From assembly GCA_051047955.1 (NCBI GenBank), contig JBPGPT010000008.1:186001-250000 (forward strand): a DNA stretch of 64,000 bases, read 5' to 3'. A program made the translations under genes and the position numbers. The DNA comes from Cystobasidiomycetes sp. EMM_F5. Taxonomy: Eukaryota. The notes beneath the pieces are model-generated. The model was given only the letters and a program-made list of their open reading frames with translations, was not told the DNA's origin and searched no databases. Shown here one piece after another: positions 1-64,000 of the stretch (within the stretch, counting starts at the first letter, position 1; the number at the start of each line of letters is the position of its first letter).

Positions 1-294
1 CTACCCCTTATACGATGGATCCTGGCTCAATTTGCAACGCACCCGCTTCACCACCCGCTTCTTTGACTTTAGTATCCGAGCTGTCAGCTGCCTTGCAACG
101 CGCTGGTCGTGGTAATCCTGCTCGAGGAGGTCGTCCTGGGTGACTGCTGATGTTGAAGCGAAACTCGACGAGCACCGGGCGGGGAGATGGCTTCCGAGTC
201 GGCTCTCGAGGTGGTCATGATGATGATGATGATATCTGGTCACAGCTCTGAAGCGGCTGCAGCATTTTGCAGCTCGTAGGTATATGGTTTCCAT
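1..294 (-). CDS. 5' part of an unidentified gene, probably continuing beyond the window; N-terminus resembles a mitochondrial presequence
   Basis: ATG at 294, Arg/Ser-rich N-terminus (METIYLRAAKCCSRFRAVTRY). The ORF ends at the window edge at G|GTAG, a possible donor. No domain recognised. Confidence 0.4.
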   Translation of the reverse strand: METIYLRAAKCCSRFRAVTRYHHHHHDHLESRLGSHLPARCSSSFASTSAVTQDDLLEQDYHDQRVARQLTARILKSKKRVVKRVRCKLSQDPSYKG

Positions 295-358
295 ACTTCA
301 GATTGGTCAAGTAATTGAACAAGAAGCGACTTTAGAACTGCTCGGATACGGGACAAAT

Positions 359-1559
359 ATGTTGAAAAGTGTTATTACTACCGCTCATCAAACATGGCAT
401 CCTACATCAAGGCTGGCGGTCATCCTACGCAATCGCACTCAATGCCGTCACTTTCGGACTTTGTCAACGAGGTCATTTACCCCAAAAGTGGTCCCAAGGG
501 TGGCCTTGAATTCGCTAACGACAGACACTTCTGTCCAAGAATTCATGCAAAGAGCTAGGGAAACGCCCATTCACATCGTTCCGGGCTCATCTGGCACTTC
601 TCAAGATTACGGCGCAGTGCTGCGGGATTTGGCTGACGACCCGGACGCGTCGCAGTGCGTAGTAGAGCTCGAGGTCGGACGCTACGACAAGGACGTTCAG
701 AAAGTGCAACTGCCGCTGTCCTTCTACCTGGATTGGCTCGTTCGAGGCGACGAGTCTGGCCAGATGAACGGAAAGCAGGTCTATCTTGCTCAATGGCGTG
801 GTCTTCAGGATGTCAGTTAGATTCACACAGCTTTTCATGTAGCTCGCTGATCGATCCAGCAGATACCCGCACTCCGGCAAAGCCTTGGCCCGCCCAGTTT
901 TCTGCAGACACTGTGAGTACATGTTCCTGCAGGCACATGCATATCGCACTTACAACGATGATTGCTCGCAGATTTGATGGCGGGACAGCTGATCTGTACC
1001 AAGCTTCGTGCTTTGTCGGACCATCTGGAGCTGTTAGTCGAAGTTATCACTATCTCGGCATAGCCAAGCTGATGTTGCCTCGGATCCGCAGATGACTCCC
1101 CTGCACTACGATCCATACGTCAATCTGTTTCGCCTAGCAGACTGCAGTGATGCAACGGCGGGCAAGCATTTCACTATCTTGCCCCCTTCCCCATCGGTAT
1201 CGGCAATCTTGTCGAGAGGAGGGAGTGGGCATTTGCAGAATACATCGCCGGTCGAGCTCGAATTGTGCGGTCGTCTGCAAGAAGGTCACGTTGACGATGT
1301 CATAATGTCGCCAGATTCGCCAAGCCGCTCACACTTCGACACGATTGCCGGAGAAGCATTTGGTGTCACGCTCAGAAAGGGCGAAATGCTGCTACTTCCA
1401 CATAGATGGTGGCATCGAGTCCAGAACCTCGGCAGTAAGCAGAGCTGGACTGCAGGTGTCGGGTATTGGTTTCGTTTCAGGGAAAACACGTCTGCGGCAG
1501 TCTTGCATACGCCTCATACGACAAGCATCAAGGAGCCTCGAGTGCGCCAGATTTCGTAG
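359..1559 (+). CDS. JmjC-domain 2-oxoglutarate/Fe(II) oxygenase (JMJD5/cupin-8-like), 3 introns
   Basis: Spliced product contains YLAQW, FVGPSGA|MTPLHYDPYVNLF (HxD) and LRKGEMLLLPHRWWHRVQN (distal His). GT-AG introns start near 812, 913 and 1033. Confidence 0.85.
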
Positions 1560-1956
1560 CCGGGGCACCAACAACGGCACACTTGGTGTCTTGACTACCC
1601 TACGACGCTTCTCCCTCCCTTCTGTCCAGCTGTAAAGTGTCAGGAATGCAGCTTCACTTGACGCGACCTCAGTTTTCGATCACTTTGAGGCGCGTGCCAG
1701 GCAGCTTGAAAGAGATATATCTTCAAAAGTCCTCCACGACCAGCTCTGGCAACATACGATAGTCCGAGAAGACTCTTCGAACTGACTGTCGCCGTGTTTG
1801 TGCAATTTTACGCTGCTTCAATAAGCTTCAACGGCTCGACGTACACCCCACCCCGCTTCAGCCGTTGATCAATAGCAGGCACGCGTCTGTCACAAAACGA
1901 GAGAGGGTCAAAGAGACGTGCAGATGCTATTGTGTCCACGCGAGGTATAGGAGACA

Positions 1957-4561
1957 ATGGCGAGGAATACGCAGTATCAGGGCGACAGCATCTACGATGA
2001 CTACCTCGGAACAAGCGGACCGAGGTCTTCGACGGCGACCAGCAGCGGTTCAGGTGGCACCTCGTACCTCTCTGCTGCGCAGCCGCCAGTACCTCGAGTA
2101 GTTGTCGGTCGCTCCAACGCTACCAGCATGGCAGACACCGCATCCGTGTATACTGAAGGAACATCGCCGTACGAGCGATGGAGCCTTGAACAAGGCTTGA
2201 TGGCTATGGATTCACACGCTTTACAGATTCCACCAGTCGAGACAACACCGTCCTGCACGGCCTTGCCGACCTCTTCAGATTCCGTCAGACATTCTCTCTC
2301 GTCGCGCACTTCTTCCGACGCGACGTTACAGCCAAAACATGGCGAAGCTATGGCCAGAGGCGAGGGATCTTCACAATCAGCACCTTCGCTTGTTCCCAAT
2401 CAGAACGTTCGAAGGCACTTCTCGCGACCATTGTGAGTATCGCATTGCAAATTGTGACATAGATTTCGTCAGTTCGAGCTTATGCCTGCCTCCACACACA
2501 GCAGACCTGAAATGGCGTCCAACAAGTCCCCAGAACCATCATCTACACTGCCAACGATAGCTATTCAGCGCTTAAGCGGAAGCAGTCCAGAAGTTTATCA
2601 AGGAACTGATAACGATAGTCCGAGCGAGATGCGCTTTGCAGTCAACCGTGAATCTACGTACTCTCAAGAAAGCGCTCGGCGTTCGACAACAGGTCATCTG
2701 CGCCGACGGTCTGCGCCAATAGGAAAAGCCGTGGATGATGAAGACGCTTTTGCTGGCGATAATGACAGAGACTCGATGCATTCGGTCAAGAAGGCGTTGG
2801 CGGCGCGGCATATGCACAACATATCGCTACCAAGGATGTCTATCGCAGACTCTGAACCAGCTATGGCGGAAAAACCTGCAGCGTTTAATCCCAATCGGCC
2901 TTTCTCTCAATCTAATACGTACCCATTCAGCACTTCCGCCAATGCTTTCGGGACCGCACGAACACTCAATCACAAGCCCTCCTCTCGCTTCTCGGAGGAT
3001 GAGAAAGGGGCGCCTACGCCCGGGCTTAATTATCTCCATATGTCGTCGGATAATGATCTTCAAGCTAGCACTTGGAACTTGTTCGGACGAGGCCCTAACA
3101 CAGACAAAGTTTGGGTTCAGGGTACTGGGGGCGCAATTCCCATGTCTCGTCAGGAGATCAAGCAGGCCGTGGCAGGCAAGAGGCGGAGGAGATGGTTCAT
3201 CATACTCATGGTCTTGCTGGCTGTGGCTGTTCTAGGAGGTGCAGGTGCAGGCGTAGGTATCTGGCGCATGAACGTCTCGAAGCAAAATTCTGCTGGGTCT
3301 CACGCGCTGAGCGATTCAGCTGTAACGGCGACAATTGGTGCCAGTGCCGCTGCGCCGAGCGCTAGCAATGCTGCAAATGCCGCTGTGGGCAACAACGGCG
3401 TCAATGAGATATCAAGTGCAGTCAATGCACCTGTACGTACTGTAACAAATGTTAGCGCCGGAGCGGGTGGAGCAGGCGGATATTACTCAATGGTGGCGCT
3501 GGGCGGGAGTTATGCAGGTAAGTCAACAGTACGAACCTGCCTCCAACCTCGCTAATGTTTGTCTTTCAGACAACGGTCACTGGCGCAGCGACGCCTACAA
3601 ATGGACGTTGCAAACGGGACAGTATTCTGGTGGCCGATCAAGCGATGGTCCAGTCTACACAGAATACCTCTCAAGCCTTGTTGGACCGAAAGCGAATCAA
3701 TCTGCAATTCTGTTCGATTACGCATATTCAGGAGCTTCAACAAACAACAGCGTCACGACGTATTCCATTCCGGATATGCCGCAACAAGTCAGCACATATC
3801 TCGGTGACCTTGCTGGTGGGAACGCAACAATAGCTGCCACAGCCGGCAAGAAGACTCTGATCACTGTGTGGGCTGGTATGTGCTATAGTATCCGCCAGTC
3901 GTAGTCCTACTGACATAATGCGCACAAGGTATGGAAGAAATCGTTACTATATGGCAAGCTGCAATTTCGGCCAATCCTGGCAATCCGGAACCCTATGCAA
4001 TCGGGCTCGTTCAGCGGATGCTTTCAAGCATGTCGACTTGTCTAAACTGGCTCATCCCGGACAAGGCAACGAGCGATGCACGGCCAGACTTTGCTCTTCT
4101 GAGCCTGCCACAAGGCGACTTATTGCCGGAGGCATCGGGTCTTGGGAGCGGCAATGCGTTCTACATTGCTGTCCTCAAGAACATGACCCTGGCTTTCAAT
4201 AATGGCTTGTCGCAGGTAGCTACCAATCTCAATCGGTCGACAGTGCATATAATGTCTATTCAAGGGTGCGCTGCGAGGATGATGTCATAAGACGCGACAC
4301 TGACATGTCTAACGCGGTCTTGCAGGCTTTTCAATGCTGTCCATACGTCACCAGCGCCCGTGAGTCAGGATTTTATATATTTGGCAAGCATATAGCAGCT
4401 GACAATGACTGCAGTATGGCTTGCAAAACGCAAATTCTGCGTGCACTACAGATAAATGCAATGACGCCAGCAAGTACATGTGGTTTGACGGCCTAAATCC
4501 GACGACTGCGATGCACAAGCTGGTTGCCAATCGGGTTGCAGCAACAATTTTAAATAGCTGA
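1957..4561 (+). CDS. Type II membrane protein with a C-terminal SGNH/GDSL (CE16-like) domain with degenerate catalytic motifs
   Basis: Disordered N-terminus, then RRRR plus TM helix WFIILMVLLAVAVLGGAGAGVGIW, then ALGGSYA|DNG, GGRSSDGPVYTEYL, DYAYSGA, VWAG|MEE and YMWFDGLNPTTAMHKLVA. Stop at 4559-4561. Confidence 0.75.
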
Positions 4562-4807
4562 AGCTGCCTTCTGCATGTGCGTGCGCGCGTTAATCTTTCA
4601 TCAGTACCCTTAGACCTTCAAGCAAGGCGTGTATCCATATCAGTTTTCGGCATTCTTTGCGGTGCGAGTCACCAGCCTGAGTTAATTACAACGGCGTTGT
4701 TGCAGAAGGGAGTACTTGAGGAATCAACTGGCTACTACGGAGTTTCTCCCAGCATGAAGATCGGAAGTATTATTTCATTCAATGATACGTGACTCGTCTC
4801 ATGTCAC

Positions 4808-4838
4808 CTCGTCTCGTCTCGTCTCGTCTCATCTCGTC
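4808..4838. repeat. (GTCTC)n pentanucleotide microsatellite between convergent genes
   Basis: ctc gtctc gtctc gtctc gtctc atctc gtc. Confidence 0.8.
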
Positions 4839-4929
4839 GACGTGCGTCATATATTATGTTCTTTGCGTGAAGTTCGTAAGCGGAAGCGTAAAACTTGTCT
4901 GGAGTAGTTGTGAAGAGATTAGCGTGTGG

Positions 4930-5586
4930 CTATATGAAAGTCCATCTGCGGAACGTTGTTTGAGCCTAAAGACGTATTGGTATGTACTAGAACATAGGCT
5001 TACTCGATGCTAACAACGCCCTGTGACTCAGGAGCCAGATCGGAGAAGGCAGCGGGCGACAGATCCAGATCTCCATAATTGCAGCCTGGACAGGCATCTG
5101 CGACAGATACGTGTGAGTAACTTCGTTCAAGCTCTTTTAAATATGGCGCAAGTACTAACCCTGTACCGTTGCGACAGTCTGAGCGCCAGTAGCGGTGTTC
5201 TTGATTCTGATCTTGTGACCACAATGCGAAGACGGCTGTCCCATATTGCCATACTGGTTGGAATTGAGCGCAGCGATGCGGTCTGTAGACGTTGCCGACC
5301 AGCCACATGCACCTAAAAGACAAGAAAGATGAGGTTTCTCCAGGAAGCGGGAAATCAATGCTCAAATACCTTGTCCGGGCTCGAAGTAAGTTCCTCTGCC
5401 ATAGAAGTCGCGCTTCTGCAGTAGTGAAGATGCTTCATTGCTCGAAGTCATCGAATCGACAGCGGATCTCGGGAGACGAATCATGCGACCCGAATCCAGA
5501 CTGTCCGCTTGCGGGCTTATCGCAAGCAGGCCAGGCAGCGCCATGATTGTCGCGAGTATCGTAAAGGTCGTGAAGAAGGATTGCAT
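4930..5586 (-). CDS. Secreted RlpA-like double-psi beta-barrel (expansin/loosenin-like) protein
   Basis: Signal peptide MQSFFTTFTILATIMALPGLLA, KR site, then GRGTYFEPGQG|ACG...IAALN...CGHKIRI...VQ|DACPGCNYGDLDLSPAAFSDLA...GVVSIE|WTFI*. 3 introns. Confidence 0.88.
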
Positions 5587-5841
5587 GATTTCGTTCGTAA
5601 TTTGTCGTTGATAACCCGCCTTCTCCTGTTGTTCCCCACTGCTGCCCAAATTTCCCGGCTCGTGCACCCTCCCCTCCAATATGACTAAGTCGTAGCGAAG
5701 CGAAGGGCATAGCCAGAGTACTGTGCGCCTCTCCCTTCTTTTTGCATGATGGACTCATAAGGGCGTGATGGCGGGAGCGTGTCAGCTCGGTAGATGTTCA
5801 TAGCTTTGGCACCGCATAGTGGAAAGTGACGTGATGATGCA

Positions 5842-7067
5842 TCATGCAGGTAGACAAGCAGGATGGAAAGGTTGCCAAACTCCACTGGATATGCTTTCTT
5901 TTGGCTTTTCGGATGGCCTGCTTGGCACAGCGCGATGCGCTCGAGCTGTCGGAGGAAGAAGCGTGACGGGATGAAGTACCCGTGAACATGTGAAGGCAGA
6001 GCAAGCTTTGTCGTGTGTGTCTGCGTACGACGACAGTAGAGACTGAATGAAGACCCGCCATCCTAAGCATCAGTCTGATGCTACTTGACGAAGGAACGGG
6101 CTAATATGAGACGTACAATGATGCACTCTACGTTGAGAGAGTGGGCTCGCGACGCTCTTCGCACAGCCTGACTAGCCTGTATGCTGATGTCTCGCCAGAT
6201 GGCATAATCCGAAGCTTCGTACGCTCGTTTCTGCGAGAAGTAAGGCGCACCGGGTCTCAGCGTATGCACATAGCGTGACTGCAGTCACAAACCTTCTCGT
6301 CGACATGTGTAGCTGATATTCGCTGAAACGCTAATTTCCCGTCCGGATCATGCACAATAAAGACGTAGAATTGTGCTTTGCCTGCGAGAACTATGCCAAG
6401 CACGAGCTGCCGCTGTCCAGAAGGTGGATGAGACAGTTCTACACCTTTATACGTGACTATGACGGCATTCAATCTGTCATTGAGCTCTGCTTTGTCTCTG
6501 GGAGGGGAAGTTGCGCTTTCGGGATATGGAATGGAGGTGTACAGCGGTGCAGCCTGGGAGGACGAGGAGATGTGACGATGCGTGTACGGATTCTTTCGAC
6601 TGCTCATCGTTCGTAATACTCAGCCATGCTCTGATTATATCGATTTGCAAACGTACATTCTGTCTGGAAGAGGCGCAGCGCCATGTTCTTGCAGGAACCT
6701 CGCCAGGAAGCGTGCAATACGGTCTATACAGTATACAAACAAATTTCAGGTATTGCACTGCTTTCGCACAGACGGTTTCTAAGCTGGAACTTTGCGACTG
6801 GACGTTCCGCTAATCTCTCTACGTACCCTGCGAGCCATTCAAATGAGCCTGCAAGTTGTTCAAGCTGTCCTCTGCGCGAGCTACGCTGTGTCGATATTCT
6901 CTGATCCGGTCATCGTGTGCCCCGCCTGGCACTTTTGAACGGACTACCGCTGGCAGGGCATACCGGGCAGCGTCGAGCTTGCGGAGGAGCATATCGACAT
7001 TTTCCAAGTCTGCAAGGGTAGCAGGAGTGACGGGCTCATTGTGCGACGGCGCATCGTCGACTTGCAT
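5842..7067 (-). CDS. MED27: Mediator subunit Med27-like protein
   Basis: Helical N-terminus. The last exon reads SLLSSYADTHDKACSAFTCSRVLHPVTLLPPTAR...WQPFHPAC*, matching the Med27 C-terminal SY..C..C..LPP..R..HxxC zinc motif. About 4 introns. Confidence 0.7.
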
Positions 7068-7228
7068 TGTAATCACCGTTCAGAAGGAAACGGTCGCAGC
7101 ATACGCTTTTAGGATTTATACAGAAAACAGCGACTTGCGAAGAAAAATACAGAAAAGGCTTGCACGGCGTACGCGGAATGGATCGCTTTGACCGGCATTT
7201 TGGTATTCGAAAACTTCTACTGCTCGCT

Positions 7229-7857
7229 TCAGCCCATTCTCCCACCTCGTCCGCGTCCAGCTCCCCGGTCTCCTCGTCCTCTGCGATCTTGAGAGGGATG
7301 CAGTATCATTAGCATTTTCAAGGCAAATGCTGCATAGCGTCTCTGACTTACTCGCTGCACGCTGGATAGTCGCACGCCCTCTTGCAGACCCGATACCTCT
7401 ACCTCTCATTGCGTTGGCACCAATTCGCTTGAACCTGTCGAAGCACGTACTCAGTTCTGAGTACTGCCTTCTAATCATCCCGCGTGACTCACATTGGCGC
7501 ATTCGCCAGCATATCTGGGACGATATAGAAGCGGATCATAGGCCCGCGAATGTAGACTTGGTCTAGCTGTGTGACTCGCCCGTCCCTTTGCGTGACGGTG
7601 ATGTCTTTTAACGAGACATTGAGGTTGTCCTCGGCTATGTATAAGATCATTAAAGTTGTCAGTCGATTCCTCCAGCATCCTGCGAGACTGCGCCCACCCT
7701 CAAACAGCTTTCCGCGATACACCTGGCCAGTCTTGAGCTCGACGGTGATGATATGCCCTAGTGACTCCTGTAAGAGTCTACATGTGCAACAGAGTCAGTC
7801 TCTACTCCTCGTTTGACGATTATGCGCCCACTTTGTCGGCACTCCGATTGTCGACAT
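7229..7857 (-). CDS. SMD3: Small nuclear ribonucleoprotein Sm D3
   Basis: [86 protein letters not shown]... with an RG-rich tail. Confidence 0.96.
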
Positions 7858-9375
7858 GTTCTAGGATGGATCCTCGAGTAGAATTCGATATTGCCAGGCT
7901 TCGACGGCTAGGCGAGAGAAATTGATGGTAATTGCCGGAGACTACACCCAATATCACAGAGTTACGCAACAGAATCAGATGTACAGTCTCGGTGTGAGCT
8001 CAACCAGGCCAGCGTGAGCTGCAGAGTCTCGTTAGGAAAGTCGATCAAGCAGTTCAGCCAAACGTATGTTACAAGTTTCATCCGCTTTGCTTTCGACCAT
8101 GCTCGACTGCTCATGTTGCTATACTGTCACACGCCGACGTGGACTTCTGTTGCTATGGCTTTATACGGATAGAAACACTTCCTGCAAATTGGGTACAGCC
8201 GTGATAGTTGGTAGATGATTCTGCAGGCCAGCTTCAAGAGCTTTCAAGACGCTCCCATCACCCGGTCCCTCTGGTATAAGTATAAGAATGCGCAATAGCC
8301 CAATATGCGTGCGCCAATGCGGCGTCGTAATCATTCATTGTTGTACCAGAAACCGGGCTGCAGCTTAACGAGCAACGAAAACTATGCCTCGATGAAAAGT
8401 ACCGCTGTCTGCATCGTTGATGTCACTGTGCACTGCATGCCCGGCTATCGTATAGCTTCCTCACATTTGAGCCCGCGCTTTGATGCCTGCCTGCAACAAA
8501 GCGCCAAAAAGAAGCTGCGACGGGTAGAATAACGATAAAAAGACAAACGATAGGATTGGGAGGTTGATTGGAAGAATGGATGCGCCACGCGGTATAATAC
8601 TGGGGGTGTCGCTGGCTGCGGCGAGGCTTTCAGCGTGCTCTGGGAAGCCAGCACTGACCGCTTGGTGATTTTGAGTGTAGTTCAAGGGAAAGGCTGATGT
8701 GACGAGATGAGGCTTGCAGCTGATACTAAGAGGGCGACTGAAGGACGTCTTGATGGTCTGATGCTGATCCTGCAGTTCTGGAGGCGTTCTATGTCAGCGA
8801 CGATATGGACACACCTCTGATGGGAGGACAGCCAGGAGGATATCAAAAAGAAGACATATCAGCATTCCAAAGTCCCTTCTACATTCGTACTGGAACCTTC
8901 TGAGCAGTCTCAGCTCACTTCGAGGTGTATACTTGGTATCGCCACATAGGAGGTTGTAGCAGAGCTCAAGCACCGAAGATTTGCAATACTTCATCAAGCA
9001 GGAATGAAAGGAGCTTCTCTACACTAGCTCTCCGCGAGTATCACTCCTTCGCGTCTCCACCTCCCAGTCGCGCTTTCATGCACACATCTCCTGGCCCTGC
9101 TACACCCCCTGAACCCAGTTTTGAACCTCCTGGACAATTTTGACGCTTGCTGAGCGAGCAGATCTGCATTATTGCGCTATAGACTACCACAATATCCTGC
9201 CTCTCTTTCTCTCGTTCCTCCCGACTCGTCTTGACTTCCAGACTGCCAGCAAGGTATCCTCAGAATAGCGACAGTGGTCGATACTGTCTCTCCAGTCCCG
9301 AAGTGGTGGGACTCGTACAGCGCTTGGAGGCAATAGTGCAGTGTCTTGAACGGAGGAATACGGAGCACAACAGAG

Positions 9376-9676
9376 GTGAGTCGCATCGTCCTTGTTCAAC
9401 TATCTATCACCCTGACGATACTCATGCCCCCTGTGTACCGTTTCTGCCATTCTCGCAAAAACACGACATCGGCTGCTGGTACCGGTTCGCTGCATCACAT
9501 GTCTATTTGGGACATGATGTTTACGGGTCCGCCTCTTTCCACGCCTGCCTCTCTGCTGGATATTCGATCCGCTATCTGCCAGGCACGACTGAAAACAACG
9601 GCTGGTCGCAATCTGTCTTCGCCTTCTGGAATACGCTGTCACTCCATCTCAACGTCTCACTCACTTGCATCACAAG
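9376..9676 (+). other. Putative 5'-UTR intron of the kinase gene, with possible 3' splice sites at 9582 and 9676
   Basis: Donor AG|GTGAGT at 9376. Only one AG between 9381 and 9674. Branch-like CCTGAC at 9411 and CTCAC near 9656-9664. Confidence 0.5.
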
Positions 9677-9697
9677 GCTCGACTAAGCGGCTCCGCC

Positions 9698-11914
9698 ATG
9701 CCTATCGATAGGATGTCACTACCTCCGCTATCCCGCTCTGACCCCTTCTCGGACGCTGTGATGGCCGCCATCAAGATGGACAAGGTCACTCTGCAATCTT
9801 CACCTCCCCAGTCTCTAGTTGCATCCGGTATGGTTGGGTCGCGCCTCGAAGAGTCGCCAGACAGCTTGGCGACTTCGATGTCGTCCAGCCAATCTGGTGC
9901 CTCTTTGTCGTCCATCGAGTCGCTTCCCCTTCCATCGCCTACTATCGGTCGCGGTGCTGGCATCCGCATCTCTGCAGCACTCGAGCGAGCTAATCGAGCA
10001 GCTGCAAATCTCAAGCCTGGCCAGCAGCTCAACATTGCCGCCTTTGCTCAGCCGTTCAAGGGTCTCAAGTCTGGTCTGCGCTTCTCTCGTGATATGGGCA
10101 ATGGCAACAAGGCAAAGATTACCTCTCTGAATCTTGCAAATGTCAATACTGGTTACCTGGACAAGTCCACCTATATCGAGACTCTGCCTACCCCTCTTCA
10201 TAATCCTCCAACTCCGCTTTCCCACCCTGGCGCATTGTCTCCATCCAGCAAGGATCAGAGCGTCAAGCATCCTGCTCTACAAGCTCTCCAGCTGACTCGA
10301 GGCGATGGTAGCAAGGACATCCCTTCTCCGTTTGCTCTGCAGGCCAATCAGCCAAAGGACTACATTGGCTATTCTCTGGACATCAGCGCAGATGGACACG
10401 CTACTATCAAGGCTCCAAAGTCGGCTTTTGCATCGTCAACCTCTTCTCATATGTCTGTGGACGACAACCGAGATGACCGAACTTTGCGACCAATTGCTGA
10501 AGGAGACTCTGTCGATTCGTCCAGTACGACTCCTACTCCGAGCACCCCTCCTGTCCCAGTCCTAGAGAAGCACCCTCTGCCCGCCTCGGCACGGTACATG
10601 GAGGAACGTGGTCTTTTGCCAGAGTTTGCAGAACAATATGACATGCTCGATGAGCTGGGCTCTGGCGGATTTGGCTTTGTCATTCGCGCAAGAAGACGAC
10701 GTGACGGGCTTATTGTTGCAGTCAAGTTCATTATGCGCAACAAGGTGAGATTTTTACTTCTAATTATCAGTATATGCCTGGCTGAAACATGTTACGTCTC
10801 ATGCAGGTCCAATCCAACGGGTGGATTGCTGTGCCCGGCTGGAACAAGCTACCAAATGGCGAGAAGGACCCGGAGAAGACTGTGGTACCACTTGAAGCTT
10901 ACATCTTGCGACGCATCCGTCACCCAGGTGTGGTCGCGTTCTTGGACCTGCTCGAGGATGATCATGCCTTCTATCTCGTCATGGAGCATCACGGCACACC
11001 TTGGCTTGTTCCGGAACAGCCGGCAGGACGGATCAGCAGCGGACCAGCTAGTCTGGAAGCTACTTCATACAGCGACAGCAGTAGCAGTCCTACCTCTGCC
11101 TCGGGCGGTAGTGATAGTGGATCGAGTGTCGCGTCAAATGGCCCGCCCACGCCCAATTTGGCAGCAAGCCTGGCGCCACCACGTCCGGCTCCTATGCTGA
11201 GACGGTCTTCGTGCGACTTGTTTGAGTGCATTGAGAGACATAGTCGTCTTCCAGAAGATCAGGCAAAGTTTGTGTTTGCCCAGATTGTCGATGTAGTCAA
11301 TTACCTAGCCAGTTATGGCATCTATCATCGTGAGTCACGACTCTAACCAAAGCAAGTATGGGCATATATTGACGTGTATCCTATGTGCAGGCGATATCAA
11401 GGACGAGAACATCGTTGTCGACAAGAATTTCCGTGTGAAACTTATTGATTTTGGGTCGGCCATCTTTTACGATACACGCATGCCTCCTCCTTTCCACATG
11501 CGTTTCTACGGCGTGAGTTTCCGTCGCGCTGAATGGTGTACAGTTGACTGAAGCACGTCCATTACAGACCATCAATTTCGCATGCTCAGAAATTTTGGCT
11601 GGGCAACCATATCGCGCTCCCGAAGCTGAAGCTTGGTCGCTCGGTGTCCTCCTCTCAATCTTGCTTACAGGTGAAACGCCTTTCTCAAGCCACGATCAAG
11701 CGCTACGAGGTGAGTAGGACATTCCTGAGGATGCACGAATGTTGTGCTGAAGATTATCTCGGACTCAGGCCAAATCTCCAAATTGAAGGCACCTATTTCA
11801 AAAAGCGCATACAACCTTCTTGCTGGCTGCGTACGCGTTGATCCTGAAGAGCGCCTGACGTTGGCCGAGATTAAGCAGCATCCTTGGTTGGCATCGGCCT
11901 TTCTTCGCGATTGA
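9698..11914 (+). CDS. Ser/Thr protein kinase, CAMK/PASK-like, with no PAS domain seen and a Ser-rich insert
   Basis: LGSGGFGFV, VAVKFI, YLVMEHHG, CDLFECIE, HRDIKDENIVV, KLIDFGSA, FYGTINFACSEIL, WSLGVLL, HPWL. 4 introns. Confidence 0.92.
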
Positions 11915-12736
11915 GGTCCTGGCTGTCATATCCTGTACAGTCTCTAGTGCATCTGAGCAGAAGTTTATCAGAGAACTCCCCTTGCTCTGTGCATGTTCAA
12001 AATGATATAATCGCCAAGACTGTTCTATTCGCCGAAGAGCTCTTGACTATCGGTCTTCGTTCAAGCTGCCTCAAGCTATTCCGATTTCCGACTCTTCCTG
12101 GACTCATTGCTAGATTTCTTTCTGCGCCGCTAGGCAACTGCCGCTGCTATGCTTGCTTTTTCCGCTGCTCGAGTTGCGCTCCTACTGTTCTCCACCTTCT
12201 CGCACGAATGTAGACTCGCTTATGCCAGTTATCATGTCTATGTACACTTTCTTCGCATCGTTCAAACACAATCGTGTAGCCAGATAATGTTCGAGGCCAT
12301 CAATGCGCAGCGTTGTGTCTCCGCATGAGATGCCTTTGTAATCCATGAAAGCCAATGATTCCCAATTGAATGACTTTTTATCTGTTTCAAAATCTTTGAT
12401 TCCAGCCCGTCTCATCCTGAACAGAAGACTGCACGGCCCACCATAACGACGAGGAGGCTGCCGTATATTTCAAGCCATAATGACCGCGCCGATTCTGACG
12501 AATATGGCCAATCGCAACCCAACGAGCGATATTCGAGTCCAGACCCCAGGCAGCCACACTGTTGCATATTTCAATGGTCTAGACCTCACTTGCGGACCAC
12601 CATTCGCGCTCTCGTCGCCATTTGAAGGTAATTATTCATCGGGCTGACCAAGTGAAGACCCCGATATTGCAAAACTGGCTGTACAATGGTCACCATGGCA
12701 CAGTCAAGCTAATTCTCTTGACTCGAAGCTGACAGA

Positions 12737-12900
12737 GCTCTGTTTACCACTCAGCCATCCCGTCATTCGTGGCTGACAGGAAACCGAAGGCGGGCCATTA
12801 TGTGCCTAGGCGGCGCCTGTTTATTTACACCAGCCATGGCGCTAGTGTCTATGCTGGTCACAACAAGGCTTGCTTGTACGAGTAAAAGGCTCTGTTTACC
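12737..12900. promoter_or_regulatory. Cluster of forkhead-type (GTAAAYA) motifs upstream of the 13096 gene
   Basis: GCTCTGTTTACC at 12737 and 12889, TGTTTATTTAC at 12818. Confidence 0.45.
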
Positions 12901-13095
12901 GTTCCAGCTCTTTCTGTTCCCTTCCAGCTCATCCTGTACTGACTCTTCCTGGGACACGTCGAGCAAGGCTACAATATACAAAAGCATACGCCGACAGTGA
13001 GTAAAGCGAAGCAATCTCCACCGTCAATAAGTCTGATATGTGGGCAGAGGTAGACAAGAAGGATAATCGCTTCAAACGTTAAAGCCATCACCAAC

Positions 13096-16000
13096 ATGAC
13101 AGCTGTGCCCGATATCGACATGCTTGGAGATACCGCTTCATCACCGGCGCTGGACATGCTGTCACTCGTTAAGAACGAGGATAAGGTGAAAGCTGCGCCG
13201 GAAGCCAAGATTGTTCCTCTTGGTATTCTGGATTCCCAGCCTTCGTCACCTGTGCCTGCCGTCAAGCGATTCGGCGGCCCACGTCGCCTTCCCGGAATCG
13301 TCAACAAGGACACTGTAGCTACCGTCGACATTGGAGAGATCTCATTATCTCGCTTCAGCAATATTGGTTCTCAAGTTGCATCTGACACTGGGAAGATCAC
13401 CAGCCCGAATCATCGCATTGTCCCGCTTCGCAAGCATCGTCGCAACGCTTTCATGAAGGCCACCCCTCTCATTGACTCCCTCACAACCATACTCTCTCCA
13501 GTATCGGCGAGTAACGCCAATGATTCGCCTGATCCGACTTTGCCAATCAAGCCAGAGGCTTTTGGCCTAGGTATCATGAACGCCTTTCCGCCCAAGCTGT
13601 CCGAAGCAAGAGGTAATGCCATCGATCCATCTCGCTTCCTGGATCTCGTGGATGCAGATGTCAATGAAGCAACGACAGATAGAAGCGATCTTCCTCTCCC
13701 TCTCAGGCTGTAAGTAGTGTATGACGGTCGACAAATGGCATTCGCTAACGCCTTCGCACAGTCGACATCGTTCTGTTTCACGTAGCAGATCCCGTAGCCA
13801 TCTGGACTTGTCGGCTTCTCCTCCTCTCGCTTTGGCCAAAGCAGCCATCCATGGCTTGGGAATCGACCGTGCCGCTACCGCAGGTTTCAATGCCTCACAG
13901 CGCATGCTTTCTCCTCGATTTGTAGCCGTACCATCTCCGAGGGCCGTAAATTCTCCCTACGCGACATCCCCATTCGTCTCCTCTCCACTCATCAATTCCT
14001 GGGTGGCTAATGCTACCAGCTCTTCGACACCGAAGGCAAGCCCTGCTACCCCAGTTGCGCCGGCGCCAATGACGGTTTACCTCTCGTCGTACGAGAATCG
14101 CCCTGACCTTCACTACCAGTCGAATGGCAATGCGCTCTCCCCGTCCACCTCGCCGTGTACAACAACGCTTGCCGCGCCGACTGCAGCAGTTTCGTCGAAA
14201 ATTATGGCTACACCCTATTTTGACGCGCTATCTACATTTGAATCTCCTGCCTTTGCATCATCGCCAACCTTTGCTGCCACGCCACTTCTAGCTGCGGAGG
14301 CGTCCGGCATGGCTCAGGCTTTTTCAGCAAATCAAGCCACGTCGAGCTACAACGGTATCTTTACGTCGAGCACAGTATGGCATGCCACTCTTGCTCTGTT
14401 CGCTGTGGCACTGTTGCTTGTTGTCAGTGCGGCCGGCGCTTTGGCGTGCATGGTCCGCCGCCGCCGTCAGATTGTCGCTATGGTCATTTCTCCACCCGTC
14501 ACTTCCGCTTCTGATGGAGATGTCCCCCCAAACGACCAGCAGGAGGAGAAAGGTCATGTATCCCCCATGCCCCTTGACCCGCCGGTGCTACCGGACCCAG
14601 TGCTGCCTACTAAGATGTGGCGTAACGCCTCAGCCAGCGATTCCCAATCCGAGAAGAGTGATTTCCGTCATTCAGTAGAGGCGGGCATTGGCACTCTAGG
14701 ATATCGCGCTACATTGAAGCAGTCTAAGGGTTCAACAACAAGCTCTCGTTATACGGCCCCGGTCGCGCAGTTGCAACGCTTCTCCAGCATGCCCAACATT
14801 GGACGCCATCATTTGCCTGTTGAAGAAGCTCCCACTGCTCCGGACAGCTCCTTCTCGTCATCAGACCATCAGTATCTGTCTTCGTCCACCTCAAGCACTG
14901 CTGCAACCTCAGACAGTATTCACCGTGATGCGATGAAAAGCAGTTCAGAACCTGCCAAACTTCCTGCTTACGCTGTTGCTGTGGATGCGTCGCCCATAGC
15001 TGACGCAGCAACTGAGTGTCCAGTATCGCCTACCCTGAGTGTGCGCAGCAAGATGTCCGCAAAATCGACCAAGTCCGTCAAGCAAGCGCTATGGAGTCTG
15101 CGCAAGGCAGCTTTCGCAGTATCCAGCGGGTCAGATGCATCGCCTGTTGCACCAACCAAGAAGTCTATTCGAAACCTGCCAATCTCATACCCTATCGAGC
15201 GACCGGATGTATCTCTAGCACTGCCAGCTTCAGAGACGGGTGGATATGAGCCAAATCTGAATGATTCTGTCAGCAAGGTCTTCCTTGGTGGTGGTGCAGG
15301 CGCTGTGCTATTGCCAGTAAATGACGGTGTCACCGAGCAAACCAGTCGTGAGCCTGTCAAGGCCACAACAATTCCAGTCATCAGTCCGACAAGAAGCAGA
15401 CGTGCGACTATTGTCAAGCGCACTCGATCAACCACGCACGAAACTGTCGATAGCGCTGGCAGGAAAAGTCTCAGCGGAGCTGCCAATCATCGCCAATCTG
15501 TTTACGGCGGGATTTTGGTCGATTCTACTTCCGTTGCACAGGCTCTTGTCGCAATTCAAGATGTCCCAACTCCCAGTCCCCCAGCCACGACTAAAGAGCT
15601 GGAAAGCACAGACACCGTCAGAGCGTCCGTCGCAACTATCGAGAGCGTTTCGACTGACGGCGATATAGCAACTGTTGCACCGTGTGAGCGGAGAAACACG
15701 CTTTATGCCTCAGTATGCGAGCAGCAGGAGAAAGATGCAATCGTCCCATCTGCTGCACAGACCCTCTCACCTTTTGACTCAGTCGGAGTCGGGATTCGGG
15801 CCGACAAAACAAGAAACCTTAGCACGCTGCCCGTGCCCAGCATACCTCTTCCAACACCACCTGCATCTGCAGCCAATCCGACCCAGTCGCGAGTCCGCAT
15901 TAGAACATCAACGCTAGCACAACGCACCCGCTCGATGCCTGGGCCAAAGCCAGTATTGGACGCTGCTTTAACTCGGTTCTCCCGTCTGGATTTGGCAAGC

Positions 16001-16813
16001 GAATTTAGTCTCGACACGTTCGACACTGGCAGTGGTCCAGCGGGTAAAGGAGTGGTCGAGTCTCATGGAGCGCCACATGCGGGATTGACCCTGAACGCTG
16101 AATACCAACATCAGCCGTACTACGCTGCCAGTCCTGCCAATCACAACAATGGTCAAATTCCTAGAGCTCGTCGGGCCCGCTCGAGCACGGTCGGAGACCA
16201 GCCAGCAGGTACCATGATGCCATCTAAACTTTCCGTTTTCGAGACGGCCGTCACAGCTCATAGAGTACCTCTGCCGGTGTACAGCAAAGCGACAAGGGTG
16301 TCTGTAGCAAATGCTGTCGCTAATTCGGAATTCGCTGCAAGTCAGCGTAGCTTTGCTCACGATCTCAACGCCTCTATCACCGTTACGTCATGTACAGACG
16401 ATTCCGCAGGCTCGTCTGCCTCGTCAACACGCTCATCGATACCTCTTTCTGATCGTACATCGATAGGATCGGCTCAAACGTCGTCCATTATAGACTTCAG
16501 CGATATCACCAATCAGCTAGCTTCGCTTATGCAGCTCCGTCCGAACTTTGCCGTGCCCAATGGAGATCCGAAACAGCGTTTGTCGACTGGCAGCCTGCAA
16601 CCATCCCGTCATCACGATGTGGAAGAGGACGATCTGAGTATCTGTGCGTGAAGATCGCTCAATGAATACACAAATAAGCTGACAGTTTTTTCTGGGGTGA
16701 TGCCAGATTCGAGAGACAGCGGCTCGCATGACACTGCTTGGGACATAGCCAGGGCCCGAGTGCGCGCCAGAACATCTGTCCCACTCGAATCGGTACTGGA
16801 AGAATCTTCTTGA
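13096..16813 (+). CDS. Large low-complexity Ser/Pro/Thr-rich single-pass membrane protein, function unknown
   Basis: ORFs 13096-13713 and 13721-16651 are joined by a GTAAGT..GCTAAC..CAG intron (about 13710-13761). TM helix LALFAVALLLVVSAAGALACMV followed by RRRR. Short last exon to TGA 16811-16813. Confidence 0.7.
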
Positions 16814-16927
16814 TATTTTCGATCTTTGCTTGATGTTTACTTTGTTATTTTTGCCTTTTCTTTCACATTAGATGGCTTCGCGCCCACCATAAAGCGATAA
16901 CGTTGACTCGTTGTGTCTAGCGATACA

Positions 16928-19803
16928 TTACCTTTCAATGGCATCTACGTTATTCGCAGCAAGTTGCTCTACTTCGTCATCGTCTCCCTCATCCAGCATA
17001 TCGTCTTTTGCTGTATTCCGCTCAGCTTCATCCTCATCCTCTTCTTCGTCTTTACAAAGTTCGTACAACTGAGACCGTTCGAAAACCCAATAAGCTGGCT
17101 GGCGAGACGAAGATGAAGACTGTGTCTTACCATGCCCAGCTCCTCAGGGACTAAAATGTCTCGCAATATATCGTGAGCGAGTTCCGCCAGACTTTCCATC
17201 GTGTCAGCTAATTGCTGAGACTCCTCATCGAGCCATTCTGGAACTCGAGTAAATGCGATTCGACCTATGCCGGTGACAAAATAATCCTGACTTAGCGGCC
17301 TCTCGCTTAAGTGCTCCGAGAGGGTTTTGGCAGTATTGGGCGAATAGAGCAGGAAATGTAACAGCTGAAGTGAGTTGGCAATGCAGGACACCACGCTGTT
17401 CAGACATACCACGTCAAGTCGGGACAGACACAATGGCTATGTGAACTTACTGTGCTGATGCGTTGAGGCCGGCCGGAGCGTGCCCATATTCGTATAAAGT
17501 CCCAGCTTCCTGCGCTATACGCAGTATGATACGCTGAATCAGAAGGGATGACTGTCCCAACAGAGGAACTCCATCGGCATGCTGTACTGCCAAGGTCGAA
17601 AACAACAACAGAGCAGCGCGATGTATGCTCCTGTTGTTCTCCGGCGAGGACGCCCGATAGAGCAGAAACGCCGTCATTATTTCGACAAGAGCTATTTGCG
17701 GATTCGGGAGAGGTTTGCTGAGATTGTTCTGAAGGGGTATAGCGATAATTGTTCTGAAAAGCGTCGGTTCTGTCATGCAATAGGAGTGATCAGTATCAAT
17801 ATCTGGTTTCAATCGACATTTGCGCACGATAACCGAGCAGCGCTAGCAAGTCTAAAGTCTGCAGCAGAACACGTGGAGACCTGCGCAGCTCCAGTAACAT
17901 CGCCAACAATTCTTTGTCGCGGAGTAAACCATCGAAGCTTTGCGAAGAAGCACATTCTTAGATACTGTGACACGATTCGATGAAGGCACTGACTTGGTCA
18001 AGCAGTCCTCATCCGGACGCCACGCGAGTAGCATAAGCACATCCATTATAGCTGCGACAATCGGTTCCATACTTCTTTCGGCTTGCGATCGCTCGGTATG
18101 CGCTATGCTGGGCGTGTCACGAGCGACACGAGAGAATGCAGCTGCATGTACTGTCCTCGCTTGTACCGGTTTAGCATGCTTGGCCAAATTCAGTTTAGCA
18201 TCGCATCGCTGTACTATGGCGGTGATACTTGATTTTGCGAAGCTTACGATGCTTGCGAACAAGTCTTTTAGCACCTCTCTATGAAGCGGTAAAATGATGG
18301 GCTGATGGAAGAGAAGTGCCCAGAACTCCGACAGCAGATCATGCATGAAGTACAAAGCGGTGATGAGGTGAGCTTCCATGCCTTTGCGGTGGAACAATTT
18401 ACCGAAGCGTAGAATGATAGAGATGACTCTTGTAAGGAAAAGCCGATCATGCTGTTGCACGGTATCGTTGCTAGTAGACGGATGAGACTGATTGCCAACC
18501 GATTCGTATAGGTCCTGACAGATACGCCTATGTTCTTCATCATCCAGATCCGTCCGGTCATGCAATGCGCAGTGTACCATCGTTTGTAGCGACAAATCAC
18601 CAGCATGACTCCCGAAAACTTGGCGATGACCGAAGATGAAAGTCACGGCTGCTTCGCGCGTTGAGACATTGACGATCGGGTCCGTTTCCTCGTCCTCCTC
18701 ATCCTCCGCTGGCTGATGGGTGACTTCATCTCTAACGTCGAGATCGAGGTCTAGATCATTGCCCTCAAAATCGGGATAGGCAGCGTCTGCTGGTTGCTTG
18801 CCTTTTGGCGAGCCATTTGCTGACGGGGTAGTCGCATTTGGGGGCACATTAGGGCTGGAGTTGAGCAGCTGTGCAGTTTGACCTCGAGCCTGTCTAGGCG
18901 GGCTTTCGAAGAAGGAGTTTGCAAAGCCCTTTTGCGGGGCCGGGCGTCTCGGTGACTGCCTCTTCGGCTTGAGGAACTGCGACTGAGAAAACCCGACTTG
19001 ATTAATGCGATGCTTCATGGCAGTCGACGGGTGCAGACTACCAGAGCGCTGCTGTCTGACGGATGATTCGTGTTCTTGACGTGCAAAGAGGATTTCCGAC
19101 TTGTATCGCTGCTTGTCTTCTGTAGCCGCCCGTTGCAGGGCTGCAATCTGGTCTTGGAGGGTTGCTGCCTTCAGTCTCTCTGCTTCGAGTACCGTTTGAT
19201 GCTCCTTTTCAGCTTTTGCGACACTGTTTCGCATCATTGTTGCTTCGCCAGCTGTACGCATATTGGCTCGACGAACTTCAGCCAATTCGGCTTGCAACTG
19301 CGCTCGAGGCATACTCAGAGTCAGCTTAGTCAACCATGCCATTGCTGTAGACCTACCTTGTCGACTTCTTTGCGCATCCTTTCCATTTCCTCATCGTGTT
19401 TGGCTGTCGCGAGCTGGCCATTCCTGCTGGTCTCGGCAGCCGTACGGTTCACGTACTTGCCATCAGCCGTCACTTCCACGTCTGGAAAGTCATCTCGATA
19501 GACGGGTTTTGTCGGCGGTCTTCCACGAAACGGAAGTTGGCCTGGCTGTCGGGCTTTGCCTGATGGTGCCAAATTGTTGACCCCATTACTCGCTGAGACG
19601 GGTCTGGACGTCTCTCTGAAGTGAATACGCTCTTCGCTTGGGCGCTTGATGAGTATGGCCTTCTTTGCTACAGCTGGTCTTGGTGGTGCAACTTGGCTGG
19701 CTGGCCGCTGGCTGGCTGCATAGTGAGCACGCTCGGCTGCCTCGAGGACTGCGAGCTCATCGGCAGTGATTTCATCGAGAACATTATCATACTCGTCGTC
19801 CAT
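16928..19803 (-). CDS. Rad26/ATRIP (Ddc2/Lcd1)-like DNA-damage checkpoint protein
   Basis: Acidic N-terminus (MDDEYDNVLDEITADELAVLE), coiled coil containing TAGEATMMRN, helical C-terminal region ending LAELAHDILRDILVPEE, acidic tail. Several introns. Called from architecture only. Confidence 0.55.
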
Positions 19804-19853
19804 GCTTCCCGGGCTTCGTGAGGCATCATGTCATGAGTTGCATTCAAAGGGAC

Positions 19854-19880
19854 CTTTACGCGATTTGTAGGCGCGTAAAG
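19854..19880. promoter_or_regulatory. Perfect 9-bp inverted repeat with MCB-like ACGCG cores
   Basis: CTTTACGCG-N9-CGCGTAAAG, 51-77 bp upstream of the ATG at 19803. Confidence 0.55.
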
Positions 19881-19960
19881 TGCCAACATTGCGGAGATCG
19901 TGGAATGATCTGCAATTCACTCTACAACGAGTCACATTGCTTATTCTTCGACGCTTGTGG

Positions 19961-20736
19961 TCACAGCTTGTCGTACGGCTCCATCAATCTATTCGCCTCT
20001 ACCTTTTCTGCGAAACCATCAATGTGCGTAGTGTGACTCCACGGTTTGAGTGCGACCTCCTCGCGCACCGTGCTCGCAAAGCATGCAGTCCAGTGTTGCC
20101 TCGGCCACTCTGCAACCACGCTCTCAATGGTCTTGGTATCGACGAGTCGGGGATTCATACCGACATTGTCAAAGACTGTCGCGAGTTGCAGGAGTTGACC
20201 GAGCTGTGTGATTGTACCAGTATCTCCCAAGTCCTGATGACGAATAATCGCCTCCGCTACTGCTTCAGCCTGAGCTTTTGGGGCGTCGTGTTCGCCTTGA
20301 AGCAAATTCAACGCTAAAATTCCTCCGTAAAACTCAAAGCTGAGCAAGGTATCCCGGATGTTGGTATGAGTTGTTCCAATGTCATGCAGTAAGCATGTCA
20401 GATAGTATGTTTCTGCATCCACGCGCCAGTCCGGGAAGTGGTTTTTCAGGATAGCTTGGCCTGCAATACGTATCAGTAATGTAATGCTTCAGCGAGGCAG
20501 CAAGTCGAAACCTCACCGTAATAGTATACTCGCATGGAATGGTGGAAGGTAGGTCCGGACAATCGCTCCTTTGCGTATTGTTTCACGTTTACAGCAATCT
20601 CGCTGGTGGGCTCCGCAATGTCCTTAATTGCTATTGGCAGGCCATGTCCGACACCCTCGAGCACAATTGACTGAGCTCGTGGCACTGGCCTCCATCCGTA
20701 TCGATCCAGGTCATGGGCAGATGTAGTGGATGACAT
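19961..20736 (-). CDS. CAH: Cyanamide hydratase (HD-domain, CAH/Ddi2-Ddi3 family)
   Basis: YGWRPVPR, TFHHSMRVYYYG|, TCLLHDIGTT, LSFEFYGG, AEAVAEAIIRHQDLG, QLATVFDNVG, KPWSHTTH. One intron. Confidence 0.92.
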
Positions 20737-20923
20737 GGGTTGAAACGTCACGATCGGCGTTAAGGACGATGCGAGCTGTAAAGAACGGACGAGCGTGAAA
20801 AGTCCAATATGTGCGATGTGAGCGTGCGAGAATGAGTGAAAGATGTGAAGAGTGGCCTTCTGTAGACTGGAGAGGATTACAACGCGTGATGGTGTGCAGC
20901 ATGCTTACCGACATTCTCGGGCC

Positions 20924-21074
20924 GGGGGACCGCGCCCCGTACAGCTGCAGATGGATGGTTCACAATATTGTCGGTACACGACCTTTTGACGTTTGCATTG
21001 CGCTCGTACTTTGTTTCAATCGACTGTATTGTGACTCCGCCTCGTCCTACTCTGATGTACAGGGGCGCGACCCC
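20924..21074. repeat. Imperfect ~19-bp GC-rich inverted repeat in a divergent promoter
   Basis: GGGGACCGCGCCCCGTACA (20925-20943) and TGTACAGGGGCGCGACCCC (21056-21074). Confidence 0.5.
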
Positions 21075-21726
21075 TTCCTGACTCCCTAAGGAACTGTGCA
21101 GACTTTCGGTTGATAGCGCAGCGCAGCGTCCTAGGTTTCTTACGTTGTCTCCACAATGTAGACCTTGCATACTGCCAGGCTTGTGATATATGCGAATATA
21201 CGAGCATGAACAGGGCTGGCTCTAAAGTGGGGACGAAACTCGACAACCTTGTCACAAGGGTTGTGAAAGTGACCGTTGGACACCCTCATCCTTAGACGAG
21301 AGCATCGAGCGATTCTCATACTGTCTGATCAAAGGATATTAGAGGGATGTTGCTCCCCGAACCCAGAGCCCAGGACACCCAGGATACAGTACTGCACATG
21401 AAACGGGATTTCAGGTAGCGACGTTCTGTATCACCGCCCCCAGCTTGTCGAGCATAGAGGCGAGGAGGTGTTAAAGTAAAGTGAGTGGTATGTCAACAGG
21501 AAATAGAGCCCGCCAGCTGCATCGAATGAAAACACGAAGGTATCAGACCGAGGTGGAGACCTCGAATGAAGCGGATCTGTGCAATGAGGAAGCGGCAGTG
21601 CGTGTACATGTTAGTGAGGGTCATTTCCAGCATTGTCAGCTCGTATGCTGGCCATGTTTTGCTTTTGCGATGGCTTGACGTCTCTTTGACTCTAACGCTC
21701 CAGTTGGATCCAAATCCGAGCCCGCC

Positions 21727-23290
21727 ATGGATTTCTCGCGTCGGAGCATAACTCCAACGCCAGCCATGATGGGCGTCAACAACCCAATGATGAACGGGCA
21801 TGGCGGGAACGGGAACCATCACTTCAGCAATGGCGGGCTTGGAAACGGTATGGGGAGTCACCAGCAGTTCCCGACGGGCTCCAGCAACATTGCTGGCCAT
21901 ATGATGCCGCCAGACTGGGGCTCTCCGCTGTTCCACGGAGCAACAGAGGTGCGCTGCGTATTTGTAATGGTCTTTCAGCAGACGCGGGCTGACTTGTTGC
22001 TCGTTGATAACTTTTTGGGAACGTAAAGGGCAAGGTGGAAGCCTTTGTCGCCAGCTCGTCGGGAATGCAGATGCTGCTGCGAGATGCCTACGGACACAGA
22101 GTTATCGCCCCAATGATAATCAACGCAAACAGCCTGCCCGCCAGCATTGCTGGGTCTTCTGTTGGGTCCAGCCTCGGCGGAATCAGGCCAACATCAACGC
22201 TAGGCAGGCCAAACGAGGAAACGCTCAGAAGACGGAGAGAAGCTAGTATTTCTCTCATGGACGAGATGGACGGCGGTGGGGCAGGACCTCGTAGCGGTCC
22301 AATGAGGAATGGCCGGCACAACTATCTCGGAGACCGTATACAACCCCCCTTAGCGGACCGCATCTCTCCCAGACAGAACGGCGATGCGTGGGGAAATGGA
22401 ACGGGCAACGGCAATATGGGAAATGGGTGGAGTGAGATGAACAACCGCAATGGGGGAGGTCCTTATCAGAACGGATTCTCAGATAACGACGGCTTTGCTC
22501 GCCCGTCATCTCGCATGTCACAGCGCGGTGGAATGGAGCGCCCCAACTTTCGGCCTTACTCTGTCAACTCTGTGCGGTCAAATGGCACGGGACTTAACGG
22601 TAATACTCGCCCCTCACGGGATTCTTACTATCCTATATACAAGAAGGACGGCCATTCTGTCGGTCGAGACCGGTACGTTTGTGGCATGTGCTGCCAACAA
22701 AGTAGCTGACTCTCTGCGTGACAGCATACCCCCGGAAGAGAAGAGACCGTTCTATACTCCAGCTCCCAAAGGGGAAGTCGCTGGGATTCTCGTCAAGAAC
22801 TTGAGTCATGGCACTACAGTTCAAGATGCACAGGTAGATATTGAAGACGGCAAATTGGAGGTAACAAAGACTAACGAAGTTATCTCCAGGTCTGCTTTGC
22901 TGAATTTGCTCCCGTCCAATCTTGCGAGATTGTCGACCGTTCGTCAGACGGGACATTCTCCGTACTCGTAGTCTACAGCGACAAGGATGATGCGGATCGT
23001 GCCACTCAGGCATTACAGTGTGTGACATTGTGCACGTCCCCTGGCGTTGGCTGATCAAATTTAATCGCAGCGGTATCTCCGCAGACGGTCTGATTCTACA
23101 AGTCCTCAATGTAAATCCCCGCATGATTGACCGTCCAAATAAGGACAGCAGTGATCCTGAATTGAGGATAGGTTATCTGCCAAAGCAGATCAAGCAGAAG
23201 GATGCTCCAGACAGCCTCCCAGCTGAGCGCGCTGGCAGCGTTGTTATGGCTGACCGGGATCAGAACATGGTGGAACAGACGCCTTCGTAA
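21727..23290 (+). CDS. RRM-domain protein with an N/G/M-rich low-complexity N-terminus
   Basis: Spliced: ILVKNLSHGTTVQDAQ|VCFAEFAPVQSCEIVDRSSDGTFSVLVVYSDKDDADRATQALH|GISADGLILQV, an RRM pattern. 4 introns. Confidence 0.75.
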
Positions 23291-23573
23291 GCAACATCTT
23301 GGAGCAAGACTCCCGTCACGTTTGTCGGAAGGGTATACCGAAGTCCTACGGCTCTTTCGCGTAAAGAGCATACCTCACGGGAGGTACTAGATGGATTCTA
23401 CGGAACATCAAACTAGTCAATTTAATCAGGTCGAAGCGGCCAAAATGTAACCCAAATTTCTTCTTGCATGTTGTCATCAATAATGCTGCGCTTTTGTGCG
23501 TTCCAAACCATGGCCTGCTCGCAAATTTGCGACGAGCCTGCATGACCTTTGCTGCCCTTGCGCCTTTCTTTGG

Positions 23574-24344
23574 ATGCTGCCAGACTGGCTCCTCTGCATC
23601 CTCATCCTCGTCGTCTGTCCCGTAGTCATTCTGCAATCCAACGAAACTCGACGTGGCAGCATGTCGCCGTTTGAGTATTTCACTAGCGGACTGGCTGGCC
23701 TGCTTCAGTCTGGTGAGTCTGATGATCTCTATCAGCCTGACGCATCACTGAATGCCCTTGCTTCAGTCCTGTCGCTCGTTGGCCTCGTTTCGCTAGCCCT
23801 AGTCCTGCTGGCATTCGGATTCCTGCTGCTGGTGGGTATCGAGAACGTACGCACAAGATGGGGCAGCTTTCGCAATCCGACTGCAGAGTCTAATGCGGAT
23901 GTGCCCTCCAAAGCGTCAAAAAAGCACTCGCATACATATCCCCCTCCAAAATCCGTCAAGAAATCCTCATCATCCACACCAGCCTCAGATGCACCTCGCT
24001 CGAGCATGCGGCCATACAAAGTCGCGAAGGCAAGAAGTCATTCCGACACCGACAAGATTCTCGGTCTTGTCTTTGTGCTCGCAGGCTTGGGCTTACTCTG
24101 GATCGTTCCAGCATACCTCAGCAGCTCCGGCAAGTCGCGACCTATAGATCCGCCTATTCCTGAATGGACGCCTCCGCAAGAAGGTCGTGCAAGTCGAAGA
24201 GTGCGCGCAGAAGACAGCGCCAGCGGTCAATCTGTGCTTGGCATGATTACCCTTGCTGTGCTGTTGCTCAGCTTTGCCCTTCTCAAGCCAGGCAAGTCAA
24301 GGCCAGTGCCCGCGCCCGCAACAGCGGTGCCGACCTCGTCATGA
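23574..24344 (+). CDS. Hypothetical multi-pass membrane protein (start uncertain, could be 23661)
   Basis: Intronless ORF with 3-4 hydrophobic segments. The last two are each followed by GKSRP. Confidence 0.55.
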   Translation: MLPDWLLCILILVVCPVVILQSNETRRGSMSPFEYFTSGLAGLLQSGESDDLYQPDASLNALASVLSLVGLVSLALVLLAFGFLLLVGIENVRTRWGSFRNPTAESNADVPSKASKKHSHTYPPPKSVKKSSSSTPASDAPRSSMRPYKVAKARSHSDTDKILGLVFVLAGLGLLWIVPAYLSSSGKSRPIDPPIPEWTPPQEGRASRRVRAEDSASGQSVLGMITLAVLLLSFALLKPGKSRPVPAPATAVPTSS

Positions 24345-24572
24345 TTGGTGGTTCCCTCGACATGAAGTTATTTGTAGCATACTACTCGTAGTCACGCAAT
24401 ACAGATCGTACTCTAGGTACGACCTAAGCGCTTCCTTCTGCACAACAACGTATGATACACTGTAGCAACAATAGACTGTATTGAGCGCGGTCACTGTCAA
24501 GTCATTCACAGTGTAACTCATTTACTCGAGATGCTTCATACGAATGTGACAGTCTATCTACCTTACTTTCCT

Positions 24573-27500
24573 TCACCTGTTCTGAGGCGGCCAAGGCTGT
24601 ACTTGAGCGCTATACTGCGGCTGCTGCATTCCCATTTGGATTTGTTGCTGTTGCTGCTGAGCTCGCAATTGATTCAGCATGTTTTGGTTGAATTGCGGAG
24701 GAGCGCCCTGGGCATTCTGCTGCTGATAACCATTTGTGTAATTATGTAAAGCCTGCTGCTGTAATGCAGCGGCAGCAGCAGCTTGCGGATTCTGTTGCAT
24801 TTGCTGTTGCTGCTGCTGTTGTATTTGAAGCAACTGCATGGCCTGCTGCGGACTGAAGCCCGTCACCGATGGTCCTCCAGGAACATTGAGTCCTTGATAT
24901 GGATTAGCAAATTGCTGCTGATGAGGCATTCCAGCAGTCATACCGCCTGGGATTTGTATACCTTGTAAGGCTCCTTGCACAGCTTGCCCTTGCTGAACTG
25001 TCGAGAGTGCGGCATTGGTATACATGGGCGAGCGATTTACGGCAAGGTAAGGATTTTGTTGCTGTTGCTGCTGTTGTTGTAGCTGCTGCTGCTGTGCCAT
25101 CTGCTGCTGTTGCTGGTAGCTCGCCTGTTGCTGCGGCATTTGCTGCTGCTGCCCATATGAGGATGGCGCGGGACCGATGTTAGTGGCCATCTGGACACTT
25201 CCGGGCCGCTGAATGTGCTTCCCACTTTGCTGGTGTGCCATCGCATTAGCTTGTGCTTGTAGCTGATTCATGTAAGCGTGCTGAGCTTGCGAAAGCTGCA
25301 TTTGCGTTGCGTGTTGCGGCGCCAATTGACTGGCGTTCTGATGCGGATACGGATTATGGCCAGCCTGTCCCGGCTGACCAGCTTGCATAGGTGAAAAGGC
25401 CCGCTGAGCAGCCTGTTGCATCTGCTGCGGCGTCATCCCAGGCGGGAAATGTGCCATCTGCTGTGGTACATTGCCGTTCATCGGAACCTGGACACCGCTC
25501 ATTTGTGCAGAGTTGATCTGCACTTGCGGGATCTGATGATTGTTTTGTACAGGGCTGGAGGAGGGGGGAATGGAAGAAGCAGTCTTCCCAGCTGGTTGGG
25601 AAGGGCTCTGCTGCTGACTGCCGCTAGTTGCCGGAGGGGCAGGAGATGCAGTATTACTTGCGGCAGCGTTGGCGGCAGCAGCCGCAGCTTGCGCTTGAGC
25701 TTTGAGATCGCTCTTAAGCTTGGCCTTGGGAATTGGCGCAGTCTTGCGCGTGCTCGTTGGCTGGCCTGGTGTAGCTGAAGGAGTAGAGGCCGACGGAGTG
25801 GCAGCAGTCTGACTGACTGCACTGCTTGGAGGAGGACTAGCCGCAGATGTTGACGGTATCGACACAGCGATATCTGCTTTTTCGGAGGCTGCAGCTGCTG
25901 CAGCTGCCGCCGCGGCCTTCTTTTCTTTCTTCTTCTTTGGCGGGGCAGTATTCGCAGGCGAAGCTGCATTGTCCGACTTTTTACCCAGCGTGAGTTTCAG
26001 CGATGTGGCAGAAGGAGGACCAGCAGTAGAAGAGACAGGAGTGTCGACTGCTGGAGAACCGGCTTTCTTGGTGTACTTTCGCTTCTTAGGCGGTCCAACC
26101 GGAGCGGCTGGAGCGCTCGAAGGTATCACAAGACTGATTGATGGCGGCTGTAATTGTGCCGAAGACTCCCTCTCGTCTTGTTGCGTGGAGATATCTCCAA
26201 CTGCGATGTCGCCGTTGCTTACTACAGATTCCGCACGCGGTCTGCCGTTAGCTTGTTGACGGCCGGTATTAGAAGTTCCAGCACTGTTTGCGGTACCAGT
26301 CGCTGCGTTGGCAGAAGCTGCTTGTTGTGCTTGTTGCGAAGCAAGAGCCTGTTCCATGGCTGCCTGCTGTGCACGTTTTGCTTCTTCAGCCTTTCTCGAT
26401 CTCCACTCGTTGAGAAATGCAATTCGCTTAAAGCTACGTGGCAAAGGCACAAATTCGGTATAAGTAAATAGTGTTTAAATGCCCTCTTTGGTACCACATG
26501 GGTGGAACAGCGTACCTGGGTTGGAATGCACGACCGTAAGACTCGTCCATGACCATCATCCACCTTTCGTCATCAAGGCGCGCCGCTGCTGCTTCGAGAA
26601 GAGCTGCCTCTGCTGCAGCTTGTATATCAAGCTCCGCTTGGGCATCCGCATCTAGGCTATTGTCAATTTTGGCGGCCTGCCCTTCTTTTCGCGATAGTTT
26701 CTTGCCATTCTTCTTTCTCTTTTTGGTCTTTGACTTTACGCCAATGCCGTTGCGGACAAGGTAGTCATCGATGACAGGCAGCTGTAGAGGTGCATACCCG
26801 GTATCGTACGGGAGCGCGCTAGCGTCCATTAGGAGGTTTGCTATTCTGCCTACATCTGGATCTGGGGATAGGCAGAGAGGAGGAGCGGTCAGAGCTAGGA
26901 CTCTAGCTTCAACGGCCAAAAGCTCTTCATCTGTTAGTGGCTTGACGACAGTGTTGGCGGTCTGTGACCTTTGCAACATGGAAGAAGGGTTGCGCAAGCT
27001 GCAAAGATCCAGCCACACTGACTCTGCGTCTGAGGCAAGGATAATGCGGTAGACAGGGACTGTCGTAGCATTGGTCGACTTGCGCAGACTAGGGTCACCA
27101 GAAGCATCCTTGCCCATGGAGGTAGCGGAGGCAGAAGCGATAGCGGCAGCCACGGCGCTCTGTAGAGACGACGACGGAGGGCCAGTAGTCGTGTTATTGC
27201 TGTTCGTGACCGTACTGCCACCATTTGATGATTGAGCAGTACTCTTAATATCGCCTTTTCCAGCCGACTCTGCGTTGTTCGACGCTGCAGCTGCAGCCTT
27301 GGCAAGTTTGGCAGCTTGTTGAGCTTCCAACCGTGCAGCGTGCTTAAGGCGCAAAGCCGCTGCTTCCTGCCGTGCTTCTTCAAACTTGGAGTATGTGGTC
27401 ATGAAGCGTTTGTCGAGCAACGAGAGCGCATTCTGTCCGGAATGAGACGTTCCTCCAGTCTTACTGCCTGCATTTGAAGAGTCTGCCGACGGATGCACTG

Positions 27501-27879
27501 GCTTGAGTACGCCGTCTGCCGTCCGTTTGCCCAAGTTGTGTCCAATTCCGGACGACATGGACGCATCCTGCATTGACGCGGGACTCGTCAATGATCCATC
27601 TCCACCTGTAGCACCTCTATGGTCGTGCACTTCGACCACCAGGCAGCCCTCGACGTAGCGGACCTCTGTCGCGTCGAGCAGGTCGAGCAAAGCGACTGGC
27701 AGTCTGGCATTTCGAATGGAATCCAGCAGTGGGAGTATTGGGGAATCATACATGAATACGCCATTCTGGTGCTGGAATCGCAGATGGTTTGGGTGCAAAT
27801 GCAGAACGAGCGATACAGCCGACGACGGGCAGCTGGCCGCAGTGCGCTTGCTGAGCCTGTCGAGGTCGTAGATGGACAT
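24573..27879 (-). CDS. SPT20: SAGA complex subunit Spt20 with a Q-rich C-terminus
   Basis: SLVLHLHPNHLRFQHQNGVFMYDSP...YVEGCLVVEVHDHR, VYRIIL, VEARVLALTAPPLCLSPDP, FQP|SFKRIAFLNEWR. One intron near 26433-26516. Confidence 0.9.
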
Positions 27880-28132
27880 GGTGGGCTACAGTAATTGCAT
27901 GTGGAGCCTTCAGAAGCTCTTTATTGTCGAGGTATTCGCATGTTTTGGTGTTGGTTGAAAGGTTGTTGACGACATTGACGGCTGCAACGATGGCTCGACA
28001 AGTACAATCGCCGAAAATATAGAGCCTTTAGATTAAAAATACAACGCGCATGCTAGTACACCAAAGGTGCAATCCGAGCTATATCCTCGATCCCCATCAT
28101 TGTGTCCTGTTCATCTATCTCCGCTTGCATTA

Positions 28133-29289
28133 CTAGAGCAATCCTTTCCGCACGCAACGCCGCTGCCACGCGTCTCGAATAGCCGACTGAAAAGGGATGA
28201 CCATGTCAAAGTAGGGATCCCCCAGGGAGTTAACATCCCTGTCAACATCAACCTGCGGACAAGTAGAGAGGTGAGGAAGCCAGCCATCTGTTGTTTCCAG
28301 GAGATCAAGATACTCCGCGCAGGTCGAGCGTACTAGTCATAGTCTTTTGTCCAGAGTCGGAATTGCTGCGTGGTTGAAGGAATGTGTTCTTTGATCCACG
28401 ACTCTGGTATGGCGTCTGGGGTTATGATTGACACGTACAACAGCGTTGATGCCGCAAGCCTCAACAGCATCGCGCAGGATGATAGCTTCATATAACGAAC
28501 GTGGAGCTTTTTCAAAGCAGGGGAGCTGGGCAGCCATGCCGTAAGCCATGCGCTCTCGTCTTCGGCTGTACTGTGCACGACCTGCAGTGTGAGGTGCTGC
28601 AGGGTGCCTCGCGAGATTTCCATAATCTTGGACGGTCCAGTCGCGCTCAGAGGTCCGTTACAGTTGGATATGTGGAGGACGAGGGTGTGCAGCTGAAAGG
28701 CTGCTGGGTTGTATGCCAGCCATACAGCTTCCTTTTCGAACGCTGACCTGCGAATGTCAATGATGGACAGGCTTGATAGGGCTGGTGATGCCGAAAGCAG
28801 AGGGCAAATGGTGAGAGGAGGTATGTCGTACAGACCGAGACTTGACAGTGTTGTCATGGTGGGCGGCAGCCACGCGTCTAGGACTGGTTTTGAGCCGTGA
28901 CAGTCTGAAACCTCGAGTTGCTGGAGATTTGGCGTGAAGGAAAGCAGCTCCAGAGACTCTAAGGTATCGACGGTCAGTCGCCGCACAAGATATCCGTGAC
29001 AGAATGAAGCCTTGAGTTTGTCGAACACTAGCTTGCTGTACCGGTCCGGGAAAATGCGCAAGTCCGCGTACAGCTGGGCCAGAGCTGGTTGTGTCCATGC
29101 TTTGCAGACCAGCGTGCATGCCAATAGTGTCTTGACCGCGTCACAACGTTTCAAATGCGTCAGGGATACATGTGAGTACGAGACGCTGCCCTTGAGGTGT
29201 TGTAGGATGTTTGTCAAGATTTCCGGTGCTAGCCTCTGTGCAATGACAGTAGGGCCCGCTTCTTGGCTGTCGATGTTTGCGGAAGTCAT
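28133..29289 (-). pseudogene. F-box/LRR-like paralogue 1, truncated by a nonsense codon and a frameshift
   Basis: GAG->TAG at 28333-28335 relative to paralogue 2 (DYTEYA vs DYD*YA). A 1-nt deletion about 30 nt later. The homologous tail ...RCVRKGLL* is still present down to 28133. Confidence 0.8.
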
Positions 29290-29898
29290 GTCGTGCGGGG
29301 TTATGCAGTGTGAGGTTGCAGCAGTATACGCGCTTCGTCGAAAGTTGAGTCAGTCACAGTCAAGTCAGCAGCAACTCCCTCGAAAGCGTTAGCGTTGCTT
29401 TCAGAATCTGGTTCCAATCATGGTCAACGCCTTTGGATGGTCTTGTTCCGTCGCGCTTGCGGAGAGCGGAAGGTCCATGCATCCAGCGATATCGATATCG
29501 ACTTAAGCTTTAATATCGATACTCATCTCTCATGACCAGAGTGGAGGGTTAGCTCTCTGGAAAGAGCGGAGCTGTGAAAGATGTATCTCAGTTGAGTCAA
29601 CGGCAAATAGGCAAGCGTAGGTACAGAAGCAAGCTGGTGCAGGATCAACAACCGGGCTGGCCGACATCACGCTGCAAAGACGCCTCGACCTTCTCAAATT
29701 GCTCCAAAACGTGTAGCATGTAATTGAAACATACAACGCGTACGCTATCACAGCAAAGCCCACTTGAATGTAGACAGTTGTTGATTGTGGCAATCCGAGC
29801 CATATCCTCGATGCCATTATCCCTCATTACATCCTGCAGGCCTGTTCCTGTTCATCTATCCCCGCACACGTCGCTACTGCCAGTCTCCGCTTGCATTA

Positions 29899-31062
29899 CT
29901 AGAGCAATCCTTTCCGCACGCAACGCCGCCGCCATGCGTCTCGAATAGCCGACTGAAAAGGGATGACCATGTCAAAGTAGGCCTCCAGGGAGTGGCCCCT
30001 CGCTTCCACATCGACCTGCGGACAAGTAGTGAGGTGCGGCAGCCAGCCATCTGTTGTTTCCAGGAGAGTCAAGATACTCCGTGCAGGACAAGCGTACTCG
30101 GTATAGTCGCCGATGCAGAGTCGGAGGCTTTGCGTCGTTGTAGGTATATTTTCTTTGATCCACGACTCTGTGATAGTGTTTCTGGTCATGATTGACACAT
30201 CCGTTACCGTTGATGCAGCAAGTTGTAATAAGATCGTGCACGATGATAGCTTCATGCTACGAGTACTGAGTTTTTCCAAGTTGAGATTGTTTGGCAACCA
30301 TGCCGTAAGCCACGCGCTCTCGTCCTCGGCTGTCCTTAGCTCGATTCGTAGTGTGAGATCACGCAGGGTGTCCTGCGAATTTCCGATAATCTTGGAGATA
30401 CCAGTAACGCTGGGGGGTCTGGTACAATTGTATATGCGGAGGACGAAGCAATGCAGTCGAAAGACTGCCGGCTTGTATGCTAGCCACACAGCTTCATCTT
30501 CAAACGCTAGCCTAGACATGTCGACGATCGTCAGCCTCGATAGTGCTGGTGATGCCGAAAGCAGAGGGCAAGTAACCAGAGGATGTATGTCGAACAGACT
30601 GAGACTCGACAGCCTCGTCATGGTGGGCGGCAGCCATGCGCCTAGAAATGGTTTCGGGTCGTCATAGTCTCGAACATCGAGCTCCTGGAGGTTTGGCGTA
30701 AAGGAAAGCAGCTCCAGAGACTCCACGATATCGACGGCCAGTCGCCGCACAAGATATCCGTGACAGAATGAAGCCCTGAAATCGTCGAAAACTAGCTTGT
30801 TGTAGTAGTATGCCGACATGTGAACGTCGGCACAGAGCTGGGCCAGAGCTGGTTGTGTCCATGCCTTGCAGACCAGCGTGCATGCCAATAGAGTCTTCTC
30901 CACATCCCTGTCCTCCGGAGTCTCACAAAAACTCCATTTATTCATGTAAAAGTCGCTGCCTTTGACGTGTTGTAGGATTCTTGTCAAACATTCCGTTGTC
31001 AGCCTCTGCGCGACGACACAAGGAGCCGCCGGCCAGCGTATATCGATGTGCAGGGACGTCAT
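29899..31062 (-). CDS. F-box-like / LRR (RNI-like) protein, paralogue 2
   Basis: LTTECLTRILQHV...KTLLACTLVCKAWTQPALAQL followed by LxxLxL repeats. Intronless, 387 aa. Confidence 0.8.
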   Translation of the reverse strand: MTSLHIDIRWPAAPCVVAQRLTTECLTRILQHVKGSDFYMNKWSFCETPEDRDVEKTLLACTLVCKAWTQPALAQLCADVHMSAYYYNKLVFDDFRASFCHGYLVRRLAVDIVESLELLSFTPNLQELDVRDYDDPKPFLGAWLPPTMTRLSSLSLFDIHPLVTCPLLSASPALSRLTIVDMSRLAFEDEAVWLAYKPAVFRLHCFVLRIYNCTRPPSVTGISKIIGNSQDTLRDLTLRIELRTAEDESAWLTAWLPNNLNLEKLSTRSMKLSSCTILLQLAASTVTDVSIMTRNTITESWIKENIPTTTQSLRLCIGDYTEYACPARSILTLLETTDGWLPHLTTCPQVDVEARGHSLEAYFDMVIPFQSAIRDAWRRRCVRKGLL

Positions 31063-31602
31063 ATCGTGCGGGGCATGCGGTGTCAGGGTCAGGTTGCAAC
31101 AGCTGTATACGTCTCGCGGATTGTCGAGTCAGTCGCCGTCACAGAGGGACGTGTAGCTTGTGCAGATACTACTAGCTATAGAAATCTGACTCCAAGCATG
31201 GTCAACGTTTTTCGAGGCTCCATGTTTTGGTTGCCGTTGCGGAGAGCGCAAGGGCTGGCGCGGGCACCCATCAATGCTCATATCGCAGAATCTGGTGTCA
31301 CTTCCCGAGAAGGAACGGGGCTGAGAGTGATGTGTCATACTAGAGTCTGTCTATGGCTAGCAACTTGAAGCCAGCATACTCCAGGTGCAAAACCGAGTTG
31401 GTGCGAGTACAACAGCCAGGCTACTCTGACAAATCATCTCCAACACCTGCAAGTCTCGGCTGCACAACCCCACGCAGTCACGAATGGGGTGCGTCAGTAT
31501 GTTTTCGAATTGTGCTATGTGTATCGGCGGCGTGTCCTGGCCATACAGTATATTTGGGCGAAAAAGATCTGGCTCAATCTTCTGCACAACAATCAGATGT
31601 GT

Positions 31603-32793
31603 CTAATCTGCCGGTCCTCTGGGTAGACCAGCCTGTCTTTTACCGTATGCCTCACGCAATCTTTCCCGGAACCTCTCCATCGCCCGACAGTAGGCATCCT
31701 TTTGGTCGATAACCCTGCCTTCAATAGTGAATACCTCTGACCCTTCGAGATCGACGTCGACAAACGGGGCATTCAAGAGTTTGGGTAACCAGATCGTTGG
31801 CTCTTCAAGCAGTGCAAGCACGCCAACAGCCATACTTGACACGAAGCTATCTGTAGACATCAACTCCAGGGATTGCAGGGATCCTGGCAGGCGTTCCAAC
31901 CACGTCCTTGACATGTCCAAAAGCGCCGTAAGAGAGAGATGCTCCAACTTCACGCTCGCCGATGCGAGGAAAACATCGCACGATCGGCACGTCATTCTGC
32001 GCAGAGTTAACCAACGAATGTTTGGCAGGCACTTTGGCAGCCACGATGCATACCAACATGTTTCGCTTTGGTAGTCGTAGCCCTGTCTCTTGAATTCGAC
32101 TTTGACGACCAACTCCTGCAGAGTTTGAGCCGTTGATTCCGTAAGTTTACGCAGGAACAAGGCCGAAGGCGGATTATCTTTGGCAGCATCTACGCAAAAG
32201 AGCGTCAATTCCAAAGGCGGAGCATTCCAATCTTGCCAAGCCTCGTCTCCATCTTCAGCACAGCCTCTGTAGACGACGTATAGATTCTTTAGCGATGGAG
32301 CCGTCCTGAGCAGGACTTTCAAGTCTTGAGAGTGGTTGAATGTGATACTGAGGTACGTGAGAGCTGTCAGCGGCTCCGGCAACCAATTGGCCAGATAATC
32401 CTTGGGCGGGTCGGCTGGGCACGCAAGAACAGTGAGCGAACACAGTCGAGGGAGGTATTGCAGCAGACCGAAGGCATGATGAGCGCCTTGGATGTGCAGA
32501 TTGCGAACGTAATGGCCAATCTGAGGTTTGTCCCGAAGCGTATCGACAAGGCGTGACCAGCCCTCGTGTGAGCACCTCATGTCATCAGTGCGAAGGGTGC
32601 GATAAAGTTGCGGATATGACGCTTTCTTCCAAATGCTGCAAACTCTGGCACACGCGGCCAGATCTCTTTTGACGCTTACGTCTGCTTCGATTATTCGTGA
32701 GTCCGCGTATTCAGTTCGGCCAGCAACGTGATGGAGGACCAGAGAAACGAGGTTTGACTGTAAAATTGGATGCTGCCTTGTTGAGCAAGCCAT
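31603..32793 (-). CDS. F-box-like / LRR protein, paralogue 3
   Basis: PILQSNLVSLVLHHV...RDLAACARVCSIWKKASYPQLYRTL, LxxLxL repeats, WLPKLLNAPFVDVD. 396 aa. Confidence 0.8.
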   Translation of the reverse strand: MACSTRQHPILQSNLVSLVLHHVAGRTEYADSRIIEADVSVKRDLAACARVCSIWKKASYPQLYRTLRTDDMRCSHEGWSRLVDTLRDKPQIGHYVRNLHIQGAHHAFGLLQYLPRLCSLTVLACPADPPKDYLANWLPEPLTALTYLSITFNHSQDLKVLLRTAPSLKNLYVVYRGCAEDGDEAWQDWNAPPLELTLFCVDAAKDNPPSALFLRKLTESTAQTLQELVVKVEFKRQGYDYQSETCWYASWLPKCLPNIRWLTLRRMTCRSCDVFLASASVKLEHLSLTALLDMSRTWLERLPGSLQSLELMSTDSFVSSMAVGVLALLEEPTIWLPKLLNAPFVDVDLEGSEVFTIEGRVIDQKDAYCRAMERFRERLREAYGKRQAGLPRGPAD

Positions 32794-33280
32794 GTTCAGG
32801 ACCCTTTTCGAGGAGCTGTAAGTATCGAGGAGATACTCGAGAGAAACAGGTGGTGAGCCGACGAGCGGTGTGAGAGCAGTGATAGGACGAATGCAGCAGG
32901 TTGACCTAAACGAGAGGCGCTATGTACTAGTCAAGGAGGATCACCTTGTACGGCTGCCCAAGTGTGTTTGACCGTTTCAGACTTTTTACGCCCTGTTCGC
33001 TAGCTACGCTGCCATCACGGTTGAACGGAGAGCCGAAGTGTGATTACGGAGGAATTTCGAAGAAATGTCTCCGTTTTATATCGACGTTATCCTTCGTACT
33101 CTTCACCGCCTGCACTAAGTTTTCACACCTCTCAAATTTCGGAATTCCTCCGTACCCAGTGTCGGCAGACACTTGGATTTCATGCCTTATGCTGTCACTA
33201 TCACAGACGGCTGACGGCTTTGGGAGGTGGTTGTCCTACATGTCTCTGACTTGTTACGGCCGCATCGCAGGCTGGAAGTG

Positions 33281-34456
33281 TTATGAACGAGCTCTATATC
33301 TAGACTGAGCTGTTTGCGCACTTCTCTTCTGTCGTGTAACAAACGCCCGCTGCAGTCTCCCCTGCCACATCTCTGTGACCCTGTGCGTGGACTCGTCACG
33401 AAGCACTGCCAACGGCTCGGATTCGGAATCGATGTCGACCTCGGGCGCATGTGGAAGATTTGGTAGCCAAATCGTCGACTGTGAAAGCAGCGCGAGCACG
33501 TTGTAAGTGGTTTGGGGCAGAAAGCGTCGTCTAGGCAGTAGATGGAGTGACTGCAGAGATCCTGGCAAGTGCTGCATCCATGTCCTTGGGATGCTTGAGG
33601 TTGCTGCAAGTAATAGATATTCCAGCATATCGCCGCAAGATGCGAGGAAAACGCCACATGATGAGCAGGTCATTCCGCGCAGAATCAACCAACGAACATT
33701 TGGCATTCGGCTCGGCAGCCACGACGCAAACCAATTTTTCTCGCTTTGTTCATCGTAGCTCGTACTAACGAATGCGATCCTTACCAACAGCTCCTGGAGA
33801 GATTGAGCCGAAGATTCCGTGAGTTTGCGAAGAAACAAGGTCGAAGGCGGATCGTATAAATCTACGCAAAGTTCTGTCAGTGCCAGAAGCGGAGCCCTCC
33901 ATTCTTGCCAAGTCTCTTCATTATCATTTTCAGCCCAGTCCTCGTATTGAATATTCAGTCTTGTGAGCGATGGAGCCATCGTGAGTAGTACTTTCAAGAT
34001 TCGAGGGTGGCTGTATGTAATGCTGAGGTACTCTAAAGATTTCAGTGGCTCTAGTGACCAAACTTCCATGTCACTTTCGGGACGGCTGTCTTGAAGCGGA
34101 TGAAAAGTAAGAGAGCGAAGATGAGGGACGTGGTCCAGCAGATTCAGGGTGTCTAGAGTTCCACGGATACACAGAGTGCGTACGCAGTAGCCGATGTGAG
34201 GTGTACCCCGAAGTGTCTCTGCGAGGCGTGAAAAGCCCTCCTGCGGATCTCCCGTATCAAAGAGGCGGAGAGCGCGGTACAGGTATGGATATGCGATGTG
34301 CTTCCAAATGTTGCAGACACTTGAAAATGCCACCAGATCTCGCTTGATCGCCATGTATTGCCCGATAGCCATATACTCGTAGTCATCTTGGAATTCGGCT
34401 GCGATTTGGGAGACGACCAAAGAGACAATGTCTGGCTGTAGAAGCGGGTTAGCCAT
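33281..34456 (-). CDS. F-box-like / LRR protein, paralogue 4
   Basis: MANPLLQPDIVSLVV...RDLVAFSSVCNIWKHIAYPYLYRAL, WLPNLPHAPEVDID. Closest to paralogue 3. Confidence 0.8.
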   Translation of the reverse strand: MANPLLQPDIVSLVVSQIAAEFQDDYEYMAIGQYMAIKRDLVAFSSVCNIWKHIAYPYLYRALRLFDTGDPQEGFSRLAETLRGTPHIGYCVRTLCIRGTLDTLNLLDHVPHLRSLTFHPLQDSRPESDMEVWSLEPLKSLEYLSITYSHPRILKVLLTMAPSLTRLNIQYEDWAENDNEETWQEWRAPLLALTELCVDLYDPPSTLFLRKLTESSAQSLQELLVRIAFVSTSYDEQSEKNWFASWLPSRMPNVRWLILRGMTCSSCGVFLASCGDMLEYLLLAATSSIPRTWMQHLPGSLQSLHLLPRRRFLPQTTYNVLALLSQSTIWLPNLPHAPEVDIDSESEPLAVLRDESTHRVTEMWQGRLQRAFVTRQKRSAQTAQSRYRARS

Positions 34457-34625
34457 AGCGGAGAAAGTTCGATTCAAGCGAAGCGGATTGCGTTGATGCG
34501 TTAGATTAGGAAAAAGGCATTGAACAGGCCTGCTGTCAGCTTCAGCGCAAAGAGGTTCGACTGGTTATTATACGTTTGACGTTGATATAATCCTTTCACC
34601 CCGTTTGAGCGGCAGCCAACAATGC

Positions 34626-36823
34626 ATGTCGTACTCCATCAACGGCACCATGACCAAGACTGCCAGCTGCCTGTATCGCTGTCCATGCGTAGAATATCGT
34701 GAAGACTCCAGCTCGTCGTCGACCCAGACTGCCTCATTTCATCCGCTGGCCTCGCTGTACTTTTGCGAGGAATGCGATGCCATCCGCTGCGATGACTGTG
34801 TGCTGCACGAAGTCGCAGCATATCACTGTCCAAACTGCCTTTTTGAAGTCCCCATGGCTGGCGTGCGGGCGGAGCGAAACAGGTGTGCCAGTAGGACCCT
34901 ATCGATAATGCAAATACTAAAGTACGATGATTATCGCTGCAGATGCGCTCGTAACTGCTTCCAGTGTCCATCGTGCAGTAATATCCTTTCCATAACCGCG
35001 TCAGACGCCACGGATCCCGAGGTCGTGTCCAATCCATCTTCTGCTGCTGCAAGTACCGGCGAATTACCGTACTATCTATCGTGCGCGGTGTGCAAATGGG
35101 ACAGCAAATCATCTCTCAACATGACATTCGAAAAGCCGAGCGGACTGGCCGGGCAGTATCAGAAAGTCCATGAAACCCCGCCGATACAATACGAACAGTT
35201 GCGGCTGCATCTCGAAAATTACCTCAAAGCTAACATAGCAATTGCGGCAGCCTCACGTACCTCAAATGCACGTCAACCGACAGCCGCTATCGCTGCCGCG
35301 GTCCGTGCGCTTTCCTACTCCGCTGCGCCTGCAAATCGAGATATTCCATCGTCCATAGCAACAGCCAGCAAGTTCAATAGCCTACATAATCTGGCTCTTG
35401 CAGCCGCGCAATCGCACAGCCCGCACCATGGACGTCAGCTCTCCAGAGCCAATCAGCGGGGATCTCTCGAAGCAGCTTCGCAAACAAGCACAGACGACAT
35501 CGCGCCGTTCGTTACTAAACAGAATGGGCAGTCCAACTCTGTCCGCGATGAAAGACAGAGACTAGTAGCGATCAGGAGCGCCAAGACTGTAGATGTATTG
35601 TCCTGCTTTGAGCAGAGAAGTCCGCCCACTCACTCTGCGCCTATCCTCTCAAACATGGTCAAGCCGTTACGTGTACCGCTAAGACCTACAAAAAGTAAGC
35701 GATGTGACCAGTGCCGGCATATACTGATCAAGGTGAGAATTGACTCACATGTCGACACCGCAGTGAGCTGACAATCTGTACAGCCGGATCACAAGGCTGC
35801 GGCCATGAAGTACAAGATGCGCCTATTAGCTAGCAACTACATTCCGCAGATAGTGGGTCTCCTGCATATTGATATGGAGATCGTCGAAGCTTACGTTGTA
35901 TGTATGCAGGACGTGCTGCGCGTCGTGCCTACGTCTGTTGGTCCGCGGGTGTCTGCGATGGGCGCAACTCCCCAGCCAGGACGGTCGCGCGTTGCATCAT
36001 CTACCACCTCTCGACCTTCTGTTGTTGTCGTGGGTTCTACAGCGGATGCTGCGGAACCACTTCGGCCAGGTAGGAGATATGCATATCAAGTCGTCTTTAC
36101 CAATCCGCTAGAGGAGGAGATACAAGTCAGTGTCCAGCTGGCTCATCTCGTGGATCAAGAAACGCTTGCACGCACGTTGACTCGTCGAAGTCATGATGAG
36201 AAGATCGAGCAGGCTTCGGAAGCACCTGCATCATTTCGGCATTTTCAGTCCTCGAGATGGAGAGTAACGCTGCCTACAAACCCAGCGCCGCTGGAATTTG
36301 GGATTGGCCCCTTTGCGGAAGACTGGGAGTACGAGCACGATACCGGACAGGATGGATATGAAGAGTATGATGGAGGTGGTGATGCTGGGAGCGGTGACGG
36401 GCAGTCACGCCTGCGAGGCAGACGCGGTTATGCTCCCGGAGTGCTCAGCAGGAAAGCCAACAGGACAGCTGTAGCCATCGAATTGCAGACTGGGAGAGAA
36501 GCTAGCGGTCACATAAGGGTGAGAGTACTGACGGATGTTCAAAAGAGTGTTAACAGTGCCTTCGATACTGAATACTGCCGTATTTGTAGGTCCCACTGCT
36601 AATCAGATATACGTACTCGTCAGACGACGGACCTGGTACACCTTCAGTGACATCGCCGCCGGGTGCTGATCGAGTAGACCCGTTGGATGCAGTGTCCAAG
36701 GCTGAGACGGGAGCAGCTGAATCCAAATCGACAAAGACATTCTCGTTCTGGACGTTGGTCTCACTAGGCAAAGTCGTTCCTCGAGTCGTTGCGGCGGGAA
36801 CAACAGCCCTAGTCCTGGCATAG
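34626..36823 (+). CDS. DCTN4: Dynactin p62 subunit (DCTN4/Ro-2)
   Basis: LYFCEECDAIRCDDC, YHCPNCLFEVP, CARNCFQCPSC, YYLSCAVCKWDS, KSKRCDQCRHILIK|PD, FTNPLEEEIQV, FSFWTLVSLG. Confidence 0.93.
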
Positions 36824-36895
36824 ACTGCACATACTGCGCAGGCATAGGCAGCCATCAATATTGCACATTCAGATTCTACGTAATACAAGCAGGCT

Positions 36896-38074
36896 TTACT
36901 GTTCTGTTTCAAAATACATCGCCCTCGGCTGCTCCTTGGCCGCAACACTTCTTTGAATCCAAGCGATTCGGACCATCTCTTGCAGCTGTTTTCTACTTTT
37001 CTGATACCGGAAAGGGTCCTCGTGCACGTATAGATGCGGGTAGATGGTCAGACTTGGTAGCCAGACTGGCCATCGATTCAAAAGCTCAACGACATCGTTT
37101 GCCGTCTGCGAGAGTGGATAATCGCCTCCAAACATGGTAGTGTGCTGCAAGAGGAGGACTCGCAACGAGGTGGGTAGATGCGCCAAGCAGTCTTTGTCGT
37201 AAGGAACTGGATTCACGAGCGTAAGATGCCAAAGGGCAGGACCTGTCGAGGCCAAGACCATCTTGCAAGCTGGTTGTGATACGCACCTCAGAGCTAATTT
37301 TGACATTGCCGGCAAGCGGATCGGAAGCCACCCTGATAGCCATTTCATTTCGGCTTCACCAGTTACAGCATGAAAGTTGCCGTCCAGGGTGGCTGATTGT
37401 AATGTTGCAGAGGACGTCTGCATGAGCTTGGCGAGGAATGGTGCAGGAGGGGTAAAGCACCATTTGTAACCCACAAACAGCTTTGTGAGCCGAATGATTG
37501 GTGCTTGCCAGATTGCGACCCAATCATCATCACACAGACTACACTCAATGAGACGGAGATGACGTAAAGACGGCGATGCGGTAATCAACGCCATAACGAG
37601 ATGCATGTCGATTTTGGTGAGATCCAAGGATGTAAGTTCTGATAGCAGAGGTGAGATCCACCGTGCCGAGACGTCAGTCGTGTATGTGATGCCCAAGTCT
37701 CTCAGCTCCAAGCCTCTTAATCGAGGGATTCGAGGGAGTATCCGTAGAGCATCGAGGTTGTCGAGGTCAATCTGTAGGAATTGGACCAGAGATCCGTTAC
37801 GTCGGCAAAGGTCAAGACTTGTAACGAGTTGATTGATTTCACATTGAGGAGATGAGATCAGCAGTGTAGAGACGGCATAAATGTACTTGTATAGGTGGAT
37901 GTCTGCAGGCGCCGTCCATGCCTGGCAGACCCTGGCACAAGTTGCGAGGTCCCGCTTTGAACTTGTGTAACGCAAGTCATCATTCCCAGGTTTTGGTGGA
38001 TCGTACTGGTCAGGCCACAACCACCTGAAGCATGCACAGAGTAGATCAAAGTTGAGCACTACGGCCGAGACCAT
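36896..38074 (-). CDS. F-box-like / LRR protein, paralogue 5
   Basis: VVLNFDLLCACF...KRDLATCARVCQAWTAPADIHLY, EMKWLSGWLP, WLPSLTIYPHL. Intronless. Confidence 0.8.
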   Translation of the reverse strand: MVSAVVLNFDLLCACFRWLWPDQYDPPKPGNDDLRYTSSKRDLATCARVCQAWTAPADIHLYKYIYAVSTLLISSPQCEINQLVTSLDLCRRNGSLVQFLQIDLDNLDALRILPRIPRLRGLELRDLGITYTTDVSARWISPLLSELTSLDLTKIDMHLVMALITASPSLRHLRLIECSLCDDDWVAIWQAPIIRLTKLFVGYKWCFTPPAPFLAKLMQTSSATLQSATLDGNFHAVTGEAEMKWLSGWLPIRLPAMSKLALRCVSQPACKMVLASTGPALWHLTLVNPVPYDKDCLAHLPTSLRVLLLQHTTMFGGDYPLSQTANDVVELLNRWPVWLPSLTIYPHLYVHEDPFRYQKSRKQLQEMVRIAWIQRSVAAKEQPRAMYFETEQ

Positions 38075-38352
38075 GTTGCAATTAATGTAGGATATTTGTA
38101 TGTGGGTAAATATACGCGTGGCTCGACTACTGGCGACCCGCATCTGGACGGTTGGCCGTCATGCACGGTCAAACCTTGGGAGCTGTGCAGACTCGCTCTT
38201 GTCGGACAGACGTGACTATGCAGTCAACTCTGCCAGCATATGCATATTTCCCACATTCCAATCAGTCTGTATTGCAATTTCGCGGCACTCTTTGCCAGTT
38301 GTTGTTTTTTGCATTCCGCTTGAGACACTTCCACCCAGTCACCACCCATGCT

Positions 38353-41300
38353 ATGAGCCTGCCCTACGATGAGCTGCACGGCGGTGACGATGCAGCAATG
38401 CCAGCCAGCAGCAGCAGCCAGCAAAAGATGGCGTCCGTGATGGCTGCGGCCGCTGCGACGGTCGCAAACAAGAATCACAATAACGATGATAATGTTGATG
38501 GATTGATGCACGACGACGCTGCATCACTCAACCCGCTGTCGCAGTATGCAGCCCAGCTCGCTGCAAAGTCGCTGCGAATCAAGAGCACAGCAAACGGCAA
38601 AGTAGAATGGGTCGCCTGCGAAAAGAGCAGCCTCGGCCAGTCGAGCTTTGTGGATGGCATCGCAGCTGGCAGGGATATCGATATCCTGCACCACCACACG
38701 CCAGCCAACGGGCTCATGCTCAATCTCGAGGGCGGGAGTGGCCGTCTGAATGGCAGACTGCACGACATCAATAGCGATTCCGACAGCGATTCCAGCGACG
38801 ACGACGACGACGAGGATTCAACTCGTAATACTCACACATCTCATCGTAGTGCGTGGAATGATGCCAGGCGGTCGAGTCCGCCTCGCGCAAATGGTCGACA
38901 TTACCCACAACAACAATCAGAAGCCAAGCGGAATGACTGTCCCAAGCCTGCATCGCCCATCCGCGACGAGTCTGTCGAACGAGGATATCCCCAGAATGGC
39001 AATGGTGATTCGCCCCGATCCCCAACACCCTCAGCATGGCGAGTTCGGACAGGGCGCAGTCCGTCGATGAGCCGGAAAGTTGCGCATACAGCTGGTGCGA
39101 CAGTCTCGAGTACAGACAAGCAGGGTGAAAGTCCCGTGCGTACGGGGCCGTGTGGTAACACTGGCACATTGGCGAATGGTCAAATGCCAAGCCATCCTCC
39201 ACCTGCTGATGATACCCCCTCACAAGCTGGCAATGGCCCGTCTGCAGTCTCGTCCAATAGCACCGCACCTCTTGCCGTACAAACGCATGCATCACCAATA
39301 AGATATGTTTTGGATGGCTCGGCAGTATCCCTATCGTCCGCTTCGGGCTCCCCCCCGTCGACTCGCGGTCGCCTAAACAGTCTAAAGCAGCAGACAGACC
39401 ATCCCGCAATACGGCAACCTAAGGCAGACTCTGCAGATTCTGCTCTGCCAGACGAGTACATCCAATATGCAATGTACAGCGCCAGCATGACCGCAGAGCC
39501 CGAATCGCTAGACTCGACAAAACCGCTGCCGACCTCATTGGCACCCTTTTATACAGCCCCACTAGCATCGCCAAACTTCTTTGTCGTCCCTCCATCTGCC
39601 TCTCAAGCTATACCGCATTCCCCAAAAACAACAAGCGTAGATGTTGCATCACAGCGCCCTCTCCCGTCTCCGCTCCTCATACCAACCCCAAACATATCCT
39701 CGCAATCCCAAAGTACGGTCCTCAAACGATCGTCTGCTGCACTGACAAGCTCTCCAGCTAGCTACTTTCCAACACAGGGAAACATCCAGATTCCGATCGC
39801 TTCCATCATTCCGCCAACTCCACCTACTACCACTACCACTACTAGTTCTACACCAAGCAGCCCAGTGGAAGCTCAAAACAAGAGTAATCTACTGTCCGCG
39901 CCTGACACGTCCGCTACCCGCAAATCGCCACAGTCACCCAAACACAGGAGAAGCCTGTCATATCAGTCATCTCCAAACAGAACAGGCGGCTCAGGACCTC
40001 AAACCGCTTTTCCTACGACCCAACCTCCCACGCAATCTGCGACGTATCCGCCTGTAGGTGGTAGTGGCGGAAGCGATGGTGCTCCGATTGCTTCGAGTAG
40101 CAAGCTTGCAACGGGTGACTTTCCGGTGCGGCGTTCTTCGCTTCTTGCGTACAATAACCCACTGTACGCAGATGCTCTTGATGGCCCTCAGCGTAAATGG
40201 TCAACCTCTCTCAGCCCGCGGCGTGCGCTCAGTTTCCTATCGACCGAGAAGTCTGGGCATGCAGGAGGTGGTGCTGGTCTGTCGCCAGGAGCAAGTTCTA
40301 CGTCTCCATCCCATCGGGAAGCAGAAATAGCGGCCCTCCCAGCCGAACAGAGGGAACAGGCGCTTTTGGCTGCTCAAGCTCAGCATGAAGCTCTCGCGGA
40401 TGATATCGCAAGACAGGCCGATCAGATCCGAAAGGAGAGGATGAGCAAAAGGCTCGAACAGGAGAAGGCGCATGCCGCAATGCAGGCTATGCAAAGAGAA
40501 GTAAGAGAGCACAGGGAGCGTGAGGCTCGAGATCGGATGGTCGCATCTACCAGTGCCGGACAAGGTCTAGTCAGCGAGGATGCAGCAAAGGGACCTATCA
40601 CGCCATCTACTTCTGCGAATGCAGTAACAGCGGCGTCACCTTCTGTTCCAGCGACAGTCGAGGCCGAACGACGGGTGTCCAGCCCGAGACCGCCAAGATT
40701 GGATCTAGCTATGCCCCCCTCATCCAAAGGCAAGGAACGTGAGCGAGGAGGCAGTATATCCTTCCTCACAGGGTCACCGAGAGACCAAGATGCAGTCATG
40801 CCTGCAAGTCCGGGTAGTATGCATAGCATATCTCTGCACGGCGGAAACCGCATGCGTGCTCCAACAAGTCCTGGAGGCATCAGCACATTCTCTCTTGATA
40901 GAAGTACTGCTGGAAATCGTGACAAGCCGGTGCCGCCGTTACCAGAACCGGATCGCGTACTGGTCGGCAATTTGATCGGTATAGATCACGTCAATTACGT
41001 CCTGATGTATAATATGCTCACGGGTATCCGCACTGGCGTCAGTTCTCAGCTTGTATACGCGTCGAAATTTGCATATACTGATTTCGAAACAAAACAGGTT
41101 TCTCGCTGTGAAGCCAAAATCAAAAGGCCTCTCACCGATGAGGATTATACTGCTCAGCATAAGTTCTCTTTCGACATGTAGGTTGACCTGCCCCCTAAAC
41201 CTTGACGCAGGCATAAGACTAATGTGGTCACGGATGCAGGATCGGTAACGAGCTTACACCGTCCGCACGATATGACTTTAAGTTCAAAGACTATGCTCCC

Positions 41301-42418
41301 TGGGTCTTTCGCGAATTGCGCGAGCACTTCCACCTAGATCCGGCGGACTATCTGCTATCACTTACGTCAAAGTACATCCTGTCAGAACTGGGATCACCTG
41401 GCAAAAGTGGCTCATTCTTCTATTTCTCTCGCGACTACCGCTTCATCATCAAAACAATCTCGCATACCGAGCACAAATTCTTTCGCAGAATACTCAGAGA
41501 TTATCATCGGCACGTCCTCGACAATCCGCATACGCTCATTTCGCGCTTCTACGGTCTGCATCGCGTAAAATTGCCAAGAGGGCGGAAAATTCACTTTGTC
41601 ATTATGAACAATTTGTTTCCGCCTCATAAAGATATTCATGAGAAGTACGATCTCAAGGGATCCAGTATAGGGAGGGAATATCCAGAAGAGAAGGCTTTGA
41701 ACGACCCTGGCGCTATACTCAAGGATTTGAACTGGGTACATCGCGAACGTGAGATCCGTCTCGGGCCATTCAAGAAGAATCTCTTCGAGGAGCAATTAAA
41801 GCGGGACGTTGCACTGCTGCAAAGGCTGAACATCATGGACTACTCGTTGCTCACTGGCATACACGACATGGGCCGCGGCAACAGCGAGAAGTTGCGAGAT
41901 GGCATGCTGACCGTCTTTCAGCCAGATACGGCTGGTCGGCTGCGTCGTCGGCCCACGCAGCGTGGTGACTTCGATCGCCCACCAACGTCAGGAGCTGGCG
42001 ATGATCTACGCCGTGCTGTACAGCGTACAGATCCGAAAGCTATTGCTGTGGACCAGCCAAATACACTGCCAGACAAGGACAGATCCGAGCGTCGATACTT
42101 CATGTTCTACCAAGACGAAGGTGGACTGCGTGCAACAGATGATGTGGATCATAATCTCAATACGATCTACTACTTGGGAATCATCGACATACTGACACCA
42201 TACAATTGGTATAAGCGCGTTGAACATTTCTGGCGGTCTTTGGAGTATGACAAGGTGAGCAATATATTCGATGTCCTACATGATTGGGAAGCTGATGCAG
42301 TCCATGCCAGCACCGGATATCGGCTGTTCCGCCTCAGGAATATGGAGACCGCTTCCTCGGTTTCCTTCTATCGTCAATGCGCCACGGCGACAAGAGCAAA
42401 AGGCCCAAGATGGAGTGA
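38353..42418 (+). CDS. MSS4: 1-phosphatidylinositol-4-phosphate 5-kinase (Mss4/Its3) with a long disordered N-terminus
   Basis: HVNYVLMYNMLTGIR, FKFKDYAPWVF, SPGKSGSFFYFSRDYRFIIKTI, YDLKGS, IMDYSLL, YYLGIIDILTPY, ISAVPPQEYGDRF. Confidence 0.96.
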
Positions 42419-42870
42419 CTGCCACTTTGGGTCTGCGCAACGAACCACAAACGCTTTCTGTCCTTGCTGATCCCTAGCGGACTATTGGTTGTAATCGTAA
42501 TATAGCTACAACCCGACCGAATCGCTGCAGGCCTTCAGTGCGCAATCTGCGCTGACCTTTACTTTTTCTGCGGATGTCTCAGCTTCCAGACAGATAAGTC
42601 AATTCCGGCACAGCCGCTGACGTATGTACGTCCCATCTATTCCATTACGTGCACTGCTGTCAAGGCTGTACAGCATGTTCTACTAAGGCACCGCCACCAG
42701 AGCTATGCTTTACGTCTTAGCTGTCCCTTGTGTCATCAGCGTGTGCTGAGACGTCCGCGAATCGCTCGCATCTCCAATTCCTTTCCTTGCTGTGTCTATC
42801 TGAATTTCCCTCTCATCGGGAACTATCCTCCAAGTCTTGACAACCATACCTACCGTTACACACAAACCTC

Positions 42871-43347
42871 ATGACGAGTTCAGGCCCGCAAGGGCGCCGC
42901 TCTTCATGGGCGCAGCCGTTGAACTCGTCCCCAACAGACTTGCGCTTGCAAAATCAGCTTCTCCACCCACTTCACAATGACGGCGTCACCACTCACCAGC
43001 TCTATGCCTTCGGCCCGTTGCTGGCTGTGTCTACAGCGTTTCTCGACGTTTTGCGTGAGAGACGACGCGGCAGCCACACCAATCAGCATCATGACAGGAG
43101 ACACGATCGCCATAGAGGACACCACAGGAACAGCGGTCGACACTACTACCTCGATCACCGCCGTTCTCGTTCTAGAGCGCATCCGTCGCAACGCAGTCAT
43201 CCGCAGCCGAACCATCGGGGAGGCACTAGTAGGAACGAGCCGCTCGAGGGTCTGCTCTATCATGGCTTGCGCAGAGCGGTAAAGTATCTGAACGTATTCA
43301 TACGGACACGTCAACCTGAAATCGTGATAGCCGATGATGATGAATGA
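42871..43347 (+). CDS. Hypothetical His/Arg-rich 158-aa protein
   Basis: ATG-initiated ORF after a pyrimidine-rich leader, with an upstream intron-like element at 42622-42700. No recognisable domain. Confidence 0.4.
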   Translation: MTSSGPQGRRSSWAQPLNSSPTDLRLQNQLLHPLHNDGVTTHQLYAFGPLLAVSTAFLDVLRERRRGSHTNQHHDRRHDRHRGHHRNSGRHYYLDHRRSRSRAHPSQRSHPQPNHRGGTSRNEPLEGLLYHGLRRAVKYLNVFIRTRQPEIVIADDDE

Positions 43348-43501
43348 GCTATGAATTCTGAAATTGAACCTCTGGGCACAAAACGCGGCGTGTATGGTCA
43401 CAACAGGCTATGCGTACAGCATGCTGTATCCTTTAAACACCCAAGCATGGTTTGCCAAAACCCGGAACACCGAATACTAACGCAGTTTAACGAAGGTCAT
43501 A

Positions 43502-46500
43502 TCATTTGTGGGAATGCGCTTCGCGAAAACCCATCCGTCGAGCATATTCGCGTTCTTCATACGCCGTCAAAGCATCGGTGCCTGACCAGTGCTGCGAGCT
43601 CGTTCTGAGACGGAGTCTTGCAAGCGTGTTCTTGTTTCCCTTGAAGATTTCTGCGAATTGTATCATCAGCAATCTTGTCTCGGAAAGCCGTGCGAATTGG
43701 ACGAACCCTCCATCTCCAAAGGCGGTATTGCGCCGAAAAGGTGGTCAGGGTTGAAGGTCGACTGTGTGGCTAACTGCTGACGCAAGATCGGTGATTGCGT
43801 CCAGCCTGGCCTAAGAGCTGCTTTTCGTGCCTGCTCTTCTTCATCGGAATCAGAATACTCGCTATCGATGTCTGGCAATTCGAAAGGTTCGGGCCCAACA
43901 GTGATTGCGGTTGCGACTGTCTTGCTCACGCTCGCTGCTGTCTTTACTACCGTGGTGCCTTGGGACTTGGCCAGGGCAGACACTGCAGCTTGGTGCTGTG
44001 ACAGAAGGGCTTGATGTCCCGCTAGCTTGGAGCCGCCCTGAAGCTGTACTTTGCCAGCGTTTGTTGCCATCTTTGGGCCGGAGGACGATGTATTATGCAC
44101 TACAACTGCGGCTTGCTTCGTCACACCTTGCATCAAGACTCCATTTGCCATGGACTTTGACAGGGTCGACGAAGACGCTAGCACAGTCCTACTGGTCGAT
44201 GCCGCCAGAGTCGAAGAGCCAGCAGATGTACCACCGGTATTCGTCGCAGGAGGGGCTGGCCGAGACACGGTGGTTTTCTTCACTGTCTGCTTTGGTATAA
44301 CTACCTCGACATTATCTACCTTGCGCTTCTTGACAATGTCCTCGTCCCGCGCTGTCTGAGCACTGACGACCTTTGGCTTGACAGTCGGAGCCTTCACTTT
44401 ACTTGTAGCATGTGGTTGGGCCTGGCTTTGGGAAGGGTCTTCTCGTTCCTTGCGCTTCTTATCCTTCTCGGCGTCCTCCTTAGAGGCAACCATGCCAACA
44501 CGTTTTTGCTCCCGTTCTTTAGTCTGAACAGCCTTTCGATCTCGCTCAGCTTGCTCTTTCTTGGCAGCGACTGCTGTCGATTGCATGCTCTTGAGCTCGA
44601 GCTTCGCAGGGCCCGGTCCTAAGGTAGCCGACTTCTTTAGGACAGTGGAAGCTGATGGTACAGCCATTTGAGATTTGGAAGGATTGAAGTTGGAAGAGCT
44701 AGCCGCAGACGTTGTTGATGCTCGCGAAGGTGCCCTCGAGCTCGCAAGGGAAGGGTTGCGAGACGGCGGACGTAGAGATTGCTGCAAGACAAGCACGATG
44801 ATCATCAATCAGGCAGATCAGGATTACCAACAGTACATCAACTTACTTTTTGGCCGCCTTGAACGGCAGGGCGGGTTGGCTTGAAGCTTGACTGAGATAC
44901 GGAGTGTTTAAGCGGAACTTCTACATCCATCGTGTGCTGTAACGAGCGTTCATGTTGGGGCTCGTCGCTATCGACATCGATATCAAAGTCATCTGGCATT
45001 TCCTTGACGGCTTCAACGTGACCCCCGTTCTTTGACGCCGGTTGGCCTGCTGTATTTGCATCTTCATCATCTATGTCGGAACCTCCGTCAGGCTGATAGT
45101 CCTCGCTCGTTGCTCGCGGGATTGGCTCAAAGTCAAGCTCGTCACCTAAGTTCATGGCCAATTCACCTGCGGCATCGACATCAGCTTCTCTGGAGCGAGG
45201 TGTTGCTTCAATAGTATTTTGTGTCTCGACTTCGGCTGGTCGGGTATGCGGTGGCGAGAATGGAGGTGTAGTAGATCTCGACAAATGTCTGGCCGCTTGC
45301 GACTGGCCGACTTTGGCATTGACGCCCGCAGCATCTTCAACAGGCACATACGATGAACCAAAAAAGCCGACTGGAACTGCCTTCTTGGCAAGATTGATGG
45401 ATGATGAAGAGGTCGTTCGCTGTAAAACGGGCGAGAGTGTCCGCTGCCGCTCTTTTTCGGCAGAAGCCGCGGCAGTCTTGGCCTCGAACGCATGGACCAG
45501 GTTTTGAACTGGAGAGCCCGAGACGCGCTTGTTTTGTAAGCGAGGCGGAGAAACGTTAGGTGTCGTTGATGTGCGCTGTTTCGGATGAACAGCCGGTACA
45601 GTAGCGGCTGTCTTTGATCGCGGAGATGAAGCGAGCTCTTCGACTTCGTCATCTTCGTTTGTCATGTTGACCAACGTGGCCTTCTTTGGTGAAGCCAGGG
45701 GCTGAGCAAGAGTAGCCAATCCGGTCATTGAAGGCAGAGCCGGGTAGAGCGAAGACTTGATCTGTCCGGACAAGTGCTCATCCTGCTTCGAAACAGCAGC
45801 AGTAGGATTACCCCGCTCAGTCTGGCGAGATGGTGACATCTTGTTGGCCGCGGATGCTGGCCCGTCTTTGGGAGGACCAGAAAGCAGACTGCCGGAAAAG
45901 AAGTTTGCAAAGCTGGACCCGAATGAAGGAGCTGGAACAAATGATGCAACAGCGCTGGCGAAGACTGAGAGCGGTGCTCCAGTACTGCTAGTTTGCGGTG
46001 CAGTTGAGCCATCCTTTTGGGTAGCAGCGGCAAGCACGTCACCATCTTCGATACTTGGGGTGAGGACCGGATACATGGGTGCCGATGACACTTGCGAGGG
46101 CATTGTGGCTGTGGATGTCAGAGGAACAGCTGCATACGAAGTGCGCTTGATATTTGCCACGCCAGTCATAGTCTGCTGTTGAGACGATGCGACTGATGTC
46201 CGTGAACTCTTGATGATCGAGATTCTGTTTCTTAACATATCCAACCTTGCCTTCGTCTCCTCGTCCTTGGAAACAAGCGCGCCTGAAGTGGCCGACATGG
46301 AAGTCCGAGACGAAGTAGCAGCATCGTAGCCCATGCGAGCATACTTGTTACTGACTACCGCAGACGATCCTTGCGAATCAGCAGTAGCAGCATTGACATC
46401 TGTCGAAAAAGTCGAGGAGAGCCTCTTTTTCCCATTTATAGGTACATAGTCTGATGTAGTGGTGCCGTGTCCAAGATTGCCAGCCAAACCAGCACCAAGC

Positions 46501-48113
46501 GATTTCCCAAGACCCAGTCCCAAGCCAAGTGATTTCTTGCCAGCAAAGCCTGTCGCGAATGGTGCAGTCTTTGTTTGTGTGTGGACCGAAGCGGGATTGT
46601 TGGTATTTGACAAAAAGGATGAAAATATGGGTGATGGTGGAATATTTGTCGTCGAGCTTGATGACGTGTAACTCTGATGCTGCGAAATAGACAGGGATGT
46701 ACCTCGTGACATGCCAGAGGAAGCGAGAGCGTGTGCAGATTTCGCCGAAGCGGCCTCGCGGGTGTCTTTATCGACCAACGGCACGGCATAGTCTGACGAA
46801 GCAGGTACCTTGTCTTTTACCTGTACGGTGTGCATATCCTCCTTCTGCACTTGCATCTCGCTCTTCTTTGCTTGCTCCTTTGCTTCTACTTGCGCTTTGA
46901 GCAGCATCCGCAATGGAGATTTGGCTGCTGTTACCGGCGGCGAGGATGGAGCAAGTCTAGTAACTTCTTGAGCTTGCTTGACTTGTGGGCTCACAATTGG
47001 AATATTGGGCTCGGTTGGCGAAACGACTGGACTAGTAGGAGCCGTGACTGCGTGCGCGACTGCCGAAGTATCCGTCGAAGTGAGCATACTCTCATCGGTC
47101 GTCTTGCGCTGCAATGGGGCTGGTGAGACTGATCGTTTTGACGCGCTAGGCATTGCGGAAGGGATATTGGATTTCGACACGCCGATACGCGGTGAGCGGG
47201 GTGGAGATACAGGAATAGACAGAGTTGTCGGAGCTCTACTCGGTGACTGCGTTCGAGGGGAGGCAGGAGGAGATAGAGCAGCAAGTCTGCTTGATGCTCG
47301 CAATGGAGGAGAAGCAGGTCTCGGTATACCGGTAGTGGTACCTCTCGGAGAATCACGACTTGCAAGATTTCTTGTAGGTGAAGTCGGTCTGTTCGCCATG
47401 GCAGCCTGTACCGGTGCACTGGAAGCTCCTGTATTGGCAGCCACTTTTGTGGGCGAACCCAATACCGAAGCGATACTTGCTAGATTCGACATGTTTCTAG
47501 GGGGCGCACGGACCGCTGCCGTGGCAACAGGCGTGGCAGAACTGCTTGCCGCGCGTGGACCTTGCTGTGCTGTAAGTGTATGGGCGGGTACAGATGGCGC
47601 TGCTACTACAGGTCGCTTTGGTGATTTAGCTGGTCTGAGCGGCGAGTTATTTTGCGTCACGGCACTACTAGAAGGGGTTGGAGAGGTCGCGCTTCTCGTC
47701 TGTGGTCTTGCCATCGACGGAGAAATCGGACGAACGGGGATGAGTGAGGGAGAAGCAGCTTGAGCGTTTGCTGGCGGAGCTGTTGTGGCAGCGGGCGTCC
47801 TCGCAACATAGCCCAATAGGATATCTTCCACTTCGTCGTCATCGTCATCTTCGTCAGCCTCTTGATCCTCGTCTTCTTCTCGGAGACTTGGGTCTCTCTT
47901 TGTGACGACGACATCTTGCTTACTGCCCGACAGCTTAAACACCTCATCGACCAACTCGACTGGCTGACTAGCTTCGAAAGGAGTATGTCGTGGCTGAGCT
48001 TGATCTGCCGCCTTCGCAAAGACACTTCTGGCCTGCTCTTGCTGTCTAGGCGCAGATGCAGGAGCAAACTTGATCGGAGAGAGTCGATTAGGCTCTTGAG
48101 TTACGCTTGACGG

Positions 48114-48162
<49 letters not shown>

Positions 48163-49083
48163 AGAGGAGAAGTGACGTGTCTAAATTTAGTCATTGCTGC
48201 TGCTAAAGGGGATCTTAGCCTAGAGATGGGTTTCGGAGTCGGAGATGCTGGTGGTTGTGCTTGCTGTTGTTTGGTCGGAGAAGGCGGGTTAGGGTATGCA
48301 GTGTAGTGCTTAGTTGGCGATAGGTTCTGATTGATAGACTGTTTAGGGGATGGTCTAGGAGATGCGTATAGTTGATGCCGACCGGATCCTGTAGAAGACG
48401 ATAGTATACCAGGAGACGGCTGTTTCCGGACTTGACCCGTATCTGCAGCTTTTCGACCGTTGGCAGTGGACATGGCTGGCGAGTCTACGATGACTATTGG
48501 ACGGCCATTCTCCTTGTCGTTGTCGTTGCCGTGTCGGGCTGGTCCAGACACACCTGCCAACCCAATCTTGCCGGGAGACCGCAAGAGTGACGAGTTTGAC
48601 GCTGTCCTACCAGTCTGAGCATACTGTGGTGGTCTTCTAGGCGATCCAAATACATCCCTCGCTTGGATATCGCTCGTCTTGTTGTTGTAGTTTTTATCAA
48701 GCGCAAACAGGGCAGGACCGAGTCCTGTTGCGATGGTCGATTTCTCATTCGCAGCTGCTTGATTTCGCTTCTTTGTGGGTGATTTGAGGTCATCTCCGCA
48801 CACGTACAGAGTCCCATCACTGCCGTCAAATGCATTAGCCTTTCGCCATTCTTTTCTCCTCAAACATGGCAACATGGTCGCAAACCCACCCGCTCCACTG
48901 CTCCCGCCCATGATGACCGTACCTCCGAGTGATATCCCTCCTCACGCTCTCGAGGTGCTCGTCGAGCCAGGCCGTGTGCTCGTCCAGCGACGCCGCTACC
49001 AGCCCCATCGACCTCGCCGTTGCTGCCTGCATCGATGCTACGACGTTGGGCCATGCTGCCGCTGCTGCTGCCATGTCTGCCAT
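43502..49083 (-). CDS. INCENP: Inner centromere protein INCENP (Pic1/Sli15-like)
   Basis: N-terminal helix (LDEHTAWLDEHL), long SP-rich region, C-terminal IN-box ELPDIDSEYSDSD...PGWTQSPILRQQLATQSTFNPDHLFGAIPPLEME|EIF...RTSSQHWSGTDALT...YARRMGF. Confidence 0.9.
48117..48158 (-). repeat. Pure (CAG)14 polyglutamine-coding microsatellite in INCENP
   Basis: Uninterrupted CTG run on the + strand. Confidence 0.9.
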
Positions 49084-49230
49084 GTTCTGCAGAGTGCTCG
49101 TATGTTGATGTCTTCGAAATACTCAAAACAAGTCGCGTCAAAAAGGGCGCGAGTGATCGAGATGTGGCAAATAGCAACCACGTCAAGCTACAGTATAGTC
49201 AAAGAGCAAGCACGCTCGTTGGCGACTCTT

Positions 49231-51449
49231 TCATGATGACGGCAACGGCCACTCTTTCCTGGCATACTCGCCCAGCAGCTCATTCGCCTTGAGGTGCGAA
49301 TACAGACCAACGTCTGCTCGGGTGTACCTCCTCCCGTCTCCACAGAGCGCATTCAGCGCTTGCAGGACGAGAGGGGCAATGAATTCCTGTGTTTAGTCGT
49401 AGCTCGGCATCAGTTCACCCTCTCCTTCCCTGCGTCAACTGCCGCGACGTACATAAAACACCAAGTCGACTTTATCGCCATCATTTACTCGCACACTCCC
49501 CTCTGGCCGCGTACTGAGTACAAAGTCTGGGACGTAGAATGCAGGAAGAGGTCGGTGCGGCGTATCGTCTCCGGGTGTAGGACCGCACAGATCAGCAGTC
49601 ACATAGCCGTACGTGACCTTGTCTCTTTCTTGTGCTTGTTGGAGAAATGTCTTGTGCCGTTCATCTTGTGAGACTAGACTCGGCCCATCGAGCACGGACT
49701 GTTGATTTGAAGCCGCAAAGGCTTCTACTTCACGCCTTCTCCGCTTGAAAGTGTCCATACTGTCTCGCATGATCCTCGCATTCCGCCCATCATCTTCTCC
49801 GCCCAACAGTTCCGGCTCTCCTTCTCTTCGATTAAGCCAAACGAGAACTCTATCCACCAGGTCCCTGTCTAGACCCTTGACATACCACATTGCATTCTCA
49901 AACGGCACAACCGCAAACTGATCATCCACTGTAAATCGTCCTTGGAAAATGTCAAATCTTGCTGCTCCCGTATTGAACAGGAACACCGGTTCTACTGCCG
50001 CGTTTTCCCGTTCTATCGGTGGTTTTAGTACAGTATAGAATACACGAGTCGCATAGAGGTTTATGAGTGATTTGGGGTGTGTGGTGGGATATCTGTTCAG
50101 ATAGTATGTCTGTGGTGCGTATCCGAATGTGTAGGAAAGGTTGAAGGAGGAAGCATACGCTGCCATCCGCGCCTTTATGCTCTTCCCGAGGGAGGTACTG
50201 AAGGAGGAATGAGTAGTGTTTGTGTGAAAAGTATACGTGGCGAGGTTGGCGTCCAGGTAGCGTCGCGTTATCTGCAAGTCGTTAGTAGCTTGGCCTGCGC
50301 CGCGAGCCAGATGAGGTAGGTACAGCGAAGTGAAGCCGACCGTCTCCATGTATCGACCGGCAGCCATGACTTGAGTGTACCGATCAAGTCGAACACAATC
50401 GCGGACGTGTGCGTGGCCAGAAAAGATGAGTCTGGTATGACAGTCAGCTAAACAAGTCCGTTAAGTGCCCATGTTATGATGGTTATTGACCTACATTGGC
50501 GTAGTCGGGTGATGTCTTCTGATGGACTTCTGAACGACCTGCCAGTCTCTATCTCGCGTTGCCATATGTCCGACTGTACGGAGTCTCGTCAGCCGTCTCC
50601 ACAAAGTCATCCAACAATGTGTACGGACATACCAAGCACAAAGACATCCGTCTTGACACTCTCATCCTGCAATGCTGCCTTCCACCAGTCCTCCTCGACC
50701 ATCTCTTTCGGACTGTGCACTTTGAGCCCAGTGTCGGGTCTGTCAAAGTTGAAGAGCACTCCGAAGGCTGTAATATTGAGCTTGAGGTTCTTTGTTGTGA
50801 GACGTGTATATCGCGACCCGAGTGGCACGTATGCAGAGTTCCCTTCTCCGCTTTCCTTCTCTACTGAATCTGTCCGGATATCCACAGGATGCCCTTCTCC
50901 GCTTTCCTTGCCCACTAAATCTCTCCGAATATACACATTCGAAGCAAGGTAACCTCCCCTAAATCTCGGCACAAACCTGTCCACCACATCCCTAGCCACC
51001 GTCACGTTGTACAGCTCATGGTTGCCCGTCGTCGTTATATCCCACCCTACATCCGCCAGCAGCTCCCTCGCTGCTCTCCCTTTGACTCGCGAAGTGTCGG
51101 CATCCACAAACCCATTCCCGTCCAGTTGGTCTCCCGCATCTACAAAGAGCAGATCTGCACCTCTCTCATCCGCAGCAGCTTGCATGTGCTCGTGGAACGA
51201 AGCGAGGTCGCCCAGGTCTGCCGAGTACAGATACTCTGGCACTGGTCGAGCAATCCCGCCCGGAGTATGTCCCCGCACCCAGCCGTGAGTGTCAGTCGTG
51301 CTGAGAATGTTGAGGTGTGACCACGGCAGCGGAGAGGAAGGGAGGGGAAGGGATGGTTGGGAATCAGCGTCATAATCATAGTGCGCGCCATTTGCCCGAG
51401 CGGCCTGGCGGATGGAGAGGCATGTCCAGAGGCATATCCGCAATATCAT
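49231..51449 (-). CDS. Secreted/vacuolar calcineurin-like metallophosphoesterase, 5'-nucleotidase family (yeast YHR202W-like)
   Basis: Signal peptide, LPWSHLNILSTTDTHGW, YSADLGD, VDAGDQLDGNG, TGNHELY, FGVLFNF, FSGHAHVRDC, GRYMETVGF, NTGAARFDIF, GYVTADLCG..GDDTPH. Confidence 0.9.
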
Positions 51450-51785
51450 GGCTGTTTGTATCAAAGAAACCAGCTCCACCCAGCATGACCTGGTTGAGTG
51501 CAGGCCAAGCCATATCCGATCAAGTCGACGTCGAGCAATGCAACCAACTTGAGTCTTTGCTTTCGTTTAATCTGAGATGATGTCCATGATGGCACACTGC
51601 GAGTGGATATTGTAGCAGCCGACGGAGGGACAAGTAGAAAACAGGTCAGTATTGCTGGTTTGCATGACGAGCTGGCTGGTTATTGTTTTGACAATCTTCA
51701 ATCAAATGACTGTTCATAACTCGTTTCCACTCACATTGTAATCACTAGCACCTCCTCATCCTCCGTCCCCTCTAATCCTGCAACA

Positions 51786-54296
51786 ATGTCGGGCTGGGAG
51801 TCTCTCGACGAACCCAGCAGGGCAGAGACGACGACAGGCAGCGGATGGGGCGAACACCTTCACAGCAGTACATCGTATCAGCAGTCATCTACCTTTCCAT
51901 ACTCCAATCCCCCATCTCCCTCGAATCATCCGATCCAGCGTGATTTTGTTCACAGCAGTGCTCGTAACACTTCAGACAATGTCAAACAAGGCGGCCATGA
52001 AATGTCGACAGGCTGGAAAGGTATACTTTCTCCATCTACAGAACGTGCAGCCTCCTCATCTCCTCGTGTGGAATCGTTCAACAAAAGTGGAGATCCTTCG
52101 GGATGGGGCGCACTGACCCCCTCGTCGAATCACAATCCCGCAAGAACGGATGTAGGGCCATCAACGCGTAGCAACATTGAAAGAGACACTACGGGTGTAT
52201 CTGCTGGGTACATGTCCCAGATCCCGCCCTTCTCGAACGGCAGAACCATGTCTATTGCAGGACGGGCAAGCATGGGGCAAGCCAATTCGGTCAGTCTTTG
52301 TCGCAATACTGTTGAATTTGCAGTCTCAGCTGAGTATGAACTGAAACTGACAGTCGCAAGCTGGTACATTTGCCTCAACTTCTCGGTCACGCGTCCATAC
52401 CCTTCTCGAAGAAGACAGTGGAGATCCACCTCAAACATCCACATCAACCCATCGAGCTCCAGCTAGTGTATCCAGCGGGCATCCAAACGAGCATCGTGTG
52501 GATGAGAGGAATGGCGAGCGAGACTTCAACACTGGATCTCGCTGCATAAGTGTAAGCCGGTCGTCCTGCATATGACCATACGACGGCGGAATCTAATGCT
52601 GCTGTCTAATACAACAGCGCGAGCCTTCTGACTCCAACATCAATACCAAACAAGAGCAAGACTTTATCAAAGTGAGTCACTTTCGACCTCGCTGAGGTTG
52701 TGCGGAAGGTCTGTGCTCACGAATTCTCTTGGGTCCGTTATTTCCATCAAAGTCGTATGCTGCTGGCGATCCTACCGAATCAGGCAGACAATCTGGACGC
52801 ATAGACTCTGGATGGATCGATGGTGTACGTTCTCGTTTGAAGATCTCTGTCCAGGGTACTCCGCACGGCCTGACCAACAACCACTATCTCTCACAGTCTG
52901 ATATCCGATCGCTTACTTCTCGTGTCCATGATGATGACTACATCAAGCCTACTTCTACTGTACATAGAGAAGGACGAATCATCATCGATGGTCTAGGTAC
53001 CGTACGTCTTTTCGCGTGCCTACTTCGCCAAAGAACCACTCTGACATGTGCCTTGTCATGCGATAGAGAGGTCCTCCTTCTCCAGAAGGATTACGAGGTG
53101 TCTCTGCCTCAAAATGGGCAGAGCCTACTGACGCCAACGGGAACGGCAATGGGTATGGTAACGGGAGACCAACTTCCCGCTCACCTAACTTTAGTCGAGC
53201 ACTCCATCATGCCGCTCCACCTGCGTCTGCATCAGGCTGGGGCGGTATGGAAGATATTACGAACGATTTGCAAAAGACGACACTGAGAGACACCGAACTG
53301 GATGATCGCAAGCAGACCGCCCCAGCCGCAAGAGGTGGATGGGGAGATTTAGATACCCAATCTCCATCTCAGGAAGCTCGAAGTGGAAGCGCACATCCTA
53401 TTGCAGCTAATGCTCCTACTTCTGGGTCTGGATGGGCAGCATTAGACTCAAACAAACCCCCACACCATCCTTCACACTCTGCTTCAAATTATTCTGAACC
53501 CGTCGATGCTGCCGCGAACAGCGGAGGATGGGGCGCTCTTTCCAACCCATCCACTTCTATTCAAACCCCAAATGATAACTTCCGTAACGGTTGGCATGGT
53601 ACCGACAGTACAAATGCCAATGGATGGGGCGCTCTAGACAGCCGTGGACCAAACAATGCTAGGTCTACGTATAGCGAGAGAGACGAAGGTCAGGGATCAG
53701 GGTATGGACTATCGAATGGAGGGTACGGAAATGGGTATGGAAACGGTTCTGGATCGAACGGGTACAGTAATTCAGAACGCCCTCGTGACAATGGATGGGG
53801 TTCACGGTCATCGGCAAACGAAGCAATGCAAGGGGCCAACGGTCATGGAAGTGGAGCATCCCGTGATAGTGGGTGGGGCGGAGCAGCTCGCAGTACTGCA
53901 GGAGCAGGCGCAGGCTACGGAGGAAGTTACCAGGATGCCCCGACCGACAGACCGAGAGATAATGGCTGGGGTTTGAGAGCAGGCGGTGCATCGAGTTCTG
54001 GGGCATACGGATGCGACAATGGCCCTTCTCGTTCTCTTGGCGGAGGCTACGGAGGAGGCAGCTACGGAGGGTATGCAAGTAGTGTAGGCGGTGGAATGGG
54101 CACCGGTGTCAACCAGATACCACTTCGCGACAACCGCTGGGCTCGAAATGCGCAATCTGGTCAGGGACAGTTTCAAGGTCATTTTCAGGGACAAGGTCAA
54201 GGACAAGGACAAGGCTACGGTAGCGTGAATGGATACTACAACGACGGACGGGGCGCTGTACGTCAGCCTGCTCACGTTCCAGGCAGCGGGTGGTGA
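51786..54296 (+). CDS. Intrinsically disordered GW-repeat protein (candidate Argonaute-hook protein)
   Basis: About 5 GT-AG introns join ORFs 51786-, 52729- and 53247-54296. About 15 GW dipeptides in S/G/N-rich sequence. No globular domain seen. Confidence 0.75.
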
Positions 54297-54499
54297 GGGA
54301 GTGAAAGCGGAGACGATATCCTTGCAAGGGATCGGCTGATTGAGTGAGAGGAAGCCAGCCAGCGTCAGCGTACGTGTCCTGTTGTTGGGATGAATGAGTC
54401 GCTCGTCATTGAAGCCATTAATTGTATCAACTCTGCCAATTTACGCCCAATCTTTGCCGTTCTTTCTTTCATTCTCTCTCTCGCCCAACCTTGACAAAC

Positions 54500-55815
54500 A
54501 TGAGCGAGCGATTCCTGAGCTCTGGCGTGTCCGAGGTCGAGTTTACCAAGAAGCACATTGCTGGGCTGAGCAGCGTGCCCGGTGGAGCAGAGTACAACCG
54601 CGACTTCAGCCTCGACGCTGGGGAGCGCGACCGCAAGATTCCAGTGGTCCAGGCGGGGCATATACTATGGATTATAATGTAAAGTATACGCTAATCTGGT
54701 TGTGATTTTCAAAACAGATTCCAGTAGCCAGACCGCCAGATGTCGGGTCTTCGTTGTCGCCAGCCTCAGCTTCAGGCCTCACTCTGACGGTCAAGTCGCT
54801 CAAACCACCGCTCTCGTTCAGCATACTCTGCAGCCCAACAGCGTCCATCGCATCCCTCAAGGCTCAGCTCCACGGCGAAAACAGCGCCAGAGGTGCCCCA
54901 GAACCAGAACGGCAGCGCTGGCTGTACAAGGGCAAGGCGATGGCAGACGAGCGGCTGTTGAAGGAGTACGATGGACTCAAGGACGGCGAGACTGTCCATC
55001 TCGCAATCAAGGCCGCCGTAGAGGCAGCCCCGGTACCGTCGTCGTCGACGCCGTCGTCAGCGTCAACGCCCACGCCCACGCCTGCGACAAACACCGCCAA
55101 CAATGCCAAACCCAAAGCGCCATTCAGTTTCACACCTTCTACCCTATCCTCCGAGATGCCGCCCCCAGCCGCATCACGTACACGGACGACCTCGTCGACC
55201 TCCCTTTCTAGCAGCGTCCGAGGGGCTGGAGCGCACTCTCGCGTACCCAGTATCACTCTCACCACAGACATGAGCAACTTCAACCACCTCGCAGGTAATG
55301 CGACTTCTCCGATTGACGGAAACTTCAGTCCAGGTGTACCCATGGCCACTTCTCCCGTTCCTGCCTACTCGCCAGACATTGCACACAGCGGCGCAACCGG
55401 TGCAAGTGGAGGCGTGTCGGGCGCAAGTACTCCTCGATCCACTCCAGGTACACCGTCAGGAATAGGTCGCCAGAAATCGCCAAGCATCTCTGTCCAGCTC
55501 GATCTAGACAATATCGAAATGATGAATCCCGTTTCATCGGATCGTAAACATCCCGTCGGTCTTTCTACAAAGTTTATCGGGACAATGAAGGACCCGCAAA
55601 CGTGGAGTGATGTGCTCTCATTCCTCGACGGCAAGTTCAAAGCGGAAAAGGCGGCAGGTGATGCACCCGGTATCCTAGACGGAAACGACGACTATGCAGA
55701 AGAAACAAAACAGGTATTCGAGACGTGGTTGGGCGCAAGCAAGGACTGGATGACAGCATCAGATATCGCTAGAATTCGTGATAGGACTGGTGTCTGGGCA
55801 ATGGGCGGTCGGTAG
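54500..55815 (+). CDS. Get5/Mdy2 (UBL4A)-like ubiquitin-like domain protein
   Basis: N-terminal EVEFTKKHIAGLSSVP..EYNRDF, UBL domain (LTVKSLKP...SIASLKAQL...QRWLYKGKAMADERLLKEY...TVHLAIK), C-terminal WSDVLSFLDGKF...VFETW dimerisation-like helices. Confidence 0.72.
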
Positions 55816-56178
55816 AGATCAAGCGTCGTCAGATGCTCCATGGCACCTTGCTCGAGCACAGCACGGCACTCGTTCATGCACGGTTGTTGGGACATATTCC
55901 GTAGTACAGCGCATACTCCGCTAGTCCTCTGAGTCTCAACAGCGGCCGTGCTGTTGCCAAATCAGTGCCCTCATGCTCGAATCTTAGCTCACACCACGGC
56001 TGGGCCCGGTGTGAGAGCTAAACAAGGCAATCTGCAAATTTCCTTATTTTCACGACTTTGCACGAAAGCATCGTTGTATGTGCTCTTCTTCCATGCATGC
56101 ATTCCAACGAAGATCCGATCGTAACAGTTTTTGATTTGCGAGTCATCCTGGGCACTGTCAACATGGTCTAAACTGCGA

Positions 56179-59100
56179 CTACAACTCGTCCTTCCTGTGC
56201 TCCTCGCTTGTAACTGATTGTTGAGCAGTCGTTTCCACCTTGTGGCCGCCGTCCCCTTCTTCGACAAACTCCTTTTGCTGCATGCGCGCCTGCTCTAACT
56301 GACTTGCTTCATCAGCAAAAGCATCCGCAGCGACATCACTGCCATTCATGGTTGATGCATCTCGTTCAGAATTGCTCTCCCTCGCTTGCGCACTGATTCG
56401 AGCGGCAAGGTCTGCAATCTCCTTATCGTATACTGACCACTCAGGAATCAGCCTCTTTGCCCTTGCTAGCTTTGGTTCGTGCGTCTTTGGATTATTGCAT
56501 AGGTCAATCGTCTTTGCTGTGGCTAGGCTCTCGTCGGAGCACCACGTCTCGCACCAAAGCCATGACCTATCGAGCGTGTGAATGGGGATTTGGTGCTGCA
56601 TGTTGTTTGGCAGGTCCTGGTCGAGGTTGGAGAGTGAATGAGGGTCGGCAGAGAGTGCTTGATACTGCCCTCGTAATCGGTCCCCAGCGGCCATTTGCCG
56701 GAATCGGTCGAGGTCAATCACATACAGTGCACTGATGTGATACGGTCGCCCGCGTAGGTGATCCCGCCAATAACCCTGCTTCCAGAATCGGAAACCTTCC
56801 ATCTCCTCCCTGTCGTCTCCCATTGGCGTGTATGCGTACGGCGCACCCTTCAAATCCATGTTGACCAACTCCTGGAGGTCGGTGCGCACTATTTGGTCAG
56901 AGTCGACAAAGATGACCCTATTGAGCTCGAGGGGAAAGAGGACGTCTAGAAAGAGGATTTTGTATCTGTCGCACATACATCATGCTAAGTATGACTTCCA
57001 CCGATTTGACAGAAGACACTTACCCCCAAATCGTTCTTTGCTTTTCTTTTTGACTACGCAACCAATGCGGCCATGTATAAGTAATAAGCTCATATTCAAA
57101 GTTGTATTCGCGCGCCAGCTGCGGAATGAATGCCTTGAAGGAAGGCGAAAGGAAATTGTTGATAAACCAAAATTTCACGGTGGAATTGGTGTGACGCAAA
57201 ACGGAGAGGATCATAATCATGGCCATGCGCTCATAGAGTAGCCCGGATGCCACCGTGAAGATGTTGATGTCCGCTCCTTTCTTGCTAGGCACTATCGACT
57301 GGGCGGGAATGTCGGTTGATTTGCCAAAGAAGCTTTGAAACCTGCAAGGTATGCACACTCAGCATCAACTCCCTATGGTGCTACAGCGTCGGATCCGCTG
57401 ACTTTTGCTTCAGAATTTCTGCCACCTTAGGGCCACGGGCTTGCGAAGTAGACCCCTCGTCAGTGTCCTCGTCCAGCAAATCGATGCCGTCCATTCCTGG
57501 TTTACGTTTGAAGACAGGAAAGATGGTGGCGCCTTCGAGTGTTGTGAGCGCAATCTCATCGCTACCATGATGACCAACGCTCTCGACCTCAAACACTTCC
57601 GAGGACCTGCCTTCTCGGATTGTCATATTCCACAAGCCTGGATTCGCTTTGAACTGATGATATCCAAGATTAGCCATGACGAGTGTGTCTGTAGTGTCTT
57701 TTCCATCGCTCAAGAGGAGCTGGAGACCGCGAGGCGGTCCACCAGTCTTACTCTCTTTGCCGTGACCTTCGACAATGATGTTTGATACTTCAAACAAGGC
57801 ATCGATTCCTCGCTCCCTGGCTGAAGACTTGAGATCCGATAAGCGAATATTGTCCAAATCGTGGATGGATTCTTTAGGGAATGTTTGCCAGGCTGATTGG
57901 GTATCCAGCGCGAGTGTGAGCAGAGTGGACTGAGGAACACCCATAAACTCGACGGTTGGCGTGATCTCGCTTCTACGGACAGTATGACGCTTAATCAGCT
58001 GCACATGTTAGTGCGTAGACGCTTCGCATACCCTGACGCGTCAAATGACATTTCATGAGGCATGTTGTAACGATAAAATCGCTTCAAGGGTAGCTCTTTC
58101 CGCTTGGTCAACGGGTTGAACCATAAGCGGATGGAGACTGAGCTCATCAAGGACACGGTCTACATCTTGTCTAATTAGCTGAGACGGACGGCGATGCACA
58201 ACAGACTCACCTCTAATACCGCAGACCAGGTTTGAGCAGCTTCACTGAGCGGATCAAGAATGACGCCAAATTGCAGAATGGCGGTACTCTCATCACCAAT
58301 CACTATTGAACTGTTTTTTTTAAGGCTTGGAGTCAATTCCCTCACGTAGATTGTAGAAGCATGGGCTCACGTGTAGTTTCCTGGAACGAGATTGTAATCC
58401 ATCGACCTACGCATGTTCGGCCTGGCTAGCAGGCTTCTGGCAGGTCCCGGAGAATACGCGAGCGAGATGACGGAGGTCAATTTCGCAAAGAGATCGCTGC
58501 GATACTTACATCAGCAAATCGTTCTCGCCATGACGCCGAGAACTCAATACCTTTGCACATCAGCCTGGGACAGCACCGCTGAGATGGCTTCTTGGGCGGC
58601 ACTCAGGCGCTGAGCGGACTCATACGCAATCAAGGACTCGAGCTCATCGGTGTTAAAAGCATTATCCGGCAAAGGACCCAAGACCTAGAGTAGACTCTAG
58701 AATTAGTCCGGCAGCGGCTACCCTACATGCTACGTACTCTGCCATTGATGACAATGCCATTGTCACCAGCTTTAAGCTTGATGAAGTTCGCTAATGCGTT
58801 GCCTTGGCGTCCAAATTTGTACCACTCTCCAGCAGACAGTGCGCTACCGTCATATTCTGCGTCTAGGCTGTCCCACGAAGTCGCCCACTGCAAAGGCGGA
58901 GGCCTCTTGAAAGGCGTATCCTCGGCGAAGACATCCGAAGGATTGTGAATAAGGCAAATGCGGACAGAGACACCGTGAGACTGATACTGTGATGATTAGT
59001 TTGAGAGAAACATTCTTCTACATGGGACTGGCTGCGCAACGTACTACCACTTTTCTTGCTGCAGTCGGTAGTTGTACCAAAGCTGGGGATTTGAGGTCGG

Positions 59101-61852
59101 CCAGTATCCATATCGATACCTTGGCGTCATCAACTGCATCTGCCATACTTGTCAGATGCAATGCGAATACTAGCGGGCCCTGACTCACTGCCAACACTTT
59201 CGCATTTTACAATCTTATCCACTTCCGCGATATTGACGAAGCGCAGCGGATTGGCATCAACACCTGGAAAAACCCAAGCACTTCTACGGGAATAGGTCGT
59301 CGGCAGATTGTAGAAGTAGTGGTCCACATCGTCGTCATCAAACAAGCCTCCGGAGTGGATCTGCTGTTGCAGGTGCTGCATTTGCGCCGACATTGCATTT
59401 TGCAGATTCTGCCGATATTCCTCATCCAGGATAAAGAGCTTGCCATTTACGAAGAAATGCCCGAGAGTGTCACTGTCTGGCTTATAGAGCAGTCCCAGCC
59501 TCTTGCTATAAGCATACGCTGATTCCAGCCGGCGACTGAGCTGCACAGCAATGTTTGCGTGACCACTGCTGGAGGATGTGCCCAGTATATCGGAGACAGA
59601 CAGTAATAGCGACGGCGTGTGAGACGGCTCAATACCATCATCAATCTTGACTCGTAATTTTTTGTTCCACTCGCGTGCGATTTTGGAGTAAGCAGTTGTA
59701 ACGAGAGGGATTGTTAACTCCTCTTTCTCATTACTGCCAAGCTCCCTGCTGAATGCTAGCGCCGTCGTCCTCCCTGCATGATCAACGATATACCATATGA
59801 GTTTAGCTACCGTTGTGCCTAGATGATCATATATACAGTCAGCAGTCGGACTTCACAAAGACTCGCAGGTACTTGCCAACGGTATCTTCGCTCGTGCCTG
59901 TTGGCTCAGGTAAAGCAGGAATCATGCCGAAGCGTATAGGCAAGCCTCTTGATATGAATTGGCCAATTTCGCCAGCAAGTAGCGAGTGTGTGTCACGCTT
60001 ATCGAGGCGCAAGACGAGATTCACATTGATGAGATTTCTTTTCACTTGCGGTGTCTGACCGGGATACATTGGCTGTAACAGTGCTGACAGGCTGGACGGC
60101 CAATGTCGATATCGAGAATCGCGAGCGAGATCATTCCAGTATAGGATGGGTCCGACAACGGTCTTGCCGTCAATCTCCTCGGCACCCTCTGACAGGGACG
60201 CAATAGCAGCGACTTCTATCCTGTCTGATGCATCAAACATTTCCGTTGTGGCAGACTGTCCAGGTCTGGCTGTTCGAGGATCAGTGGCCGCATCTGCATT
60301 ACCGACAGCTGGATGTGTCAGTATATCAATAGCCATCTTTGGTGTGATATCAACGTCCTTCTCGGACTTGTCGGACGAACGACCTGCAGAAATGATACTT
60401 TCGACGAGTTGTCGCTCTTTACGCATCAATCTCAAGAAAGTGAAGGGTTTCAGATCCGCTTCTTGTAATTGCTGACCATTCATGATGAATAAATTCCTGC
60501 CACCATCAATGATGGTAGATTGGGTTTCTTTCAATTCTGATATGATTCCAGGCGAAACGGCCGTGACCCAAGAAGTTGCAAGAGAATGTGCATATTTCGG
60601 AAAGTCACCAGTAAGGCGCCGCAGGGTTTGCAGAGGATTTGCCGAGTGCATGACTAGATGAGTTGCCCGAAGACCGATATCTGCAAAGACAAGCTCAGCA
60701 ACATGACAGATTCGAATCAAAAAGGGCAAGACGCACCTGCCAATTGTGACTCTTTGAGCTGCACCATCTCTTGGACAGAAACATCAAAGATACTTGCATA
60801 CTCGCCGTCTTGCCGAGGAGAATCCCGTACAAGTCGTTCGCTGCTACTTTCGGCATCTGTCTCTACACCATCAGACGCTGCGGTATCTCTATCATCGATA
60901 GTAAGGTAGTCGACCCTCTTTAGGTCCAGCGCTGCGCCGAAGCCCGAGAGAGCCAGCTTCTGCCTCCTCATATACTGAGAAGGCTTCCATCGAAGTATAT
61001 ATCGTACTTTGCCTTCATGCGCTGATTTTGATAGGATCCCGTGCAGATTTGCGAAATTAGCGGTGCTCAGATCCCCGTATAGAATTGCAACTGGCGCAGC
61101 AGCGACATAGTGTGGAAAGACATTATCAAAGTCGTAGATCTTGGATGCGGGTGTATCTCTGCCAAAAGTGTCAGACTACGTTTTACCAGCACAGCTGAAA
61201 GACTTACGAAAGGGGTCTCTCTACAGCTAGCAGTAGCGACTGCGCTGATTCATACCTGATGCCCTGATGTATCACATAGCTTTCACCGGAGTGATCACTG
61301 TCGTCTGTATCCGGCAAGTCTTCAAAGTGCCGCCTGTATAATTGATAGTGCGTCTGAATACGTGGACTTGCTTCTCGTAACGCCAGGGCCAGCTTGAGGG
61401 CGTCGATGCTTCCGTTGTGGATGTGCAGGGTATCTGCTGAATAGTGCAGTAGGTCGAGTGTCCGTGAATACGTCTGTTGGTCTGAGAGACCTGCAGCCTT
61501 AGGCTGTATGGGGGATATTGACGGAGGGGCGTGTATGATTGTATCGATGAAGGGAAAGAATGAGCGAGGGGATTCGATGGAAAGAGTTTCTCTGTGGTAT
61601 CGAGGTCAGTCATCAGCTAATAGGGGATTTCAGCAATACTTGCAATATCTGTACGAGCAGAGGTGCAGCCTCCCACGAAGCTTGAATCCTCGCTCGAATT
61701 GGCGGAGAACGCGAGTCGGGAGAAGTGTTTGGGTCATGGTTTTGGATGTTGTGGGAGTGTGGGGATGTTGCTGAGACTGGATTGCACAGGGTGACTGCGG
61801 CGGCAGTGACCAGGCACCACCATGGCCCATATGACCGCGACCGTGCACGCAT
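56179..61852 (-). CDS. UGGT: UDP-glucose:glycoprotein glucosyltransferase
   Basis: Signal peptide, [74 protein letters not shown]-terminal KDEL. Many introns. Confidence 0.97.
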
Positions 61853-62054
61853 CTTGCGAGGAGTGATCCAGCAGAATAGTCAGCGCGTGTTGCTGTTAAT
61901 GAACCATTAGTAAAATGTTAGTCCATCAGTGCGTCCATTACTAGACTACTAAACAATCCAAATCTGAAATGCACCCAGCTCGCTGAATGGACTTGGACTT
62001 GTTTCCGACAGCCCAACCTGGTCGCAAATCTGAAGACGGCACAGCGCAGTGGAC

Positions 62055-62077
62055 ACGACGACGACGACGACGACGAC
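62055..62077. repeat. (ACG)7 microsatellite in the UGGT/COP1 divergent spacer
   Basis: acgacgacgacgacgacgacgac. Confidence 0.8.
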
Positions 62078-62210
62078 AGCGGGCAACGCGACCAGGCTGC
62101 GCTAGGCTGATAATTCAAACACAAAAGACTGGCAATTGGACCCGTATTCCGCCCAGACGCGACCGAGGTATCCCCATCCAAAAGACAACGCAAAGAGCTG
62201 GTCGCCCATC

Positions 62211-64000
62211 ATGCAGATGCTCACAAAGGTGCGCACAAGGACCGATATCGCTCCCTCGTATCGCGCAGTCTCGCCGACTGACTCGGGTTTGTGCGAGCAG
62301 TTTGAGTCCAAATCCAACAGGGTCAAGGGTATAGCTATGCACAGCAAGCAGCCCCTCCTCGCAGCCTCACTCCACAATGGAAACGTCCAGCTGTGGAATT
62401 ATCAGATGGGCACCCTCGTGGGACGGCTGGATGAGCACGACGGTACGCCTTTTGGGGGTTCGAATGTGGACCCGCAATGGTCAAGGATGTGCGAAGTAAT
62501 TGTACTGAATGAGTGATTCTCAACAGGACCCGTCCGCGGAATAGCCTTCCACCCAACTCGCGACCTCCTCGTGACGGGAGGAGACGACTACAAAGTCCGA
62601 GTTTGGGGTGAATACGCGCAAACGACATGAAGCGTCTGGCTTCCTCACTGACGCGCTGTCACTCTACGCACCACAGACACCAAAGTTCAGAACCGGAAAT
62701 GCCTATACACGCTGCACGGCCACCTCGACTATGTCCGGTCATGCCAATTTCACCACGAGATGCCGTGGATTGTGCGTATTTGCGATAGCATACTTTCCTT
62801 CTTGGACGCGCAGGCTAACCTGTTCGCACTCTGTACAGCTATCCGCTTCGGATGACCAGACCATCCGCATATGGTCATTCTCATCCAGGCAATGCATAGC
62901 CATCCTTACTGGACACAACCACTACATTATGTGTGCACAATTCCACCCAAAAGATGATCTGATCGTATCTGCTTCAATGGACTCGACTGTCCGTGTGTGG
63001 GACATTTCCGGCAAGTCTGACAGTCAAAGTCTATGATTGTACTCTGGCTGATCCATGTTTTGCTGTGATATCAGGCCTTCGCAAAAAGATGACGACTGCT
63101 CAGCCAATGTCGTTTGAAGAGCAGATGCAGCGGGCCAACCAAGGCCAAGCTGATCTGTTTGGCAACACAGACGCAGTCGTAAAGTATGTGTTGGAAGGGC
63201 ACGACAGAGGCGTAAACTGGGCGGCATTCCACCCGACACTGCCGTTGATTGTTTCGTGCGGAGATGACAGACAAGTCAAGCTATGGCGAATGTCAGAGAC
63301 GAAAGCCTGGGAAGTGGATACCTGTCGTGGTCATTTCAACAAGTAAGGCACCGTATAGCATTGATGAGCCAGATGCACTGACGACGTTGTGCGTCGCAGC
63401 GTCTCAGCCGCGCTGTTTCACCCGAAACATGAGCTCATCCTGTCAGTTGCCGAGGACAAGACTATAAGAGTATGGGACATGGGCAAGCGTACATCAGTCC
63501 AGACTTTCCGTCGGGAAAACGACAGGTTCTGGGTGCTAACAGCTCATCCGGAATTGAACCTGTTTGCTGCTGGACACGACAGCGGATTGATCGTCTTCAA
63601 GCTCGACAGGGAACGACCTGCTTTCAATTTACACGGCAACATGCTCTTTTACGTCAGAGACAAGCATGTTCGCGTCAATGATCTCAACACTGGTACAGAT
63701 TCGTCGGTCGTTAGCGTTCGTAAGCTTGGGAATCAATTTACAAGCCCACGGACGCTATCATACAATCCAGCAGAGAAGGCCGTCATTGTCACGTCTGTGA
63801 GTTGTGACAGTGACACCGTCTGCAGACGGCGCGACACTGACGAAGCTCATGCCTACAGCCGTCTGACAATGGCCTGTACGAGGTTGTATCTCTGCCACGC
63901 GACACGGCTTCAGGCGAGGTCCGAGATTCGACCATCGATGGCAAACGCGGTTCCGGATCATCTGCTTTGTTCGTTGCGCGTAACCGGTTCGCAGTCCTTG
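62211..64000 (+). CDS. COP1: Coatomer subunit alpha, 5' part, runs off the window
   Basis: [92 protein letters not shown]. Confidence 0.97.

Follow-up and report, generated by a model that had tools for sequence, protein, structure and literature searches.

The 64,000-base stretch of DNA analysed here (the window) contains, between an ATG at 51786 and the end of a stop codon at 54296 on the + strand, a six-exon gene whose 720-aa product is probably, though by no means certainly, a lineage-specific, disordered, stand-alone multivalent Argonaute hook that also serves as a granule scaffold. The product carries 17 tryptophans, 15 of them in GW and nine GWG in all, and every motif given in a preliminary description of the sequence (a start in MSGW, an end in SGW-stop, about 15 GW, and the variants SKWA and NRWA) is present in the model. 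The span and spliced product proposed there hold as well, since the 51786-54296 model is open and identical to the NCBI-annotated hypothetical protein P0001 (Cystobasidiomycete), an independent gene call that phmmer recovered with exon 6 as query. The six-exon splicing rests on these two concordant predictions; just one of the splice combinations tried opens the 720-aa frame, and its five introns have GT-AG ends, measure 64-81 nt and are all in phase 0. Because P0001 is labelled as a Cystobasidiomycete protein, the host is a Pucciniomycotina yeast, not closely related to Cryptococcus. The gene is present in one copy, all six of the matches in its own genome being its own exons, and it is flanked by a divergent 5'-nucleotidase gene and a ubiquitin-like gene, with UGGT further out. 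The ubiquitin-like domain gene (window 54500-55815, + strand; weak Get5_N match) starts about 200 bases past the stop codon, and the UGGT gene and a WD40 gene (window 56179-63036) are divergent neighbours.

The GW-repeat feature is real and far beyond chance. Ten or more GW were reached in none of 10,000 shuffles of the whole protein and 15 GW in none of 5,000 shuffles by 30-aa blocks (maximum 10), while in a background of 509 six-frame ORFs of at least 150 aa, taken from 591,100 bases of this genome with non-coding frames included, 109 of 1,629 tryptophans were preceded by glycine and no ORF had more than four GW. The context of the tryptophans is also nearly fixed, with G at -1 in 15/17 and one of S, N, G or T at -2 of every tryptophan. 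Genome-wide, a codon pattern for [S/N/D/G]-G-W-G has 204 matches, six of them within 2.2 kb here; the pattern picks up six of the nine GWG of this gene and misses TCN serine and GGR glycine. The other same-strand clusters within 2.5 kb number five, with two matches each, and no GWG cluster denser than that of this gene was thus found. Synonymous codons vary between the repeats, which fits selection at the protein level rather than a recent DNA repeat.

Both ends of the chain are GW motifs. Exon 1 (51786..52289, aa 1-168) holds the start codon and four GW (W4, W21, W77 and W107), of which W4, W77 and W107 match the pattern W-x-x-L/I. It is followed by a spacer rich in S, T and charged residues and free of tryptophan (exon 2, 52354..52551, aa 169-234), by a short exon with the sole helix of a low-confidence model, at aa 245-251 (exon 3, 52618..52671, aa 235-252), by an exon with a single GW, W273 (exon 4, 52753..52824, aa 253-276), and by one of the most hydrophobic stretches, which matches no family (exon 5, 52897..53001, aa 277-311). 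Exon 6 (53067..54296, aa 312-720 and the stop) carries the remaining ten GW, the KWA and RWA motifs, the G/S/N/Y/Q tail and the SGW-stop end. The motifs fall into three types. Class 1, [SGN]GW[GA]xL[DST], forms a block at 53223..53639 (aa 364-502) with copies of the type [SGN]GW-[GA]-x-L-[DS] at W403, W434, W466 and W498; the block also contains W369 and W487, so that the spacing of its tryptophans is 34, 31, 32, 21 and 11 aa, and the same motif type is present in exon 1. Class 2 is R-D-[NS]-G-W-G, found three times at 53778..53981 (aa 549-616), and the third type, [VL]-x-x-[SN]-[KR]-W-A, occurs twice without the preceding glycine, at 53100..53120 (W328) and 54123..54143 (W669). A low-complexity region at 53691..54233 (aa 520-700), with 55 G, 24 S, 14 N, 13 Q and 11 Y in 181 aa and eight [GS]YG units, is a candidate for a condensate-forming part.

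That the protein has no folded domain, as had been proposed, agrees with its failure to match any Pfam or PDB entry up to E 10 and with a negative FoldIndex in 24 of 27 windows; a single-sequence AlphaFold2 model gave a pLDDT of 35, weak evidence in a run without an alignment. Searches for relatives returned the protein itself or nothing. Exon 6 found none among 7,997 candidate proteins of 224-716 aa at E 0.01 and, with phmmer, nothing but P0001 among 1.84 billion representatives, and aa 225-340 recovered only itself among 141 candidates; these large-database queries covered exon 6 and aa 225-340, and low complexity lowers their sensitivity. The ESM Atlas gave no usable match, and none of 75 pattern matches in metagenome contigs and none of six in viral contigs was confirmed. 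Some relatives must nevertheless have been sampled, since the same protein collection holds Argonautes 70-74% identical to those of the host. Of 557 UGGT-anchored loci, the 80 examined for synteny contained no ubiquitin-like neighbour, nucleotidase or GW gene (tblastn, E 0.01) and no ORF with more than four GW, these loci being from distant fungi and apparently too distant to inform; in 13 of the 80, all of them metagenome loci (e.g., L112, L141, L145 and L150-L153), UGGT is preceded by a WD40 match on the other strand. The orphan status of the protein fits the fast divergence documented for the W-rich regions of GW182 (PMC4615383).

For scoring as an Ago hook, which the preliminary description had called for, we wrote our own implementation of the Karlowski et al. 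domain score (dos; PMC2910046, Table 1), without its ics filter. The best WG/GW domain (53505..54095, aa 458-654, six GW) scores 75.5 half-bits without that filter, on a published scale on which the cut-off is 6.99, the 'medium' class spans 25-150 and SDE3 reaches 74.5, and the highest score in the background of 509 ORFs is 28.6. None of 1,000 shuffles of the protein reached 75.5, yet their best scores had a median of 27.8 and a maximum of 73.0, so that a large share of the score comes from composition; of the 509 background ORFs, 50 exceed the cut-off, and the authors of the matrix themselves warn of glycine-rich false positives (PMC2910046). Isolated class 1 repeats score just 8-13 each because leucine at +3 is the most disfavoured residue in the matrix, which points to a motif more specific than a generic hook. 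The background ORF with the best score (window 22011-22709, + strand) contains a short G/N-rich stretch with one WG and one GW and has no Pfam match.

The host is equipped for RNAi. Its genome has Piwi matches at three loci, RdRP matches at two, and RNase III matches at a tandem (Dicer-like) locus and one more. The two RdRP loci share one contig (C1, ~568k and ~1,077k), and two of the Argonautes are separated by about 59 kb on another (C177, ~713k and ~772k). In human AGO2 the key residues of the tryptophan pockets are reported to be K660 and L694 (pocket 1), F653 (pocket 2) and R688 (pocket 3) (bioRxiv 2025.10.18.683247), and pocket 3, not pocket 2, is described as distinctly conserved in fungi (PMC12477606). 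At the corresponding positions, the Argonaute of contig C199 has K660, I694, Y698 and Y654 in pocket 1, K688 in pocket 3, and Y653, and the C177 copy at ~713k has K660, F653 and K688. The copy at ~772k (L001:1453-1803, + strand) retains K688 and carries A660 and R654 where the human protein has K660 and Y654; it is a natural variant of pocket 1 whose catalytic D and H motifs are apparently intact. The alignment includes two Kwoniella Argonautes that agree with the C199 copy in K660, K688 and Y698, and among its 58 rows K660 is found in 26 and K or R at 688 in 50. By their sequences, the pockets of the host Argonautes are compatible with GW binding. A prediction of the complex between aa 456-508 and the PIWI region of P0003, a stand-in for the host Argonaute that is 74% identical to it over the exon searched, scored 0.16 and 0.21 against a mark of 0.34, in runs made without an alignment and without controls, and is counted neither for nor against binding. 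The A660 of one of the three Argonautes provides this genome with a natural test of specificity, since the change of K to A at 660 is reported to weaken GW binding elsewhere.

Proteins of this compositional class are already known in basidiomycetes, so the earlier statement that no GW182 equivalent had been characterised there is contradicted by Gwo1 and Gwc1 of Cryptococcus (PMC4778953; PMC6643885; PMC10402008). For C. neoformans, a published table gives GWO1 (CNAG_00520) as 'GW182-like' and GWC1 (CNAG_06486) as 'GW/WG protein', and both are lost or truncated in the RNAi-deficient C. deuterogattii (PMC4778953); GWO1 is also missing from one C. tetragattii genome (PMC8022950). Ago1 and Gwo1 constitute the P-body complex PRSC (PMC6643885), deletion of gwo1 abolishes sex-induced silencing (0/49 silenced progeny against 16/36 in the wild type; PMC10402008), and Gwc1 is needed for siRNA production and has orthologues in Cryptococcus, Kwoniella, Saitozyma, Tremella and Bullera (PMC11185503). 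A further mention of CNAG_00520 (PMC12345238) was set aside as an apparent slip, the passages around it dealing with CNAG_05520. Our protein resembles Gwo1 in being a basidiomycete protein with GGW motifs (a Gwo1 peptide is given in the supplement of PMC5017699), but Gwo1 is a P-body protein of 1642 aa with a zinc knuckle (PMC5017699), whereas the protein described here has 720 aa, two Cys and no CCHC; it is not of the Gwo1-type architecture, as far as the published description of Gwo1 goes. The two Gwo1 motifs contained in the fragments available stand in an acidic, proline-rich context and lack L at +3. Gwc1 is comparable as a basidiomycete 'GW/WG protein', in its case one of the RNAi pathway, and differs in having orthologues across the Tremellales, none of which our protein matched; as to homology with either, the database searches with exon 6 and aa 225-340 returned just the protein itself or nothing. 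Within the host, no same-strand GW cluster was seen beside 25 zf-CCHC matches (flanks of at most 1.5 kb, wider for 12 regions) that would indicate a Gwo1-type gene. The portions of the literature on GW182 in basidiomycetes and Pucciniomycotina that we consulted name no GW protein of Pucciniomycotina.

Outside the fungi, GW182/TNRC6 offers disordered W-rich regions and a Q-containing low-complexity stretch as points of likeness, but our protein has no UBA or RRM (no Pfam family up to E 10) and no PAM2-like pattern, and membership in that family fails; the family itself is described as animal-specific, with none detected in fungi (PMC4615383). Also comparable are AIN-1/2 of C. elegans, described as functional analogues of GW182 without UBA or RRM (PMC4615383), Arabidopsis WGRP1, an analogue that likewise lacks UBA and RRM, and the plant platforms NRPE1, SPT5L and SDE3, in all of which GW/WG repeats stand among G, S and N with only W and G conserved, and the dos of our protein lies in the range of SDE3. 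The plant WG/GW platforms are mostly tails on folded proteins, whereas here the whole chain is apparently unfolded and the repeats have the L at +3 that the plant matrix penalises. The sequence context of W623 and W634 of TNRC6B was not found in the literature searched.

Three features of the Argonaute-hook compositional class occur together: GW above chance, G/S/N-rich disorder with a significant dos, and an AGO-clade host Argonaute with pocket residues. The proposal of an Argonaute hook made from the sequence alone is plausible, and has gained indirect support from the motif statistics, the dos, the RNAi genes of the host and the residues that the C199 Argonaute has in pockets 1 and 3; binding as such we infer. 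What is observed is the gene model, the enrichment of GW motifs, the failure to detect a domain, and the RNAi genes and pocket residues of the host; on this basis a mechanism can be envisaged in which the protein, if expressed, would do the work of Gwo1 in Cryptococcus or of the N-terminal half of GW182. The GW tryptophans, being exposed, would enter the PIWI-domain tryptophan pockets of one or more host Argonautes, the C199 copy being the likeliest partner, and the many GW copies would bind several Argonaute-siRNA complexes together. The Y/G/N/Q-rich C-terminal part might then pull these complexes into an RNA granule of the cytoplasm, for instance a P-body, and the two KWA/RWA motifs may bring in a further factor there. 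Against this reading stand the indirect nature of all the evidence, the inflation of the score by composition, the variability of the pocket residues, with A660 in the C177 copy at ~772k, the failure of the searches to find an orthologue, the lack of an RNAi domain in any of the neighbouring genes examined, and a report that Trp-dependent association can arise from aromatic residues in disordered regions with no docking in pockets.

In an unlikely but serious alternative, the protein is an RNA-granule or mRNA-decay scaffold independent of Argonaute, its tryptophans being condensate stickers or ligands of pockets on NOT9/NOT1 or PAN3. The long G/S/N/Y/Q low-complexity region and the two non-GW WA motifs would suit such a scaffold, and in GW182 the W-rich regions have PAN3, NOT1 and NOT9 as further partners (PMC4615383). 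A pure sticker role would leave the fixed context of the tryptophans at -2 and -1 unexplained, however, and no PAM2-like or eIF4E-binding pattern is found in the protein.

The leucine of W-x-x-L is the feature least explained by a plain hook, and it opens a further reading, improbable on balance, in which the protein is a multivalent Atg8-binding adaptor (a selective-autophagy receptor), class 1 consists of Atg8-interacting W-x-x-L motifs, and the glycine is incidental. Seven of the 17 tryptophans, in a disordered chain, match W-x-x-[LIV], a number reached in one of 10,000 shuffles, and thereby conform to the core of Atg8-interacting motifs (AIM/LIR), W/F/Y-x-x-L/I/V (PMC8666691); in four of the seven, D stands at +4. 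The same source notes, however, that AIMs prefer acidic surroundings and that the bare core is prone to false positives (PMC8666691). Eight GW motifs, moreover, have no L/I. The N-terminal SGWESL matches the stricter xLIR pattern, but the other six of the seven fail it, with G, A or K after the tryptophan. It is just as possible that the +3 leucine is part of a longer motif for binding Argonaute. Class 1 G-W-x-x-L-D might even be read twice, GW by the Argonaute pockets and W-x-x-L by Atg8, which would make the protein a stand-alone receptor for collecting RISC in granules and passing it on to autophagy. This receptor would operate in a Pucciniomycotina yeast where no gene of the Gwo1 type was seen, and would be selective among three Argonautes that differ in pocket 1; we regard this combination as a long shot.

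It is very unlikely that the motifs serve membrane traffic or another folded partner that reads short W motifs, such as the coat and endocytic appendage domains. Membrane-traffic adaptors are typically disordered chains in which extended W motifs are repeated, and the protein is built in this way, but it has no NPF, DPW or FG motifs and, unlike the W-motif ORFs of loci L086 and L185 of the same genome, no acidic context upstream of its tryptophans. Least probable of all, to the point of being nearly dismissed, is an error in part of the six-exon model or a lack of expression (exon 6 alone, for instance, being the gene), because although no homologue came from the exon 6, aa 225-340, Atlas, metagenome or viral searches and intron 3 does not match the branch-site pattern used, the one splice combination opening the frame equals the independent NCBI model, exons 1 and 6 have a motif type in common, and the introns are short (64-81 nt) with GT-AG ends.

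The stand-alone Argonaute hook remains our preferred reading, and the protein is most likely a new, apparently unrelated example of a class already known in basidiomycetes. If it binds Argonaute, fungal Ago-hook adaptors would extend from Cryptococcus to the Pucciniomycotina, the group of the rusts and Microbotryum, and this one would be an independently built hook without folded domains. Because the class is known, basidiomycetes included, the surprise would be moderate, and high only if the double reading with Atg8 were true.

Other genes with W motifs are present in the same genome. A second W-repeat gene (L186:2718-4075, + strand; G000:C146, ~208,200-209,570) has a tail of GGWG, DWG, AWG and GWG with a dos of 40.9, and is a candidate second Argonaute partner. 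Its N-terminal part is probably folded and by eye recalls an NYN/PIN-type nuclease; an exon-wise Pfam search of the gene gave no match, and a search of the genome for NYN returned no scored candidates. The two ORFs with acidic W motifs mentioned above (L086:6759-7784, + strand, G000:C1; L185:3589-4092, + strand, G000:C90) have no significant Pfam match. They lie on different contigs and are otherwise dissimilar, but share an exact 10-residue stretch, DDGWGIASLS, which sits among those motifs.
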